This document shows positions 1-64,000 of a DNA stretch of 64,000 bases, piece by piece. The notes beneath the pieces were generated by a model. It was not told the DNA's origin, ran no database searches, and was given only the letters and a program-made list of their open reading frames with translations. The stretch spans positions 32,001 to 96,000 of the IMG/VR virus record IMGVR_UViG_3300032323_000716. One strand, given 5' to 3'. Numbering within the stretch: the stretch's first letter is position 1; each line of letters starts with the position of its first letter. The position numbers were made by a program, and so were the translations under genes. This DNA is from a virus.

Positions 1-7
1 TGCAACT

Positions 8-1630
8 ATGCCAGGAGCCGCTGCTCGTTGGGTAAAAGTTATTTGGACTGGAACAGCGTTCCTTGCTTTTGCTTATAACAGCACAAGAACTGCTTATTCT
101 ACTAATGGTTCAACATGGGTAGAAGGTCCTGCACAGCCAAACACTGCTAACTGGTTTACAGCAGCATCAACAGGAACTACTTCTTACACAGTAGCATCTT
201 TAGCAACCAATACAACAAACACTGCCTCTAGCATGGAATTTGCTATAGGAGTTAACTGGTTGACAACTTCTAGCACTACAACTAATGTCAATGTTGGTGA
301 TAGAATTAGATTTATTAGAGATTCCAGTGGTTCAGAAATATTTGGTGGAGTTAGAACTGATGTTGGTTTATATTATTTTGTAACCAGCGTTTACGATTCT
401 ACAAGATTTACAATTTCAACAACAAGCGGAGGCTCTAACTTCTCATTATCAACAGGATCGGGCAGTATGTTGGCATTGACCAGCAAACGTTATGTTCATT
501 CTGTTCTAGGTAACTATCAAAGCAATCCTCGTTGGGTAGTACTTGGTGCTAACTCGCAGGGCGTTTTGAATATTCGTCAAGGTGCAAAAGCCAGAAGTCG
601 TTGTCTAGTATCAGGTGAAGGATTAATTACTGAAATTTGGATACACGAACCAGGATCTGGTTATGTAACTGAACCAACATTAACTATTACAGATCCTAAC
701 AACACCGGAGCAGACGCTACTACACAAGTTAGAATAGGTAATGGTGTAATTGCTCAACCTACATTTACTAACAGAGGTAATAACTACACTGCTGCCGCAG
801 CAGAAATCACAGGCAACGGTTATGCAGATAACTATCAGACCACAGCGTTTGTAGCATTTAAGAACTTTACTGACATTCCTAAAGCAGGTTCTAATGTTCA
901 AATTGCTGGAATTGACGATATCTATTATAGATTAGTTAATGTCACGGGACTGTTACCTAACACAGACGGAACTTATAATGCTACATTGCAATTAAGTCCT
1001 GCCTTAGGTGCTGCAGAGTCTCCAGAACATAATACTGCTGTAAATATTCGCAGACGTTATTCACAGGTTCGACTAACAGGTCACGATTTCTTGGATATTG
1101 GTACTGGTAATTTCACAGAATCTAATTACCCAGGATTACCGTTAAACGATCCTATACCTGCTAACGAAACAGTTGGTCAAGGCGGAGGCCGTGTATTCTA
1201 CACAAGTACTGACCAAGACGGTAACTTTAGAGTTGGCGGATTGTTCAACGTTGAACAGAGTACTGGTGTTGCAACATTGAATGCTGACGCATTTAACATT
1301 GCAGGATTGAACGAACTGTCTCTAGGTTCTGTGGCACTTGGCGGAAGCGGTGCTACTATTTCAGAATTCAGTACAGACCCGTTCTTTACACAGGATTCGG
1401 ATACAGTAATACCTACGCAGCGAGCAATCAAAGCCTATATTACTAGCCAGATCGGTGGCGGTGGATCAAGTCTAAACGTAAACACCCTAACAGCAGGTGT
1501 AATTTACGTAGCAGGACAGTCCATTAGCACAACTACAAATGTTCAAATTAACATAAATAGTAAGGTAAACTTCAAAGGCGGTATAGCGGGTGATGCCCTT
1601 GTGTTAAATTACTTTTTACAAGCAAATTGA
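8..1630 (+). CDS. Virion structural / tail fibre or baseplate protein, C-terminal part (5' truncated by window edge)
   Basis: The reading frame is open from the window start. It is Thr/Ser/Gly-rich, has the same W..v....FlA...aySTnG.tW propeller-type repeat as the 2153-aa protein, and contains PGSGY repeats. Confidence 0.65.
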   Translation: MPGAAARWVKVIWTGTAFLAFAYNSTRTAYSTNGSTWVEGPAQPNTANWFTAASTGTTSYTVASLATNTTNTASSMEFAIGVNWLTTSSTTTNVNVGDRIRFIRDSSGSEIFGGVRTDVGLYYFVTSVYDSTRFTISTTSGGSNFSLSTGSGSMLALTSKRYVHSVLGNYQSNPRWVVLGANSQGVLNIRQGAKARSRCLVSGEGLITEIWIHEPGSGYVTEPTLTITDPNNTGADATTQVRIGNGVIAQPTFTNRGNNYTAAAAEITGNGYADNYQTTAFVAFKNFTDIPKAGSNVQIAGIDDIYYRLVNVTGLLPNTDGTYNATLQLSPALGAAESPEHNTAVNIRRRYSQVRLTGHDFLDIGTGNFTESNYPGLPLNDPIPANETVGQGGGRVFYTSTDQDGNFRVGGLFNVEQSTGVATLNADAFNIAGLNELSLGSVALGGSGATISEFSTDPFFTQDSDTVIPTQRAIKAYITSQIGGGGSSLNVNTLTAGVIYVAGQSISTTTNVQININSKVNFKGGIAGDALVLNYFLQAN

Positions 1631-1641
1631 TGGAGAAATAA

Positions 1642-1962
1642 ATGGCTACAGGATTATTAGGTCAATCAGCATTAGCAGCAGCGACGAACACAACGGTGTA
1701 CACCGTGCCTGCCACTACTTTTACGGTTTTGAGTATAAATGTTTTAAACCGTGGAACAACAGCAGTTGCAGTAAGAGTTGCTCTTGCTGCAACAGGTACA
1801 CCGACCAATGCAGAATGGATAGAATTTGATGTTCAAATTGGTTCTAACGGAGTATTAGAAAGAACAGGTATTATGATGGATTCTGGCAAACGTCTCGTAG
1901 TATTTGCCAGCAATGCCAACGTGTCAGTGAGTGCGTTTGGCATAGAGACTTCAACAGTATAA
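1642..1962 (+). CDS. Small virion structural protein (tail/fibre associated)
   Basis: SD GGAG precedes the ATG. The 106-aa product is beta-rich, begins TNTTVYTVPA, and lies in a tail-gene operon. Confidence 0.5.
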   Translation: MATGLLGQSALAAATNTTVYTVPATTFTVLSINVLNRGTTAVAVRVALAATGTPTNAEWIEFDVQIGSNGVLERTGIMMDSGKRLVVFASNANVSVSAFGIETSTV

Positions 1963-1975
1963 TTAGGAGAACAAA

Positions 1976-2302
1976 ATGGGACGACAAGTATCATCCTTTG
2001 GAACCGATGCAGTAACAAACAGAACCGTAACAAGTACTGGTAACGTCACTGCTGGCGAAAGAATTTTCGCTAACGCAACAGGAGGAGCATTTACCCTAAC
2101 TCTGCCAGCATCACCTGCGGAAGGTGACACTATTCAGATCATCGACGTTGCCGGTATTTTTACAACAAATAACGTAACGATCGCTAGAAATGGACAAAGA
2201 ATTCAGAACCTAAACGAGAATTTAGTTTTAGATATGAACAATGCAGCAGTTACAATGATTTATTCGGGTGCTACCTTCGGTTGGGTATTCATCGGACCAT
2301 AA
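1976..2302 (+). CDS. Small tail-fibre-associated protein
   Basis: SD AGGAG. The motif FTLTLPASPAEGDTIQIID...NNVTIARNG matches the module common in T4-like fibre proteins. Confidence 0.55.
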   Translation: MGRQVSSFGTDAVTNRTVTSTGNVTAGERIFANATGGAFTLTLPASPAEGDTIQIIDVAGIFTTNNVTIARNGQRIQNLNENLVLDMNNAAVTMIYSGATFGWVFIGP

Positions 2303-2314
2303 TAGGAAAATAAA

Positions 2315-3334
2315 ATGGCAAGACTTACTGATCTACTGACCACTAGGGAGATCATGGCCAACCAGCAGAATCTGGAGAAGGGCCGGGTATTCACCGTTAC
2401 CCCTAGTACGATGTTTACCTGCATCCGAGATGATATGGGCTGGTGTTGGACCTCTCCCGGATGCGGAGTTTTAGAAATTGAAATGTGGGGAGCAGCGGGC
2501 GGTGGATCTCGTATGTGTTGCTGTGGTGGCGGCCTACCAGGCAATGCTCCCGGTTATACAAGAAAATGCATAGCGGTATTTTGTAATACAGCAATTTGTG
2601 CCTGTCCAGGAATGGCCTGTAACGCACACGATCTATGCTTTAGCGGTTGCGGCTTGCCAAGTTATTTGAGATGGTGTAATGCTCGAGACTTGTGCGGATA
2701 TAGCAACGGCTGTATGTGTGCCCAAGGCGGTAAAGGTGGCAACAGTTTCTGTTCAACATCAACATCTGTCTACTGCTGTTTTGTAGCAGGCGGATTCTGT
2801 CACACACTATTTGCTAACAGTTGCGGTATTGTATGTAATCAATGTCCAGGCGCCTGGATTGGTTGCGGTTATGGCGGCGACACTAATTGCTGCGGATGTA
2901 TCAGTTATATGCACTTCTTCTGTAATACAGGCAATCCTCGCCCTTGCTATGTACATCAATTCGTTGCTTATTCACCAGGAATATTCAGCGATCAAGGCGG
3001 TGTCATAGCATCTATGGCAGAAGAAGATCCAGAATTTACACAATGGAGCGGCGCAGGGCTATTAAATCATCAATATGCTCAAAACGCTCTAAGCAGATCA
3101 CCAATTAGCGGTATATCATGGATGACCTGTCAAGCAAGTACACAGAGTTGCGGCTGTTACGAAATGTATGGCTGTATGCCGTTTAACTCTTATGGCGTAG
3201 GTGGACTTCCACCATATCCATGTCCGGATGTTAGAGATCACGGTAAACGTGGTGGACATGGTGCTATTAGATTAACTTATAGGGGATCAAATATCGCTGG
3301 TCAGAACTGTGCTAAACTAGGAGGCTCGTACTAA
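2315..3334 (+). CDS. Cys-rich, Gly-rich tail-associated protein, paralogue 1
   Basis: About 36 Cys in 339 aa by hand count. Motifs: NLEKGR, WGAAGGGSRMCCCG, AQGGKGG, SCGCYE, PCPDVRD, RGGHGAIRL. Confidence 0.6.
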   Translation: MARLTDLLTTREIMANQQNLEKGRVFTVTPSTMFTCIRDDMGWCWTSPGCGVLEIEMWGAAGGGSRMCCCGGGLPGNAPGYTRKCIAVFCNTAICACPGMACNAHDLCFSGCGLPSYLRWCNARDLCGYSNGCMCAQGGKGGNSFCSTSTSVYCCFVAGGFCHTLFANSCGIVCNQCPGAWIGCGYGGDTNCCGCISYMHFFCNTGNPRPCYVHQFVAYSPGIFSDQGGVIASMAEEDPEFTQWSGAGLLNHQYAQNALSRSPISGISWMTCQASTQSCGCYEMYGCMPFNSYGVGGLPPYPCPDVRDHGKRGGHGAIRLTYRGSNIAGQNCAKLGGSY

Positions 3335-3335
3335 A

Positions 3336-4565
3336 ATGGCAAAATTATCAAATCTACTAGGAAACAGAGAACTGGCTTTTGAAGATAACCTAGAAAAAGG
3401 TCGTATCTGGGTCTACCACGACGGCAATATGTATTCAACGTTCTGTAATGGATTCTGTTGGAGATCTCCAGGTACTGGTACTGTGCAAATCGATATGTGG
3501 GGTGCTGCTGGCTCAGGCGCACAGATGTGCTGCTGCGGTGCAGGACTTCCAGGTAACGCACCTGCTTATGTAAGAAAATGTATATGTGTAATCTCAGGAA
3601 ATTATATCTGCGGTTACATCGGTCGTTCATGTAATAACTCATCAGCACTGTGCTTTAGAGGTTGCTCTGAGGCTACCTGCGTATGCTGGTTTGGTTGCTC
3701 ACATCACAATTTAAGCGAAGGTGGCCAACTTTGGAATGAATCCGACGAACGGGTTCCAGCAAACCCATGGGGTTGGGGCGGCCAAGGAGCAGATGCATTA
3801 TCTCAATCTAACAGTCAAATTGAAGGTCGCGGCGATCGTAGTAATCTTAACGGCGCTAATCAAGGCTGTATGTTGTGCTGCGACACAGGAAGATGCTGTA
3901 CTGTTGGCCGTTTAGGCGGTAACTTTACTAGAGGTTGCTTGTGCGCACAAGGCGGTAGAGGTGGTATATCATTCTGTATGGATACCAAGTCTCCTTATTC
4001 ATGCTTTAGAACAGGTTATTTCTGCGGCCAAGGCCTAGGACCTGGACATAACATGTGCGATACAGGTAACTCAGCCTGCGGTATGATCTGTAACTGGTGT
4101 CAGAACGGATTTAACGTGGCCTGCGGCTACGGTGGAGATATCAACTGCTGCGGTCTATGGTCATGCACATCATTCCATGCATGTTTGCAGACTTGCCCAT
4201 GTATGTACCAGTATCACGTACCTACTGCTGCTGGAATATTTGCAGAAGATGGCGGTCAGTTTACCTACACTACATACAGTGACGGAAATCCACAGGGAGA
4301 TTGGTCAGGTGCTCCGTTGGCAGCACAGTTTAATGCATTAAAATCGCTAAGCCGCTGGCCTAGCCATCAAGAGCATTACACCTGTTGGAATAACCAAAGA
4401 TCCTGCGGCTGTTATGAAATGCAAGGTTGTATGAACTTTATGCCTGTAGGCGTACCGGGTTCAGCGGCTCATCCATGTCCTAGCGTTCGTGATCATGCTG
4501 GTCGCGGCGGCTTGGGTGCAGTGCGTGTTAAGTTTATTCCTGCTAGTGGTCAAACTTCTTACTAA
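3336..4565 (+). CDS. Cys-rich, Gly-rich tail-associated protein, paralogue 2
   Basis: About 40 Cys in 409 aa, with the same motif series as paralogue 1 plus a ~60-aa insertion. Confidence 0.6.
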   Translation: MAKLSNLLGNRELAFEDNLEKGRIWVYHDGNMYSTFCNGFCWRSPGTGTVQIDMWGAAGSGAQMCCCGAGLPGNAPAYVRKCICVISGNYICGYIGRSCNNSSALCFRGCSEATCVCWFGCSHHNLSEGGQLWNESDERVPANPWGWGGQGADALSQSNSQIEGRGDRSNLNGANQGCMLCCDTGRCCTVGRLGGNFTRGCLCAQGGRGGISFCMDTKSPYSCFRTGYFCGQGLGPGHNMCDTGNSACGMICNWCQNGFNVACGYGGDINCCGLWSCTSFHACLQTCPCMYQYHVPTAAGIFAEDGGQFTYTTYSDGNPQGDWSGAPLAAQFNALKSLSRWPSHQEHYTCWNNQRSCGCYEMQGCMNFMPVGVPGSAAHPCPSVRDHAGRGGLGAVRVKFIPASGQTSY

Positions 4566-4612
4566 TATGGATAAATTAACAGTGACAATAATATTAAAAG
4601 GAGGCCTATAAC

Positions 4613-5605
4613 GTGAGCCTTAGAAGATTAGTCGAACAAAAATTAGACCAGATCAACTACGACGAGTACAATCTGGAAAAAGGCCGCGTATGGGCTTATA
4701 CTCCAGGCACAGAATACGCTAACTTCGTTAATGGATTCTGCTGGATTGCCTGTTGTACAGGGCGAGTAATCCTTGATGTTTGGGGAGCAGGCGGCAGCGG
4801 CGCTAGAATGTGCTGCTGTGGAATGGGAATTCCAGGAAATCCCGGTGCTTATGCAAGAAGATGTATTTGCGTAAACGCAGGTGATTTAGTCTGCGGCTTT
4901 GTAGGTCGTTCATGTAACAACGCTGACACATTGTGTTTCAGAGGTTGTTCAGAAGCCACTTGTGTATGTTGGTTTGGACGAAATCCAAATACTGGTGTTG
5001 CTATCAACGGCTGTATTTGTACACAAGGCGGTCGTGGAGGCACAACATGGTGCTCCACAGGCACAGGCGGCTATTGCTGCTTTACATCCGGTAACTTCTG
5101 TAATACTAACTATGGTGGATCACAGGGTATAATCTGTAACTTTGGCTCAGGCACAGGATCATGCTGTGCAGAAGCCTTTGGTGGAGATATTAACAAGCGT
5201 GGTGGATTTAGTTGTGCCACATTCTGGGGAACTAACGGTAGTTCATGCCCATGTGCTACTCACTATCACGTCGGTGTTCCGCCAGGAATGTTTGCCTGTG
5301 ACGGCGGCGTAGTTACATATACAGTAGAAGCAGATAATGGATTCTCAGAATGGAGCGGTATGGGTTATCATCAGTTTACTTCTGCATTGAACGCTATGAG
5401 TCGTTCGCCTGCTAGAGGTATTCCTTGGACAGCCTGCTACTCAGGACACACAAGAGCATGTGGATGCTATGATGTCAACGGATGCCAGCCGTTTATTCCA
5501 CCAGGAATGGGCGGTTTACCAGCACAGCCATGTCCAGATGTTAGAGACAATGGTTACAGGGGCGGATTGGGATTAGTAAGAATTAACTTTATCGAGAGGA
5601 TATAA
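4613..5605 (+). CDS. Cys-rich, Gly-rich tail-associated protein, paralogue 3
   Basis: GTG start with SD AGGAGG. Same motif series: WGAGGSGARMCCCG, PCPDVRD, RGGLGLVRI. Confidence 0.6.
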   Translation: MSLRRLVEQKLDQINYDEYNLEKGRVWAYTPGTEYANFVNGFCWIACCTGRVILDVWGAGGSGARMCCCGMGIPGNPGAYARRCICVNAGDLVCGFVGRSCNNADTLCFRGCSEATCVCWFGRNPNTGVAINGCICTQGGRGGTTWCSTGTGGYCCFTSGNFCNTNYGGSQGIICNFGSGTGSCCAEAFGGDINKRGGFSCATFWGTNGSSCPCATHYHVGVPPGMFACDGGVVTYTVEADNGFSEWSGMGYHQFTSALNAMSRSPARGIPWTACYSGHTRACGCYDVNGCQPFIPPGMGGLPAQPCPDVRDNGYRGGLGLVRINFIERI

Positions 5606-6249
5606 TGAGAAAAGCATTTAAAGCGGTTCTTCCAGACGAACCATATAAGACAACTACTAAAAAGAACATTACTGTAGATTGCATCTATACCGGAAGACGT
5701 TTCCTGTTGATCCGTTTAAATGGGGATGGTACTATGTTTGCTCTAGAAAGAGCAGCAGAGACAGAAGCAGAATTAGAGCCATTTAAAATGACTCCTGAGC
5801 AATTAGCACTAGATGGAGATACTTTCCAAATTGTGCTAGATGCAGAAGTCAATACTTGGGAAGCAGCACATATTACTCATGACTACGAACACGGTGAAGT
5901 TCCAAATTACAAGGAAACTTTGCCTACTGGAGAAGTCTATGAATATCACTACGATGACTTTTGTGCAGCCTTAGATCAGCCATTCTATGTCAATGATATG
6001 CGTTACGACATTCCAACTAAAACTTGGATACGTCCTCGATACAGAGTTCACGCTGTAACAAGACAAGATTTTCTTGCAGGCATGGCTATTCAGGCTAGAG
6101 TATTCAAAGAAGCATACGATAGCGGAAAATATCTAGCCCAAGATATGGAAAAATTCAAAGAATACTATGAATTTTGCCAATCTGTACCAACTAAGTACGC
6201 TAATGTAGATCATTGGAAGATTAACTGCCCAGCACCTCCAATTATCTAA
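5605..6249 (+). CDS. Hypothetical protein (possible fibre assembly chaperone)
   Basis: Translationally coupled (TAATG) to the Cys-rich trio. It ends in a Pro-rich tail, as fibre-assembly proteins often do. Confidence 0.4.
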   Translation: MRKAFKAVLPDEPYKTTTKKNITVDCIYTGRRFLLIRLNGDGTMFALERAAETEAELEPFKMTPEQLALDGDTFQIVLDAEVNTWEAAHITHDYEHGEVPNYKETLPTGEVYEYHYDDFCAALDQPFYVNDMRYDIPTKTWIRPRYRVHAVTRQDFLAGMAIQARVFKEAYDSGKYLAQDMEKFKEYYEFCQSVPTKYANVDHWKINCPAPPII

Positions 6250-6263
6250 TTAATTTTTAAACC

Positions 6264-6320
6264 AAGAAAGGCCTTGTGCTTATATCCGAGAGGATATATA
6301 ATGCGTACAAGGCCTTTCTT
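6264..6320 (+). promoter_or_regulatory. Long hairpin containing a sigma70-type promoter
   Basis: Perfect 14-bp arms AAGAAAGGCCTTGT (6264-6277) and ACAAGGCCTTTCTT (6307-6320). Inner stem TATATCC-GAGA-GGATATA. TTGTGC (6274)-17 nt-TATAAT (6297). Confidence 0.6.
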
Positions 6321-6332
6321 ATTGGAGTTTAA

Positions 6333-7274
6333 ATGACAAGATCCAAAGCATTTTTTGTAAACGGCGGTGCTGGCCGTATGATTACATCCGTACCTGCTTT
6401 TGAAAAATACGAACAAGAATCTGAAGATAAAGATTTTATTATCGTCTGCGAAGGTGGCACAGACGTATTTAAAGGACACCCAACCTTAGATTCTAGAACC
6501 TACGATGTGTGGCACAAGGGGTTATTCAAAGATTTTCTAAAAAACAGAGAAATCGTAACCACTGAACCTTACAGAATCTGGGAATACTATAATCAACAAT
6601 GTTCCATTGCCCAAGCGTTTGATATACAGATTAATAACAAAGGTATTAGAGAATTACCTAAACCTACATTACGCCTGAGCAAAGACGAACTATTAAATGG
6701 TCGCCAGGTTGTTACTCAAGTTAAAGAAAAATTAAAAAAAGATAAACTTGTGGTTCTTCAACCATTTGGCAGAGGTATCGAGTATATTGACGAAACGCTA
6801 GTAGATAGAACTGCTAGAAGTTTTGAATTAAAAGATGTTAAGCAAATAATTAAAAAATTACAGGAAAACGGATACGCTGTAATATTGATGAGCGAATTTA
6901 AGATTGACCTAGTTGACGCTAAACTCAAAGACGAAGTGGCCATGCCAGAAAATGTATCATTTAGAGTATGGGCTGCTATCGTTAAGTATGCAGATCATTT
7001 CTTAGGTTGCGACAGCCTGGGACAACATCTGTCTTACATTATGGAGACTCCGAGTACTGTGGTTACTGGATCTACATATCCTATTAACGTTTCTTATCCT
7101 GATTGCAAATATTTTGACATTCTAGATATGGGAGAAGTAAGTAGGGAGTACAGTCCTATTAGGATTCTACCAGACGAGCGAGTTGATAGATTGAACGAAA
7201 ATATCATGTCGATGAACGACGACATTACCACACTTATTGTAAATCACGTTTTAGGAAAAAAAGATGACAGTTAA
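6333..7274 (+). CDS. GT-B glycosyltransferase, GT9 / heptosyltransferase-like
   Basis: N-terminal GGAGRMI and C-terminal ADHFLGCDSLGQHL match the GT9 pattern fiG.DSG..HlA. Confidence 0.6.
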   Translation: MTRSKAFFVNGGAGRMITSVPAFEKYEQESEDKDFIIVCEGGTDVFKGHPTLDSRTYDVWHKGLFKDFLKNREIVTTEPYRIWEYYNQQCSIAQAFDIQINNKGIRELPKPTLRLSKDELLNGRQVVTQVKEKLKKDKLVVLQPFGRGIEYIDETLVDRTARSFELKDVKQIIKKLQENGYAVILMSEFKIDLVDAKLKDEVAMPENVSFRVWAAIVKYADHFLGCDSLGQHLSYIMETPSTVVTGSTYPINVSYPDCKYFDILDMGEVSREYSPIRILPDERVDRLNENIMSMNDDITTLIVNHVLGKKDDS

Positions 7275-9096
7275 AACTATCGAATTAAAAAAAGAAAAAA
7301 AGCCTGTTTGGATTGCGGCAATTGCTCGAGGTCACAACAGTGGAGTTTGTCTTCTAAAAGACGGTGAAATAGTATTTGCCATAGAAGAAGAAAGATTCAC
7401 AAGACAAAAATATGACGGTGGTCCGCTTGCATCTATGGTCAAAATCTTAGAATACACGGACAAGTTAGATTATCTAATTATTGCACATACACAAAATCTG
7501 CAAGAAACTGCAGGAAAGATTGATTATACTGGCGACGATATTTACACTGGTTTGGCTAGAAAATTAAACTTGATCGATCGCAAAGTTAAAGATTTGCATC
7601 GCCATCCACAGGTCATTGATCTAAGTTTCATGCATCACAAATTACATTCTGCTTGTGCTTTTTATCGCAGCGGTTTCAAAGATGCTGTTAGCGTAGTAGT
7701 AGATGGCGCAGGTACGTTTTATCAAATGTCTTACAACGAAATGCCAATGTGGGTATGGGAAGTAGAATCTATTGTTAATTGTGATTATCCTGCAGAATTT
7801 AAAACACTTTACAAGCACTACGGAACCAAAGAACCTATTGCAGGTGCTTACATGCCTAACTTCCCGTCCAGCAATCTAGGCGAAGACGGCGAAACACACG
7901 AAGCATGGGTAACTGATCGTGCAGGTATTGTTAAAGCCTACGAAGGAGTTACAGAATACTGTGGTTTTTCAGCAATTGAGGCTGGCAAGACCATGGGACT
8001 ATTTCCTTACGGTAAACCCAACGACAAGATTCCTCCGTTGTTCGACGACACATCAAAGATTCCGTTAACTAACAGAAACTTGTTTGTTCCTAAGTACCCA
8101 ATGAGCAGCATGGTCAACGGAAATCTTTTTGACTTCTTAGACGAAATGCCTCAGAATCCCGGAGACGATGTTACATATCTACAGAGTCGCAGAGACATGG
8201 CCTATGCTGTGCAGACTCAGACACAAGAACAAGTTCTTAAATTGATTAAAGAATCAGTTAAGAGAACTGGTCGTAAGAATGTTGTGCTTAGTGGCGGTTA
8301 CGGTCTAAACTGTGTGGCCAACTATTATTATCTCACAGAACTAAACAAAGAAGGTATTAACCTATACGTCGAACCTATCAGCAATGATGCAGGAACAGCA
8401 ATTGGTGCTGCTCTTATGTTCTGGCACGGTATGCATCACGACGAAACTATTCGTGTACATGACAGTTTGTACCTTGGTCCTAAATATACATATTCTGTTG
8501 AAGAGATTGAAAGCAAAGTTGCTGCTATTAAAGATGCAGTAGTTACTGATGCTGCACACAAAGATGTTGTTAAGTTATTGCGTGAAAAGAATATTGTTAC
8601 TATTTTCCAAGGACGTTCAGAAAATGGTCCAAGAGCATTAGGCAATCGAAGTGTACTGTTTGACCCAACATTCAAAGACGGCAAAGACTTTGTAAACATG
8701 GTCAAGCGTCGTGAATACTTCCGTCCATTTGCTGGCAGTATTCTAGAAGAAGATGTTCATGAATGGTTTGATTTGCGTGGAATGAAAAATAGTCCGTTTA
8801 TGATGTACGCTGTTAACTGCCAACCGGGCGTTGAGGAAAAGATTCCAAGTATTATTCACGAGGATCATACCTGCCGTATTCAAACAGTTAATCGCGAGCA
8901 AAATCCTCACTACTACGATTTGATTAAAACATTCAAAGACGAAACTGGAATTCCTATTGTTTTCAATACCAGTTTTAATCTAGGCGGCGAACCCCTAGTA
9001 GAAACACTAGACGATGCACTATGGACCTTAGAAAAGTCCGATATTGAGTATCTGTATCTTCCTGAATACGGAAAATTAGTTAAAGTTCCTAATTAA
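7264..9096 (+). CDS. Carbamoyltransferase, NodU/CmcH/TobZ family, full length
   Basis: Kae1-like domain motifs GHNS, EEERFTR, HHKLHS, VVDGAG, GKTMGL, SGGYGLNC and NDAGTAIGA. YrdC-like domain motifs GPRALGNRS, KRREYFRPFA, CRIQTV and NTSFN. Confidence 0.92.
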   Translation: MTVKTIELKKEKKPVWIAAIARGHNSGVCLLKDGEIVFAIEEERFTRQKYDGGPLASMVKILEYTDKLDYLIIAHTQNLQETAGKIDYTGDDIYTGLARKLNLIDRKVKDLHRHPQVIDLSFMHHKLHSACAFYRSGFKDAVSVVVDGAGTFYQMSYNEMPMWVWEVESIVNCDYPAEFKTLYKHYGTKEPIAGAYMPNFPSSNLGEDGETHEAWVTDRAGIVKAYEGVTEYCGFSAIEAGKTMGLFPYGKPNDKIPPLFDDTSKIPLTNRNLFVPKYPMSSMVNGNLFDFLDEMPQNPGDDVTYLQSRRDMAYAVQTQTQEQVLKLIKESVKRTGRKNVVLSGGYGLNCVANYYYLTELNKEGINLYVEPISNDAGTAIGAALMFWHGMHHDETIRVHDSLYLGPKYTYSVEEIESKVAAIKDAVVTDAAHKDVVKLLREKNIVTIFQGRSENGPRALGNRSVLFDPTFKDGKDFVNMVKRREYFRPFAGSILEEDVHEWFDLRGMKNSPFMMYAVNCQPGVEEKIPSIIHEDHTCRIQTVNREQNPHYYDLIKTFKDETGIPIVFNTSFNLGGEPLVETLDDALWTLEKSDIEYLYLPEYGKLVKVPN

Positions 9097-9101
9097 GGTA
9101 T

Positions 9102-9135
9102 ATCCGATCTATGGTAAATACACTATAGATCGGAT
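9102..9135 (+). promoter_or_regulatory. Hairpin with late-type TAAATA box in its loop (terminator / RBS-occluding element)
   Basis: 11-bp arms ATCCGATCTAT (9102-9112) and ATAGATCGGAT (9125-9135). TAAATA lies at 9115-9120 and the next ATG at 9141. Confidence 0.55.
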
Positions 9136-9140
9136 TTCTT

Positions 9141-9578
9141 ATGTTAAATTTTGCTAGTTTTTTCTTACAAGGATTAAAAAATACACTGCGTTTACAGAAC
9201 GGAGTGAATTTCTCCTATAAAGGGCCGTGGATGCTCTTTACGGAAAATGCTGTCTTGGACGAATTCTATGTGGGCGATTTTATGGCTGCAGAATATACTA
9301 TCGTTGTAGACGCAGGTAACACAAGAAAAGAAATGATCAAAGCCCTAGTTGTAGCAGGACCAGAATCTGCTACAGTTACAGTCTATGGCAGAACCAATCT
9401 CAGCGAAAATCTAATAGATCTAAACGTTCTAGTTACTGCTTCAAAGTGCTCTGTAACTATTCGTGGAGCCAACAGTCCTACAGACAGTACCTACGATAAT
9501 TCGACTCTGCTGACCGGTGCTAAGGTGATTTACAGTGCTAATTATTATCATACTGTAAACGCTTTGGTACCTTATTAA
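9141..9578 (+). CDS. Hypothetical virion structural protein
   Basis: 145-aa beta-rich ORF after a TAAATA box, within the tail region. Confidence 0.45.
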   Translation: MLNFASFFLQGLKNTLRLQNGVNFSYKGPWMLFTENAVLDEFYVGDFMAAEYTIVVDAGNTRKEMIKALVVAGPESATVTVYGRTNLSENLIDLNVLVTASKCSVTIRGANSPTDSTYDNSTLLTGAKVIYSANYYHTVNALVPY

Positions 9579-9647
9579 ATATTACCCTGACTAAATACTA
9601 TCATAGTCTTTGTAGTAGTTGTAGTAGGAGTGATAGCGGAGATCTAA

Positions 9648-10244
9648 ATGTCAATCAATTATATACCTTTTGAGTCTAAAAGCGGGTTTCGTAGCCCAGG
9701 GTTCTCAGTAGACGAATTAGGCAATGTGCAGGTCAGGACCCTTGAAGTTGGCGGTCGAGGCGAGGAAAGCATCTTACGTGCCGACCAAATTTATGTAAAA
9801 AATATCCAATTAATAGAAGCCGATTTTGACGAATCGTCTTTGGTTGCGTTAGGCAGCCAAATCATCGGTAGTTCTTTAACAAGACTAGGAACATTAGAAT
9901 TTCTAAATATTGACGGGGATCTACGTATTGCTCAAGGCTCGTCGCCATACTTTAGTGTGGTTAACGGGCATGTTGAAATAGAAAGTTTTGCCGCAGTAGG
10001 CAGAATGGATAACATCGAAATTGGATTACAAAATCCAGCAGCAGGAAATTTTACCACACTTAATGTAGGACCAGGCGATAGCACAGGAGAATTAACTGTG
10101 CAAGGAAATGCCAGTGTAACCAACGATATCAGTATAGGAGGCGATGTATCTATCACCAATGCTCCTTCTTTGAACTCTCACGCTACAAGAAAAGATTATG
10201 TTGATGCAAGAATTTCTGCTTTCGCTATTGCTTTTGGAGCATAA
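9648..10244 (+). CDS. Hypothetical virion structural protein (fibre-like)
   Basis: TAAATA at 9592 and SD GGAG. Contains GSSLTRLGTL and the C-terminal HATRKDYVD motif typical of fibre proteins. Confidence 0.5.
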   Translation: MSINYIPFESKSGFRSPGFSVDELGNVQVRTLEVGGRGEESILRADQIYVKNIQLIEADFDESSLVALGSQIIGSSLTRLGTLEFLNIDGDLRIAQGSSPYFSVVNGHVEIESFAAVGRMDNIEIGLQNPAAGNFTTLNVGPGDSTGELTVQGNASVTNDISIGGDVSITNAPSLNSHATRKDYVDARISAFAIAFGA

Positions 10245-10256
10245 GGAAAATTATAA

Positions 10257-13200
10257 ATGGCTAAGAAACAATTAAAAAATTATGTATTTGAACCAGGTAT
10301 CAGTAAAAACGATAACCTGTATCCCAGAGCAGTGGCTTTACTATCTGCCAACAAAGCCTTTTTACAGGCACAGGTAGTAGCGTTTATTAATAATCAAATA
10401 ACAAACAACGTTGCTCCGTATGTAAGTTATACATATGCTAGTCAGAAATGTACTAGAGACGTAGGATTTTTTATTGATGCAATATTACACGATCTAAGAT
10501 ACGGTGGAAATGTTAAGTGTCGTCAAGTTGCTGATTATTTCTGGATCGACGGCGAGCCACAGATTCGTGGAGATGTTACTCCTGAAACAACTGCTCAGAC
10601 ATATCTTAGAACCATTATTAATAATTTTATTTTTACAAATACATCAGTATCTCCTAGTTATGGTAACACTGTGTCGCAGGCTTTCATCCTTGGTCAAAAT
10701 GCAGAAACAGGAGCAGATACTAGAAATACTACGCTGTGGAATATTTTTACAGATGTTATTACCAATGGTACTCCTGCTATGCCAGCAAAAATTCCTGGCG
10801 TATCATCCATTCGTTTAGTTGGACAGATAGATATAAGTTCAATTTTGTTAATCACAGATGTTAACAGCGGACAGATACTTTATAATTTTGCCGATGCTAA
10901 CAACTCTGTTACAGTTTCCTATAAACAAGGTCGTAGTAGCAGTGACGGCCAATTGTTAAGTGATGTAGATTTTCAATCTTGGTGGCAGGCTAGCGATTCT
11001 ATCACTGACATGTTCCTTAGCACAGATACTAGCAGTCTTTCATCAGGATCCGAATTACAGATTTTTGTAGAAGAAGAATATCAAACTATTAGACCTTGGC
11101 AATTCGGCACAGATGCTATTGAGCGTATGCGTGTTGCTGCTCCGCAGGCCATGCTTGACGCTGACTTTGAGTACGGACTACAGCCAACTAAGTGGCAGGC
11201 ATTGGGTACTATTCGTATGTACCCGTCAGTTTTTGAAGTTCCTGGCACAGATCTAGGAGTTTCTAACGTTATCACAGATGCTTCAGTAAACACTGGCGGG
11301 TTTGGTTCTTCATTGATCACCGTTACTACTTCTGGAGTACACGGATTTTCAATAGGACAACCTATAACAGTTAAAGGTCTCAATGCAGGACTAAGTGGTT
11401 TTGCTAGAGCAGAAGGATCGTTTTTAATCTATAGTATTCCAAGTTCTGTAAGTTTTACCTATTTTGCCAGTGCTAAGGTTGGTACGAACTCTGGCGATAG
11501 TTTGTTTACTACATTTACACAGATTCGTCAGGCAGGTTTTTATACTGGAGCATCTATTGGCACACCAACATTTTCAGTGTTCAGTAACGGTACTGTCAAT
11601 AACATAACATCTAAGTTTGATACTCCTTCGGGCAGTTTTTCCATAGCCTTTAACGGAACCTCTCCAACAGTTGGCTCTCCTATTTCTGGAAGCCCGAATA
11701 TTGCTGCTGGTACTTCAGTGGCTGGTGTAATTGGATCGGGGACCGTAGTAGCAAGAGTTAAAGAAACTGTAAGTTCAACGTCAGATACTTCTATAAGAAT
11801 AGTAGATTTAACTGGAATACAACAGCAAATGGCTCTTGATGCTGCCGGCGATGCTGTGTTTATTAACTCAATATCAGGAGACCAATTAACACTTTCTGGA
11901 GCAATAGGATCCACTTATACAGGTGCCAACGGTACCAATGCAACAGTAACTGGTACAAATATTACTCCTATTGGCACAGGCGCAACATTTACAGTTTTTA
12001 GAAGTTCAGGATTTTATACAGTTACAGATGCAGGCGACAGTACATGGAACGGAACCAATTATGCCGTAGGTGATAATTTATTAATTTTAGGAACTTCTTT
12101 AGGAGGTGCCTCACCAGCCAACGACGTCACAGTTGTGGTTACTGCCATTGACTCGGGTGGCGCCATTGAAGGTTTTACATCTGCAGGTAATGCAGTTACT
12201 GGCGGTGCTACATATACCAACGTAGCACAATTTTCCAGCACTGGTGGCGGATCAGGATTTTTAATAGACGTTGTTCGAGCAGGCGGAACAGGTATATATA
12301 ATATAACGCTGGCCGCAGGTGGAACTAGTTATAGTCCCGGCGACACTGTAACATTTGCAGGTACAGACTTAGGCGGATCAAGTCCGGCTAACGATATTGT
12401 TATTCAAATTAATGGAGTAGGCTTTCCTAGTCAAAACGTAGTAGACTATGAAATTGTTGGTACTCCAGTAGGCGCATCAGGTGACGCATCATACACATCA
12501 GTGTCTGCTTCTAACATTCCAGCATCTGGTTCTGGCGCTGAGTTTGACATTACTAGAAATAACGGAGTCTATACCGCAGCCATTGCAGTCCTAGGAGACG
12601 GCGGCGGCGGTTATAATATTGGAAACAGAATTAGAATTTTAGGTACAAGTTTAAATGGTGCATCGCCAGCAAATGACTGTATTGTAAGAGTGAGCGGTGC
12701 TACCGGTGGAATTATTACATCTGTAACAGCAGAAGGAACTCCTTATGCAGGTGATACAATTTCTATCTATCCAACATTAAGTATCAGTGAAGCATTAACA
12801 GGAGCAATTTTAGACGGTTCAGTATTGAATACTGGCGCAATTGCTACTATACAGGTAGACTTCAGTTCCCCACACGGACTAGTACCCGGAACTACAGTTC
12901 TTACACAGGTAACTTCACAGCCTGCTCCTGAATTTGCATCACAGTCTAGAACACTACCAGCATCCGGCACATGGACTGGTGCAGCGGGTCTAAACGGAAT
13001 ATTTGTTGCTGTATTATCTGGATCTAGCGTTTCTGCTAGATCTACAGATGGTCAATCATGGGAAGCAGGAGGCAATATGCCTTCTGGAGCAGCATGGAAA
13101 TCAGTGACTGCAGGAACTATAGGATCAACTAATTATTTTGTAGCAGTAGCCAACGGTCCTTCGACCGCAGCAGCATGGTCGGCAAATGGCGGTACCACAT

Positions 13201-16200
13201 GGGCTGCCTCTACACTACCTAGCAATTCGAACTGGAGTTCAATAACATTTGGAGATGGTAGATTTGTAGCAGTTGCTTCTGGCGGAACTGCCACAGCATT
13301 CTCCACAGACGGCGGCCAAACTTGGTCATCAGGCGGTGCATTATCAACATCAACTACATGGACTGATGTAGCAGCGGGTCTAGTAGGTACCAGCGTTTAT
13401 TTTGTAGCCATAGCCTCGGGCGGTACAGTAGCAAACTATTCTGCAGATGGCGGCGTATCTTGGATAGCCACCGGAGCATTGCCAGCAACAGCAACATGGA
13501 CTAGTTTAGCATACGGAAATAACAGATTCTTTGCTGTGGCTTCAGGAGGAACTACTTCTGCATTTTCAACTAACGGTACAACATGGACAGCCGCAACATT
13601 GCCTAGCAGTGCTACTTGGAGTTCAGTGGCCTATGGCGACGATGTGTTTTTAGTTGTGGCTTCTGGTAGCACATCGGCATTAACATCATTTACCGGTGAA
13701 ACAGGTTCGTTCACTGCAAGAACACTGTCTGCTACTTCTAACTGGTCTGAACTTGCATACACCGCTTATACTGGTTTTGGTAGATTTGTTGCAGTAGGAA
13801 ATACTACTGCGGCTCAAAGCATAGACCTTACTTCCGCTAATCACCAATTGGGCACTGGTCCTCACGTAGTTACTGCGGTCCCTGCACCATCTACTATAAG
13901 ATTCCCGGCAAGAACTACTGGTACTATTAATACAGCAACCGCTTCTATGACCGGTGTTGTATATGCAAGACCTGATGCGTTCTTTACTCACAGACCGTTT
14001 GACGGCGGTGTACAATTAGGTACAGGAAACCCGAGTCACGGTGCGCAGGCCATACGTCAAAGTAAAAAATATATCCGTTACCAATCTGGTAAAGGTATGA
14101 TGTATACCACTGGTGGTTTATTTGCTCCTAGTTATAACATTGCCAGTGCTACAGCCGTTGATACTGTGATTAACAGTTTTATCACGGTGACACTAGATGA
14201 CACAGATCATGGTCTACAACCGGGTGCTATTGTTGAAATCATTGGTATGTTGTCATTTGAGTATAACGGAGAATATACAGTTGAAAGTATTGTCGATGCT
14301 CGTAGATTCCGAGTTAGAGCAGGAGTAACTCTAAGTACAACATCGGCACAATTAGGTCCTGATTGTAAAGTATTATTAAAACGTTGGCACGGTGCCACAG
14401 TTCGTATTGGTGCATTTGACGAACAGAATGGTATTTTTTATCAATATGATGGCCAAGAAATGGCAGTTGTTAGAAGATCTAGCACAAATCAATTAACAGG
14501 TACAGTATCTATCTCTGTTGATAGTAACAGTGTATTTGGTACAGGAACTAGATTTACTGAACAATTAAAAGTTGGCGATAAAATTGTTATTAGAGGTATG
14601 AGTCATTTAGTTACTTCTATCACTAATAACACATCTATGACGGTGGCTCCAGACTGGAGGGGTGCTAATACAATTTCCGGTGCTAAGATCTGTGTCACTG
14701 AAGAATTATATATTCCCCAAAGCCAATGGAATCTTGACAAATTAGACGGTACTGGCGCTAGTGGATATAATTTATTACCATGGCGTATGCAGATGTTAGG
14801 TATGCAATATTCATGGTACGCTGCAGGTTTCATTGAATGGATGATGCGTGGCGCAGATGGTAGATTTGTATTCTTACACAAAGTTAGAAATTCAAACGTA
14901 AACACAGAAGCATATATGCGTACTGCTAACTTGCCTGTGCGTTACGAAGTTGAAAACAGATCAGCCGTAGGAAAATTAGCCGAAACTATTAATAGTACAG
15001 CAACTAGTTTAAGAGTTACAGATGCTAGTCGCTTCCCAACATCTGGAACATTGTATATTGACAACGAATTAATTTCTTATTCTGGAAAATCTGGAAATAC
15101 ATTAACCAGTCTAACTAGGGCTGCAACTTTCTTGGCATTTACTGCTGGACAGAATAGAACTTTTTCTGCAGGTTCTGCAGTAACTCACAGTGAAGGCGCA
15201 GGAGTAACACTGGTAAGTTGTACAACTAGTCCAACAATCAGTCACTGGGGTTCTGCTCTGTTAACAGATGGATTATTTGACGAAGATCGAGGCTACATTT
15301 TTAACTATGCTGCAACGGGTTTGAGTATTACTACTGCTAAACAAACAGCATTTATGATTCGATTAGCACCTTCAGTTTCTAACGCTATTGTTGGAGACCT
15401 TGGAGAAAGAGATCTTCTTAACAGAGCGCAGTTATTGTTAAATGAGATTGCTGTTACCAGCGATACTGGTTCAGGAGCCATTGTTGTTGAAGGTATTTTA
15501 AACCCAAGAAACTATCCTGCTAACCCAACTAACATTACTTGGGCGGGATTATCAAGTTCAGCGGCAGGTGGACAACCAAGTTTTGCTCAAATTGCACTAG
15601 GTGGTTCCATTAACTGGGGTGGCGTACCTTTAACCACAACTACCGCAACTATTCAAGGTGCATTAACAACAACAATAACAGCAAGAGGCTTTTCTACAGT
15701 TACTCAAATATTAACTGCTATAGCAAACAGTGGATTTAGAACTCAGGCTTTTCTAAATACTCAAAATGATTTCTATATAACTAACTCTGCATTTGATGGT
15801 ATTCAGGCTGGTGCAACACCTATACGTGTTGGAGATAGACTAAGTCTAACAACATTTATTACTGGTGGTCAGACTATTTCTAATTTTACAAGAAACTTCT
15901 CAAACAGCGGTTTTACTAGAATAGTAATGAGCGCCAATGCCAACGGTAACAGTGCGGCATTTGCCAATCAATCTGTAACCTGCACAAATAGTATTTCAAC
16001 TGGTTATGCCAGTGCGTTTGTTAACGGTAGAACAGATTTCTTGATCGCAGATACAGATCTTACTACATCAAATTTAACAGTTGGTGATACATTAAGTGTG
16101 GCTTCATTCTTGATCAGTAATCAAACAGTGCAATCTATCACATCGTCATTTGCAAGAGTTTCTGGAACTAACTTTACTCGTATAGTTATGAGTTCTGCTG

Positions 16201-16718
16201 CAAACGCTACACAATCGGTCAATACTAACACTTCAACAACTGTAACTGCTTCGGGTACAGGTTCTAGTTATGCTGGTAACTTTATATTCTTTACACAGGC
16301 AACTTGGAACAACTCCGGGGCGTCAGTGGGTACTCGAGTCGCTACTAGTTTTACACAGTTTCCTGCAGGTACTGCTGTATCCGCAGTAAGTACACGAAGA
16401 TTGGGTACTACTACAGTGATACGTGCAACATTTACTCAGACTCTTACTACATCAGTGAATGCTGCAGGAACTGTGACATTCCAGTTTGGTGACCCACAGT
16501 TTGCGCTGCCAGGAGAACAGGTTTTCTCTTTTGTTACTAACCCAGGTAACGTTGCTAGCTTGACCTTAAAAGAACTTAAAGAGTTAACTACTACTGCAAT
16601 TGGTGGTCGAGGTGCGTTCCCAAATGGCCCGGACGTGTTGGCTATTAATATCTTTAAAGTTACAGGTACCGCAACACCCGGAGCGATTATTCTGCGTTGG
16701 GGAGAGGCGCAGGCTTAA
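10257..16718 (+). CDS. Large tail fibre / baseplate-associated structural protein (2153 aa)
   Basis: Ser/Thr/Gly-rich. Contains three GtsLgGaSPAND repeats, about six propeller-type repeats (W..v.yg.g.FvAva.gg...a.S.dG.tW) and a C-terminal ~85-aa tandem repeat. Confidence 0.75.
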   Translation: MAKKQLKNYVFEPGISKNDNLYPRAVALLSANKAFLQAQVVAFINNQITNNVAPYVSYTYASQKCTRDVGFFIDAILHDLRYGGNVKCRQVADYFWIDGEPQIRGDVTPETTAQTYLRTIINNFIFTNTSVSPSYGNTVSQAFILGQNAETGADTRNTTLWNIFTDVITNGTPAMPAKIPGVSSIRLVGQIDISSILLITDVNSGQILYNFADANNSVTVSYKQGRSSSDGQLLSDVDFQSWWQASDSITDMFLSTDTSSLSSGSELQIFVEEEYQTIRPWQFGTDAIERMRVAAPQAMLDADFEYGLQPTKWQALGTIRMYPSVFEVPGTDLGVSNVITDASVNTGGFGSSLITVTTSGVHGFSIGQPITVKGLNAGLSGFARAEGSFLIYSIPSSVSFTYFASAKVGTNSGDSLFTTFTQIRQAGFYTGASIGTPTFSVFSNGTVNNITSKFDTPSGSFSIAFNGTSPTVGSPISGSPNIAAGTSVAGVIGSGTVVARVKETVSSTSDTSIRIVDLTGIQQQMALDAAGDAVFINSISGDQLTLSGAIGSTYTGANGTNATVTGTNITPIGTGATFTVFRSSGFYTVTDAGDSTWNGTNYAVGDNLLILGTSLGGASPANDVTVVVTAIDSGGAIEGFTSAGNAVTGGATYTNVAQFSSTGGGSGFLIDVVRAGGTGIYNITLAAGGTSYSPGDTVTFAGTDLGGSSPANDIVIQINGVGFPSQNVVDYEIVGTPVGASGDASYTSVSASNIPASGSGAEFDITRNNGVYTAAIAVLGDGGGGYNIGNRIRILGTSLNGASPANDCIVRVSGATGGIITSVTAEGTPYAGDTISIYPTLSISEALTGAILDGSVLNTGAIATIQVDFSSPHGLVPGTTVLTQVTSQPAPEFASQSRTLPASGTWTGAAGLNGIFVAVLSGSSVSARSTDGQSWEAGGNMPSGAAWKSVTAGTIGSTNYFVAVANGPSTAAAWSANGGTTWAASTLPSNSNWSSITFGDGRFVAVASGGTATAFSTDGGQTWSSGGALSTSTTWTDVAAGLVGTSVYFVAIASGGTVANYSADGGVSWIATGALPATATWTSLAYGNNRFFAVASGGTTSAFSTNGTTWTAATLPSSATWSSVAYGDDVFLVVASGSTSALTSFTGETGSFTARTLSATSNWSELAYTAYTGFGRFVAVGNTTAAQSIDLTSANHQLGTGPHVVTAVPAPSTIRFPARTTGTINTATASMTGVVYARPDAFFTHRPFDGGVQLGTGNPSHGAQAIRQSKKYIRYQSGKGMMYTTGGLFAPSYNIASATAVDTVINSFITVTLDDTDHGLQPGAIVEIIGMLSFEYNGEYTVESIVDARRFRVRAGVTLSTTSAQLGPDCKVLLKRWHGATVRIGAFDEQNGIFYQYDGQEMAVVRRSSTNQLTGTVSISVDSNSVFGTGTRFTEQLKVGDKIVIRGMSHLVTSITNNTSMTVAPDWRGANTISGAKICVTEELYIPQSQWNLDKLDGTGASGYNLLPWRMQMLGMQYSWYAAGFIEWMMRGADGRFVFLHKVRNSNVNTEAYMRTANLPVRYEVENRSAVGKLAETINSTATSLRVTDASRFPTSGTLYIDNELISYSGKSGNTLTSLTRAATFLAFTAGQNRTFSAGSAVTHSEGAGVTLVSCTTSPTISHWGSALLTDGLFDEDRGYIFNYAATGLSITTAKQTAFMIRLAPSVSNAIVGDLGERDLLNRAQLLLNEIAVTSDTGSGAIVVEGILNPRNYPANPTNITWAGLSSSAAGGQPSFAQIALGGSINWGGVPLTTTTATIQGALTTTITARGFSTVTQILTAIANSGFRTQAFLNTQNDFYITNSAFDGIQAGATPIRVGDRLSLTTFITGGQTISNFTRNFSNSGFTRIVMSANANGNSAAFANQSVTCTNSISTGYASAFVNGRTDFLIADTDLTTSNLTVGDTLSVASFLISNQTVQSITSSFARVSGTNFTRIVMSSAANATQSVNTNTSTTVTASGTGSSYAGNFIFFTQATWNNSGASVGTRVATSFTQFPAGTAVSAVSTRRLGTTTVIRATFTQTLTTSVNAAGTVTFQFGDPQFALPGEQVFSFVTNPGNVASLTLKELKELTTTAIGGRGAFPNGPDVLAINIFKVTGTATPGAIILRWGEAQA

Positions 16719-16995
16719 CAGCGAACTTGTTACGTTCAAACTGATCTAATTTCGTATCAAGAGTTTTCTTTAACGATACGATATTAGATCGGATATCAGT
16801 AACATCGTCGCCCATCCTGCCGGTTAATACAAGTTGATCGTGACTGCGATCGATATAACCAACCTGTTCTATCAATTGTTTAAAAACTTTAGTCAGTGCG
16901 GCTTTCGATCCCTCGTCAGTGATCGCATCGATCTTTTCTTGATATCTTTTACAGTCTTCTAAAAATCTAGGATTATTTGCTAATTTTGGAATCAT
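16687..16995 (-). CDS. Hypothetical protein (helical)
   Basis: 102-aa ORF coupled to the upstream minus-strand gene (ATGA overlap). It overlaps the 3' end of the fibre gene convergently. Confidence 0.5.
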   Translation of the reverse strand: MIPKLANNPRFLEDCKRYQEKIDAITDEGSKAALTKVFKQLIEQVGYIDRSHDQLVLTGRMGDDVTDIRSNIVSLKKTLDTKLDQFERNKFAVKPAPLPNAE

Positions 16996-17366
16996 TTTTC
17001 TAACACCATTATAGTTTCAATTTTTGCTCTTATCAGCGAATTATTTAACGTCGTTTTAAGGCCAGTATGTAGATTCTTTGGTAACTGATCTATATTGGCC
17101 CAACATATAGTCTCATCCACACCGCCAAAAAATTCGCTATCTACCGAACAGACATATGTGCTGTATTCAAAACCTCTATCTTCTGATAGATAAAGTTCTA
17201 TAGGAATAATTTTTCCCTGCGAATAGTGATCTAATAATTCCTGAGAGTCTTGAATAACTGTAGATACTCTAGCGAATGTAGGCACAGTCCAGCGTTCATC
17301 TTGTAGAATAAGGAACACTCTATTAGTTTTTTTAGAAAGAAAAATCAGTCCGGCACGTTGTTGCAT
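16992..17366 (-). CDS. Hypothetical protein, degenerate NUDIX-like fold
   Basis: Probable start is MQQRAG at 17366 (TAAGTA-5 nt-ATG). The AGLIFLS...RVFLIL...W..P and LHxGL pattern recalls phage NUDIX proteins, but the Nudix box is absent. Confidence 0.4.
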   Translation of the reverse strand: MQQRAGLIFLSKKTNRVFLILQDERWTVPTFARVSTVIQDSQELLDHYSQGKIIPIELYLSEDRGFEYSTYVCSVDSEFFGGVDETICWANIDQLPKNLHTGLKTTLNNSLIRAKIETIMVLEK

Positions 17367-17377
17367 GCTGATACTTA

Positions 17378-18961
17378 TCAAGGATTGAGATCTAATCTCC
17401 AATAACCGGCTGCATACTCACCCTCAAACGATTTGAGCCACTGTTCACCATCCCATCTATATTGGATTCCTGTGCGCAGATTTTGAAAGTATGTTGGAAT
17501 AAAATCTTCTCCTGTTAGGCTGGCATCCTCTAGATCATGATCCATAGGGTTCCAAACAGTTATCCAAGCCGAGCCATTCCACTCAATGATAGAATTGGCC
17601 TTGATTACAGGATCATTGCCGTCGAGATTTTTCCATCCGTCAGGACCGTCATAGACTTGACCTAGGCTAGAATCCGAAGGATGACTGGAATCCCAATTTT
17701 GTTGATTAATTAAACCCGTACTAGCACTGTTATTAACATCGTCTAACATTAAGAAACGAGTACCAGAAATAATTGTTTGATCAGTCATTTCACCATTAGG
17801 GCGTTTTGGATTATATTTGTATGGATCTATAATAGCATCTACAGTAGTCCATTGATTGCTTGATCTAGCCGGTCCTTGTATGACAGTGTTACTAGGTTTA
17901 GCATCAACGTCTAAGGTTACTAACAGATATGTAGGATCAAGTTCATTGATAACAAAAGTACCACTTATTTCATTACCGTTGGGTTGTATAAAATATATCT
18001 TACTAATGCCAGGATTATAACCGCCGTATATATCTATTATAGTATTCCAGTCTATGCGTTCACCCTGTTTAACAGGCGGCGTAAATCCTAGAGAAGTTAT
18101 AACTTCTGACTGACGAGTCACTGATAGATCATAGTCTCTATCTTGATTGTTATTGCTCTTGAGCAATAAGACACCAAACTGTCCTGCAGTAACTCGTATT
18201 TGTGCATCGCCAGTTTCTTGATTGTAAATGATATCTTCGAGACTCATGATATCGCCAGAGTCAGTGAATACATTCATAATCATACTGCGTATTACACCTA
18301 GTTTCTTAACCTTGGCAGGAGGAGTAATATAGACAGGAATAGTAAATTCCATAGTAGCAATGTCTATATTAGTATCTGCACCTTGTGGAATAGTTCTAGA
18401 ACTAAAATTAATTGTTTTTAAATCTACTACACTGATACTGGTCCAGTCAATGTAATTGTCTGTGGTTTGAATTTCTAAACTAGGATTGAATAACATCAAT
18501 ATCTGTTCTAGTATCTGCAATTTTTGATCAGTGTTAGACGTCCAAAGTTCTGCCTTCATAGACAGTTTAAACGGAGTAGGCATTAAACGCTCAACTGTAT
18601 AACCACCACCTTGATAATTTTCATAGATAGGAGTACCGCGTAATCTTACATCTGGATGATCAGCAGGATAAAAATCTTCAAAGGCTCTTTCTCGTATTTG
18701 TAATTTGCTAACAAAACTAGCATCTGCTAGCCTACTGGTATCTAACTCTAGTCCGCTAATATAGCAAGCGATCTTGGGCACAGTCTGCATTTTGTTTTCA
18801 GAATTATCTGCAATAATGGATGCTACCTGTCTAGTTAAATCACCGTAGGTAACAGGAATATGTCTTAGAGTTCCATCTCCGGTTTTATATTTGAAACCGA
18901 TAAAGATTCTCATGAATTGTGTTACATATCGGCGTATCTGCCCGTCGTAGAAAAAGTCCAT
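17378..18961 (-). CDS. Tail sheath stabiliser / tail completion protein (T4 gp15-like) with C-terminal extension
   Basis: Motifs FFYDGQIRRY, IPVTYG, PTPFKL, QILEQILMLFNP and YITPP are gp15 hallmarks. Confidence 0.8.
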   Translation of the reverse strand: MDFFYDGQIRRYVTQFMRIFIGFKYKTGDGTLRHIPVTYGDLTRQVASIIADNSENKMQTVPKIACYISGLELDTSRLADASFVSKLQIRERAFEDFYPADHPDVRLRGTPIYENYQGGGYTVERLMPTPFKLSMKAELWTSNTDQKLQILEQILMLFNPSLEIQTTDNYIDWTSISVVDLKTINFSSRTIPQGADTNIDIATMEFTIPVYITPPAKVKKLGVIRSMIMNVFTDSGDIMSLEDIIYNQETGDAQIRVTAGQFGVLLLKSNNNQDRDYDLSVTRQSEVITSLGFTPPVKQGERIDWNTIIDIYGGYNPGISKIYFIQPNGNEISGTFVINELDPTYLLVTLDVDAKPSNTVIQGPARSSNQWTTVDAIIDPYKYNPKRPNGEMTDQTIISGTRFLMLDDVNNSASTGLINQQNWDSSHPSDSSLGQVYDGPDGWKNLDGNDPVIKANSIIEWNGSAWITVWNPMDHDLEDASLTGEDFIPTYFQNLRTGIQYRWDGEQWLKSFEGEYAAGYWRLDLNP

Positions 18962-20244
18962 TATTCGTCTGCCTTGGGTCTAAGAGCCTTAGTAAGGCTT
19001 TGTTTCTCTTTTACAGTTTTGCCGTTTATGGTAGTTTGTTTATTGTTATTAACAAAACTGGTTTTCTGTGTTAGTCTTACATCTTTGTCTAAGAATATAT
19101 CATTAGGAGAACCGTTAGCCACAACATCTTCGTAGCCTAGATTGTTCATGGTCATTCTTGTTACATCTTCCACTTTAATCCATCGTGTTCCACTAAAACG
19201 GAACAGCCTCTTGGGGTTGTAATCTGTACGCAAATGATATTGACCAACAGAAGGTTGTAATGGAAAAGAAATACCAGATGAGAACGGAGCACCGTTTGGC
19301 GGAACTCCGTCGCCGTCGCCGATCATTGGGCCATCGTATTCAGGGCTCTGATAGATTGTACTAGAGGTTGAACCAACATATATTGGATCACCGTTCTCAT
19401 CTACTAACGGATTACCTTGAGCATCTGTGGCTTGCGTTTGCATAGAAGCCAGTAATTGTGTAGTATCTACTGTTACTAATTCAACTTTTCCTTCTTGATC
19501 CTTCTGCAACATATAATGTTGAGTAGTATCAAATCCACTCTTAGGAGAATCTGATTCGGCTTGCTCAAGTACTGCCTGAGTAATTTGCATTTCTTTCTCA
19601 TAGGTACTCATGAGATCTCTAAGAGTCGTAGTAGTGTCGTTACTGATACCTTCACTGTCGGCTACTTGATCTAAGATATCTTTGTATTCTTGACTGTCAA
19701 CTAGAGGTTTGCACTTAGCACGATATAGATGCGGATACCAAGTTACAGAAAAACCTTCTGCTGCTCTAGTGACTTCTTCGATGACATAAAATCTTTTCAG
19801 TGCAAATTGAAGATCATTGAGTGCATATTCATCTTTAAGATGCGGCAATTCTATAACATCACCTGAAATTAATTTTCTACCTATTTTTTCTACAGTATCT
19901 TGAATGTGAAAAGTTATGAATATAGTATCATTCTGTAAAAATAAACCAAACTGACTGAGATTAAAATCTGTATCTTGTATGTTATATGCGCCACGAAGTA
20001 TATAAACATCGGGATCGTATTTTCTATCACGATTTTCTAAAAACAATAGATCCTGTATTTGTGTTACATCCGTGGTTGCATAATTAGGAGTAGACGGTGT
20101 GTCCCCCTGCACAGATACACCTGGTCCTAGATACCTGTGTAGAAGCACATCGGTGCCGCCCACTTGGAACATTTCCCAGACAGTTTTATCTATGAATTTA
20201 AAGTCGTTGCCCTTTTGCGGGCGATACAGCGAAAGTCTTGGCAT
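18961..20244 (-). CDS. Neck protein (T4 gp14-like) with C-terminal extension
   Basis: Probable start MPRLSLY at 20244. Motifs LSQFGLF and GDVIELPH. Sits between gp13 and gp15. Confidence 0.7.
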   Translation of the reverse strand: MPRLSLYRPQKGNDFKFIDKTVWEMFQVGGTDVLLHRYLGPGVSVQGDTPSTPNYATTDVTQIQDLLFLENRDRKYDPDVYILRGAYNIQDTDFNLSQFGLFLQNDTIFITFHIQDTVEKIGRKLISGDVIELPHLKDEYALNDLQFALKRFYVIEEVTRAAEGFSVTWYPHLYRAKCKPLVDSQEYKDILDQVADSEGISNDTTTTLRDLMSTYEKEMQITQAVLEQAESDSPKSGFDTTQHYMLQKDQEGKVELVTVDTTQLLASMQTQATDAQGNPLVDENGDPIYVGSTSSTIYQSPEYDGPMIGDGDGVPPNGAPFSSGISFPLQPSVGQYHLRTDYNPKRLFRFSGTRWIKVEDVTRMTMNNLGYEDVVANGSPNDIFLDKDVRLTQKTSFVNNNKQTTINGKTVKEKQSLTKALRPKADE

Positions 20245-20251
20245 AGTAGTA

Positions 20252-20272
20252 TATTTACCGCTACGATAAATA
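20252..20272. promoter_or_regulatory. Back-to-back late-type TAAATA promoters
   Basis: TATTTA at 20252-20257 (minus strand, 7 nt from the gp14 ATG) and TAAATA at 20267-20272 (plus strand, 5 nt from the gp13 ATG). Confidence 0.65.
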
Positions 20273-20277
20273 CTGTT

Positions 20278-21036
20278 ATGAGCAACATAGATCAAGCCCG
20301 CCAATCCGTATATGACTATTGTAAAACCATGCTGGGCGATGGTATGATAGACATAGAATTAGATCCTGTACATTATGAAACAGCATTAAATAGATCTTTG
20401 GGAGTTTTTCGTCAACGATCTGATAATGCTGTGGAAGAAAGTTACGCTTTTTTGACCCTAACACAGGATCAAAACGACTATATTTTGCCCAAAGAAATAC
20501 AACAGGTCAGACAGATCTATAGACGCAGTATTGGTTCTCGAACTGGAACAGGATCCGGCGGCACAGTATTTGAACCCTTTAACCTAGCCTACACAAATAC
20601 CTATTTGTTAAGTTCAACTAACATGGGTGGTTTGTTGACCTATGAATTATTCGCACAGTATCAAGAACTAGTAGGTAAGATGTTTGGCTCATTTATTAAC
20701 TTCAGTTTCAATCCTCAAACTAGAAAACTTACAATTTTTCAAAGACCTAGAGGAGAAGAAGAAGTCATGCTTTGGGTGTATAATCAACGTCCAGATTTTG
20801 CTATCATTGAAGATACCTATGCAGGACAATGGATCAAAGATTATAGTCTAGCAAACTGCAAAATGATGCTAGGGCAAGCCCGCGAAAAGTTTTCACAGAT
20901 TGCAGGACCCACAGGCGGTTCAAGTCTAAACGGTGCGGCTATGAAATCAGAAGCCACTACTGATTTGGATAGATTAACCAAAGAATTGGAAACACTGGTA
21001 TCTGGTGGTCACGGATATACTTGGATAACCGGTTGA
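20278..21036 (+). CDS. Neck protein (T4 gp13-like)
   Basis: Probable start MSNIDQ. Motifs LGDGMIDIEL, WIKDYSLA.CK..LG..R.KF and GG.SLNG. Confidence 0.8.
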   Translation: MSNIDQARQSVYDYCKTMLGDGMIDIELDPVHYETALNRSLGVFRQRSDNAVEESYAFLTLTQDQNDYILPKEIQQVRQIYRRSIGSRTGTGSGGTVFEPFNLAYTNTYLLSSTNMGGLLTYELFAQYQELVGKMFGSFINFSFNPQTRKLTIFQRPRGEEEVMLWVYNQRPDFAIIEDTYAGQWIKDYSLANCKMMLGQAREKFSQIAGPTGGSSLNGAAMKSEATTDLDRLTKELETLVSGGHGYTWITG

Positions 21037-21062
21037 CATAATCTAAAACTATTTGTTATAAT
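21033..21062 (+). promoter_or_regulatory. sigma70-type (early) promoter
   Basis: TTGACA (21033)-18 nt-TATAAT (21057) with extended TGn. SD GGAGG lies downstream. Confidence 0.75.
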
Positions 21063-21082
21063 ATCCTTAATCGGAGGATATT

Positions 21083-21736
21083 ATGATCATAGGTATTTGC
21101 GGATTTATCGGCAGCGGCAAAGACACAGTCGCTGACTATCTTGTAAACTTTCACGAATTTAGACGAGAGTCATTTGCTAACACTCTTAAAGATGCTGTGA
21201 GTGCAGTGTTTGGTTGGGACCGAACCATGCTGGAAGGCAGAACTAAAGAAGCCAGAGAGTGGCGAGAGCAGGTAGATCCTTGGTGGGCTGCTAGACTTGA
21301 TATGCCTACACTTACTCCTAGATGGGTACTACAATATTGGGGTACAGAAGTATGCCGCAAAGCATTTCATGATGATATATGGATTGCTTCCCTAGAAAAC
21401 AAAATTCGTAACTCGAAAGATCATGTGGTAATTTCAGACTGCCGATTTCCCAACGAAATTAGTTCTATTAAAAATGCTGGTGGTCAAATAATTTGGGTAC
21501 AGCGTGGTGAATTACCTGATTGGTATGATGTTGCTATAGATGCTAACCGTGGTAGTAATGTAGCGTTGAATGAACTTAAGATGCGTAAGATCCATGCTAG
21601 TGAAACTGCTTGGGTTGGCACAGACTTCGATCATGTTATTGAAAATGACGGTGATATTTCTGATCTCTATACAAAGATTGCTTCAGTAATCAGCAATGAG
21701 GTCTCCTTGACGCCAGGTAATGCCCTCCTTGCCTAG
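21083..21736 (+). CDS. Deoxynucleoside monophosphate kinase (T4 gp1-like)
   Basis: P-loop GFIGSGKDT, plus SFANTLKD, TPRWVLQYWGTE, SDCRFPNE and HASE. Confidence 0.88.
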   Translation: MIIGICGFIGSGKDTVADYLVNFHEFRRESFANTLKDAVSAVFGWDRTMLEGRTKEAREWREQVDPWWAARLDMPTLTPRWVLQYWGTEVCRKAFHDDIWIASLENKIRNSKDHVVISDCRFPNEISSIKNAGGQIIWVQRGELPDWYDVAIDANRGSNVALNELKMRKIHASETAWVGTDFDHVIENDGDISDLYTKIASVISNEVSLTPGNALLA

Positions 21737-22021
21737 AGTTTGGGCGCAGTTAGCACATACAGTTTTTAAGTTACTGGTTCTGCAGTTGTCGAGGTTTCCG
21801 TCTACATGAAACACTCGAAATACCTCTTTGTGCGGACTGCGGAACCCGCATTTATCGCAGGTATTTTTCATCCTATAGCCTGATCTGTACCACCTAGGTA
21901 TACCATGATAATCTCCATGGGTTAAACAGGCTTCGCAGAGACTACGATAATAGATCCTATTGCCTTTTTTATAGTTTATGGCTTTGGGTCTTAGGCTACA
22001 TTTGGCGCAAAGTGGTCTCAT
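21683..22021 (-). CDS. Zn-finger / HNH-like protein
   Basis: Probable start MRPLC (TAAATA-5 nt-ATG). Four CxxC pairs and HVDGNLDN...NL..VCANC. Confidence 0.65.
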   Translation of the reverse strand: MRPLCAKCSLRPKAINYKKGNRIYYRSLCEACLTHGDYHGIPRWYRSGYRMKNTCDKCGFRSPHKEVFRVFHVDGNLDNCRTSNLKTVCANCAQTLGKEGITWRQGDLIADY

Positions 22022-22089
22022 AAAATTATTTACACCTTTTCTTCCCCTTTTTAAATAAGGCATAGACAGCCGTTTTTGGCAATAGCCGC

Positions 22090-22095
22090 TAAATA
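22090..22095 (+). promoter_or_regulatory. Late-type TAAATA promoter for sheath/tube operon
   Basis: TAAATA followed by a short leader with SD AGGAG before the sheath ATG. Confidence 0.55.
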
Positions 22096-22126
22096 ATATG
22101 AGCAACTATTACCAGGAGATTAGGGA

Positions 22127-25100
22127 ATGGCACTAACATCACCAGGCGTACAAGTTACGGTAATTGACGAGAGTTTTTATACACCAGCAGAACCTGGTAC
22201 TACTCCTCTTATTGTAATCGCTACAGCACAGGATAAATCAAATGCAGCAGGCACCGGCACTGCTGTAGGCACTACAGCCTCGAATGTCAATAAAGCATTC
22301 AAGATTACTAGCCAGAGGGAACTTGTAGATACCTTTGGTGTTCCATTTTTTGAACAGACTGCATCAGCAAGTCCTGTACACGGTGGAGAACGAAACGAAT
22401 ACGGTTTATTAGCAGCATACAGTTACCTAGGGGTAAGCAATGCAGCATTTATAGTTCGTGCAGACGTTGATCTAGCAGAACTAGCAGGACAAACATCCGC
22501 CCCGGGAGCAGAGCCAGCAAATGGCAAATGGTGGTTAGATACATTGTCAACATCTTGGGGTATCCAAGAGTGGAATGGCGCTGCATCGACTGTGGTTGGC
22601 GGTCAAAAATTCGCTAACAAAGTTCCGTTGGTTTTAACTGACGAAGATTTTAGCAAGTTAGACGGTGATCCTTTTGACCCTTTACCATCAGTAGGATCTG
22701 TGGGAGACTATGCAATAGTAGCACAAACTATTGGCGCCGACTCCCCAGTAGAAACCAAAGAAAATATCAAATTATGGTATAAGAGTGCAGGCAATGGCGG
22801 CCTAGGCGACCGAGGCGTTACTGCAGGTACTTGGGTACTAGTTGGTTCACCAGAATGGAAAGCCAGCCACCCAGCAGTTCAAGGCACTACAGCAGTATCA
22901 AGTGCTGTATCACACGATAATTTAGTTCTTAATGGCACGCCGATCACTGCAGGAAGTAGATCGGCCTCTACGTTGGCCACTGCAATTAATGGTCTAGCAC
23001 CAGTTGGTATTTCTGCACAAGCAGTTAACAACAGATTGTATATCTATTCAGATGGTACTTCAGTATCAGACGGTAGCACAACATCAGTAGACGGAGCATT
23101 AACTTTAGAAGGTAATTGGACACCGTTCGGTATTACCGCAGGTACATATTACTCACCTAAATTACAACAAACTCCTCATACACAGGTTCCTGCATTTAAG
23201 TCAACAGACGGTGCACCAAGACCAACAGGATCAGTTTGGATTAAGACAACAACCCCAAATAGCGGTTCTAGATGGGTAATCAAGCGTTGGAATAGTGCAA
23301 CTCAATTATGGGTAAGTTATTCTGCTCCTTTATATGCAACTACTAATTCTGCATTATACGGTTTAGATCGTAGCGGTGGTGGTATCAATATTGATCAAGA
23401 AGAAATTTTTGTACAAACTAATGCTACTGAAAGCAGCGGCAATGACAACAGTCCAGATACAGCAGAATATAGAATTTGGAGACGTGGCGGCCAAGGTGCT
23501 ACAACTATCGAATCTGGTATTATTACAACAGCCACTTTCGGTACAGTTTCAGGTAATAGTTTTACTTTAAAACAAAGCCATCCTGGCTACGAAAGTTTGA
23601 TTCAAACCACAGTTACTTTTAATTCAGCCAGTGATGCAGAAAGTGATGCACAGGCATTTGCAGCAGCAATTAACTCGGCAAACTTTGGATTTGATAATAC
23701 TGATCCAGCCAGCCCTATTGCTTACACAAATTATATCACAGCAGAAGTTACAGCAACTAACACAGTGATAGTAAGACATACAGCCGGCGGCGACATTAGA
23801 TTCACAGACGGCACTGGAACTCCTATTGTTTCAGCATTTGGAACTGGTTACAGTCTTGAAGACCAAGATGGCACAGTTAACTTTTATGCATCAGGCAACG
23901 GAACAGAGTATATCGCAACTTTGTGGAAACCGTTGGCCACAGAAAACTTTGCTGCTCAAGGAGATCAACCTCTAGCAGAAGCAGCCGACGGACAATTATG
24001 GTACAATCCTAATTTCTCTGAAGTTGATATTATGGTTCATAATGGTAACACATGGGTTGGCTATAAGAACACACATTCATTATACACAGGAACTGATCCA
24101 GAAGGTGCTATTGTAAGTGCCAGCGAACCAACAGCGCAGAGCGACGGCACAGCACTAGTAGATAACGATCTATGGATTAGTACAGCAGATCTTGAAAATT
24201 ATCCTGCTATCTACAGATATACAAATGCAGGAACAACTTCTGCAGCATGGACATTGATTGATAAAACCGATCAAACCACAGAAGACGGTATCCTGTTTGC
24301 AGATGCTCGTTGGAATACTGACGGCGGATCAGGCGATGCAACTATTATTGAATTGCTAACCAGCAATTTCTTAGACTTTGATGCTCCAGATCCTGCACTA
24401 TATCCAAAAGGTATGTTACTATGGAACCTACGTAGAAGCGGTGGTAACGTTAAGCGTTATCAAAACAACTACGTTAATACAGCAGAAAACAATCCAAGAT
24501 TCCAAGCGTCAAGAGCAGCAAATGGTTTAGATCCTATTCTAGGCGATGCAATGACATCTTATTGGTCTGATCGTTGGACTACTGCTTCTCCAAACAACGA
24601 AGACGGTTCAGGATCATTTGGTCGCAAGGCTCAACGTGCTTTAGTTGTACAAAAACTAAAGAGCACAATTGATACAAGTTCAGAGATTCGCGACGAAGAG
24701 CGCAGAAACTTTAACTTAATTGCTTGCCCAGGATATCCAGAGACTCTAAGTAACTTGATTAACTTGAACTTAGATCGTGGCCTAACAGCGTTCGTAGTTG
24801 GTGACACACCATTGCGCTTGCCAGCAGATGCTACAAGCCTAACAGCATGGGGTACTAACGCTAATGGCGCATTAGACAACGGCGATACTGGCATTGTTAG
24901 TTACGATGAATATTGTGCTGTTTATTATCCAAACGGATTTACCACAGACCTAGGCGGTTCAAACGCAGTTGTTCCAGCATCGCACATGATGCTAAGAACA
25001 ATCGCCCTAAGCGATCAAGTTTCTTATCCATGGTTTGCACCAGCAGGCACACGTCGTGGCGGTATTACTAACGCAACAGCAGTTGGTTATATCGATTCTA

Positions 25101-25555
25101 ATACTGGTGAATTCCAAAGCATAGCATTGAATGAAGGTCAACGTGATACATTGTATGATCTAAAGGTAAATCCAATTCCGTTCTTTGTTGGTGTTGGTTT
25201 AGTTGCCTATGGTCAAAAGACTCGTGCAAGAAACGCAAGTGCATTGGATCGTATCAACGTAGCACGTTTGGTAGTATATCTACGCAGCCAATTACAAAAA
25301 CTGGCTCGTCCATATATCTTTGAACCAAATGATAAGATTACCAGAGACGAAATTAAAGGTGCAGTAGAAAGTCTATTGTTAGAATTGGTAGGCTTAAGAG
25401 CACTTTATGACTTTGCTGTGGTCTGCGATGAATCAAACAACACTGATGCTAGAATCGATCGTAATGAATTGTATGTAGATATTGCTATCGAGCCAACCAA
25501 AGCAGTTGAGTTCATCTACATACCATTGCGTATTAAGAACACAGGAGAGATTTAA
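22127..25555 (+). CDS. Tail sheath protein (T4 gp18-like), enlarged
   Basis: N-terminal LTSPGVQVTVID. C-terminal PWFAPAGTRRG, GQKT, ALDRINVARL, FEPND, VCDESNN and EFIYIP. Confidence 0.93.
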   Translation: MALTSPGVQVTVIDESFYTPAEPGTTPLIVIATAQDKSNAAGTGTAVGTTASNVNKAFKITSQRELVDTFGVPFFEQTASASPVHGGERNEYGLLAAYSYLGVSNAAFIVRADVDLAELAGQTSAPGAEPANGKWWLDTLSTSWGIQEWNGAASTVVGGQKFANKVPLVLTDEDFSKLDGDPFDPLPSVGSVGDYAIVAQTIGADSPVETKENIKLWYKSAGNGGLGDRGVTAGTWVLVGSPEWKASHPAVQGTTAVSSAVSHDNLVLNGTPITAGSRSASTLATAINGLAPVGISAQAVNNRLYIYSDGTSVSDGSTTSVDGALTLEGNWTPFGITAGTYYSPKLQQTPHTQVPAFKSTDGAPRPTGSVWIKTTTPNSGSRWVIKRWNSATQLWVSYSAPLYATTNSALYGLDRSGGGINIDQEEIFVQTNATESSGNDNSPDTAEYRIWRRGGQGATTIESGIITTATFGTVSGNSFTLKQSHPGYESLIQTTVTFNSASDAESDAQAFAAAINSANFGFDNTDPASPIAYTNYITAEVTATNTVIVRHTAGGDIRFTDGTGTPIVSAFGTGYSLEDQDGTVNFYASGNGTEYIATLWKPLATENFAAQGDQPLAEAADGQLWYNPNFSEVDIMVHNGNTWVGYKNTHSLYTGTDPEGAIVSASEPTAQSDGTALVDNDLWISTADLENYPAIYRYTNAGTTSAAWTLIDKTDQTTEDGILFADARWNTDGGSGDATIIELLTSNFLDFDAPDPALYPKGMLLWNLRRSGGNVKRYQNNYVNTAENNPRFQASRAANGLDPILGDAMTSYWSDRWTTASPNNEDGSGSFGRKAQRALVVQKLKSTIDTSSEIRDEERRNFNLIACPGYPETLSNLINLNLDRGLTAFVVGDTPLRLPADATSLTAWGTNANGALDNGDTGIVSYDEYCAVYYPNGFTTDLGGSNAVVPASHMMLRTIALSDQVSYPWFAPAGTRRGGITNATAVGYIDSNTGEFQSIALNEGQRDTLYDLKVNPIPFFVGVGLVAYGQKTRARNASALDRINVARLVVYLRSQLQKLARPYIFEPNDKITRDEIKGAVESLLLELVGLRALYDFAVVCDESNNTDARIDRNELYVDIAIEPTKAVEFIYIPLRIKNTGEI

Positions 25556-25557
25556 AA

Positions 25558-26199
25558 ATGGCACTAACTTCACTTAATAGAATTTCAGTTCCGACTAGTA
25601 ACGGCAACAGCGGCACCGCGCTGCTGATGCCTAAACTACAGTATCGCTTTAGAGTGATATTGTTAGGTTTCGGAGTAGAGGCCAGCACCGAATTGACCAA
25701 ACAGGTCAGCGATGTAAAACGTCCTACAGTGACTTTTGAAGAGATGGAAATTCCTATCTACAATTCAAAAGTTAAACTAGCAGGTAAACCAAACTGGGAT
25801 GATGTAACCATTAACCTACGTGATGATGCTAACGGCCAAGTTCAGAAACTAGTTGGTCAGCAGATTCAGAAACAATTTGATTTCATGGAACAGGCAAGTG
25901 CTCGTTCAGGTATCGATTATAAGTTCCAAACTAACATTGAAATGTTAGATGGCGGTAACGGTGCTTTAGAACCAAGCATCCTTGAGAAGTGGGAACTATA
26001 TGGTTGTTTCTTATCTAGCGTCGACTACGGTGAGGCTAATTATGCTAACAACGAGCCAATGACTGTCGCACTAACATTGAAATATGATAATGCTGTGCAG
26101 TTTGCTGGTGCAAATGGAGCAGGTCCAGAGCGTGGCATTGGTGCAGTAGTAGGAAGAACACTAGGCGAAGCAGTAACAGGAAGAAGCGGCGCAGCCTAA
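25558..26199 (+). CDS. Tail tube protein (T4 gp19-like)
   Basis: Directly follows the sheath gene. Motifs PKLQYRFRV, KLAGKPNW and LTLKYDNA. Confidence 0.85.
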   Translation: MALTSLNRISVPTSNGNSGTALLMPKLQYRFRVILLGFGVEASTELTKQVSDVKRPTVTFEEMEIPIYNSKVKLAGKPNWDDVTINLRDDANGQVQKLVGQQIQKQFDFMEQASARSGIDYKFQTNIEMLDGGNGALEPSILEKWELYGCFLSSVDYGEANYANNEPMTVALTLKYDNAVQFAGANGAGPERGIGAVVGRTLGEAVTGRSGAA

Positions 26200-26220
26200 T
26201 AGTCTTATTGACTAATAAAG

Positions 26221-26245
26221 AACCCGGACTTTTCCGGGTTTTTTT
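26221..26245 (+). terminator. Intrinsic terminator
   Basis: AACCCGGA-CTTT-TCCGGGTT followed by a T-run. Confidence 0.8.
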
Positions 26246-26262
26246 ATGGCATAAATATTTGT

Positions 26263-27345
26263 ATGGCCAATAAATTTACAAGATTTCTTACCGGTGTCGG
26301 CGACGGACTACTTAAACCCAAAGGTGGTCTAGCCGATTGGCGACACGCATCGAGACTGTTTTTAGACAACGGTTATCGATTAGCGCCTCGTACCAAATTT
26401 CTATACTATGTGAGATTTGAAATAGATAAAAATATTCTTACATCTCCGGTGTTTAGCAATAAACACGCAGACGAGATTGGTTATTTGATTAAGACCACAG
26501 ACTTACCTAAATTTAAATTTGAAACTGTAACAAAGAATCAATACAATCGCAAAAAGATTTTCTACAAAAATTTCTCATACGATGCTATCGATATGACGTT
26601 TCATGATGATAGTGCTGGCGTAATAAATGCGTTATGGGCATTGTATATGGGATCATATGTGCAGGATAGACACAATCCAGATAGGGCATTTTTTAAAACA
26701 GCACTAAGGCCCGAAGGCTCAGTGGTTGACAGTTTTCGTTATGGTCTAGACCGACAAGGTCGTAGCACAGACTTTTTTAAATCTATTAGCATCTATACAA
26801 TGAGCCGTAGAAGATTTCTCGGGTACACATTGCTTAATCCAAAAATTACGTCCTGGAATCACGGTAATATGGATTATGCCGCCAGTGAATTTAACGAAAA
26901 TTCTATGACTATAGAATATGAATCTGTAGCATATAGCACAGGTAATGTTTCTAGAAATAGTCCAAAGGGATTCGCTAATCTCTATTATGATAATGTACCT
27001 AGTCCGTTGTCAGTGGCTGGTGGCGGTACAGCCACACTATTAGGCGAAGGCGGCGTACTTGACGGATTAGAATCCATATTCGGCGATGTTGCAGGCGGTG
27101 GAGCATTTGGTAGTGTAGGAGGTTTCTTAGGTACTGCTATTAAAACTATTAATACTGCAAAAAATTTCAAGAGTCTTTCTAAAGAAGGTCTAAGACAAGA
27201 AGCCATCAATGTATTAGCAAGTCCCACAACATTAAGAAACACAGTTAATACTATAGGAGGAGTTGTAGGTGCTGCTTTTCCTAAAAATTCTGGTACTGAA
27301 ACTACTACAACAGCATCTCAGAAAAATCTATTAGGAGGAGATTAA
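26263..27345 (+). CDS. Tail-tube-fold baseplate protein (gp54/gp48-like)
   Basis: Tube-like motifs KTTDLPKF, NQYNRK, MTFHDD and IEYE. TAAATA-5 nt-ATG. Confidence 0.6.
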   Translation: MANKFTRFLTGVGDGLLKPKGGLADWRHASRLFLDNGYRLAPRTKFLYYVRFEIDKNILTSPVFSNKHADEIGYLIKTTDLPKFKFETVTKNQYNRKKIFYKNFSYDAIDMTFHDDSAGVINALWALYMGSYVQDRHNPDRAFFKTALRPEGSVVDSFRYGLDRQGRSTDFFKSISIYTMSRRRFLGYTLLNPKITSWNHGNMDYAASEFNENSMTIEYESVAYSTGNVSRNSPKGFANLYYDNVPSPLSVAGGGTATLLGEGGVLDGLESIFGDVAGGGAFGSVGGFLGTAIKTINTAKNFKSLSKEGLRQEAINVLASPTTLRNTVNTIGGVVGAAFPKNSGTETTTTASQKNLLGGD

Positions 27346-27346
27346 T

Positions 27347-27718
27347 ATGGCATTGACCAATCTTCCAATTAAACAAGATGCTGACAGTGCATCCGCCACT
27401 AAAGCATTTTTTGAAACATACGGCAATCTACAATTAGAATTTACAGCCAACGAAGTTTCTGCTGCTATAGCCTTTTTTCAAAGCAGAGGCTTTTCAGACG
27501 ACGCTGCTATAATTACTGCACAGGTATTATTGCAGCAGGCTAAGATTGATGGGGTGTCAGTGTTTAAAATATTAGATACACTAAAAACTTTTGACGGTGT
27601 GCAGATTAGCGCACTGGTAGCCGAAATATTAAATAACAACAGAAACATAACCAGCGTACTAGGTTACAAAGTAGTTTCTGTTGAAAAACAAAATCAAACA
27701 AGAAATATCTATGCCTAA
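27347..27718 (+). CDS. Hypothetical protein (probably virion)
   Basis: SD AGGAG. 123-aa ORF in the tail operon. Confidence 0.5.
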   Translation: MALTNLPIKQDADSASATKAFFETYGNLQLEFTANEVSAAIAFFQSRGFSDDAAIITAQVLLQQAKIDGVSVFKILDTLKTFDGVQISALVAEILNNNRNITSVLGYKVVSVEKQNQTRNIYA

Positions 27719-28151
27719 ATTTGCTCAGGGTCGCTTTGAAATGAAGAACCCTGACAAGTATGTAGGGAAGAAAACTCCACTGGCTCGCAGTAGTTGGGAA
27801 TTTGTTTTCATGCGTATGTTAGATGAACACCCCGGAGTAGAAAATTGGGCTAGTGAAAGTATACAAATACCTTACAGAGATCCGCTGACTGGCAGATATA
27901 CAATTTATGTTCCTGATTTTTTTATAGTATATAAAGATAAAAACGGAAAAAAACATGCAGAAGTAGTAGAAGTTAAACCTAGCAATCAAATGATGTTAGA
28001 ACGTGTGGGTAAGAGTCTTTATAATCAAGAACAATACATAAAAAATATGGCTAAATGGGAAGCCGCAAATGCTTGGTGTAAACAGCAGAGCGTGAAATTT
28101 CGAGTAATTAACGAAGATGACATTTTCCATCAAGGTGGGAAACGCAGATAA
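27711..28151 (+). CDS. Head completion nuclease (T4 gp4-like)
   Basis: Motifs NPDKYVG, RSSWE, WASE.I.IPY, YVPDF, VEVKP and N.AKWEAA (PD-(D/E)xK fold). Confidence 0.85.
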   Translation: MPKFAQGRFEMKNPDKYVGKKTPLARSSWEFVFMRMLDEHPGVENWASESIQIPYRDPLTGRYTIYVPDFFIVYKDKNGKKHAEVVEVKPSNQMMLERVGKSLYNQEQYIKNMAKWEAANAWCKQQSVKFRVINEDDIFHQGGKRR

Positions 28152-28158
28152 GTATAGT

Positions 28159-28638
28159 ATGACTAAAAAATTAGAAGAATTATTTAATCTAGAATCTGAT
28201 GCCGAAAAGCCCACTGAAGTTGTAGAGCCAGTCAAAGAGCATCAGGAAGTTCGAAGCCTTGATGAAAGTTACAAAGCAGTGGCTGAAATAACCAAAGGTT
28301 TACCACAGATTAAAGAATTGGACGAATTAGACGATAAAGAATTAGACAGTCTAGCAAAAAAAGCAGAAGACGCCTATGATGATCTTATGGATTTAGGCAT
28401 GAATGTGGAAGTTAGGTATAGCGGACGTATTTTTGAAGTAGCGGGAACTATGTTAAAAAACGCTATAGATGCTAAATCCGCTAAAATAGAGAAAAAATTA
28501 AAAGCAGTTGATCTTCAGTTGAAAAAGTATAAGATAGATAAAGACAACAACGAAGACCCTAACGATGTTATTAACGGACAGGGTTACATCATAACAGATC
28601 GTAACGAACTGCTGAAAAAACTAGGCAATAAGGAATAA
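28159..28638 (+). CDS. Probable terminase small subunit (gp16-like)
   Basis: Helical protein. RIFEVAGTMLK resembles the gp16 R.yEVagqliK motif. Located near gp17. Confidence 0.5.
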   Translation: MTKKLEELFNLESDAEKPTEVVEPVKEHQEVRSLDESYKAVAEITKGLPQIKELDELDDKELDSLAKKAEDAYDDLMDLGMNVEVRYSGRIFEVAGTMLKNAIDAKSAKIEKKLKAVDLQLKKYKIDKDNNEDPNDVINGQGYIITDRNELLKKLGNKE

Positions 28639-28646
28639 ATACACAT

Positions 28647-29213
28647 ATGAAAAGTTTTAGACAATATCTTGCCGAAAGCCAAAAAGTTTACAGTTTTAAG
28701 GTAAAAGTTGCGGGCGAACTTCCTGAGAAATTTCAAGAAGGCCTAAAAAATCGCCTTGATCGCTGTAAAGTGTTAACACTAGAAAAAATCACTACAACTC
28801 CTATACAAAAGTTGCCTTTAGATTTTCCAGGAATGGAAAACAAAGAAGTACATGTATTCGAAGTAATTTGTGAATATCCTATTACCGGTCCAGAAATCAT
28901 TCAAGACATCAAAGGTATGGGAATAGACGAAGCATGTTTCAGAGTAAGAGGCAGCAGCGAGCCTTCAGAAGAAGAACAAGTTATTGCTACTAGCGAAACA
29001 AAAAGCGAAGCACTATTAAGTGAAACAGATCTTGATAAAAACTCAGGCAAGGTCAAACACAAAGATTATTTTGGTGATGATTTTAATAAGTCATTTCTAA
29101 AAGATTTAGAAAAATCAAGCAAGGCCCGTAAAAAAGATCAGGGACAGGCTGAATATAAACTGCCCAAGGCCAAGATCGACAAAGTAGGTACTAAGAGCCC
29201 AATGGGGAGTTAA
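28647..29213 (+). CDS. Hypothetical protein, candidate internal head protein
   Basis: N-terminus MKSFRQYLAE resembles the T4 capsid-targeting sequence. TAAATA-5 nt-ATG. Confidence 0.5.
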   Translation: MKSFRQYLAESQKVYSFKVKVAGELPEKFQEGLKNRLDRCKVLTLEKITTTPIQKLPLDFPGMENKEVHVFEVICEYPITGPEIIQDIKGMGIDEACFRVRGSSEPSEEEQVIATSETKSEALLSETDLDKNSGKVKHKDYFGDDFNKSFLKDLEKSSKARKKDQGQAEYKLPKAKIDKVGTKSPMGS

Positions 29214-29215
29214 TT

Positions 29216-29914
29216 ATGAATTTTCAAGAATTATTAGCAAAGATGCAGCAGTTAGATCGACCTGCATCTACAGTAGAACAAATAACAGATGAGATGGGAT
29301 GCGGCGATATGTCATCATCTATGCCACCATCTATGCCACCGGCCAATGAGCCTCCTGTGGCTCCCCCTAGCATGAGCATTAATTTAAATGCTCAAGGTAT
29401 GGACAACATTGAAGATCTAATGAAGTTGGTAACTAAAGTAAATCCAGACATGGATAAGCCTAACCTTCCTCCTTTACCTTCTATGGGCGACATGCCAAGC
29501 ATTGCTTCAATTAAACCTGCTATGCCTCCTTTGAAGATGCTGCCAGATTTAGACAGCGAACCAGAAGGCGATCACCCAGAACCAGATGCAGATAATAAAA
29601 TTGATGTTATTCAGAAGTCTATGGGAGATATCGACGGTGACGGCGACCATGACATGGATGATCATGATGCTGAGAAGAAAGATAAGAAAGACGAAAAAGA
29701 AGCGTTTGGTAACTCACCAATCGGTGGTTCAGAGCCTGAGACAAAAGGGCTTGATGCTGCAATACCCGATGGCGACGATCTAAATAAACCTAAGAAGAGT
29801 TACAGCGATAAACCATATCGCGGTGATAATCCAATGTCTACAGAAAGTGTTGATCTAAGAGCACAGATTCGTGCAGAACTGCAACGTAGATTAAACGAAG
29901 CAAAAAAATCTTAA
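29216..29914 (+). CDS. Hypothetical low-complexity acidic/Pro-rich protein (candidate head core protein)
   Basis: Pro/Met/Asp-rich and probably disordered. Contains a DIDGDGDHD EF-hand-like loop. Confidence 0.45.
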   Translation: MNFQELLAKMQQLDRPASTVEQITDEMGCGDMSSSMPPSMPPANEPPVAPPSMSINLNAQGMDNIEDLMKLVTKVNPDMDKPNLPPLPSMGDMPSIASIKPAMPPLKMLPDLDSEPEGDHPEPDADNKIDVIQKSMGDIDGDGDHDMDDHDAEKKDKKDEKEAFGNSPIGGSEPETKGLDAAIPDGDDLNKPKKSYSDKPYRGDNPMSTESVDLRAQIRAELQRRLNEAKKS

Positions 29915-29942
29915 AATAAAAAATGCGTGATACACGCTAATC

Positions 29943-29970
29943 AAATAGGCTCTCCGGGGCCTATTTTTTT
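29943..29970 (+). terminator. Intrinsic terminator
   Basis: AAATAGGC...GCCTATTT followed by a T-run. Confidence 0.75.
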
Positions 29971-29984
29971 CAGTAAATAATTGT

Positions 29985-31571
29985 ATGGCAAAATCATTAG
30001 ACGGTGTATTAATCAAGAAGGCGCATGCCCCACAACGATATACATTAGAAGAAGTAAAACATCTTGAAGCATGCATGGATCCTATTACAGGACCTTTATA
30101 CTTCTGCAAGAATTTTTTAAAAATACAACATCCAGTTCGCGGCGCTATTAAGTTTGAGCCCTACGAATACCAAGAAAGACTAATACAGGCCTATCACGAA
30201 AACAAGCAATGTATTGCTATGTTGCCTCGTCAGATGGGCAAGACTACCTGTGCTACAGGCTATCTATTATGGTACACAATGTTTGTACCAGAAGCGCAGG
30301 TACTAATTGCTGCTCACAAGTATGAAGGTGCGCAGGACATTATGAATCGTTATCGTTATGGCTATGAAAACTTGCCTGACTTTGTTCGTGCTGGTGTCTA
30401 TTCATATAATAGAAACACCATCGAATACGATAACGGAAGTCGTATTCAGGCAACTACTACAACTGAAAATACTGGTCGTGGTAAATCTCTTTCATTGATC
30501 TATTGCGATGAGTTTGCATTTGTGCAGCCGCCAGAGAAAGCCAAAGAGTTCTGGACTGCGTTATCACCAACACTGTCAACAGGCGGTAAGTGTATCATTA
30601 CATCAACACCAAACAGTGACGAAGATCAGTTTGCGCTTATTTGGACAGAAGCCAATAACAGATTTGACGAACATGGTAACGAACAGAAATTAGGTCTAAA
30701 CGGGTTTCATAGTTATTTTGCACATTGGAACGAACACCCAGATAGGGATGAAGAATGGGCAAAAGTAGAACGTGCAAAGATTGGTGAAGAGCGATTCCGT
30801 CGTGAGTTTGATTGTGAGTTCTTGATCTTTGACGAAACGTTAATCAATGCAGTAAAACTAGCAGAACTCAAAGGTGATGAACCTGTAATGACTATGGGTC
30901 AAACACGTTGGTATAAAGATATTGACCCAAGATGCACATACCTAGTGGCTTTAGATCCTAGTCTAGGCACAGGGGGAGACTACGCAGCCATACAGGTTTA
31001 CGAAATGCCTTCGATGGAGCAGGTTGCAGAATGGCGACATAATCTAACTCCAGTGCAGTCACAGACTAAAAACCTTAGAGAAATATGTAATTACATTGTG
31101 AACAGGGGTAAAGAAAAAGGCGGCAATCCTACCATTTATTATTCAGTAGAAAATAATTCTGTAGGTGAAAGTGCTTTAATTTGTATCAGTAATATAGGCG
31201 AAGAAAACTTTCCAGGATTATTTTTGTCAGAACCTATACGTAAAGGTCATGTACGCAGATTCCGTAAAGGTTTTAATACTACTCATAAATCTAAGATCAG
31301 CACTTGCAGCCAACTAAAACACATGTTAGAAACTGGAAAAATGCGTATACACAGCAAGCCGTTAATCAGCGAACTAAAAACTTTTGTGGCTCACGGTATA
31401 GGTTTTGGAGCCAAGACTGGCGAACACGATGACTTAGTTTCTAGCGTTCTATTAATATTACGCATGGCTGCTATCTTAGCAGACTGGGATCCTAAAGTTT
31501 ATGAAAAAATGACAGATAAAATCACAGAAGATCAACTGCCCATGCCAATTTTTGTAAGTACAGGGTTTTGA
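29985..31571 (+). CDS. Terminase large subunit (T4 gp17-like)
   Basis: Q-motif YEYQ, Walker A PRQMGKT, Walker B LIYCDE, coupling motif TSTP, nuclease motifs ALDPS and HDDLV. Confidence 0.95.
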   Translation: MAKSLDGVLIKKAHAPQRYTLEEVKHLEACMDPITGPLYFCKNFLKIQHPVRGAIKFEPYEYQERLIQAYHENKQCIAMLPRQMGKTTCATGYLLWYTMFVPEAQVLIAAHKYEGAQDIMNRYRYGYENLPDFVRAGVYSYNRNTIEYDNGSRIQATTTTENTGRGKSLSLIYCDEFAFVQPPEKAKEFWTALSPTLSTGGKCIITSTPNSDEDQFALIWTEANNRFDEHGNEQKLGLNGFHSYFAHWNEHPDRDEEWAKVERAKIGEERFRREFDCEFLIFDETLINAVKLAELKGDEPVMTMGQTRWYKDIDPRCTYLVALDPSLGTGGDYAAIQVYEMPSMEQVAEWRHNLTPVQSQTKNLREICNYIVNRGKEKGGNPTIYYSVENNSVGESALICISNIGEENFPGLFLSEPIRKGHVRRFRKGFNTTHKSKISTCSQLKHMLETGKMRIHSKPLISELKTFVAHGIGFGAKTGEHDDLVSSVLLILRMAAILADWDPKVYEKMTDKITEDQLPMPIFVSTGF

Positions 31572-31582
31572 TAAATACACTT

Positions 31583-33292
31583 ATGAATGCAACTAACAAT
31601 ATTGCCACCGATTTATTCTATAAAATACGCAGCCGTTTTCGCGGTTTAAAATTAGGCGACGAAACCGGACAACTTACCATTAATCCAGAAGAAGCACGTT
31701 TTTTTGATTTTGATTACATGGAAGGCGAAACACCAATCGGACACGTCAGCATCAGCCTAGCCGAAGACAATTCTATGAAAGTGTATTTTAGCACTGGCAT
31801 AACAGAAGGCATGGACGCACCGCAAAAAAATAACTGGTACGGATTTTTAAAAGAATTGCGTACTTTTGCCAAACGTAGATTAATGGCTTTTGATACTAGA
31901 GATATTTCTAAAGATAATTTAGACAAAAGAGATTACGAGTTCTTAAGTCAACATAACAAGCCTAAAGAACAACCAAATACTGTAATAACGCCCGTTGGAG
32001 AATCAGTCATGAATGAAAGCACACTTTATGGTACTAAGACCATGAGTTATCAGAAATTAATGGATACACGCCTTATCATCAAACACAATCAAGCAGTGAT
32101 GGATGATACACAACCAGGTGCAAGAACAAGAAATATTTCTGCACTGTTTGTAGAAAATCAAGACGGTGAAAGATTCAAGTATCCTTTCATTCATCTAGCA
32201 GGCGCTAGAGCCATGCAACGTCATGTAGCCAACGGCGGACTACCATATGATGATCTTGGTAAAAGCATTATTCAGATGAGTGAAGAAATTGCACAACTAA
32301 AGAGTTTTGGAAATTATGTTGTTCGTAATGACCTAATGAATTCAGATACTAATGGTATCGTAGAACGTAGTACACAGGCTTTAAACAATCTAAGAGAAAC
32401 TATTCAGAAATTATCTAAGCAAACACATTACGAATCATACAAAGAAAATTTCCAAGCCCAAGAACATTTAGAAATACCAGAAGAAGTTGTAGAAGAATAC
32501 AAAGAAAAATTCACAGTTAGGAATTTTAAAGAAGACATTAAATCAGTATTTCCTGTTATCTATCGTCTGATGCAGGAAGGAAGCACATTAGGCTACGACG
32601 ACATAGTCGCCATGACACAAGAAAGCACAACCAACGACGAAGCCGAAATATTTGAGGATGACGAAGACGATTCATTTAGCAAATTTGAAAATTGGGTTAT
32701 GACCTTAGGTGAAGAATCTGCTATTACATCGTCTGATGAGGAAGAACAAAAAGCAGCCATGAAAGAATTACAAGAACTTGTAGGAGAACACTTTCCTGCA
32801 GGCGCAGATGGCAATAATGCAATTCCAAGTTTAAAAGGCATCATTGACGATCCTCAATTATATCAGCAAATTAAACAACAGGCTAAAGAACAAGGCGAAG
32901 ATAGTTGTGTGAGAGGGTTAGTTAAAGATTGGTTAGAATCCAATGCACCCGAAGTCGTAGATCAATTAGACTTTGGTGACTTTACCGAAGAGCCAATGGC
33001 AGGTGAAGAACCATCAGAAGAAGAGCCTCAAATGGCAGATGTTGATCAAGAACAATCACAGAGATTAAATGTACAAGAATTGGCAGAGTTTATAACTTCA
33101 TTTTATGATCGACAGTCTGGAACTTTTCCAAAAGGTCCAGAAGGTGTAGCGATCATGGTAGGCAAGAAGTTCGGCGAACAGGCTGAAAGCGTGGCTCGTA
33201 AATTCGTAGAACGCATGGCTCCGCATCAGAGTACCGAACAAAATCCAGAACTGCAAGAATTGGCTCGTATCAAAGAACTTTCAGGCATGTAA
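31583..33292 (+). CDS. Conserved-looking hypothetical acidic protein (candidate head-associated)
   Basis: Probable start MNATNN (TAAATA-5 nt-ATG). Acidic, with several xxES sites and a C-terminal LARIKELSG. Confidence 0.5.
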   Translation: MNATNNIATDLFYKIRSRFRGLKLGDETGQLTINPEEARFFDFDYMEGETPIGHVSISLAEDNSMKVYFSTGITEGMDAPQKNNWYGFLKELRTFAKRRLMAFDTRDISKDNLDKRDYEFLSQHNKPKEQPNTVITPVGESVMNESTLYGTKTMSYQKLMDTRLIIKHNQAVMDDTQPGARTRNISALFVENQDGERFKYPFIHLAGARAMQRHVANGGLPYDDLGKSIIQMSEEIAQLKSFGNYVVRNDLMNSDTNGIVERSTQALNNLRETIQKLSKQTHYESYKENFQAQEHLEIPEEVVEEYKEKFTVRNFKEDIKSVFPVIYRLMQEGSTLGYDDIVAMTQESTTNDEAEIFEDDEDDSFSKFENWVMTLGEESAITSSDEEEQKAAMKELQELVGEHFPAGADGNNAIPSLKGIIDDPQLYQQIKQQAKEQGEDSCVRGLVKDWLESNAPEVVDQLDFGDFTEEPMAGEEPSEEEPQMADVDQEQSQRLNVQELAEFITSFYDRQSGTFPKGPEGVAIMVGKKFGEQAESVARKFVERMAPHQSTEQNPELQELARIKELSGM

Positions 33293-33309
33293 TTTATCAA
33301 ATCATCCAT

Positions 33310-33339
33310 AAAGGGCACTTCGGTGCCCTTTTTCTTTTT
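33310..33339 (+). terminator. Intrinsic terminator with cUUCGg loop
   Basis: AAGGGCAC-TTCG-GTGCCCTT followed by a T-run. Confidence 0.88.
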
Positions 33340-33372
33340 GGTAAGATAAATCAAAAAAATAGCAGATAATCG

Positions 33373-33401
33373 TTGACCTTGCTAAATAAAAAGCGCATAA
33401 T
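33373..33401 (+). promoter_or_regulatory. sigma70-type promoter with nested TAAATA box
   Basis: TTGACC (33373)-17 nt-CATAAT (33396). TAAATA lies at 33383-33388, inside the spacer. Confidence 0.65.
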
Positions 33402-33460
33402 ACTGTTATGCGAAAGGCATATAACAAGTCATTTACATTAAGGCATAAGGAGGCTATAAA

Positions 33461-34432
33461 ATGGCAACACTAGCAGAAATTCGTGCTAAACTTCAAGAAG
33501 CACAAACCAAGAGCACAGGCTCTACATCAAGCGGCGGCGACAACGCAATTTACCCCCACTGGAATATGCAAGAAGGCAAAGAAGCCGTAGTACGTTTCTT
33601 ACCTGACGGTAACCCCAACAACACTTTCTTCTGGGTAGAACGAGCAATGATCAAATTGCCGTTTGCAGGCATCAAAGGTGAAACAGATTCACGACCAGTA
33701 CAGGTACAAGTTCCTTGTGTGGAAATGTACAACGATGGTACAGCATGCCCAATCTTGTCAGAAGTACGTGGTTGGTTCAAAGACAAAAATCTAGAAGACA
33801 TGGGTCGTAAGTATTGGAAAAAGCGTTCATATATTTTCCAAGGTTTCGTTGTTGAAGATCCTCTTAAAGAAGATTCACAACCAGAGAATCCAATCCGCAG
33901 ATTTATCATTGGTCCTCAGATCTATCAGATCATCCGTGCGGCATTGATGGACAGTGAAATTGAAGAACTGCCAACTGACGTACTGCGTGGTCTTGATTTC
34001 CGTATTGCTAAAACTAGCAAAGGCGGATTTGCTGACTACTCTACATCAAAGTGGAGCCGTAGAGAGCGTTCCTTATCGGATGTTGAAAAGGCTGCGATTG
34101 AATCACATGGTCTTTTTAATCTATCAGACTTTTTGCCAAAGAAACCCACAGACATTGAGTTGAAGGTTATGAAGGAGATGTTTGAAGCATCTGTTGATGG
34201 CGAAGCCTATGATATGGATCGTTGGGGACAATACTTCAAACCAGCAGGTATGGGAGCAGCCACAGGCGATCCTAATAAACAAGTAGCGAGAGCAGCAGTA
34301 GCAGATGATCAGGTTGATGACGAACCAGCGCCTGTATCTAAGCCTGTTGTAGCCGAGACAGCACCAGCAAGTACTGAAAGTTCATCTAGAGCACAGGATA
34401 TTCTTGCTAAGATTCGTGCCCGTCAGCAATAA
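33461..34432 (+). CDS. Single-stranded DNA-binding protein (T4 gp32-like)
   Basis: SD AGGAGG. Motifs VRFLP, C...CP, YWKKRSY, GLDFRI.K and DYSTSKW. Located upstream of UvsX. Confidence 0.85.
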   Translation: MATLAEIRAKLQEAQTKSTGSTSSGGDNAIYPHWNMQEGKEAVVRFLPDGNPNNTFFWVERAMIKLPFAGIKGETDSRPVQVQVPCVEMYNDGTACPILSEVRGWFKDKNLEDMGRKYWKKRSYIFQGFVVEDPLKEDSQPENPIRRFIIGPQIYQIIRAALMDSEIEELPTDVLRGLDFRIAKTSKGGFADYSTSKWSRRERSLSDVEKAAIESHGLFNLSDFLPKKPTDIELKVMKEMFEASVDGEAYDMDRWGQYFKPAGMGAATGDPNKQVARAAVADDQVDDEPAPVSKPVVAETAPASTESSSRAQDILAKIRARQQ

Positions 34433-34441
34433 TTAACACGG

Positions 34442-34480
34442 CTCGGGCCTCTAAGACATAGTTCTTACGCCCGAGTTCTT
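34442..34480 (+). promoter_or_regulatory. Intergenic hairpin (attenuator, processing or stability element)
   Basis: CTCGGGC/GCCCGAG outer stem with inner TAAGA/TCTTA, followed by TTCTT. Confidence 0.45.
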
Positions 34481-34499
34481 CTCACTATAGGATTCTAAA

Positions 34500-34691
34500 A
34501 TGGCAAAATTAACAAAATTAGCAAAAGTAAATGAATCGATCACTATCAATCGTTATGATAACGCATGGATGGTTGAAATTGGTGGTCGTGATAAGAAAGA
34601 AGAATGGAAAAACACTAAGACTGTTTGCAACACAGAAGAAGAATTATTTGCTGTGATCAAAGAGTGGAATTCAATGGATCTGGATAATTAA
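34500..34691 (+). CDS. Hypothetical protein
   Basis: 63-aa ORF with SD AGGA, between gp32 and UvsX. Confidence 0.55.
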   Translation: MAKLTKLAKVNESITINRYDNAWMVEIGGRDKKEEWKNTKTVCNTEEELFAVIKEWNSMDLDN

Positions 34692-34692
34692 T

Positions 34693-35772
34693 ATGGCAAA
34701 AGCATTTGATATTTCTAAATTTAGAAAGTCAATTACAAAGTCTATCGAAGGCTTGTCAATTGGCTTTAATGATCCGACAGATTGGGTCAGCACAGGTAAT
34801 TACGCATTGAATTATCTAATCAGTGGCGACTTTCATAAAGGTGTTCCGCTTGGTAAAGTAACTGTGTTTGCAGGCGAGTCAGGAGCAGGTAAGTCTTATA
34901 TCTGTTCCGGTAATCTTATCAAGGCAGCACAGGCACAAGGCATTTATCCTATTCTGGTTGATACAGAAAATGCACTTGACGAAGATTGGTTAAAAGCACT
35001 TGGTGTTGATACTAGTGAAGATAAGTTGTTGAAACTTAACATGGCTATGATTGACGATGTAGCAAAGACTATTACAGAATTTGTTGCAGAATATAAGGCA
35101 ATGCCAGAAGAAACCCGTCCTAAAGTTTTGTTTATACTTGACTCACTAGGTATGTTGTTAACCCCAACAGACGTTAATCAATTCGAAGCAGGCGATCTAA
35201 AAGGTGACATGGGCCGTAAGCCTAAGGCACTGACAGCATTGGTTCGTAACTGTGTTAACATGTTTGGTTCACTAAACATTGGTCTAGTAGCAACTAATCA
35301 CACATACGCTTCACAAGATATGTTTGATCCAGATGACAAAATCTCAGGTGGCCAAGGTTTTATCTATGCATCGAGTATTGTCGTTGCTATGAAAAAACTC
35401 AAACTCAAAGAGGACGATGACGGTAATAAAATTACAGAAGTGCGTGGTATTCGTGCTGCCTGTAAGATTATGAAAACTCGTTATGCAAAACCGTTTGAAA
35501 GTGTACAGGTTAAGATTCCTTACGAAACAGGTATGAATCCGTATAGCGGACTGGTAGATCTGGCCGAAGCAAAAGGGATGCTCAAGAAAGAAGGTAATAG
35601 CCTTGTATACGTAACACACGATGGCGAAATCATTAAACAGTTCCGCAAGGCGTGGGAAAGAAATGACAACGGTGGCCTTGATGCTATTATGTCTGACATT
35701 TCAAAACATGGTGAAAAAACTGAATCTGGGATAACTAAAGATGTTGTACCTGATTTGGAGAGCGCAGAATGA
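34693..35772 (+). CDS. uvsX: RecA-like recombinase (UvsX)
   Basis: Motifs STGNYALN, Walker A GESGAGKS, DTENA, Walker B ILDSLG, TNHTY and SGG.G..YASS. Confidence 0.92.
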   Translation: MAKAFDISKFRKSITKSIEGLSIGFNDPTDWVSTGNYALNYLISGDFHKGVPLGKVTVFAGESGAGKSYICSGNLIKAAQAQGIYPILVDTENALDEDWLKALGVDTSEDKLLKLNMAMIDDVAKTITEFVAEYKAMPEETRPKVLFILDSLGMLLTPTDVNQFEAGDLKGDMGRKPKALTALVRNCVNMFGSLNIGLVATNHTYASQDMFDPDDKISGGQGFIYASSIVVAMKKLKLKEDDDGNKITEVRGIRAACKIMKTRYAKPFESVQVKIPYETGMNPYSGLVDLAEAKGMLKKEGNSLVYVTHDGEIIKQFRKAWERNDNGGLDAIMSDISKHGEKTESGITKDVVPDLESAE

Positions 35773-36011
35773 AAGAAGATTTGATCGCAGATATTTGGAC
35801 ATTGGTTGTCGAACATATCCCCGAAAAACATCGTAAAGATGTAGCGGCTGATTTTGTTAATACATTATTGGATTATGGCATCAAAGAATCAACCTTGCAA
35901 GGCCTACAAGGCATTGACGGGTATCTTGATAATGCCATAGACTATGCAATTGATGATGAAGAAATCGAAGCCGAAGAAGACGATTACGATTACAATGAAG
36001 ATGAGGATTAA
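35769..36011 (+). CDS. Hypothetical acidic protein
   Basis: 80-aa ORF coupled to uvsX, with an acidic tail. Confidence 0.55.
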   Translation: MKEDLIADIWTLVVEHIPEKHRKDVAADFVNTLLDYGIKESTLQGLQGIDGYLDNAIDYAIDDEEIEAEEDDYDYNEDED

Positions 36012-36467
36012 ATGAATTGGTATGATCGGGTTTCTAAGGACATTTCGCAAATCCCCGATGCTGTGGCATTTTATGAGGCTGAGTTACTAGCAGCCAAACA
36101 AGACGCTCGTATATCGGGAAATATCGAAAGAGCGTCGGCATCAATGCCCGGTATTGTTGAAAACCGATTTAATCAACTTCAGGAAATTGAAGGCATTTTA
36201 GAATATCTCAATATTGAACTTCGTAGACTTCGTAGTCAGCATTTCCGTAAGTATCTCGAAAACTATCAACGTAGCCTATCCTCTAGAGACTGTGAAAAGT
36301 TTGTAGAAGGTGAGGCTGACGTTGTAGACTTTGAAAAAATTATCAACGACTTTGCTCTGTTGAGAAATAAATGGCTTGGTATTATTAAGGCCTTAGATAT
36401 TAAACAATGGCAGTTATCAAATATCGTTAAATTAAGAACTGCCGGATTAGAAGACGCAACATTATGA
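36012..36467 (+). CDS. uvsY: Recombination mediator (UvsY-like)
   Basis: Coiled-coil protein of 151 aa ending IIKALDIKQWQLSNIVKLRTAG, located near uvsX. Confidence 0.75.
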   Translation: MNWYDRVSKDISQIPDAVAFYEAELLAAKQDARISGNIERASASMPGIVENRFNQLQEIEGILEYLNIELRRLRSQHFRKYLENYQRSLSSRDCEKFVEGEADVVDFEKIINDFALLRNKWLGIIKALDIKQWQLSNIVKLRTAGLEDATL

Positions 36468-37240
36468 AAATAGGTATTTTAGGTTTAGGTTATGTAGGAT
36501 CAGCAGTAGCATACTCGCATAGAAATCAACAGGTAGTTGTAAGAGATCCTAAATTAGGAGACAGATCAGCGTCTATTGAAGAAATTAAAAATTGCGATGC
36601 TGTTTATGTATGTGTACCAACCCCTATGTTAGAAGATGGACACTGCGATGATTCTTACGTTAAATCTGTTTTAAAAGAATTACAAGATTATAAAAATGTA
36701 ATTATATGCAAAAGCACAGTGCCACCTGGTGTTTATTTGAGATTACAAGATCAATATCCTAATCTTGTTCATGCACCTGAATTTCTTACAGCGGCTAACG
36801 CTACTGCTGATTATGAAATGTCGACGTGGGTATTAATTGGTGGCAATACTGATTATTGTCTTAAAGCCAAAGAAGTAATACAATCTAGTACTATTAAGGC
36901 ACAACAGTTTCAATTTACTAATATTTCTACTGCCAGTTTGTTCAAATACTTGGCCAATAGTTTTTTAGCAACTAAAGTAACTTTTATGAATGCGTTTTTC
37001 CAGTTAGCCAAAGAAGTGGAAGTCGACTGGGCTGAAATTAAAAATATTGCTAAGAATGACCCAAGACTTGGAACAAGTCATTGGGACGTCCCTGGACCAG
37101 ATGGTCAATTCGGTTATGGCGGCGCATGTTTTCCAAAGGATGTTGCAGCCATTCTCGAACACGGCCTCGACATGGGAATTGAATTAGAACTTTTAGGCCG
37201 GGTTGAAGATATTAACAAGAAGAATCGAAAATACGATTAA
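36464..37240 (+). CDS. UDP-glucose/GDP-mannose dehydrogenase family protein (lacks C-terminal domain)
   Basis: Motifs GLGYVG, CVPTP, KSTVPPG, PEFL, KY.AN.FLA.K and catalytic GGACFPKD. Confidence 0.85.
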   Translation: MKIGILGLGYVGSAVAYSHRNQQVVVRDPKLGDRSASIEEIKNCDAVYVCVPTPMLEDGHCDDSYVKSVLKELQDYKNVIICKSTVPPGVYLRLQDQYPNLVHAPEFLTAANATADYEMSTWVLIGGNTDYCLKAKEVIQSSTIKAQQFQFTNISTASLFKYLANSFLATKVTFMNAFFQLAKEVEVDWAEIKNIAKNDPRLGTSHWDVPGPDGQFGYGGACFPKDVAAILEHGLDMGIELELLGRVEDINKKNRKYD

Positions 37241-38862
37241 AGATTTTCTTTTACGTATTCTTCGATAGTTTTTGTCACAGTCCAGCCAAAAGTTTCAGAT
37301 AGTTTTGTATTATCCGCAAGTGTGATATATGCTTCGCCCATCCTTGGCTCAATCATAGAAATGTCATCGGAAATCATAGCAGCCAATTCTAAAACAGAGT
37401 GATTAGTTCCTGATCCAACATTAAAAACTTCCCCATACTTATCGTGAGAATCGACTTGCATTGCTAATATGTTTGCGGCAACAACATCATTGACATGTGT
37501 AAAATCTCTACGTTGTGTGCCATCGGGTACAATAGTCAAAGGTAATCCAGATTTTTTCTGTCTTAAAAATAATCCTACTACTGGTGCATACACACCTCTC
37601 ACCGGTTCTCTAGGACCGTATACATTGAAATAACGGAATATAATAGTTTTTAATCCAAACAATTTTGTGTACATACTACACAATTTCTCGCCTGCTACTT
37701 TAGATACAGAGTAAGGATTGAGACAATCGTCGGGCATAGTTTCTAACAGTGGCGGTTTATTAGCAAGCCCGTAAGCAGACGAAGTCGAACTATACATAAC
37801 TTTTTTAACACCTGCCTCTCTGCTAGCCTGAAGAACTGTAGCAGTACCTAGTGCATTAGTTCTCACTGCGCCCAATGGGTTTAAAATAGTAGGTTGTATT
37901 CTTGATTCAGCAGCACAGTGAAATACATAATCTATATTTTCATATAGATGTTTTGTACTTTCATAATCTGCAATATCTAATTTATGATAAGATGCTTTTT
38001 CATTAAAATAAAATTGTTCGTGTACAGCAGAACTTTCATTATCGATTACTGTAACTTGATGACCTAGTCCAATCAATGTATCTACAATATGCGATCCTAT
38101 AAATCCTGCACCGCCGGTTACTAAAGATTTCATAATATTATTATTTTCCTTACTTAAATTGTCTTTTTGTTTTTTACCCCAGAAATGATAAAAATATTTT
38201 TCAAGATTAGAATCTTCAAATCCGCAATATTTCTTTCCACTGGTATGATTACCATTCCAAAGATTTAAATATTTAAAATTATTTTTATTTAAGATTCTGT
38301 CTAATACATAAGTATCATACCTTCTTACAAATTGTAAAATTTCTTCACTGTTCCAAAAACTTTCATATTGTTCTAAAAAATTATCTAATTCTGGATGTTT
38401 TAAATTAAAGGCGACAAAACCAGTGTCAAGTCCTAGGTCTTTGAGATAGGGATTTTCCCATTTATTTAGAGTTTCGTCTAATTTTATAATTTTTTTGTTG
38501 TTTACACTTAACAACTCATCTTCGCCTGGTATAAGTTCTTCTATCTTAGGAATTCTTTTTACCTGAACATCTGCGTCTAGCCAAATACAATAATCGTAAT
38601 GTTTTTTACTTTTTTTAATAGCAGATACAATAGATCGACTTTTTCGCCAAAACTTAACTTCTATACCGGAAAGAAAAGAAGGACAAGTAGTAAGATCTAA
38701 ACGAGTGTTTACAATCCGTTGATCATCTATCAAAGATAAAATTTCTTTTTCAACAAAAAAATTACAATCGCCAGGTAATAGATCCCATGTATGCTTTACT
38801 TTGCTAAAAAAATGTTTGTGATACTCTTCATTAAACCCTGTATTCCAAGAAACTTTTATCAT
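37237..38862 (-). CDS. Glycosyltransferase-like domain fused in frame to an NAD-dependent sugar epimerase/dehydratase
   Basis: N-terminal half has WLDADV and DTGFVAFN. From Met at 38133: VTGGAGFIGS, SSTSSAYG, YSVSK, RYFNVYGP and RDFTHV. Confidence 0.8.
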   Translation of the reverse strand: MIKVSWNTGFNEEYHKHFFSKVKHTWDLLPGDCNFFVEKEILSLIDDQRIVNTRLDLTTCPSFLSGIEVKFWRKSRSIVSAIKKSKKHYDYCIWLDADVQVKRIPKIEELIPGEDELLSVNNKKIIKLDETLNKWENPYLKDLGLDTGFVAFNLKHPELDNFLEQYESFWNSEEILQFVRRYDTYVLDRILNKNNFKYLNLWNGNHTSGKKYCGFEDSNLEKYFYHFWGKKQKDNLSKENNNIMKSLVTGGAGFIGSHIVDTLIGLGHQVTVIDNESSAVHEQFYFNEKASYHKLDIADYESTKHLYENIDYVFHCAAESRIQPTILNPLGAVRTNALGTATVLQASREAGVKKVMYSSTSSAYGLANKPPLLETMPDDCLNPYSVSKVAGEKLCSMYTKLFGLKTIIFRYFNVYGPREPVRGVYAPVVGLFLRQKKSGLPLTIVPDGTQRRDFTHVNDVVAANILAMQVDSHDKYGEVFNVGSGTNHSVLELAAMISDDISMIEPRMGEAYITLADNTKLSETFGWTVTKTIEEYVKENL

Positions 38863-38866
38863 CTAA

Positions 38867-39667
38867 TTAATCCTTAGGAACATTATGCCAATAGGCAGGA
38901 TATTTTTTTAAAGTTTCGAGAATACTTTTTGGGTAATTAACAACGCTAAGAACCTCACTGTCGGTTTTATGATTAATTGCTGCTTTGGTATCTTTTCTTT
39001 TAAAGGCTTCTAAGATTTGTTCAGGATCTCTATAATCAGTCTCAATACAACTAACAACTTTGTTTTTTATAATTTCATCTGACCCCATCCAAGACCAATG
39101 CCAACCGACCGACTCATCAAGTCCTATACAATGATCTCGATTTTTTCTTTTGGCTATATCTTTGCTACCCTTATATAAATCGTGTGGAGTTTCAAACATA
39201 AATCGTTTAGCCACGACACTACCCTTCCATCCTCTAAATAACTTTTGATCAAATTTGTACATGTACATTTCTAAACCACAAGAAACAGGCTTATTATTTT
39301 GCTCTAATGCATTGAGGATTTTTTCAAATTTTTCAGGATTTAAAATTTCATCTAAATCGCCATGTATAACAATATCATTGCTATTACACTGATCTAAACG
39401 ATCCTTAAACCCTTTACGCATGCCTGTCTCGCAGTAACTTCTGTGAGGATGGTCCTCTTCAAGATTAATACTTAGAACTTCTAATTTTTCACCAAACCGT
39501 TTCTTATATCTATCAATATTATTTTTTAAGAAAAATTCTTTAGGACGACTGCTTAGTGTTCGATCAGCCTCTACAACTATCCATTTATCAACATAAGTAT
39601 CACTTATTTCTAAGTGAATATCTAACATGTCAAATTCATTATTAAAAAGAAATGTGTCTATTATCAT
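38867..39667 (-). CDS. Glycosyltransferase family 17-like protein
   Basis: Motifs IIDTFLFNNEFDML, VVEADRT, GDLDEI and GWHWSW. Confidence 0.75.
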   Translation of the reverse strand: MIIDTFLFNNEFDMLDIHLEISDTYVDKWIVVEADRTLSSRPKEFFLKNNIDRYKKRFGEKLEVLSINLEEDHPHRSYCETGMRKGFKDRLDQCNSNDIVIHGDLDEILNPEKFEKILNALEQNNKPVSCGLEMYMYKFDQKLFRGWKGSVVAKRFMFETPHDLYKGSKDIAKRKNRDHCIGLDESVGWHWSWMGSDEIIKNKVVSCIETDYRDPEQILEAFKRKDTKAAINHKTDSEVLSVVNYPKSILETLKKYPAYWHNVPKD

Positions 39668-39670
39668 ATT

Positions 39671-40312
39671 TTAAAACTTATAAATTATTTGATATTTGTC
39701 ATACATTGGAAATACATTTTTTGATTCCAGATATTCAACAATCATTCTACCCTTTCCAGATCGACGTCCATCTAATAGATAAGCGTTATCATCTATTGCA
39801 ACTATCGCTCCTTCTTTAAGAGAATTTTCGATAGACTTAAATTCTTTGAGATGATGATTAGCACTATCAAAATCGTCGTGCCATTTAACATCCCATGAAT
39901 CTAAATAAAACAAATCGATAGCATCTAAATTATTTAAAGAAGAAAGCCAAGTAACGCTGTCTGAACAAAAAGATTTGTAGTACTTTTCATCGATAAAACT
40001 ATTCGCCGTATCAACTGCAGATTGATTTATATCTACTGACCTAACAAAACCACCATGCAATTTTACCATCTCAGCAAATAAAAAACCACTATTACCGTCT
40101 TTCCAATTATTTGGATTTCTAACTGTCCCTGTTTCAATTATTTGAAAATCATTATTTTTCTTTTGTAACAGAAGTTCAAACATTAATTTAAAACCCTGCC
40201 CTCGATCATATAAACCTGGTTTACAATTTCTTTTTTCGCATGCTCCTGGTTTTGATACTACTTGATCAAGCAACGGTTGATAATTTTGTTTATAAGTTTC
40301 TAGCCAATTCAT
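39671..40312 (-). CDS. Class I SAM-dependent methyltransferase-like protein
   Basis: Motifs IIETG, SVDI, DSV, DLFYLDS and IVAIDD. Confidence 0.65.
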   Translation of the reverse strand: MNWLETYKQNYQPLLDQVVSKPGACEKRNCKPGLYDRGQGFKLMFELLLQKKNNDFQIIETGTVRNPNNWKDGNSGFLFAEMVKLHGGFVRSVDINQSAVDTANSFIDEKYYKSFCSDSVTWLSSLNNLDAIDLFYLDSWDVKWHDDFDSANHHLKEFKSIENSLKEGAIVAIDDNAYLLDGRRSGKGRMIVEYLESKNVFPMYDKYQIIYKF

Positions 40313-40315
40313 TTT

Positions 40316-41005
40316 TTACCCTAATAAAATTTGGTGATCGAATTCTACAGATTGATTTGATTCATCAGGAATTGGAATATTCCAATGTCGTTTACACATA
40401 ATAAATTCAAATGTTTTTAAATCATCAAACTCTTTACAACGATCTGGGAGATAAAAAAATGCATTAACTCCCCTTGTGTCTACAGTTAAAAATTTATACC
40501 CAACGGAAGATAATAGAGTTTTAAATGCAGAAAGACTAGCACCACAGTTTTTAATATGATACCTATCTAAATTGGGTTTAACTGAGCAAATCAAATTTGG
40601 GCCATAGAAAGAAAGGTATTCTGTGCAAATAATTGACGGAAAAAATTTATTAGAAAGTAATTCTTTTAATATCCAAAAGTCGATACTATCGATGTCTAAA
40701 CTAAAGAAATCAGGTGACAAAGTAGGCCAACTATTGATTAAATCTTTTATATTTGATAAATTGATTTGTTTAACATTATGTGTATAATTAGGATGAAACC
40801 ATGCCTGGTCTAACATATCGTGCCCAATGCCATTATACCCATGATTTTCTATCAAATTTCTTAACATGTTTTCGGTTCCGTTACCCGAACCTATTTCAAT
40901 TGCTGTAAAATTTTGTTTGATTAATCGAGAAATCATTGTGTGAATAATACCATCTTCTAAATTCTGAGAGAAGTTTTTATATTCGTAAGATAATCTGTTT
41001 TTCAT
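40316..41005 (-). CDS. FkbM-like methyltransferase
   Basis: Probable start MKNRL at 41005 (TAAATA-5 nt-ATG). Motifs SQN.EDG, IEIGSGNG, SLDIDSID, GASL.A and GVNAFF. Confidence 0.65.
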   Translation of the reverse strand: MKNRLSYEYKNFSQNLEDGIIHTMISRLIKQNFTAIEIGSGNGTENMLRNLIENHGYNGIGHDMLDQAWFHPNYTHNVKQINLSNIKDLINSWPTLSPDFFSLDIDSIDFWILKELLSNKFFPSIICTEYLSFYGPNLICSVKPNLDRYHIKNCGASLSAFKTLLSSVGYKFLTVDTRGVNAFFYLPDRCKEFDDLKTFEFIMCKRHWNIPIPDESNQSVEFDHQILLG

Positions 41006-41044
41006 AAGAATATTTACCAATAAACGTAGCACATAAATATTCAT

Positions 41045-41809
41045 ATGAAAAACATTGTAATTGTTACCGGCGGCTTTGACCCCATACATTCCGGGCATAT
41101 TGCCTACATACAAGAAGCACGAAAATTAGGAGATTTCCTAGTTATAGGAGCCAATTCAGACGAGTGGCTCAGGCGTAAAAAGAAAAAAGAATTTATGCCT
41201 TGGATTGAACGTGCAGCCGTGCTATCTGCCTTATCTAATGTTGATCGTGTAATCAACTTTGATGACAGCGACAACAGCGCCAAGGATGCAATTAGAAAAG
41301 TAAGGTCTATATATCCTAATGATCATATTATTTTTGCCAACGGCGGAGATCGAACTAATGCTAATATTCCTGAAATGGATATCAAAGATGAAAATCTAGA
41401 GTTTGTTTTTGGAGTAGGTGGCGAACATAAAATGAATTCAAGTTCTTGGATATTGCAAGAATGGAAAGCGCCTAAGACTGAGCGTCAATGGGGCTATTGG
41501 CGGGTTTTACACGAGCAAGGCCAAGAGGTAAAGTTAAAAGAACTAACCGTTGCTCCCGGCAAAATGCTGTCAATGCAGAAGCATAAAGAAAGAGCAGAAC
41601 ATTGGTTTGTGGCTGACGGTACTGCTACAGTTTATACTATCAATTCAAGTACTGATGCAGAATTGCACGGAGTATATAAAAAATTCCAACATATTCATAT
41701 CAATCGTCAAGAGTGGCATCAATTGTGCAACGAAGGGGACACTCCCCTAAAGGTTATTGAAATTCAATACGGTGAAAATTGTATAGAAGAGGATATAGAA
41801 AGATTATGA
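41045..41809 (+). CDS. Cytidylyl/adenylyltransferase (TagD/RfaE-like) fused to mannose-6-phosphate isomerase-type cupin
   Basis: N-terminal TGGFDPIHSGH, NSDEWL, FANGGDR and NSSS. C-terminal RQWG, LSMQKH..RAEHW and IEIQYG...EEDIER. Confidence 0.85.
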   Translation: MKNIVIVTGGFDPIHSGHIAYIQEARKLGDFLVIGANSDEWLRRKKKKEFMPWIERAAVLSALSNVDRVINFDDSDNSAKDAIRKVRSIYPNDHIIFANGGDRTNANIPEMDIKDENLEFVFGVGGEHKMNSSSWILQEWKAPKTERQWGYWRVLHEQGQEVKLKELTVAPGKMLSMQKHKERAEHWFVADGTATVYTINSSTDAELHGVYKKFQHIHINRQEWHQLCNEGDTPLKVIEIQYGENCIEEDIERL

Positions 41810-42492
41810 TAGTGGTTGACAAGTGGTATGCACCATTTGAGGATTTTTTCTCTCATCTTCCGGGAGGAGAAAGAATAGAAAATTTTGGTAAAGAATCTAG
41901 ACTAGAAGCATTAAAATTTGTTTTAAAAAAAAGATCAGTTATAGATATAGGTGCTCACATAGGAATAAGTGTAAATCATTGGTCGACAGAATTTGATAGT
42001 GTCTATGCATTCGAACCTCTAAAAGAACATTATGATTGTCTAATTAAAAATACTGAAACGTTAAACAATATAAAATCCTACAATTATGGGTTGGGAAACT
42101 TTGAGGGTACTACAAAAGGCGCTTACCGTAGTTTAAAAAATAGCGGATCCTTTCAAATTATAGATAGTAATTATGTACAGCCTAGAAACGAAAATAAGAT
42201 TAGAAATCTTGTAGATATAGAAATAAAAAAATTAGACTCTTTTGAATTTGAAAATATAGATCTTATTAAAATTGACGTAGAAGGATGGGAATTTGAAGTT
42301 ATTCAAGGGGCTATTGAAACTATTAAAAAACATAAACCTGTTTTAATGATAGAAGTGTTAGTTGACCACCCTAACAAAACTTTAAAAACAGGCTATGACA
42401 GTAATAAATTAAATGATTTGCTAAAAGATCTAAATTATAAAGAATCGGCGCATATCATTCCAGACGATAAGATTTTTACACCAAATGAATAA
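41806..42492 (+). CDS. FkbM family methyltransferase
   Basis: Motifs IDIGAHIG, AFEP and IKIDVEGWE. Confidence 0.85.
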   Translation: MIVVDKWYAPFEDFFSHLPGGERIENFGKESRLEALKFVLKKRSVIDIGAHIGISVNHWSTEFDSVYAFEPLKEHYDCLIKNTETLNNIKSYNYGLGNFEGTTKGAYRSLKNSGSFQIIDSNYVQPRNENKIRNLVDIEIKKLDSFEFENIDLIKIDVEGWEFEVIQGAIETIKKHKPVLMIEVLVDHPNKTLKTGYDSNKLNDLLKDLNYKESAHIIPDDKIFTPNE

Positions 42493-43285
42493 TTGGATAT
42501 TTCTCAGTAAAGAAGGCAAAGATGAATATGTCAATATGTTTGCTATCGGCAGCGGCGGCCGTGTTATAAACACAGACGACTTTGATTATAGAGACAGCGA
42601 TGACCCTATTGTTCTTAGAGGTATCTTAAAACATAAGATAATGAAAAAATGTTGGCTGGATGGCCGAGATTTTTATTTTATGGATACAGGATATATGGGT
42701 AATCATCGAGGACCTTTAAATCCTATGGGATGGAAATTTTATCATCGAATTGTTAAAAATGATTTGCAACACAGTGAGATGATCAAAAGACCAGATGATC
42801 GTTTTCGTAAGTTAGCCATTCCGTTACACGATTGGAAAAAAGGCGGAAGAAAAATCTTAATTGCTAAGCCAGACGAAAAGCCTATGAAATTCTATGGTTT
42901 GGAATTAGACGAGTGGTTACAAGAAACTATTAATACTATTAAAAAATATACTGATAGACCTATTGAAGTTAGAGAAAGAGTTAAGAGTAGAGTAGAACGT
43001 ACTATTAATAGCACACTAAAAGAAGCACTAGATAACGATGTTCATTGCCTAGTTACTTTTAACAGTAATTCGGCCACAGAGGCAGTAATGTATGGATACC
43101 CGGCATTTACTTTATCGCAGACACATGCCGCATCTCCTGTGACTAGCCAAGACCTTAGTAAAATAGAAACACCTTTTTATCCAGACAAAGATTTAGTTTA
43201 TGCATGGGCCTGCCACTTGGCCTATGGACAATTTCATATAGATGAACTTAAAGATGGCTCAGCATGGAGAATTTTAAATGAGTGA
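42485..43285 (+). CDS. Capsule-polysaccharide-modification-like (KpsS/GT-B-like) protein, paralogue A
   Basis: Motifs DTGY, VTFNSNSATEA..YGYP and WACHLAYGQF..DEL..G, shared with 44744 and 48661. Confidence 0.5.
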   Translation: MNNWIFLSKEGKDEYVNMFAIGSGGRVINTDDFDYRDSDDPIVLRGILKHKIMKKCWLDGRDFYFMDTGYMGNHRGPLNPMGWKFYHRIVKNDLQHSEMIKRPDDRFRKLAIPLHDWKKGGRKILIAKPDEKPMKFYGLELDEWLQETINTIKKYTDRPIEVRERVKSRVERTINSTLKEALDNDVHCLVTFNSNSATEAVMYGYPAFTLSQTHAASPVTSQDLSKIETPFYPDKDLVYAWACHLAYGQFHIDELKDGSAWRILNE

Positions 43286-44747
43286 TGGTTTTTTACCTGT
43301 TTATGTAGGTTATGATTATAGAGAAGATATTGCATATAAAGTCTGCGAATATTCTATCTATAAAAATACGCCAAGTGCCGAAGTTAAGCCTCTTAAACAA
43401 GATCAATTAAGAAGAGACGGTTATTACACTAGAGAAGTTGATCCTTTAAGTTCTACAGAATTTACGTTTACTAGATTTTTAGTTCCACACCTTATGAATC
43501 TCGAAGGGTGGGCATTATTCTGTGACTGCGACTTTGTATGGGATGGTGATATACAGAGAGTATTTGACCAGGCAGATTCTAGATACGCCGTTATGGTAGT
43601 TAAACATAATTACAATCCTACAAACACTGTTAAGATGGATGGCAAAACACAGAGTCAATATCCAAGAAAAAATTGGAGTTCAATGATATTATGGAATTGC
43701 AGCCATCCATCTAATGCCAAACTTACTTTAGAAGATATTAATAATCAGTCCGGTTCTTATTTGCATAGATTTCAATGGCTAGATGATTCAGAAATAGGCG
43801 AACTAAATGTTCAATACAATTTTTTAGTAGGACATAACAAGCCCGAACAATGCCACAGTGGTAAACCGGTAGCCTATCATTGGACTGAGGGAGGTCCTTG
43901 GTTCCCTCAATACATGGACTGCGAATATAAAACTATCTGGTATCAATATCTTATTGAATATTCTAACGAATTAAGCAGAAACAATGTAACTGCTTATTCT
44001 CCTATTACATGGGTTACTTCTCTTTCCAGAGAATATTGGGAATACTGCGCCAAACACACTATGCCTACATGGAGTAGACTGCCGGGAGATGTAGTAGTGG
44101 TATGGGACGATAAACCTGTAGATTTTCCTGTTGGCAGAACTTACAATTTTTGGAAAGAAGTGGCCAGTCCTGACGATCCGTGGGTCAAGGAAGGCATGGG
44201 CGGAAGCAAAGCCGATAGATTTTGGAAAAAAAGTCGTGTACAGGTATGGGCTGCAAGAAAATTCAAAGGCATAGTCATATGGATTGACGCTGACATAGCC
44301 GTAACTGCACCGTTGAGTCGTCCTCGAGCATTGGAATTGTTACATCCGGGAAAAAATGTTTGGGGAACACTAGACTGCGGCAGTGATCATCCACAAAAGT
44401 ATGATCACATTGATACTGGAATTGTATCTTTTAATTCAAGACATTTAGAATTTGATAAATTTATCAAAGAATATTCCTTAATGTGGTATAACGGAAAGAT
44501 ATATGAATGTAGACAACCGTATGATCACTATGCAGTAACAATGCTAAGTAAAAAATGGCCTGTGCAAACTTTTGTACCGCATTGGTCTAAGTGGGCTTCG
44601 TCTACAGACGAATATCCAAACAGATTTAACATGCAGAACAGTTATGTCAAAGATTATTTCGAACATTATCTAGGAATAGAGAAAAAAGAACAATTAAAAA
44701 GACTAAACGGCGACGAAGTAGTTTCCAAAAAGGAAAAGAAAAAATGA
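43278..44747 (+). CDS. Two-domain glycosyltransferase (GT8-like plus second DxD domain)
   Basis: Domain 1: VGYD.RE, STEFTFTRF, FCDCDF, YPRKNWSS, LHRFQW and HWTEGGPW. Domain 2: FWKKS, WIDADI and DTGIV.FN. Confidence 0.8.
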   Translation: MSDGFLPVYVGYDYREDIAYKVCEYSIYKNTPSAEVKPLKQDQLRRDGYYTREVDPLSSTEFTFTRFLVPHLMNLEGWALFCDCDFVWDGDIQRVFDQADSRYAVMVVKHNYNPTNTVKMDGKTQSQYPRKNWSSMILWNCSHPSNAKLTLEDINNQSGSYLHRFQWLDDSEIGELNVQYNFLVGHNKPEQCHSGKPVAYHWTEGGPWFPQYMDCEYKTIWYQYLIEYSNELSRNNVTAYSPITWVTSLSREYWEYCAKHTMPTWSRLPGDVVVVWDDKPVDFPVGRTYNFWKEVASPDDPWVKEGMGGSKADRFWKKSRVQVWAARKFKGIVIWIDADIAVTAPLSRPRALELLHPGKNVWGTLDCGSDHPQKYDHIDTGIVSFNSRHLEFDKFIKEYSLMWYNGKIYECRQPYDHYAVTMLSKKWPVQTFVPHWSKWASSTDEYPNRFNMQNSYVKDYFEHYLGIEKKEQLKRLNGDEVVSKKEKKK

Positions 44748-45682
44748 AATTTGTAGTCTACCAGGCATGCTTACCTGCGACAAATAAAAACCTAGAAAAA
44801 AATGAAATTTTAAATAGATTTCCTTTGGGCGTAGCCTATCTAGGTCAAGATGAAGTGATTATTCACGAACAAAGAAATCTTATAGAAGCAGATGTAGCCA
44901 TGATGGTAGGTTGGGTACATGAAGATTCCGCTGATACTCCGCATTTGGTATTTCGTAAACAGGTTATCGATGATCAAAGAAAAAGAAATAAAAAAGTTCT
45001 ATTAGCAGATTCAAATTTATTCCTTTACAAAGATAAGAGTAATCCTCATCATTATCTTAGATATAGTTACAATGGAATTTTCCCCAATACTGGAGAATAT
45101 TGTGATCAAGATATTGATCCTAATAGATGGAAACACTTATCTCAGAACATAGGCATTGGTCTAAAAGACTATCGAACTAACGGTAATCATATTTTGTTAT
45201 GTCTACAACGTAACGGAGGTTGGAGTATGGGCGGGTTTGATGTAGTCGACTGGACTGCACAAATTATAAAAGAATTAAGAAAGTACACTGACAGGGAAAT
45301 AGTCATTAGAGCACACCCAGGAGATAAAAAATCTAAAAATTATCTTTCTCCAAACAATCTAATTAAGAAAATTGGATTTTTAAAAGGGGTTCGTCTTAGT
45401 CGAGACGGTGTTGACCTATTAGGAGATCTCAAACATTGCTGGGCTGTAGTAAATTATAACTCTAGTCCTACTGTAGGAGCAGCCATTGAGGGATTCCCTG
45501 TGTTTGTAACAGATCCTAATCGTAGCCAATGTAAAGAGATCGCAAATACTGATTTGTCAAAAATAGAAAATCCAGAGTTGCCTGACAGACAGCAATGGGC
45601 TGAACGTCTTGCCATGTTCCATTGGAACTTTAATGAAATAGCCAACGGTGAATGTTGGTCGCACATGAGAAAATATGCTTAA
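44744..45682 (+). CDS. Capsule-polysaccharide-modification-like (KpsS/GT-B-like) protein, paralogue B
   Basis: Motifs IRAHP, VNYNSSP.V.AAIEG.P and PDRQQW. Confidence 0.5.
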   Translation: MKFVVYQACLPATNKNLEKNEILNRFPLGVAYLGQDEVIIHEQRNLIEADVAMMVGWVHEDSADTPHLVFRKQVIDDQRKRNKKVLLADSNLFLYKDKSNPHHYLRYSYNGIFPNTGEYCDQDIDPNRWKHLSQNIGIGLKDYRTNGNHILLCLQRNGGWSMGGFDVVDWTAQIIKELRKYTDREIVIRAHPGDKKSKNYLSPNNLIKKIGFLKGVRLSRDGVDLLGDLKHCWAVVNYNSSPTVGAAIEGFPVFVTDPNRSQCKEIANTDLSKIENPELPDRQQWAERLAMFHWNFNEIANGECWSHMRKYA

Positions 45683-46391
45683 TATCGAAGTTATTACCAG
45701 TTTTAATCAACATTACTACAACCTCATTGGTAAAGACGCTGTTTCTACTTGGTTAAAGTATTGGCCAAATGACATGTCTCTAACCTGTTATGTGGAAGAA
45801 TTTAACTTACCACACGATTCTCGAATAAAACAAATTTCTTTTGACACATTTGAAAAAGAATATTTTTTATTTCAAGAAACAGAGCATAAACAGGTTAAGA
45901 AATTCTCTAAAAAAGCATGGAGTTTTATACATGCCATGCAGCACTCCACTGCCGATAGGATTGTATGGCTAGATGCTGATGTTTTACATACCGACTACAT
46001 TGAGAAAAAATTTCTCAATGGAATATTGCCTGATGATGTATTAAGTACCCACATGGGTGTAACATATTATTCAGCAAAAGACGGTACTCCTGGCAGGTGG
46101 TTTGTTCCTGAGACAGGGTTTTTTGCCGTTAATACCAAACATAAACTTTTTGATCAATTTAGATCAGAATATAGACGTCATTACGTAGAACGTGATCATA
46201 CAAATATGAGAAGATTCTACGACAACGACGTATATGGATATGTATTTGAGAAATTAAAAGCCCCGGGTAATGATCTTTGTAAAGATTTTACCAAGGGCTA
46301 CAAAACACCAATGAGGCACACTGTATTGGCACCTTATATGCAACACTATAAGGCTAAGCACAGCAAAGCAGAATTTAATTCTGACGACTGA
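45675..46391 (+). CDS. GT-A-like glycosyltransferase (DxD)
   Basis: Motifs KFSKK, VWLDADV, ETGFFAVN and HYK. Confidence 0.65.
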   Translation: MLNIEVITSFNQHYYNLIGKDAVSTWLKYWPNDMSLTCYVEEFNLPHDSRIKQISFDTFEKEYFLFQETEHKQVKKFSKKAWSFIHAMQHSTADRIVWLDADVLHTDYIEKKFLNGILPDDVLSTHMGVTYYSAKDGTPGRWFVPETGFFAVNTKHKLFDQFRSEYRRHYVERDHTNMRRFYDNDVYGYVFEKLKAPGNDLCKDFTKGYKTPMRHTVLAPYMQHYKAKHSKAEFNSDD

Positions 46392-47199
46392 CCCAATACT
46401 TTTCAGTTCTGGGTCTTATAAAATCAGTATTAAGACTTTTTCCGTAATTTTTTCTGTTACCTTTGAGGTGATCTAGGTACGCACCCCACTCACTGTTGAT
46501 TAGAGGATGGCCTTCACCTTTAATCAAGCCTTTACACCAATCATTCCACTGCCATTCTGGATGTCTTAGTTTAACTTCTTTGCGAACTTCGTCAAAGACC
46601 CAGCAATCGTTCCATTCACTAAATTGGAATAGTCTACCGCTATCATAGGCCTGTTGAAATTCAAACAAGAATTCTTGGGTAAAGGGATCTTTAAGATTCA
46701 TAGAATACAAACCACACTCTGTAAACTTCTTTTCTCTACCTAAAAATCCTAGACCGATATGAGGTTGCGACATTTTTTCAATAAAATGATGCGGAATAGG
46801 TGTATGACATACCATATCAGCGTCCATCCAGAACAACAGATCAGCATCGGTGTTACGTGCCGCATGGCAGACCGAATAGATCTTATGGCTGAAGCGTATA
46901 GCATCCCATCTAAACCCAACTCCTGGCCTTTTTCCTTTCTTATCAGGAGGACCTGTAGGAACCTCACCTCTGGCTCGTGGATCGTTGCCCCATTTATTTT
47001 TAAATGCTACTAGATCCGGACAGGAATCGTGCAAATCTCTTACTATAAGATTTTCTGAAGACTCGGATATGCTATGATCTTGGGGATACGCATATAATGT
47101 AATATCTTCTGGCCAAGTTTTTAAGAATGTTTGAATCATTCTCTTGGCATATTTGTCATACCCTTCCTTATGGAAGGTAGTAACTACGGCTTTTTTCAT
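46375..47199 (-). CDS. GT-A-like glycosyltransferase (DxD)
   Basis: Motifs WDAIRFSHK, WMDAD, ECG, DCWVFD and DHLKG.RK. Confidence 0.65.
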   Translation of the reverse strand: MKKAVVTTFHKEGYDKYAKRMIQTFLKTWPEDITLYAYPQDHSISESSENLIVRDLHDSCPDLVAFKNKWGNDPRARGEVPTGPPDKKGKRPGVGFRWDAIRFSHKIYSVCHAARNTDADLLFWMDADMVCHTPIPHHFIEKMSQPHIGLGFLGREKKFTECGLYSMNLKDPFTQEFLFEFQQAYDSGRLFQFSEWNDCWVFDEVRKEVKLRHPEWQWNDWCKGLIKGEGHPLINSEWGAYLDHLKGNRKNYGKSLNTDFIRPRTEKYWVSRQN

Positions 47200-48179
47200 T
47201 TATTAGAATATCTCTTGATGTCTGCTTCAACCATCATTTTAACAAGTCCGTCAAAATCTGTTCTACGCTTCCAACCTAGTACAGTTTCTGCCTTTGCAGG
47301 ATTGCCGCATAGACTATGTAATTCTGCAGGACGTACAAATGCCGGGTTGGTTTCAATATATTTTTGCCAATCTTCAATGCCAGCATGTTTAAATGCACGT
47401 TCTAATAAATCGCCAATTGTATACTGTACTCCGGTAGCAATAACATAGTCGCCTGGCTCTGGTTGTTGTAACATTAACCACATGGCTTCAACAAAGTCGC
47501 CAGCAAATCCCCAGTCACGTTTTGCATCTAGATTGCCTAAGACAATTTTATCAGCAAGGCCCATTTTGATTTTAGCAACGCCGTCTGTAATTTTACGTGT
47601 GACAAATTCTTTACCTCTAATTGGTGATTCGTGATTAAACAAAATACCATTTGATGCATGTAGGCTATAACTTTCACGGAAATTTACAGTCATCCAGTAG
47701 GCATACAACTTGGCAACACCGTACGGGCTACGAGGCCAGAATGGAGTTTTTTCATCTTGCTGTCCTCCGGAGATTTCTATGCTGTTTCCAAACATTTCTG
47801 AGGTACTGGCTTGATAATATTTGGTATCAGGATTGTGTTGCTTGATAGCATTTAGGATATTTAACGGGCCAACCGCATTAACTTCGGTAGTTAGTTTATT
47901 GAGATCCCAACTGGCTCCAACGAAACTTTGTGCAGCAAGATTATAAAATTCACTTGGCTTTAAACTTTTGACCAAATGATTCATACAGCCGTCATCTGTG
48001 ATATCGCCGGTGATCAATTCCACTTCATTTTCAATTCCTAAGAATTTAATATTGTCTAAATTTGGATTAGAATAACGTTTGACTAGCCCGTACACTTTAT
48101 AATTTTTTTCTAAAAGTAATTTAGCAAGATACGGCCCATCTTGCCCTGTCATCCCTGTGACAAATGCGATTTTTTTCAT
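47196..48179 (-). CDS. gmd: GDP-mannose 4,6-dehydratase
   Basis: Motifs TGMTGQDG.YL, NLAAQSFV, QASTSEMFG, PRSPYGVAK, FNHESP, FVTRKIT and LGNLDAKRDWG. Confidence 0.93.
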   Translation of the reverse strand: MKKIAFVTGMTGQDGPYLAKLLLEKNYKVYGLVKRYSNPNLDNIKFLGIENEVELITGDITDDGCMNHLVKSLKPSEFYNLAAQSFVGASWDLNKLTTEVNAVGPLNILNAIKQHNPDTKYYQASTSEMFGNSIEISGGQQDEKTPFWPRSPYGVAKLYAYWMTVNFRESYSLHASNGILFNHESPIRGKEFVTRKITDGVAKIKMGLADKIVLGNLDAKRDWGFAGDFVEAMWLMLQQPEPGDYVIATGVQYTIGDLLERAFKHAGIEDWQKYIETNPAFVRPAELHSLCGNPAKAETVLGWKRRTDFDGLVKMMVEADIKRYSNK

Positions 48180-48227
48180 AGCGATCCTATATAAAGTAAG
48201 CAGTTTATTTATTAAAGCAGAAAACGC

Positions 48228-48623
48228 TCATCGCAATTTCCACTGAAAGTAAGTTTTGTGGATTTCTACAATTTGGTAGTTGTGAGATTTCAAAAAATTT
48301 TGATTTTCCTTAGAAATCAATTCTGGACCTTCGATGATTATCAAAGAACTCCATCTTTTGAACAACGGTAATAGATCTACTAGATGATTTTGATGATCCA
48401 AGTCGAGTAAAATTAAATCAACATCGTGTAAAGAATGAATATTGTCAAAATTTTCTCTATAAACGATATTTCTCGCACGTATGATCCGCCGATGATTGTC
48501 AACTAGAAAAATTGTGTTATAAGAATCTATGATTTCTTGAACATTTCCCCAAGCATTGCCAACGACCAAGACATTTCGGGCTTTTTTGTTTAACTTTTTT
48601 ATCCGTTTAGCAAATTTACTCAT
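48228..48623 (-). CDS. Hypothetical protein
   Basis: 131-aa ORF, with a minus-strand TAAATA upstream at 48647-48652. Confidence 0.5.
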   Translation of the reverse strand: MSKFAKRIKKLNKKARNVLVVGNAWGNVQEIIDSYNTIFLVDNHRRIIRARNIVYRENFDNIHSLHDVDLILLDLDHQNHLVDLLPLFKRWSSLIIIEGPELISKENQNFLKSHNYQIVEIHKTYFQWKLR

Positions 48624-48660
48624 GGTTTAATTATTAAATACTAGGATATTTATATTCTAG

Positions 48661-49488
48661 ATGAAATTCAAATTATGGAGAGAGCATGGTGCTCTCAATA
48701 GCCCTCCTATCTTTGCCGCTGTTGAGCAGGGACTCAAAAAAATCGGCATGACTGTGGTCGACAGAGATCAAGACATTGATGTGATATGGTCAGTTTTGTG
48801 GCAAGGTCGTATGATGCCAAATAAAATCATCTACGAAAAGGCCAAATTATTGAACAAGCCAATAATGATCATAGAAGTTGGTAATCTCTTAAGAGGAAGC
48901 ACTTGGAGAATCAGTCTTGATCATATACATGGTTTGGGAACTTTTGCCAACAGCAATAATCTTGATATACACAGACCAAAAAAATTAGGTATAGCATTAA
49001 AAAATATCAAAAATTCTAGAAAAGATTCCATACTGATTGCCTGCCAACATGCCAATAGTCTACAATGGGCAGGCCAGCCTACTATAGGACATTGGGTGTA
49101 CAAGACTGTTGAAGAAGTGCGTCAATACTCTGACAGGCCTATAATAGTTCGACCCCATCCGAGATCACCTATTTCCATAAAATTGCCAGGAGTTGAAGTT
49201 ATTACGCCTGCAAAAGTACCTAACACCTATGATGACTTTAATATTTCGTATGACCATCATTGTGTGATCAATTACAATAGTGGTCCGGCTGTAAAGGCTG
49301 CCATAGAAGGAACACCAGTCATCTGTGACCAAACCAGTTTGGCATGGCCTGTCTCAGATAAAATTGAAAATTTAGACAAAATTTCACTTCCGGATAGAGA
49401 AGATTGGTTTTTAAAACTTTGTCATACCGAATGGACTGTGCCTGAATTGCAAAACGGTGAACCATTTTCTAGATTGTTTTTAAAATAA
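48661..49488 (+). CDS. Capsule-polysaccharide-modification-like (KpsS/GT-B-like) protein, paralogue C
   Basis: Motifs IEVG, VRPHPR, INYNSGPAV.AAIEG.P and PDREDW...L..TEW. Confidence 0.5.
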   Translation: MKFKLWREHGALNSPPIFAAVEQGLKKIGMTVVDRDQDIDVIWSVLWQGRMMPNKIIYEKAKLLNKPIMIIEVGNLLRGSTWRISLDHIHGLGTFANSNNLDIHRPKKLGIALKNIKNSRKDSILIACQHANSLQWAGQPTIGHWVYKTVEEVRQYSDRPIIVRPHPRSPISIKLPGVEVITPAKVPNTYDDFNISYDHHCVINYNSGPAVKAAIEGTPVICDQTSLAWPVSDKIENLDKISLPDREDWFLKLCHTEWTVPELQNGEPFSRLFLK

Positions 49489-49492
49489 AAAC

Positions 49493-49521
49493 TTGACTTT
49501 TAGTCCTTAGGTGTGTACAAT
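49493..49521 (+). promoter_or_regulatory. sigma70-type promoter
   Basis: TTGACT (49493)-17 nt-TACAAT (49516), with an ATG 6 nt downstream. Confidence 0.6.
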
Positions 49522-49527
49522 AATAAT

Positions 49528-50727
49528 ATGTCAAATTTGTCATATATAGAAGATATTTTTAATCAGTTCTACACTTTGATCTATCAACAACAACTGTTGA
49601 TTTCAAAACAAGATCTTACGGCTACTTATAGCCTACATGAATATTGTGTGGACGACAATAAATTTCTCACATTGAATCAATCCAACTATCTTTTAAAGAT
49701 TTTATCCAGATATCAATCCGAATCTGCTCAACTAGGTTTAGATTATAAAGATAATCTAATTAGTCCACAATGGAAAAAAGTCTTTAGGACTTTGGATCTT
49801 TCTAAGAAAGTTTTTGTCGAACAAGACAAAGACAAAAAATGGTGGATTTGCCTCAAATTTCCATTTTCTCTCAAAGAAACTTTTGACAACGAAATTAAAA
49901 ATGAAAGATCAAATAGTGATAACAATAAATGGGATCACGACAGAAAATTAAGGTTAGTTGAAGTTTATAAACACAATGTAATGCACATAAACGAGTTTGT
50001 AAATCATCATGGATTTGACATAGATAACACGTTTTTATCGCTGGTCAGCGAAGTTGAAGAGATCTGGCAGCAACAAGATTCTATCACTACCTATGCAGTA
50101 TACGAAGACAACTCAGTTAGACTGGTCAATGCAGTAGCCGATGCAGAGACCTATTTTAATGAGAGAAAAACTGGCATTTACGAAGAGGACATTTTCTTGG
50201 CAAAAACCATGGGATATCCACTGAGATTGTCAAAAATTGCTGATTCGGTTTTAGAGAACATTTGTTCAAAAAATACAAATCAGTTTTGGTTAAAAGAAAA
50301 TAATAAATTTTTTGAACTTCATAACCAGGCAGGTGGTAAGTCTGCAATCCTTTTAGATAGGAATACCAAAGATATTGTAGGATGGTTGAAAAAATTCGTT
50401 TATGAAGCAGAAAATGCTGGTTGTAAAGATCAGATTAAAATCTGTTTTAGAGAAAGCGGAGACGATCATTCTGGATTGAATTCTTGGATCAAAGAAAATA
50501 ATCTAGGCGGAAAAGTCGAACAAGGTAAGATTTTTATTTTTCTACAAAAGCCACCTAAGTGGTTGTTTAGAGACAAAATAGATGTTAAAATTGTAGGTAC
50601 GAATTGCTATGTACCACCACTAAGCGATTCTATAACAGCACCGTGGTTATTTGCTCATCCTTGTCTATGTTATCTAGGAGACATAAAGCCAACGGTCATA
50701 AGGAACTATAAAATTGTCAGTGTGTAA
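49528..50727 (+). CDS. Hypothetical protein
   Basis: About 400-aa ORF overlapping the start of uvsW. No motif recognised. Confidence 0.55.
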   Translation: MSNLSYIEDIFNQFYTLIYQQQLLISKQDLTATYSLHEYCVDDNKFLTLNQSNYLLKILSRYQSESAQLGLDYKDNLISPQWKKVFRTLDLSKKVFVEQDKDKKWWICLKFPFSLKETFDNEIKNERSNSDNNKWDHDRKLRLVEVYKHNVMHINEFVNHHGFDIDNTFLSLVSEVEEIWQQQDSITTYAVYEDNSVRLVNAVADAETYFNERKTGIYEEDIFLAKTMGYPLRLSKIADSVLENICSKNTNQFWLKENNKFFELHNQAGGKSAILLDRNTKDIVGWLKKFVYEAENAGCKDQIKICFRESGDDHSGLNSWIKENNLGGKVEQGKIFIFLQKPPKWLFRDKIDVKIVGTNCYVPPLSDSITAPWLFAHPCLCYLGDIKPTVIRNYKIVSV

Positions 50728-52168
50728 GTTAGTAATCAAAGACGAAGTTAATATCAAAGTTGAAGGACTCAGTGTCGAAACTAGACGTAAAGTTGTCAAC
50801 GCACTGAAATATGATCTGCCCTATGCAAGACACATGCCGGCTTATAAATTAGGTAGATGGGACGGCACAAAAACATTTTTTGGTATTGGCGGAACTGGTT
50901 ATCTTGCACATCTAGATGTTATACTTCCTATTATAGAAGACTCTGGATACGACATTGAAGTTGAAGATTTACGTGAAAATAATTCACTAAAGTTTGTACC
51001 GATAGGAGAAAACTATTGGGCTGATCAAGGTAAGACTTGGCCTAAAGGTCATCCGCAAGCAGGCCAACCTATCGTGCTTAGAGATTATCAGTATGACGTT
51101 GTTAACAAGTTTTTAGAAAATCCACAATCATTACAGGAGGTAGCAACAGGTGCAGGCAAAACAATTACTACAGCGACGTTGTCGCATCTTTGTGAACCGT
51201 ATGGTCGTACGATGGTTATTGTTCCGAACAAATCGCTTGTTGTCCAAACTGAAGAAGACTACAAAAATCTAGGCCTTGATGTCGGTGTGTATTTCGGTGA
51301 TAGAAAAGAATTAAATCGCACACATACTATCTGCACTTGGCAGAGTTTAAATGTGTTAGAAAAGAAAGGCTATGACGATGATACGCTAACACTAGCAGAA
51401 TTCTGCGAAGGTGTATGTGCTATTATTATTGACGAAGTTCATCAAGCCAAGGCAGATGTGTTAATGAGATTGGCTACACAAAACTTCCGTAACTGTCCTA
51501 TACGGTGGGGACTCACAGGCACAATACCTAGAGAAAAGTGGGAATTTCAAAGCCTATTAGCCAGCATAGGACCTGTAATTAATCGTGTCAGTGCCCATGA
51601 TCTGCAACAGAAAGATGTGTTGGCTCAATTAGATATACAGGTATTGCAGACCACTGATGTACAAGTTTTTAGATCCTATCAAGAAGAATATACCTGGTTA
51701 GTCAGTGACGAAAGGCGGCTAGATTGGATTGCACAAAAAATACAATCTATCTCAGAAAACGGTAATACTCTTGTTCTAGTAGGAAGAATAGATACTGGAG
51801 ACAAGATAATAAAAAGAATTCCCGATGCAGTTTTTATCAATGGTTCTGTAAAATTAGACGACAGGAAAGAAGAATATGATGAGATTAAAACGAGCGATGG
51901 CAAGATTATTGTGGCGACTTATGGTGTGGCCGCTGTGGGTATTAATATCCCTAGGATTTTTAATCTGGTTCTTTTGGAGCCCGGAAAAAGCTTTGTCAGG
52001 GTTATACAAAGTATTGGGCGAGGCATTAGACGAGCAGAAGACAAAGACTTCGTACAAATCTGGGACATCACTTCGACCTGTAAGTATGCCAAACGACACC
52101 TTACGGAACGTAAGAAGTATTACAAAGAAGCCAAATATCCATTTACATTAACTAAAATTATTCTATGA
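50714..52168 (+). CDS. uvsW: SF2 DNA helicase (UvsW-like)
   Basis: Motifs GRWDG, LRDYQ, ATGAGKT, DEVH, GLTGT, GINIP and QSIGRGIR. Confidence 0.88.
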   Translation: MSVCKLVIKDEVNIKVEGLSVETRRKVVNALKYDLPYARHMPAYKLGRWDGTKTFFGIGGTGYLAHLDVILPIIEDSGYDIEVEDLRENNSLKFVPIGENYWADQGKTWPKGHPQAGQPIVLRDYQYDVVNKFLENPQSLQEVATGAGKTITTATLSHLCEPYGRTMVIVPNKSLVVQTEEDYKNLGLDVGVYFGDRKELNRTHTICTWQSLNVLEKKGYDDDTLTLAEFCEGVCAIIIDEVHQAKADVLMRLATQNFRNCPIRWGLTGTIPREKWEFQSLLASIGPVINRVSAHDLQQKDVLAQLDIQVLQTTDVQVFRSYQEEYTWLVSDERRLDWIAQKIQSISENGNTLVLVGRIDTGDKIIKRIPDAVFINGSVKLDDRKEEYDEIKTSDGKIIVATYGVAAVGINIPRIFNLVLLEPGKSFVRVIQSIGRGIRRAEDKDFVQIWDITSTCKYAKRHLTERKKYYKEAKYPFTLTKIIL

Positions 52169-52872
52169 ATTTCTTTAAGCCTAAAAATAAAAAAATACAA
52201 TTACAATGCCATACAACTATGCAGAGTCTTATAGATCTGTTTCCTCCAGAGGTTAATAAAGAAGGATTGCCTAGTTGGTATAAAGACTTGCCTAAAGAAG
52301 AAGGTTGGGTAACAATTAGACATTGTAACGGATTTCAAGACCTTTATAAGAATAGTATTATAATTAGATCTTGGTCCGACATAGACATTGAAGTAAGACC
52401 GGACGGATCTATAGCGTATGATTTTGCCTGTAAAGATGAAATTAAAGTACCGCTAGAAAGACATCACATTGACAGTCAGGCAGCCAATGCATGGCCTGGA
52501 TATTGCAATATAAAATTGATGAGTCCTTGGTATTTTAAAACAGAAAATATGCATAAATGGTTGATGTTGGCACCCACATGGGATCAAAAAGATCCGTTAG
52601 AGTTTGGTATAGTTCCGGGTGTTGTTGAATTCAAATATCAACATGTAACAAATATCAATTGTCTATTAAAATTAAAACCCGAACCTTATACAATCCATAT
52701 CAAGGCAGGCCAAGCACTGGTACAACTATTGCCGCTGTTTGATGAAGATTGGGAAATGAATATTGAATTATTTGATGACCGAGACTGGGTAAAATATTTC
52801 GGAAGATGGAATCATGCGTTTGGTCTGTCTTACCAAAAAACGAGAGCGATGCTGGAGAAAAAGAAAAAATGA
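52165..52872 (+). CDS. Hypothetical protein, possible dUTPase-like beta fold
   Basis: TIRHC..F.D, KLMSPW, PGVV and IKAGQALVQLLP pattern seen in phage dUTPase-like hypothetical proteins. Confidence 0.4.
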   Translation: MNFFKPKNKKIQLQCHTTMQSLIDLFPPEVNKEGLPSWYKDLPKEEGWVTIRHCNGFQDLYKNSIIIRSWSDIDIEVRPDGSIAYDFACKDEIKVPLERHHIDSQAANAWPGYCNIKLMSPWYFKTENMHKWLMLAPTWDQKDPLEFGIVPGVVEFKYQHVTNINCLLKLKPEPYTIHIKAGQALVQLLPLFDEDWEMNIELFDDRDWVKYFGRWNHAFGLSYQKTRAMLEKKKK

Positions 52873-53375
52873 GAATATTAACACTAAACAATAGAGCCTT
52901 TGATTTAAATGAATTACCAGATGAGGTCGACGAAGATACTAGATTCAGTGTACTAGATAATAGTAACCCACAAGATCCAGATTTCTTTTTTATGCCTTTG
53001 ATATTTTTGGAATCGTTTAATAGTCCGGCAATATTATTAAACATAGGCGGACACGAAGTACAAATGCCGTTGGATTGGTGCATGGTAGTCGGTGACAAAG
53101 AATGCGGGCTTGACCCAGAAGTACTACCGCTGACTAGCATTAATGAACGAGGGTTTGATGCACTGATTTTTAATCCTGTTAACGGATTTAGAGCAGAGTA
53201 CATGCCAATTGAAATATTAAACATCTATCAAGATGTAAGATGGTACTTTCCTAAAATGAAAAACGGTCAATTGTTAACTGTGCCATTACATGATGGCGAT
53301 AGTCCACCATGTGCGTTTTTTGTCAAAGAAGTTTCTAGACAAAGCGAAGTTCTACAATTACACAAAATGATATAA
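52869..53375 (+). CDS. Hypothetical protein, possible inactive Hint-fold domain
   Basis: Probable start MRILTL at 52869. The hydrophobic strand pattern resembles Hint blocks but catalytic residues are missing. Confidence 0.45.
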   Translation: MRILTLNNRAFDLNELPDEVDEDTRFSVLDNSNPQDPDFFFMPLIFLESFNSPAILLNIGGHEVQMPLDWCMVVGDKECGLDPEVLPLTSINERGFDALIFNPVNGFRAEYMPIEILNIYQDVRWYFPKMKNGQLLTVPLHDGDSPPCAFFVKEVSRQSEVLQLHKMI

Positions 53376-53608
53376 TGCCATTAGACAGTATAATGTACCA
53401 AAATGATGCATTTAACCGTCGTTGTATAGGTTGGCAGTTAAAGTACTCACTATGGCCAAGACGCTGTTATTATACTGGTAAAATGTTATGGTTTACATTA
53501 GCGTATATGGGAACATCTGTGTTGACTGGGCCAGGTGAATCTATAGTTGAATATAGATGGTGCGAAAGACACGAATACTTATTTTTAAAAATTAGAGGAA
53601 CAATATGA
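53375..53608 (+). CDS. Hypothetical protein
   Basis: 77-aa ORF coupled on both sides. Motif WPRRC..TGK.LW. Confidence 0.5.
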   Translation: MPLDSIMYQNDAFNRRCIGWQLKYSLWPRRCYYTGKMLWFTLAYMGTSVLTGPGESIVEYRWCERHEYLFLKIRGTI

Positions 53609-53961
53609 AAGCAGGAAAAGTATGGGGACAAACAGAACTCCTTGAAGCCAACGGTGTGTTAGAGTTTCACCGTATTGAAGCCAAAAAAGGCGGCACATGT
53701 TCCAAACATAAACACAAATATAAATGGAATGGTTTCTTTGTAGAAAAAGGCGAAATGATTATTCGTGTTTGGAAAAACAATTATGACCTAGTTGACGAAA
53801 CACTACTAAAAGCAGGTGAATACACAAAGGTAGCACCTGGAGAATTTCATCAATTCGAAGCAGTTACTGACTGTGTTGCCTTTGAACTCTATTGGGCAGA
53901 ATTTGATCACGACGACATCGAACGTGAAACTGTAGGATTTGCAAAAAATGGGAAATCTTAA
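53605..53961 (+). CDS. Cupin-domain protein
   Basis: Motifs KVWG, CSKHKH..KWNGF, PGEFHQF and DIER. Confidence 0.75.
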   Translation: MKAGKVWGQTELLEANGVLEFHRIEAKKGGTCSKHKHKYKWNGFFVEKGEMIIRVWKNNYDLVDETLLKAGEYTKVAPGEFHQFEAVTDCVAFELYWAEFDHDDIERETVGFAKNGKS

Positions 53962-54223
53962 ACCTGGTGCTACTTATACCTACGAACACCAAGATGGTGT
54001 TGTGTATGCTACCGAATCTGGTACAACAGATAAAAAGGTTATTGGCTGGGACTATAAATTTGATCCACGAACCGGCGACGGTAGACCGTTACGCGAACAT
54101 ATTTTAGAAGATAAAATGTGGGGAGATATTCGTCGGATGGCTCTAACCAATCCTGCTTTACAAAAGGCGTTGGATCGTGCTATAATGCTTTATCACCTGA
54201 GTAAAGAAAATGGGAAAAAATAA
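53948..54223 (+). CDS. Hypothetical protein
   Basis: Short ORF overlapping both neighbours. Confidence 0.5.
   Translation: MGNLKPGATYTYEHQDGVVYATESGTTDKKVIGWDYKFDPRTGDGRPLREHILEDKMWGDIRRMALTNPALQKALDRAIMLYHLSKENGKK
54157..54186 (+). promoter_or_regulatory. sigma70-type promoter
   Basis: TTTACA (54157)-18 nt-TATAAT (54181) with extended TGn. Confidence 0.5.
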
Positions 54224-54689
54224 ACACGTAGACCTATTCAAAGATATGATACCCGCAGTGGACATGGGTATCAAAGAATTGTGGGATGCCTCTCCAGAAG
54301 AAGGTCGCAAAGAGATCAAAGGCGATCTATGGACTCTCAATAGATATATCAGTAGTTGCAAAACCAATAACAGAGAACTACAAGAACATTATGTTCTAAC
54401 TACTAACGAGTTTTACAATAAAAATTGGGCGGGAATACAACATCATCCCAAATTGCAATGGCTCACGTTAGTAATGTGCGGCCATGAAAGTAAAAAAACT
54501 CAATTCCATGAATGGATTCCGTTAAAAGTTCATAAGAATAAAAAAGAAGAATTTTTAGCAGAACAATTTCCTAATATGAAAATGGCTGACATTGAAACAC
54601 TAGCAGCCATTACAACTGATGAAGAAATCAAAGAATATGCTCAGAGCCTTGGTTGGGACAAAAAACAAATCAATGGAATTAAACTATAA
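54210..54689 (+). CDS. Probable clamp-loader small subunit (T4 gp62-like)
   Basis: LNRYISS...NE..N...LQW..L...F.EWI pattern. Size and replication context also fit. Confidence 0.5.
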   Translation: MGKNKHVDLFKDMIPAVDMGIKELWDASPEEGRKEIKGDLWTLNRYISSCKTNNRELQEHYVLTTNEFYNKNWAGIQHHPKLQWLTLVMCGHESKKTQFHEWIPLKVHKNKKEEFLAEQFPNMKMADIETLAAITTDEEIKEYAQSLGWDKKQINGIKL

Positions 54690-55356
54690 GTGTGAATACT
54701 GTCAAAAACTTTTTGCCAAAGAAAAAACTTTGGTTGTGCATATCTGTGAACAAAAACGTAGACATATCAGTCGAAATGAAAAACATGTACAAGCAGGACT
54801 TTTGACCTTTCAGAAATTTTATGACTTCGCACAAAAAGGTAAAACAAAAAAAACATTTGACGATTTTGTAGATAGTCCGTATTACACAGCATTTGTAAAA
54901 TTTGGCAGTTTTCTTGTTAACACTAATCCTATCTATCCAGAAATGTTTATAGACTATGTAGTAAAAAGCGGCGTTAAAATAGATCATTGGTGCAGAGATG
55001 AACTATATGACACCTACATCAGCGAGTTGATCAAGAACGAACCGGCCGACGGTGCAATACAAAGATCTATAACTACTATGATGGATTGGTCTGATAAAAA
55101 CAATGCTCCTTGGGAACACTATTTTGCATATGTAAATTTAAACAGAGCCACCCATGATATTAAAGAAGGATTAATAAGTCCTTGGCTAGTATTAAATACA
55201 AAGTCCGGTAAAGAGATGCTTCAACGTATGAATGATGAGCAGTTAGAAATCATTGGTGCTGTCATAGATCCGCAGTATTGGATAAGAAAGTTTAAATCTT
55301 TGCCGGCAGACATTGAATTGATCAAAGACGTAGTCAAGGAGGCTAAGATACTATAA
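54673..55356 (+). CDS. Hypothetical protein with N-terminal Zn finger
   Basis: Motif YKCEYCQKLF...L..HIC. Probable start at 54673. Confidence 0.55.
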   Translation: MELNYKCEYCQKLFAKEKTLVVHICEQKRRHISRNEKHVQAGLLTFQKFYDFAQKGKTKKTFDDFVDSPYYTAFVKFGSFLVNTNPIYPEMFIDYVVKSGVKIDHWCRDELYDTYISELIKNEPADGAIQRSITTMMDWSDKNNAPWEHYFAYVNLNRATHDIKEGLISPWLVLNTKSGKEMLQRMNDEQLEIIGAVIDPQYWIRKFKSLPADIELIKDVVKEAKIL

Positions 55357-55607
55357 TGAGCAAGAGAAAAATTGTTGAAGAAAAGATTAAAGAATTAGAA
55401 GAAGCCATTGAAGAAGAGACTCTTGCTGAAAATGAAGAATACATCTCTAGAGATGATTTAGATATTGAAGTTCGGGTAATGCAAGATGAACCGGTGATTA
55501 TGGTACAGTTTTCTGGCTTTGAAGATCACGAAGATGCAGAAGAATATGCACAATTTCTAGCAGATAATTTACCGTTATTGTTGTTTGAAACTACAAGGAT
55601 ACAGTAA
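55356..55607 (+). CDS. Hypothetical acidic protein
   Basis: 83-aa Glu/Asp-rich ORF coupled to both neighbours. Confidence 0.5.
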   Translation: MSKRKIVEEKIKELEEAIEEETLAENEEYISRDDLDIEVRVMQDEPVIMVQFSGFEDHEDAEEYAQFLADNLPLLLFETTRIQ

Positions 55608-56185
55608 TGCCAGATATTGATATAGATTTCGTTGATAGAGATCAGGCACTGAGTTTATTCAAACACAAAGTGGCTAGTCGAGTTGACAATCAAAGTCTAG
55701 TTAAACATAATACAGGTGTATATTTTCATCAAGTGCCTGTAGATTTAAAAACTGGATTATGTGAGATTCCCTACGAGCAAGCAGAAGATCAAGGCTTCTT
55801 TAAAATTGACTTTCTTAATGTAGGAATCTATAAAGGTGTTCGAGATGAAAATCATTTGTTGCAATTAATGAACACAGAACCATTGTGGGATTTATTAGAA
55901 CAAGACGAGTTTAGCAATCTGTTATTTCATGTCAATGGTCACGGTAACGTTTTAAGAGCCATGAAGCCTGCAAGCATAGAACAATTGGCTTCTGTGTTAG
56001 CAGTGATCAGACCTGCTAAAAGATACTTAATTGGTAAAGACTGGAACACAGTCATGTCTGAAGTATGGGTCAAGCCTGAGAATGATGAATACTACTTTAA
56101 GAAAAGTCATGCTATTGCTTACGCTACGGCCATAGTAGTACAGATGAATTTAATTTGCGAAGGCATATCTTACGGATACAATTAA
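55607..56185 (+). CDS. Miniature DNA polymerase III alpha (DnaE, family C) catalytic-core protein
   Basis: Ordered DnaE motifs within 192 aa: MPDIDIDF, KHNTGV, FKIDFL, AVIRP and YYFKKSHAIAY. Confidence 0.75.
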   Translation: MPDIDIDFVDRDQALSLFKHKVASRVDNQSLVKHNTGVYFHQVPVDLKTGLCEIPYEQAEDQGFFKIDFLNVGIYKGVRDENHLLQLMNTEPLWDLLEQDEFSNLLFHVNGHGNVLRAMKPASIEQLASVLAVIRPAKRYLIGKDWNTVMSEVWVKPENDEYYFKKSHAIAYATAIVVQMNLICEGISYGYN

Positions 56186-56694
56186 TGGCAAAAATAAAAA
56201 ACAAATTACCAATCACTGTTTCTTGGGAAGGTCCAGAAAAAAGAGAACTGTATCTCGATTCAATGATAAAAGAAAATAATTGGAATATCGGAGTTGAAAT
56301 AGGTGTACGATTTGGCCGAACCTTATTTTATCTTTTAGATAACAATCCTAATTTAAAAATGTACGCTGTGGACATCGACACTAGTCAATTTTATAATCAA
56401 CTAGTAAGCGCACGATACGCAGATAGATTAGTTGTATTAGAAGGAGACAGTTCGACACTGGCTTCAACTATTAAAGAAACTGTTGATTTTGTTTTTATAG
56501 ATGGCGCACATTCTAAAAAGGCAGTGATCAAAGATATAACTGAATATAGAAAAATACTTAAAGATGATAGAGGATTGACTGGTCATGATATAGACTATCC
56601 GTCTATACAGTCTGCACTATCTGATCTAGGTATTAATTATGATGTAGGTCCAGATAATGTTTGGACTTTTAAATCAACCGGGCTTTCTAATTAA
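56185..56694 (+). CDS. Class I SAM-dependent methyltransferase (Methyltransf_24-like)
   Basis: Motifs VEIGVRFG, AVD, GDS, DFVFIDGAH and GHD. Confidence 0.75.
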   Translation: MAKIKNKLPITVSWEGPEKRELYLDSMIKENNWNIGVEIGVRFGRTLFYLLDNNPNLKMYAVDIDTSQFYNQLVSARYADRLVVLEGDSSTLASTIKETVDFVFIDGAHSKKAVIKDITEYRKILKDDRGLTGHDIDYPSIQSALSDLGINYDVGPDNVWTFKSTGLSN

Positions 56695-57045
56695 CGTAAT
56701 AGACTTACGTTTAATTCTTTTTACAATAATATCATTTAGGCTTGTGCAAGGCCCAAAAAGCACCTTAACGTCTTTGGTGCTAAAGTTTCTTATTGAATAG
56801 CGAAACTCCGTAATTTCTTTGTTTAGAAAAATATTGATAGGAATTTGACGATTGCTTTCCCACCACCAAACTTCACCTAATTCTAAAAATCTCTGTTTTT
56901 CCCAGTCTGTACGTATACTAGCATAATCATACATGCTAGTAACCTGAGAATCTTGATTAATGACAATGCCTACATATTCTGCATTGACGTGATTTAGCAC
57001 GGTTATGAATGGAAAATTTTCTTGTAGGTTTTCAGTTATACGCAT
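56674..57045 (-). CDS. Hypothetical protein
   Basis: 123-aa ORF with motif WWWESNRQIPINIFL. Confidence 0.55.
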   Translation of the reverse strand: MRITENLQENFPFITVLNHVNAEYVGIVINQDSQVTSMYDYASIRTDWEKQRFLELGEVWWWESNRQIPINIFLNKEITEFRYSIRNFSTKDVKVLFGPCTSLNDIIVKRIKRKSITLIRKPG

Positions 57046-57072
57046 AGATAAATATTGCTAGGGTTCCAAATT

Positions 57073-58143
57073 ATGCAATTAATTTCAGTTTATTTATATC
57101 CAAACAGGGTCGATGCTTATACAAATTATCTGGCCTCTTGGAAAACAGAGAGGTATCGTAAAGTGTACAATCGCAATCTAAAAATATTCCGCGGTGCAGA
57201 TAATCGCATCGATATACAAATACGCAATTCAGACGAAAAGCCGTATGATGTATCAATCTATGATGATTTTGTGTTTAATCTTGTAAACAAAGAAACTAAA
57301 GAATTAATCCTTAGCAAAGCCTGTACAGTTCAAAGTGCCGCTACTGGAAAAGTATATGTAACCCTAACTGAAAATGAATTAACAGATATAGAGCCTGGAT
57401 TTTATCAGTACTCTGTTATCGGTCAAACACGCAGCGACAGCGATGCTAGTTTAGTCACAGCAAGAACTCCTTTTTATATCGATTCACAATACGGTGCATT
57501 TGCCACCATTGAAATCTTTGGTGATGTTTTTGGCGAACCTCTTGATAGTGTTAAGATTGATGAATTTAGAGATTTTAGAGTTAACAACGCTAGCCAAGAA
57601 AAATATCTACTATCAAGTATTATAGATGCAAGACCTAATCTTAGCACACCTCAATCTTTGCATACTTTTCAATTTTACTTTACCAATTACACAGGCACTG
57701 TAGTTATCCAAGGCAGTCAAAGTGATGGAGGTAATCCACAAGTATGGGTAGATCTAGATACTGAAGAGATGGTTAATCAATCAACGCCAACTTATAAAAA
57801 TATCACAGGCAAGTATAATTGGTTTAGGATTAGATTTGGTAATACATTTAATAATTCGGCTAGATTCGTAATTGGACAAACATTTAATGGTTCATATGCA
57901 GTTAGTGTCTACGACGGCGGGTCTGGATATACTGTAGGACAACAATTGGTAATCACTGGAGACCTATTAGGGGGCTTTTCTGGTGTAAACGACTTGAATA
58001 TCACTGTAACTTCTGTGAATGTAAACGGTGCAGTGACTGGAATAACATTCACCGGCGTTTCAGCACCAAACGATCGAAGTTATGTTTTGGGTGCGACTGG
58101 AACTCCTACCGCAGGGGCTATTGACAAAATCTTATACAGATAG
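57073..58143 (+). CDS. Virion structural protein (BppU-like N-terminus plus fibre-type repeat)
   Basis: TAAATA at 57049. The C-terminal GSGYTVG...ITGDLLGG...ND module matches repeats in the 2153-aa protein. Confidence 0.5.
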   Translation: MQLISVYLYPNRVDAYTNYLASWKTERYRKVYNRNLKIFRGADNRIDIQIRNSDEKPYDVSIYDDFVFNLVNKETKELILSKACTVQSAATGKVYVTLTENELTDIEPGFYQYSVIGQTRSDSDASLVTARTPFYIDSQYGAFATIEIFGDVFGEPLDSVKIDEFRDFRVNNASQEKYLLSSIIDARPNLSTPQSLHTFQFYFTNYTGTVVIQGSQSDGGNPQVWVDLDTEEMVNQSTPTYKNITGKYNWFRIRFGNTFNNSARFVIGQTFNGSYAVSVYDGGSGYTVGQQLVITGDLLGGFSGVNDLNITVTSVNVNGAVTGITFTGVSAPNDRSYVLGATGTPTAGAIDKILYR

Positions 58144-58149
58144 TATAAT
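58121..58149 (+). promoter_or_regulatory. Perfect sigma70 consensus promoter
   Basis: TTGACA (58121)-17 nt-TATAAT (58144). The primase ATG is 6 nt downstream and has no SD. Confidence 0.8.
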
Positions 58150-58155
58150 CTGTGT

Positions 58156-59178
58156 ATGACGTTAGTCGTAGACAAATTTAGATCTCTCTTACCTCGACTC
58201 AAAACTAGCCCTAGCGGCTGGATGAGTTTCAATGCTCCTTGTTGTCATCATCGAGGACATCGAACCGACACTAGAAAACGTGCCGGTGTTGTTTTAACCG
58301 AAGGTATTATTTACAACTGTTTTAATTGTAAATTTAGTACAGGATGGACTCCTGGATCGACACTATCTCCTAAGTTTAAAACTCTTTGTCAATGGTTGGG
58401 TGCAAATGATGATACAATCAAAGAGTTAACCTTTGAAGCCTTAAAGACTGAAGGCGAAGGATATGTTCCTACAACATTCGTTGAACAAAAGATAGATTTT
58501 GAAACCAAAGAGTTACCAGAAGGCTCGATGCCGTTGCTAGACTGGGTCGAAAGTGCGTATTATCAAGATTTAGAAGATCTATTAGATCCTGCTATTTCTT
58601 ATCTAGTAAGCAGAGGATTTGATCCGTTCGATGGAAATTTTTATTGGAGTCCTGCTCCTGGTTACGAAAACAGAGTAATCATACCTTTTTTCTACGAAGG
58701 AAAGATAGTAGGCAACACAGCCAGAAAAACCACGCAAGGCCGTCCTAAATATCTATCAGATCAACACCCCTTCTTTGTGTTTAACACTGATGCACAGGTA
58801 GAAAATCATAGATACGTATTTGTAGTAGAAGGACCGTTTGATGCTTTATCAATAGGTGGCGTAGCACTACTCACTAACGAAGTCAGCGAGCAACAATCGA
58901 GAATAATTAATAATATGAACAAGGATGTCATAGTAATTCCTGATCAAGATAAAGCAGGGTTAACTTTGATAGATCAAGCGGCAAAATTAGGTTGGAAGGT
59001 TGCTTTTCCAACATGGGATGAATCAATCAAAGACTGTGCGGATGCTGTGTCCAAATATGGTAAATTGTTTGTTATAGTAGATGCTATTAAAACAGCCACA
59101 GACAATCCTGTCAAGATTGAAATAGAGAAACGAAAATTGCTAAACAAATTTACCGAGTTGGAGAAAAACGATGTTTAA
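58156..59178 (+). CDS. DNA primase (T4 gp61 / DnaG-like)
   Basis: Zn-binding PCC...YNCFNC, RVIIPF, and TOPRIM motifs VVEGPFDA, IPDQDKAG and KD. Confidence 0.85.
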   Translation: MTLVVDKFRSLLPRLKTSPSGWMSFNAPCCHHRGHRTDTRKRAGVVLTEGIIYNCFNCKFSTGWTPGSTLSPKFKTLCQWLGANDDTIKELTFEALKTEGEGYVPTTFVEQKIDFETKELPEGSMPLLDWVESAYYQDLEDLLDPAISYLVSRGFDPFDGNFYWSPAPGYENRVIIPFFYEGKIVGNTARKTTQGRPKYLSDQHPFFVFNTDAQVENHRYVFVVEGPFDALSIGGVALLTNEVSEQQSRIINNMNKDVIVIPDQDKAGLTLIDQAAKLGWKVAFPTWDESIKDCADAVSKYGKLFVIVDAIKTATDNPVKIEIEKRKLLNKFTELEKNDV

Positions 59179-59287
59179 AGCCTTGAAAGATTTTTTTACT
59201 TGGCCATGGAGACGATATCAACAAAATCGTGCATGGAAGAAAAGATTAGAAGAACTTAAGAAAAGAGACCCGTTCATTTACAAATGA
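59171..59287 (+). CDS. Small basic hypothetical protein (38 aa; not in ORF track)
   Basis: Translates as MFKALKDFFTWPWRRYQQNRAWKKRLEELKKRDPFIYK. It fills the gap exactly, overlapping the primase stop and the next start (ATGA). Confidence 0.55.
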   Translation: MFKALKDFFTWPWRRYQQNRAWKKRLEELKKRDPFIYK

Positions 59288-60252
59288 TTACTTGGGGAAT
59301 TAATGCTCTTAATCATGATGCTAGTATTGCTGTTGTTAATAATGGCGAGTTAAGATTTTGGAAACGCAGTTCTGAATACACAGGTGTTGCTGGAGATCAA
59401 TATCTGTGTTCTAGAATTTATCATGATGCTCTTAACGCCAGTAATGGGCGAGGACCAGACGAAATAGTTTGGTATGAACATCCTCTTTGGAAAAAATGCA
59501 GACAGTTCTATGCAGGACAGTTCTATGCAGCCTTTGATTTAAATGATATGCCTAGTAGGTATCTTAAAAAATTAGGTTGGCCTAATTTTAAGATGTCGTA
59601 TATCAGTCATCATCTAAGTCATGCTGCCGCAGGTTACTATACATCTCCTTTTAAAGAGGCTTCTGTAGTTGTTCTAGATGCAATTGGCGAGTGGGAAAGT
59701 ATGTCAATATGGAAAGCCCAAGACATGAAACTTACTAGAGTTTTCAGCAGATCTTACCCTACTAGTCTTGGTATATTTTATTCGGCATTTACAGACTTAA
59801 TTGGTCTAAAGCCGTTAGGAGAAGAACATGTATTGCAGAAACTTAGCGAACAAGGCGATCCTTCTAGATATAGAGAACAGGTTAAAAAATATTGGAGAGA
59901 CGATCTAACTCTTAGATATAATTTACACAAGGGTGTTTGGAATTGGTCCGATCTCGACATGGATGATCAAGGTAAAAAAGATCTTGCTGCCGCAGTACAA
60001 GAACAGTTTGAATTACAGGCACAGAAAGTATTCGACTGGGCAAAGAAACTTGCACCTAGTGATAATCTAGTTTATATGGGCGGTTGTGCAATGAACAGTA
60101 AATTCAATAACTCCCTGTCAGATCAATATAAAAAGATTTGGAGTTTGTCTATACCCGGAGATGCCAGCAGTGCTATAGGGGCTGCACTGTATAAACAACA
60201 GAAAAGAGTTACTTTACCTTTTTCTCAGGTAAAGCACATAGGGATTAAATGA
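59284..60252 (+). CDS. Carbamoyltransferase N-terminal (Kae1-like) domain only
   Basis: Motifs NHDASIA, HHLSHAA, VLDAIGE, SLGIFYS, MGGCAMN and PGDASSAIGA. The ORF stops before the YrdC-like domain. Confidence 0.8.
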   Translation: MITWGINALNHDASIAVVNNGELRFWKRSSEYTGVAGDQYLCSRIYHDALNASNGRGPDEIVWYEHPLWKKCRQFYAGQFYAAFDLNDMPSRYLKKLGWPNFKMSYISHHLSHAAAGYYTSPFKEASVVVLDAIGEWESMSIWKAQDMKLTRVFSRSYPTSLGIFYSAFTDLIGLKPLGEEHVLQKLSEQGDPSRYREQVKKYWRDDLTLRYNLHKGVWNWSDLDMDDQGKKDLAAAVQEQFELQAQKVFDWAKKLAPSDNLVYMGGCAMNSKFNNSLSDQYKKIWSLSIPGDASSAIGAALYKQQKRVTLPFSQVKHIGIK

Positions 60253-60365
60253 TCAAAAATTTATACACTTATGGCAATTCTCATTATTATAAGGCTTTAC
60301 TTTCTATACCAAGAAAGTGTATAATAGCAAAAGGATATGTATTTCATGATTGATTACGTTATAAC

Positions 60366-61787
60366 ATGATAAAAGACTACGGATACGAAGAACAAAAACT
60401 ATATTTAGAATTGATGTTGGCAGACGCTGAGGTGTTTGTTCGTTGTCAAGGAATTTTTGATCACACATTGTTTGATCGCAAACTACAAGATGCCGCTGAA
60501 TTCATCAACGAATATGCTAAACAATATTCTGTATTGCCCGACTACGAAATGGTCAATGCTACTTGCAAGATACAGTTGAGAAAACCTGATGACGCCAAAG
60601 AAGGACATCTCGAATGGCTCATGGATGAGTTTGAAAATTTTACAAGACACAAAGCATTAGAACGTGCTATCATTGGATCTGCAGATCTTTTAGAAAAGAA
60701 AGATTATGGCGCAGTAGAAGTCATGATCAAAGAAGCAGTACAGATAGGTCTTGCCAAAGACATGGGCACAGACTATTTTGCAGATCCTCGTTCTAGATTG
60801 ATGCGTATCAAAGATAAGAATGGACAGATTAGCACTGGGTGGCCTAGTCTTGATCGTAGACTGTTTGGTGGCATGAACAGGGGCGAACTGAATATCTTTG
60901 CAGGTGGTTCAGGAGCAGGTAAATCTTTGTTCTTGGCTAACCTTGGTGTGAACTGGGCATTGAATGGTTTGAATGTTGTTTATCTAACATTAGAACTTTC
61001 TGAAGATCTAGTTTGTATGCGTATGGATGCAATGACCACTGGCGTACATACTAAAGAGATTTTTAAAGAATTAGATGATGTAGAAATGAAGGTTAGAATC
61101 ATCGGAAAGAAATCAGGAGCATATCAGGTCAAATATATGCCTTCCGGTAAAACTGCCAATGACATTCGTGCTTATCTCAAAGAATACGAAATTAAAACTG
61201 GACGTAAAGTTGATGTGCTGTTAGTAGACTATTTGGACTTGCTCATGCCAATCAGTAAAAAGATTAGTCCTGCAGATTTGTTTATCAAAGACAAATATGT
61301 GTCAGAAGAACTGCGTAATCTTGCAGTTGAAAGACAATGCATCTTAGTTACTGCGGCACAGTTGAACCGTGGTGCTGTTGAAGAAGTTGAGTTTGATCAC
61401 AGTCATATTTCGGGCGGTCTGTCAAAGATTCAAACTGCGGATAACGTGTTTGGTATCTTTACCAGCCGTGCAATGCGTGAACGTGGTCGTTATCAAATAC
61501 AATTAATGAAAACTCGTTCATCTAGTGGTGTGGGACAAAAAGTGGATCTAGAATTTAATTTAGAGACACTTAAGATTAGCGATCTGCCAGAAGATGAACA
61601 AGAAAGTCATAATGGTGCCGGAAGAGGCGCCAGCAGTATTATTGAAAATATCAAGCGTAAGACAGAAGTACAAAGAGAAGAACCAGGCGAAGGAGCCCCT
61701 ATTGGCAAGGTCCGCGGACAGGTAGAAAGTACAAAGTTACGCGAAATCTTGAATAAAATAGGCACAGATGAAGACGCACCGTTTTGA
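60366..61787 (+). CDS. Replicative DNA helicase (DnaB / T4 gp41-like)
   Basis: Motifs ISTGW..LD, Walker A GGSGAGKS, TLELS, Walker B LVDYLD, TAAQLNR, TAD and MKTR. Confidence 0.92.
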   Translation: MIKDYGYEEQKLYLELMLADAEVFVRCQGIFDHTLFDRKLQDAAEFINEYAKQYSVLPDYEMVNATCKIQLRKPDDAKEGHLEWLMDEFENFTRHKALERAIIGSADLLEKKDYGAVEVMIKEAVQIGLAKDMGTDYFADPRSRLMRIKDKNGQISTGWPSLDRRLFGGMNRGELNIFAGGSGAGKSLFLANLGVNWALNGLNVVYLTLELSEDLVCMRMDAMTTGVHTKEIFKELDDVEMKVRIIGKKSGAYQVKYMPSGKTANDIRAYLKEYEIKTGRKVDVLLVDYLDLLMPISKKISPADLFIKDKYVSEELRNLAVERQCILVTAAQLNRGAVEEVEFDHSHISGGLSKIQTADNVFGIFTSRAMRERGRYQIQLMKTRSSSGVGQKVDLEFNLETLKISDLPEDEQESHNGAGRGASSIIENIKRKTEVQREEPGEGAPIGKVRGQVESTKLREILNKIGTDEDAPF

Positions 61788-62007
61788 ACTTTATCATTGG
61801 CACACACGCAACGGTAAAGATATAATAGAAGTAGACTGGCCTAAAGTACATAAAACTGTAGGCATTGATCTAATAAATTGGATCAACAAACAGCCTAAAG
61901 AAAAATGTCAATTAGTAGTAGATAAACTAAATGACGATTTCAAATTAATGGCTGAATTTTATGATGAACAAACAGTAATGACCTATCATTTAATGTGGGC
62001 TAAATAA
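61768..62007 (+). CDS. Hypothetical protein
   Basis: 79-aa ORF overlapping the end of the helicase gene. Confidence 0.5.
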   Translation: MKTHRFELYHWHTRNGKDIIEVDWPKVHKTVGIDLINWINKQPKEKCQLVVDKLNDDFKLMAEFYDEQTVMTYHLMWAK

Positions 62008-62010
62008 TGG

Positions 62011-62724
62011 ATGCGTCTACGAGAATTAAACGAACGTGCAGAATTTGTCACAGTTAACAGAACCCTAAATCCAAAGATTTGGAAGGGCGATCAATTAGAT
62101 CCCGCTGTTAAATCTAAATTAATAGAAATCGCTCGTGCCTTTGAGGAATTCGTCGGAATTGATCTAGAGGTAGAAGATTATACTATCACTGGTTCTAATG
62201 CCAACTATACCTGGACACAGTATTCAGATCTTGATCTACATCTTATTGTTCCCGGCACTCCATCAGATGAACAGCGTGAGTTGTTCAATGCTAAAAAAGC
62301 CCTATGGGCAGAACAGCACAATATCACTATTAAAAGTCTGCCTGTAGAATGTTATGTTCAAGGCGAAGACGAACCTCATCATTCAACCGGTGTTTATAGT
62401 ATTGCTAAAGATCGCTGGTTAATAGAGCCTAAGAAGGTCGAACCCAAGATCGACGATGCTTCAGTAGAAGCCAAAAAAGATTCAGTGATGCATGATGTTG
62501 AAATAGCCATGCTTAGTAAAGATCTAAACAAGTTACGCATAGTCAAAGAAAAAATAACTAAGATGCGCAAAGCAGGTTTAGAAAGAGCAGGAGAATGGTC
62601 TGTAGAAAACGTAGTATTCAAGATACTACGAAATCTCGGTATTATAGATCAACTCAGTGAAAAAATAAGAGAGCTCGAAGATCAAGAACTCTCTTTGGAA
62701 CAACAGACTAACGTTATTAATTAA
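62011..62724 (+). CDS. Pol-beta superfamily nucleotidyltransferase-like protein
   Basis: Motif ITGSNANY....SDLDLH (hG[GS]x9-13DhDh) with a third acidic residue in PVECY. TAAATA lies 4 nt before the ATG. Confidence 0.7.
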   Translation: MRLRELNERAEFVTVNRTLNPKIWKGDQLDPAVKSKLIEIARAFEEFVGIDLEVEDYTITGSNANYTWTQYSDLDLHLIVPGTPSDEQRELFNAKKALWAEQHNITIKSLPVECYVQGEDEPHHSTGVYSIAKDRWLIEPKKVEPKIDDASVEAKKDSVMHDVEIAMLSKDLNKLRIVKEKITKMRKAGLERAGEWSVENVVFKILRNLGIIDQLSEKIRELEDQELSLEQQTNVIN

Positions 62725-63410
62725 TCGTTCTTATTGCCAAACAGTTGCAGTAGGCTCAAGAAGATATTAATAAAATCTAGATATAGTGTCAAAGCACCTA
62801 GGATCTCTAGATTACCTTCATTTTCCACAGAAACCATTTCACGGATACGTTGCGTATCATATGCAGTCAAGCCTGTGAAAATAACGATAGCCAATGCTGA
62901 AATAACCATAGCGGCTACACTGCTACCAATAAAAATATTAACAACACTGGCAATAACGATAGCAATCAAACCTACGAACAGGAATGATCCAAGACTGGTA
63001 AGATCACGTTTAGTGAAGTAACCATAAAAACTCATTACGCCAAATAGGATAGCACCGCCCATAAATGCTGATACGATACTGCCCAAACTGTAGACTACAA
63101 AAATTGTAGCAAAACTTAGACCCATTAGAGCAGCAAATCCATGTAGTGCTAATGTAGCCACAGGCTTGGTCATTTTATAGATACCAAATCCTAGTGCAAA
63201 GATGGCTACCAAAGGTGCAAAAATTACAACCCATTTCATAGCACCCGTAAAGAAAAATGCCATAGCAGCAGGTGAACTGGCCACTAACAAACTGACAATC
63301 ATTGAAGTAAGAATGGCCAAACCCATATGACCGTATACACGACCCATGGCAGAATTGATCTGATCAGCAGTCCTATATCCAAAAGGTGCGTCAGCGATAA
63401 AACTATTCAT
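62721..63410 (-). CDS. Bax inhibitor-1 / YccA family membrane protein
   Basis: About seven hydrophobic segments. Motifs TKRDL, GLTAYDTQRI and GALTLYLDFINIF. SD AGGAG. Confidence 0.9.
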   Translation of the reverse strand: MNSFIADAPFGYRTADQINSAMGRVYGHMGLAILTSMIVSLLVASSPAAMAFFFTGAMKWVVIFAPLVAIFALGFGIYKMTKPVATLALHGFAALMGLSFATIFVVYSLGSIVSAFMGGAILFGVMSFYGYFTKRDLTSLGSFLFVGLIAIVIASVVNIFIGSSVAAMVISALAIVIFTGLTAYDTQRIREMVSVENEGNLEILGALTLYLDFINIFLSLLQLFGNKND

Positions 63411-63439
63411 AGTAACATCTCCTAGTTAAGATAGTGTTT

Positions 63440-63468
63440 ATTATACACTAATTTATCAGGTATGTCAA
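63440..63468 (-). promoter_or_regulatory. Perfect sigma70 consensus promoter for the BI-1/YccA gene
   Basis: Minus strand TTGACA (63468-63463)-17 nt-TATAAT (63445-63440). Confidence 0.8.
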
Positions 63469-63471
63469 TGA

Positions 63472-63969
63472 TCAGCGGTCTAATTGGCCTGTTTTGACAC
63501 CGACTCGTTTGGCCCAGGGTATAATTGGACGGAATCGATCTTTGTTCGATCTGTTCTTTTCTAGAACAATCATTTCCAATTCTTTTTCACAGAATTCTTG
63601 ATCGTCTAACATACCTTCTATTAAAAAGTTTCTATGAAAGCCCTGTGTGAGATCTAATTCTTGATCTGTAACTAGACTTTGGAAAACTTTTTTAGATAGT
63701 ATTTCGTGATTACGCAAGCAGAGATGATTGTACCTAGCATCTACTCCATGCCAGTATCGATTGCTTACTTCGCCTTCAGGATCTTGAAATTCGTGATATT
63801 GTACATCACTCATCAGACTGCCCTTGGCTATTTTCAATTCTTCAAACTCCATGCCTTGATCTAGATCTTGATCAAAGCATTTAATGATCAACGGTTTTTT
63901 TAATTTTCTACGCTGTACTTGATAGGCCACATAGGCCAATCTATTATTAACATTCATAAGATCTATCAT
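63472..63969 (-). CDS. Hypothetical protein
   Basis: 165-aa ORF near the window edge. No motif recognised. Confidence 0.45.
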   Translation of the reverse strand: MIDLMNVNNRLAYVAYQVQRRKLKKPLIIKCFDQDLDQGMEFEELKIAKGSLMSDVQYHEFQDPEGEVSNRYWHGVDARYNHLCLRNHEILSKKVFQSLVTDQELDLTQGFHRNFLIEGMLDDQEFCEKELEMIVLEKNRSNKDRFRPIIPWAKRVGVKTGQLDR

Positions 63970-64000
63970 GGGACGCTGAATGTAACGTATGTATAGTTCA

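Follow-up and report, generated by a model that had tools for sequence, protein, structure and literature searches.

Three tandem genes in the tail-fibre region of an uncultured giant water phage (about 350 kb, T4-like and related to cyanomyoviruses) code for Cys-rich and glycine-rich proteins, here called A, B and C. Taken as a whole, the evidence is best explained if these are distal host-recognising tail-fibre tip proteins, which we consider probable. Their fold is a known one, while a variant of it with about 10% conserved Cys within a polyglycine-II domain has not been described before. The window, i.e., the whole stretch of DNA that was analysed, covers 64,000 nt (positions 32,001-96,000 of the IMG/VR record IMGVR_UViG_3300032323_000716).

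Organisation of the tail-fibre module

The module consists of the following features:

8-1630, + strand: tail-fibre protein, C-terminal 540 aa (phrog_9851 'tail fiber protein', E 2e-50; 1 Cys)
1642-1962, + strand: 106-aa fibre-associated small protein (phrog_11338 'tail fiber protein', E 2e-9)
1976-2302, + strand: 108-aa stand-alone XD1-like (T4 gp9/gp10-type) trimeric connector domain (phmmer matches)
2315-3334, + strand: protein A (type c1), Cys-rich Gly-rich-domain fibre-tip candidate, 339 aa, 36 Cys
3336-4565, + strand: protein B (type c2), Cys-rich fibre-tip candidate, 409 aa, 40 Cys
4613-5605, + strand: protein C (type c3), Cys-rich fibre-tip candidate, 330 aa, 32 Cys; the protein that was modelled
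5605-6249, + strand: 214-aa conserved partner gene, its start overlapping the stop of C
6333-7274, + strand: glycosyltransferase-like (GT-like) gene (phrog_8954, E 6e-135)
7264-9096, + strand: NodU/CmcH-type carbamoyltransferase (Pfam Carbam_trans_N E 5e-29, Carbam_trans_C E 2.5e-58)

The fibre frame at 8-1630 runs open to the edge of the window, and its gene therefore starts further upstream.

A sequence-only reading of this DNA had described three consecutive paralogous ORFs, with about 36 and 40 Cys in the first two by hand count and an ordered series of ten motifs. The ORFs were borne out on the plus strand at the coordinates above, the counts turned out to be exact, and all ten motifs are present and invariant in a three-way alignment: NLEKGR, WGA.G.G..MCCCG, PGN, LCF.GC, GC.C.QGG.GG, GGD.N, WSG, CGCY, PCP.VRD, and RGG.G..R. 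The same alignment contains 21 Cys columns invariant across the three proteins, which share 43-49% pairwise identity. Cys accounts for 10.6, 9.8, and 9.7% and Gly for 15.0, 15.4, and 17.3% of A, B and C, respectively. These are the top three Cys contents among the 44 window frames of at least 200 aa (the next is 2.6%, the median 1.1%); the fibre genes upstream have just 0-1 Cys. C starts with GTG, with an AAGGAGG ribosome-binding site 7 nt before it. B carries an insertion of ~80 aa (about residues 125-205), which adds 6 Cys and is clade-specific: second-position copies of the window's clade are 394-428 aa long, and those of other clades, which are without it, 318-338 aa.

The order of the module (fibre, 106 aa, 108-aa XD1-like, Cys-rich, 214 aa, GT-like, carbamoyltransferase) is conserved, as counted over 80 related loci. 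A homologue of the fibre gene precedes the Cys-rich genes in 72 of them. The 106-aa gene keeps its relative position in 67/80 loci, and the connector gene precedes the first of the Cys-rich genes by 13-59 nt, also in 67/80. The 214-aa gene follows the Cys-rich genes directly in 63/80 loci (median gap 20 nt). The GT-like and carbamoyltransferase genes overlap and form a cassette (6333-9096) which travels with the Cys-rich module (60-61 of the 80 loci).

The 106-aa protein is similar to the N-termini of P-SSM2 PSSM2_302 and S-CAM1 SXBG_00228. In phmmer searches the 108-aa protein matched residues 90-174 of CBA120 TSP4-N (7rfv, 7rej, 7rfo; E 1.5e-8), which fall within XD1 (PMC8825819), as well as the long-tail-fibre proximal subunit 9x3r (E 1e-4). 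It probably serves the tips as a docking piece. From its gene position, the 214-aa protein is a candidate fibre-assembly chaperone. Its AF2 model (pLDDT 96.4) combines an N-terminal beta domain with a C-terminal helical hairpin. No convincing PDB fold match was found for this model: the matches listed cover the hairpin at most (best Z 6.9), and neither Pam3 gp25 nor any further Tfa chaperone is among them. Its N-terminal LPDE(P)Y motif is common with S-CAM1 SXBG_00223.

The protein family and its cultured members

All three proteins match phrog_4205, a group of unknown function (E 1.3e-8 for A, 1.7e-6 for B, and 8.7e-10 for C), A (residues 1-323) and C over nearly the whole profile. At least 291 homologues of C were found in metagenomes, and part of the family comes from open-ocean samples (Tara-named members). 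Pfam PF21722 (Gly_rich_2) gave no match to any of the three proteins at E up to 0.1, and none to A and C even at E up to 10, whereas S-SSM7 copies pass this profile: two paralogues score 24.9 and 26.4 bits, with the gathering cut-off at 24.3. The window family profile was aligned with S-SSM7 SSSM7_116 by hhalign (probability 89%, E 2e-6). Judged from these profile comparisons, the link of the window family to Gly_rich_2 is transitive only, through the S-SSM7 paralogues.

The same module order is found in the cultured cyanophages P-SSM2, S-CAM1, and S-SSM7 (fibre, ~106 aa, ~100 aa, Cys-rich, ~220-270 aa, GT-like, carbamoyltransferase), where the products are annotated as 'hypothetical protein'. 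The Cys-rich counterparts are PSSM2_304 and PSSM2_306 (T4-GC 299 and 301), SSSM7_114-116 (T4-GC 1336-1338), and S-CAM1 SXBG_00226-00224, i.e., two or three paralogues of 261-356 aa with 25-36 Cys (8-12% Cys, 14-18% Gly). In sequence they are only distantly related to the window proteins, tblastn giving 40-residue patches at best. The carbamoyltransferase gene is followed in these three phages by heptose-pathway genes, 2OG-Fe(II) oxygenases, and 'cysteine dioxygenase'.

Fold of protein C

The AF2 model of C (pLDDT 84.5, pTM 0.82) was aligned by VIA-align with the Pam3 fibre protein gp24 (7ypx_A) at Z 15.3 and rmsd 3.3 A over 193 of 250 residues, gp24 residues 76-278 corresponding to residues 22-330 of the model. 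Further matches are the Bxb1 tail-tip chain 9d93_Qa (Z 11.8, 4.9 A, 189 aligned) and the ALK/LTK glycine-rich domains (Z 7.5-9.2, ~150 residues); unrelated folds in the same listing have Z of 3.8 or less. Foldseek agrees with VIA-align on the fold. In BFVD the best matches are gp38 proteins of S-CAM3, P-SSM2, and Syn9, together with many 'glycine-rich domain-containing' phage proteins. S16 gp38 (6F45) is absent among the structural matches listed for the model, and sequence searches of the PDB with the window proteins found nothing. C is thus modelled as a TNF-like beta-sandwich with Gly-rich strands in a stacked lattice of the Pam3 gp24 type.

The Gly motifs WGAGG, GxGxPGN, QGGxGG, GGDxN, and RGGxG are invariant, and direct-coupling contacts join them to each other (60-78, 60-223, 60-300, 63-301, 77-300, and 64-142). 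Fast-evolving loops are set on this fixed Gly/Cys frame. The N-terminus of C is predicted to form a single ~15-residue helix (3-17) followed by a low-confidence linker. The match to the Pam3 gp24 fold and the flanking fibre and connector genes support the earlier suggestion of Gly-rich-framework fibre-tip proteins in a tail-fibre operon. Counting against the tip reading are the missing Gly_rich_2 match of the window proteins, the shortness of the N-terminal helix next to the 75-residue stalk of Pam3 gp24, the lack of a listed Tfa-chaperone match for the 214-aa protein, and the absence of the family from the virion proteomes cited below.

A conserved set of three: joint head or separate tips

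Three tandem copies are present at 58 of 81 loci. The two complete relatives, 353 and 364 kb in size, carry exactly three copies each, and the four split genomes have 1+2 = 3 copies each. On a tree with 141 tips the position labels change 5 times, compared with a mean of 67 in shuffles, and A clusters with first-position copies from other genomes. A, B and C represent three ancient types, and both the types and their fixed order predate the divergence of the genomes. The tandem loci, the split genomes, the complete relatives and the position-label tree all support the view that the three genes are conserved as a unit.

A joint unit is favoured by the count of exactly three in each complete genome and by the constant order of the ancient types, and we lean slightly towards one chain each of A, B and C forming a pseudo-threefold heterotrimer over three separate tips. 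A-B and, in relatives, B-C abut or overlap, which fits equimolar synthesis. The copy number, the retained order and this gene contiguity all speak against separate tips. However, it is quite possible that proteins of the same fold and tip role make three separate tips and give each virion three receptor specificities, each tip being a homotrimer, as Pam3 gp24 is (PMC9608196), or a monomeric cap like S16 gp38. The lone copy of the split genomes is found at a second fibre locus behind upstream genes of its own (324, 112, and 166 aa), connector genes among them, and the types present in these genomes are c1, c1', and c3, a second c1-type replacing c2. P-SSM2 has just two copies with a 225-aa gene between them. 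In addition, the N-terminal peptide is common to all types, as would be expected for docking of each type to one kind of site. It is highly improbable that A, B and C are not virion parts and act instead as assembly factors for the upstream fibre, released before maturation, on the model of T4 gp38 acting for gp37. Such a role would agree with the published virion proteomes, in which no family member is found: none of the family's gene clusters is listed in Table S8 of PMC3037559 (cyanomyovirus virion proteomes). However, the closest solved relatives (Pam3 gp24 and the Bxb1 tail-tip chains) are virion components, the fixed Gly/Cys frame with hypervariable positions in between is the pattern of a receptor-binding tip, and the position of a chaperone is already held by the separate conserved 214-aa gene. 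Besides, mass spectrometry easily overlooks Cys-rich peptides unless they are alkylated, which also counts against this role.

Conservation and chemistry of the cysteines

The Cys positions are conserved in homologues as well: among 126 family members, with Cys contents of 7.6-11.5%, 24 columns are at least 80% Cys. About 26 conserved Cys adjoin Gly-rich strands (MCCCG, GC.C.QGG, CGCY, PCP). Exactly one core Cys is missing in 42 of 187 sequence clusters, often replaced with Arg, and two are missing in 35. Even Cys totals are not favoured: 57 totals are even and 66 odd among single proteins, and 18 are even and 29 odd among triads. The CxxC spacing is depleted (0.98 per protein vs 2.34 expected), while CC and CxC are enriched (3.87 and 3.76 per protein vs 2.8 and 2.59 expected). 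No pair of conserved core Cys has CxxC spacing, and no His is invariant or nearly so in the family. Positive Cys-Cys couplings were found for 171-208, 119-201, 108-112, 163-291, and 212-307; C67 and R311 swap places and are among the top direct couplings (J(C,R) 2.05). Several lineages have lost C108, C112, C208, and C212 jointly, and the sets 84/86/229, 178/187/196, and 108/112/208/212 vary in threes or fours. In the alignments, Cys residues are gained, lost or relocated together with their partners. A search for an Erv1/ALR-type thiol oxidase found none in this genome or the two complete relatives; this would speak against a full disulfide net but carries little weight, as the control genomes gave no match either.

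The sequence-only reading had offered two explanations for the Cys, a Zn or Fe-S scaffold and a disulfide net, and both are weakened, the first in its classical and the second in its complete form. CxxC depletion and the lack of conserved His argue against classical Zn(Cys)4 or Fe-S sites, and the absence of an even-Cys bias together with the common single core-Cys losses, often to Arg, argues against a complete disulfide net. As 171-208, 119-201, and 108-112 covary, partial pairing can still be envisaged. The conserved Cys are most likely staples at the ends of Gly-rich strands and would be mostly disulfides, some being free or inter-subunit; virion disulfides despite cytoplasmic assembly are documented in Pam3 (PMC9942802) and Milano (PMC10811340). 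An unlikely alternative to such staples is that the Cys are mainly metal ligands in metallothionein-like polynuclear thiolate clusters (Zn, Cu, Cd or Fe), which would hold the Gly-rich strands already in the reducing cytoplasm. Folding must precede any oxidation, the Cys totals follow no even-number constraint, the enriched CC and CxC spacings are typical of metallothionein-type clusters, and some Cys vary in threes or fours and not in pairs, all in line with metal. Beyond the CxxC and His patterns, however, core Cys are singly replaced with bulky Arg or Tyr in many variants, which buried tetrathiolates rarely tolerate, metal binding via Cys is not known for any protein related in fold, and trace metals are presumably scarce in the open-ocean samples holding part of the family. 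It is very unlikely that the Cys or adjacent residues are substrates of co-inherited tailoring enzymes (the GT-like enzyme, the carbamoyltransferase, and dioxygenases in cultured relatives), with many thiols modified and not bonded. Linkage of the cassette to the Cys-rich genes, which recurs in S-SSM7, P-SSM2, and S-CAM1 with the oxygenase and 'cysteine dioxygenase' genes after it, would agree with modification, but a target cannot be named from linkage alone, and the Cys-Cys covariation is left unexplained. NodU/TobZ-type enzymes carbamoylate sugar hydroxyls, which is a further point against modified Cys.

Proposed architecture and its significance

We propose that each tip would consist of a short N-terminal helix (residues 3-17), the invariant NLEKGR peptide and the TNF-like beta-sandwich. 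Gly-rich strands would leave the sandwich and pack as a polyglycine-II-type lattice, like those of Pam3 gp24 and the ALK/LTK domain, and the receptor-binding surface would be made of the variable residues that separate the Gly/Cys frame positions. Through their common N-terminal peptide the tips probably dock to the trimeric XD1-like connector, whose gene immediately precedes that of A. The Cys staples would lock the ends of the Gly-rich strands once the particle has left the reducing cytoplasm. Within this picture the fold, the module context, the set of three, and the conservation and partner-dependence of the Cys are shown, while virion presence, receptor binding, connector docking, stoichiometry and Cys chemistry are inferred.

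A bolder version, which we regard as rather improbable, combines A, B and C into one pseudo-threefold heterotrimeric receptor-binding head, in which ~100 Cys make a redox- or metal-dependent lattice. Thiolate metal clusters could then allow a polyglycine-II domain to fold in the cytoplasm, or there could be a disulfide latch whose reduction by the host surface is needed to trigger infection. If true, either variant would mean that phages recognise hosts by a structural principle not seen before, and the receptor-binding proteins of many marine cyanomyoviruses, long sought, would be identified. T4-like cyanophages are among the most abundant ocean viruses and, to our knowledge, none of their receptor-binding proteins has been identified experimentally. 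The module is the best receptor-binding candidate in the phages carrying it and is present in the tractable S-SSM7, S-CAM1, and P-SSM2. If the Cys lattice is redox-sensitive or metal-dependent, infectivity would be tied to seawater redox or trace-metal chemistry, and a new way of stabilising an unusual protein fold would emerge. The conserved set of three is also a natural test of how paralogous tips combine on one fibre.

Comparison with known systems

The glycine-rich (TG) domain of ALK/LTK (7LIR, 7NX3, 7LS0) also joins a TNF-like part with a polyglycine-II lattice, but it belongs to animal receptor ectodomains that bind cytokine, and its long Gly runs lack flanking Cys. A parallel to the proposed Cys staples is phage Milano (PMC10811340), a cytoplasm-assembled particle with many stabilising disulfides that need reduction for function. 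Its structural proteins have 2.1% Cys, compared with ~10% here, and its disulfides are located in the sheath and baseplate and not inside receptor-binding heads.

S16 gp38 (6F45), the T-even-type adhesin of a Salmonella phage, resembles the proposed tips in its small size and tip position, its hypervariable loops and its sandwich of polyglycine-II type, and its gene likewise comes after that of the distal fibre. In contrast to them, it is a monomer capping the gp37 trimer, differs in its middle domain and is not rich in Cys. Pam3 gp24 was set beside S16 gp38 by its own authors (PMC9608196).

Pam3, a cyanobacteria-infecting phage with virion disulfides (PMC9942802), provides the counterpart with the same domain plan. 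Its gp24 (7YPX, 7YFW) has a TNF-like sandwich and a glycine-rich domain, with an N-terminal helix preceding the head, and a conserved gene directly downstream (in Pam3, the gp25 chaperone). However, gp24 is the product of one gene, a homotrimer attached directly to the baseplate, and its trimerising stalk has 75 residues (PMC9608196), whereas the N-terminal helix here has ~15. Pam3 gp24 is not Cys-rich, and its highlighted Cys28, located in the helical stalk, links the fibre to the baseplate. Here, ~26 conserved Cys lie within the head, and three paralogues are encoded behind a long fibre and a connector.

Organisation of the Cys-rich genes and their genome

Three tandem paralogous genes of the window, A, B and C, encode Gly-rich proteins with an extremely high Cys content:

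2315-3334, + strand: A, 339 aa, 36 Cys (10.6%)
3336-4565, + strand: B, 409 aa, 40 Cys (9.8%)
4613-5605, + strand: C, 330 aa, 32 Cys (9.7%)

Gly accounts for 15-17% of these proteins. Long open frames of the window have a median Cys content of 1.1%, and the richest frame after A-C has 2.6%. A, B and C are 43-49% identical and share 21 invariant Cys columns. All ten motifs listed in the sequence-only reading are invariant among them, and its coordinates and its Cys counts for A and B were reproduced as well. The trio is real and lies far beyond chance. B carries an insertion of about 80 aa, which is specific to second-type copies within the window's clade. C starts with GTG preceded by a strong AAGGAGG site. 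The three genes look co-transcribed: 1 nt separates A from B, and the A-B-C stretch has no conspicuous promoter or terminator inside it.

The 47-nt gap between B and C is occupied by a 14-codon mini-ORF (ATG...TAA, 4568-4612), which terminates over the ribosome-binding site of C, 1 nt ahead of its GTG. In most relatives, unlike here, the second and third Cys-rich genes directly abut. G+C rises to 0.46 at 2001-6000 (about 0.38-0.41 in the flanks); the load of Gly (GGN) and Cys (TGY) codons can explain this, and a foreign origin is not required.

The window comes from a 115.8-kb IMG/VR viral contig (bases 32001-96000), 33% complete according to CheckV. Contigs of relatives that share these genes are as long as 353 kb (98% complete) and 364 kb (100%). 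The carbamoyltransferase encoded nearby shares 63% identity with its counterpart in Synechococcus phage S-SSM7, and sheath and virion genes lie downstream. These features make the phage a giant, uncultured relative of the T4-like cyanomyoviruses. A 2153-aa ORF at 10257-16718, without any Pfam domain, hits phrog_5838, "virion structural protein" (E 2e-235).

Family and fold assignment

A, B and C all fall into phrog_4205, a PHROGs family of unknown function. None of them has a direct match in Pfam or NCBIfam. tblastn with A found no close relative among cultured phages, tblastn with C gave nothing beyond 40-residue patches in S-CAM1, and megablast with the first 12 kb of the window gave no match. 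A PDB sequence search with the family profile and with an S-SSM7 paralogue was also negative.

The AlphaFold2 model of C, built with 123 homologues (pLDDT 84.5, pTM 0.82), most resembles residues 76-278 of the cyanophage Pam3 tail fibre gp24 (Z 15.3, rmsd 3.3 Å, 193 aligned residues), which is a virion fibre (PMC9608196). The next matches are tail-tip chains of mycobacteriophage Bxb1 (Z 11.8) and the glycine-rich domains of ALK/LTK (Z 7.5-9.2); the remaining matches had Z of 3.8 or less, and Foldseek agreed. The direct-coupling map recovered sensible strand pairings and contacts between the Gly motifs, which supports the model. The closest predicted viral structures are proteins of S-CAM3, P-SSM2 and Syn9, the last being gp38, which was annotated, by similarity, as an assembly catalyst resembling T4 gp38; many phage proteins named "glycine-rich domain-containing" are further neighbours.

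S-SSM7 has three tandem paralogues of 261-264 aa with 28-30 Cys each, located after its tail-fibre gene. Two of the three pass the Pfam Gly_rich_2 cut-off, and the profile of the window's family aligns with one of them (hhalign probability 89%, E 2e-6). Judging by these profile matches, the S-SSM7 paralogues are a bridge between the window's family and Gly_rich_2. The proposal that the trio belongs to a fibre tip is supported by the Pam3 gp24-type fold of the C model; A, B and C represent an already known class of fibre-tip proteins in a Cys-rich form. We found no published description of this Cys-rich branch. Its gene clusters are absent from Table S8 of PMC3037559 (virion proteomes of S-SM1, S-PM2 and Syn9).

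The conserved module

The surroundings of the Cys-rich genes were surveyed in 80 related IMG/VR loci. Upstream, 72 loci have a fibre gene, 67 a 106-aa gene and 67 a 108-aa gene that ends 13-59 nt before the Cys-rich genes; downstream come a 214-aa gene (63), a glycosyltransferase (GT)-like gene (61) and a carbamoyltransferase gene (60). Gene order of the module is identical in the cultured phages P-SSM2, S-CAM1 and S-SSM7, where the Cys-rich proteins (25-36 Cys, 8-12%) carry the annotation "hypothetical". The downstream part in the window is as follows:

5605-6249, + strand: 214-aa protein, beta domain and helical hairpin (model pLDDT 96.4)
6333-9096: GT-like gene and NodU-type carbamoyltransferase, present alongside the Cys-rich genes at 60-61 of the 80 loci

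The 108-aa protein aligns with CBA120 TSP4-N over residues 90-174 of the latter (E 1.5e-8), and its second match is a T4-type proximal long-fibre subunit. The matched TSP4 region is XD1, a trimeric connector module of the gp9/gp10 type (PMC8825819), and the 108-aa product is probably an XD1-type connector.

For the 214-aa protein, Foldseek gave no match at E 0.001 or better. The best hit of the wide VIA-align search (Z 6.9) is confined to the C-terminal helical hairpin, leaving the protein without a convincing solved relative; its modelled N-terminal beta domain (residues 1-145 approximately) may be a new fold. Its position and a loosely similar two-part build make the protein a candidate chaperone.

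Heptose-pathway genes come after the GT-like and carbamoyltransferase pair in S-SSM7, P-SSM2 and S-CAM1. A "cysteine dioxygenase" is encoded near this set in S-SSM7 and S-CAM1, and the S-SSM7 tailoring set additionally includes 2OG-Fe(II) oxygenases and a tryptophan halogenase.

Three ancient types of Cys-rich protein

Three tandem copies are present at 58 of 81 loci; another 11 loci have two copies and 12 a single one, and these smaller loci are pieces of the same genomes. On four long contigs a single copy and a pair lie about 22 kb apart, three in total, and both complete relatives have exactly three. In a tree of 169 distinct copies, the position label (first, second or third) switches only 5 times among 141 tips (shuffle mean 67, minimum 56). 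Because position changes so rarely on the tree, the copies are ancient types kept in order.

In the split genomes, with copies at two loci, the lone copy has upstream genes of its own, encoding 324, 112 and 166 aa. At three such loci (L043, L053 and L057, about 6150-13200 of the locus) it is preceded by Cys-free 319/324-aa and 166-aa genes, which in L043 and L053 flank the 112-aa gene, and followed by a giant gene of 1400-1680 aa. This looks like a second fibre locus. The lone copy arose as a second type 1, and type 2 is missing from these genomes; P-SSM2 has two Cys-rich copies. A heterotrimer, suggested earlier for the trio, is plausible given the preserved set of three ancient types but unproven, and these exceptions disfavour an obligatory 1:1:1 complex. 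We lean slightly towards A, B and C acting as a joint unit.

Possible role of the cysteines

Cys content is 7.6-11.5% across the whole family, and 24 alignment columns are at least 80% Cys in 126 members, so the Cys residues are conserved in homologues. Within ortholog groups, conservation is nearly confined to Gly, Cys and some aromatic or charged positions, while intervening positions vary freely, a pattern of a putative rigid frame with variable binding loops. We rejected the idea that Cys serves as a small residue filling Gly positions: at conserved Cys columns it gives way chiefly to Arg, Thr, Tyr and Asn rather than to Ala, Ser or Gly.

The sequence-only reading had offered two explanations of the Cys, a Zn or Fe-S scaffold or a disulfide net. 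We gauged them by parity, spacing, co-loss and direct-coupling statistics (numbering of C). CxxC is rarer than expected (0.98 instead of 2.34 per protein) and absent from the core Cys, the enriched spacings being CC, CxC, CxxxC and Cx6C, and the family has no conserved His. This argues against classical Zn or Fe-S sites, which do not fit the statistics, but not against metallothionein-like clusters. A complete disulfide net does not fit the statistics either. Even Cys counts are not favoured, whether within proteins (57 even and 66 odd) or within triads (18 even and 29 odd). Among clusters at 75% identity, 42 miss a single core Cys and 35 miss two; the lost Cys is often replaced by Arg, at positions differing between clades. 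Cys and Arg codons are one transition apart. Many clades in the family alignment have exactly one Cys-to-Arg change, each at a different conserved Cys column (67, 112, 119, 201 and 291), and Cys alternates with Arg or Lys in variable columns 195, 196 and 311. With no even bias and such single losses, a net that ties up every Cys in disulfides is unlikely.

Individual Cys nevertheless depend on partners, as indicated by residue exchange, coupling and joint loss. C67 and R311 swap identities and are among the strongest direct couplings, and the swap shows that at least one Cys-Arg replacement is compensated in space. Positive Cys-Cys couplings link 171-208, 119-201, 108-112, 163-291 and 212-307; C108, C112, C208 and C212 were lost jointly in several lineages, and alternative Cys solutions occur (e.g., C184+C185 or C178+C187+C196).

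Overall, we give slightly less than an even chance to a main role of the Cys as disulfide staples, some thiols being free or linking subunits. Metal thiolate clusters are considered rather improbable, and Cys modification or other roles take up the rest. A thiol oxidase of the PF04777 (Erv1/ALR) family was found neither in the window's genome nor in two complete relatives, but the search was equally silent in control genomes, which makes this a weak negative. Virions made in the cytoplasm and stabilised by disulfides are known from Pam3 (PMC9942802) and Milano (PMC10811340), although Cys density in both is far lower than in the window's family.
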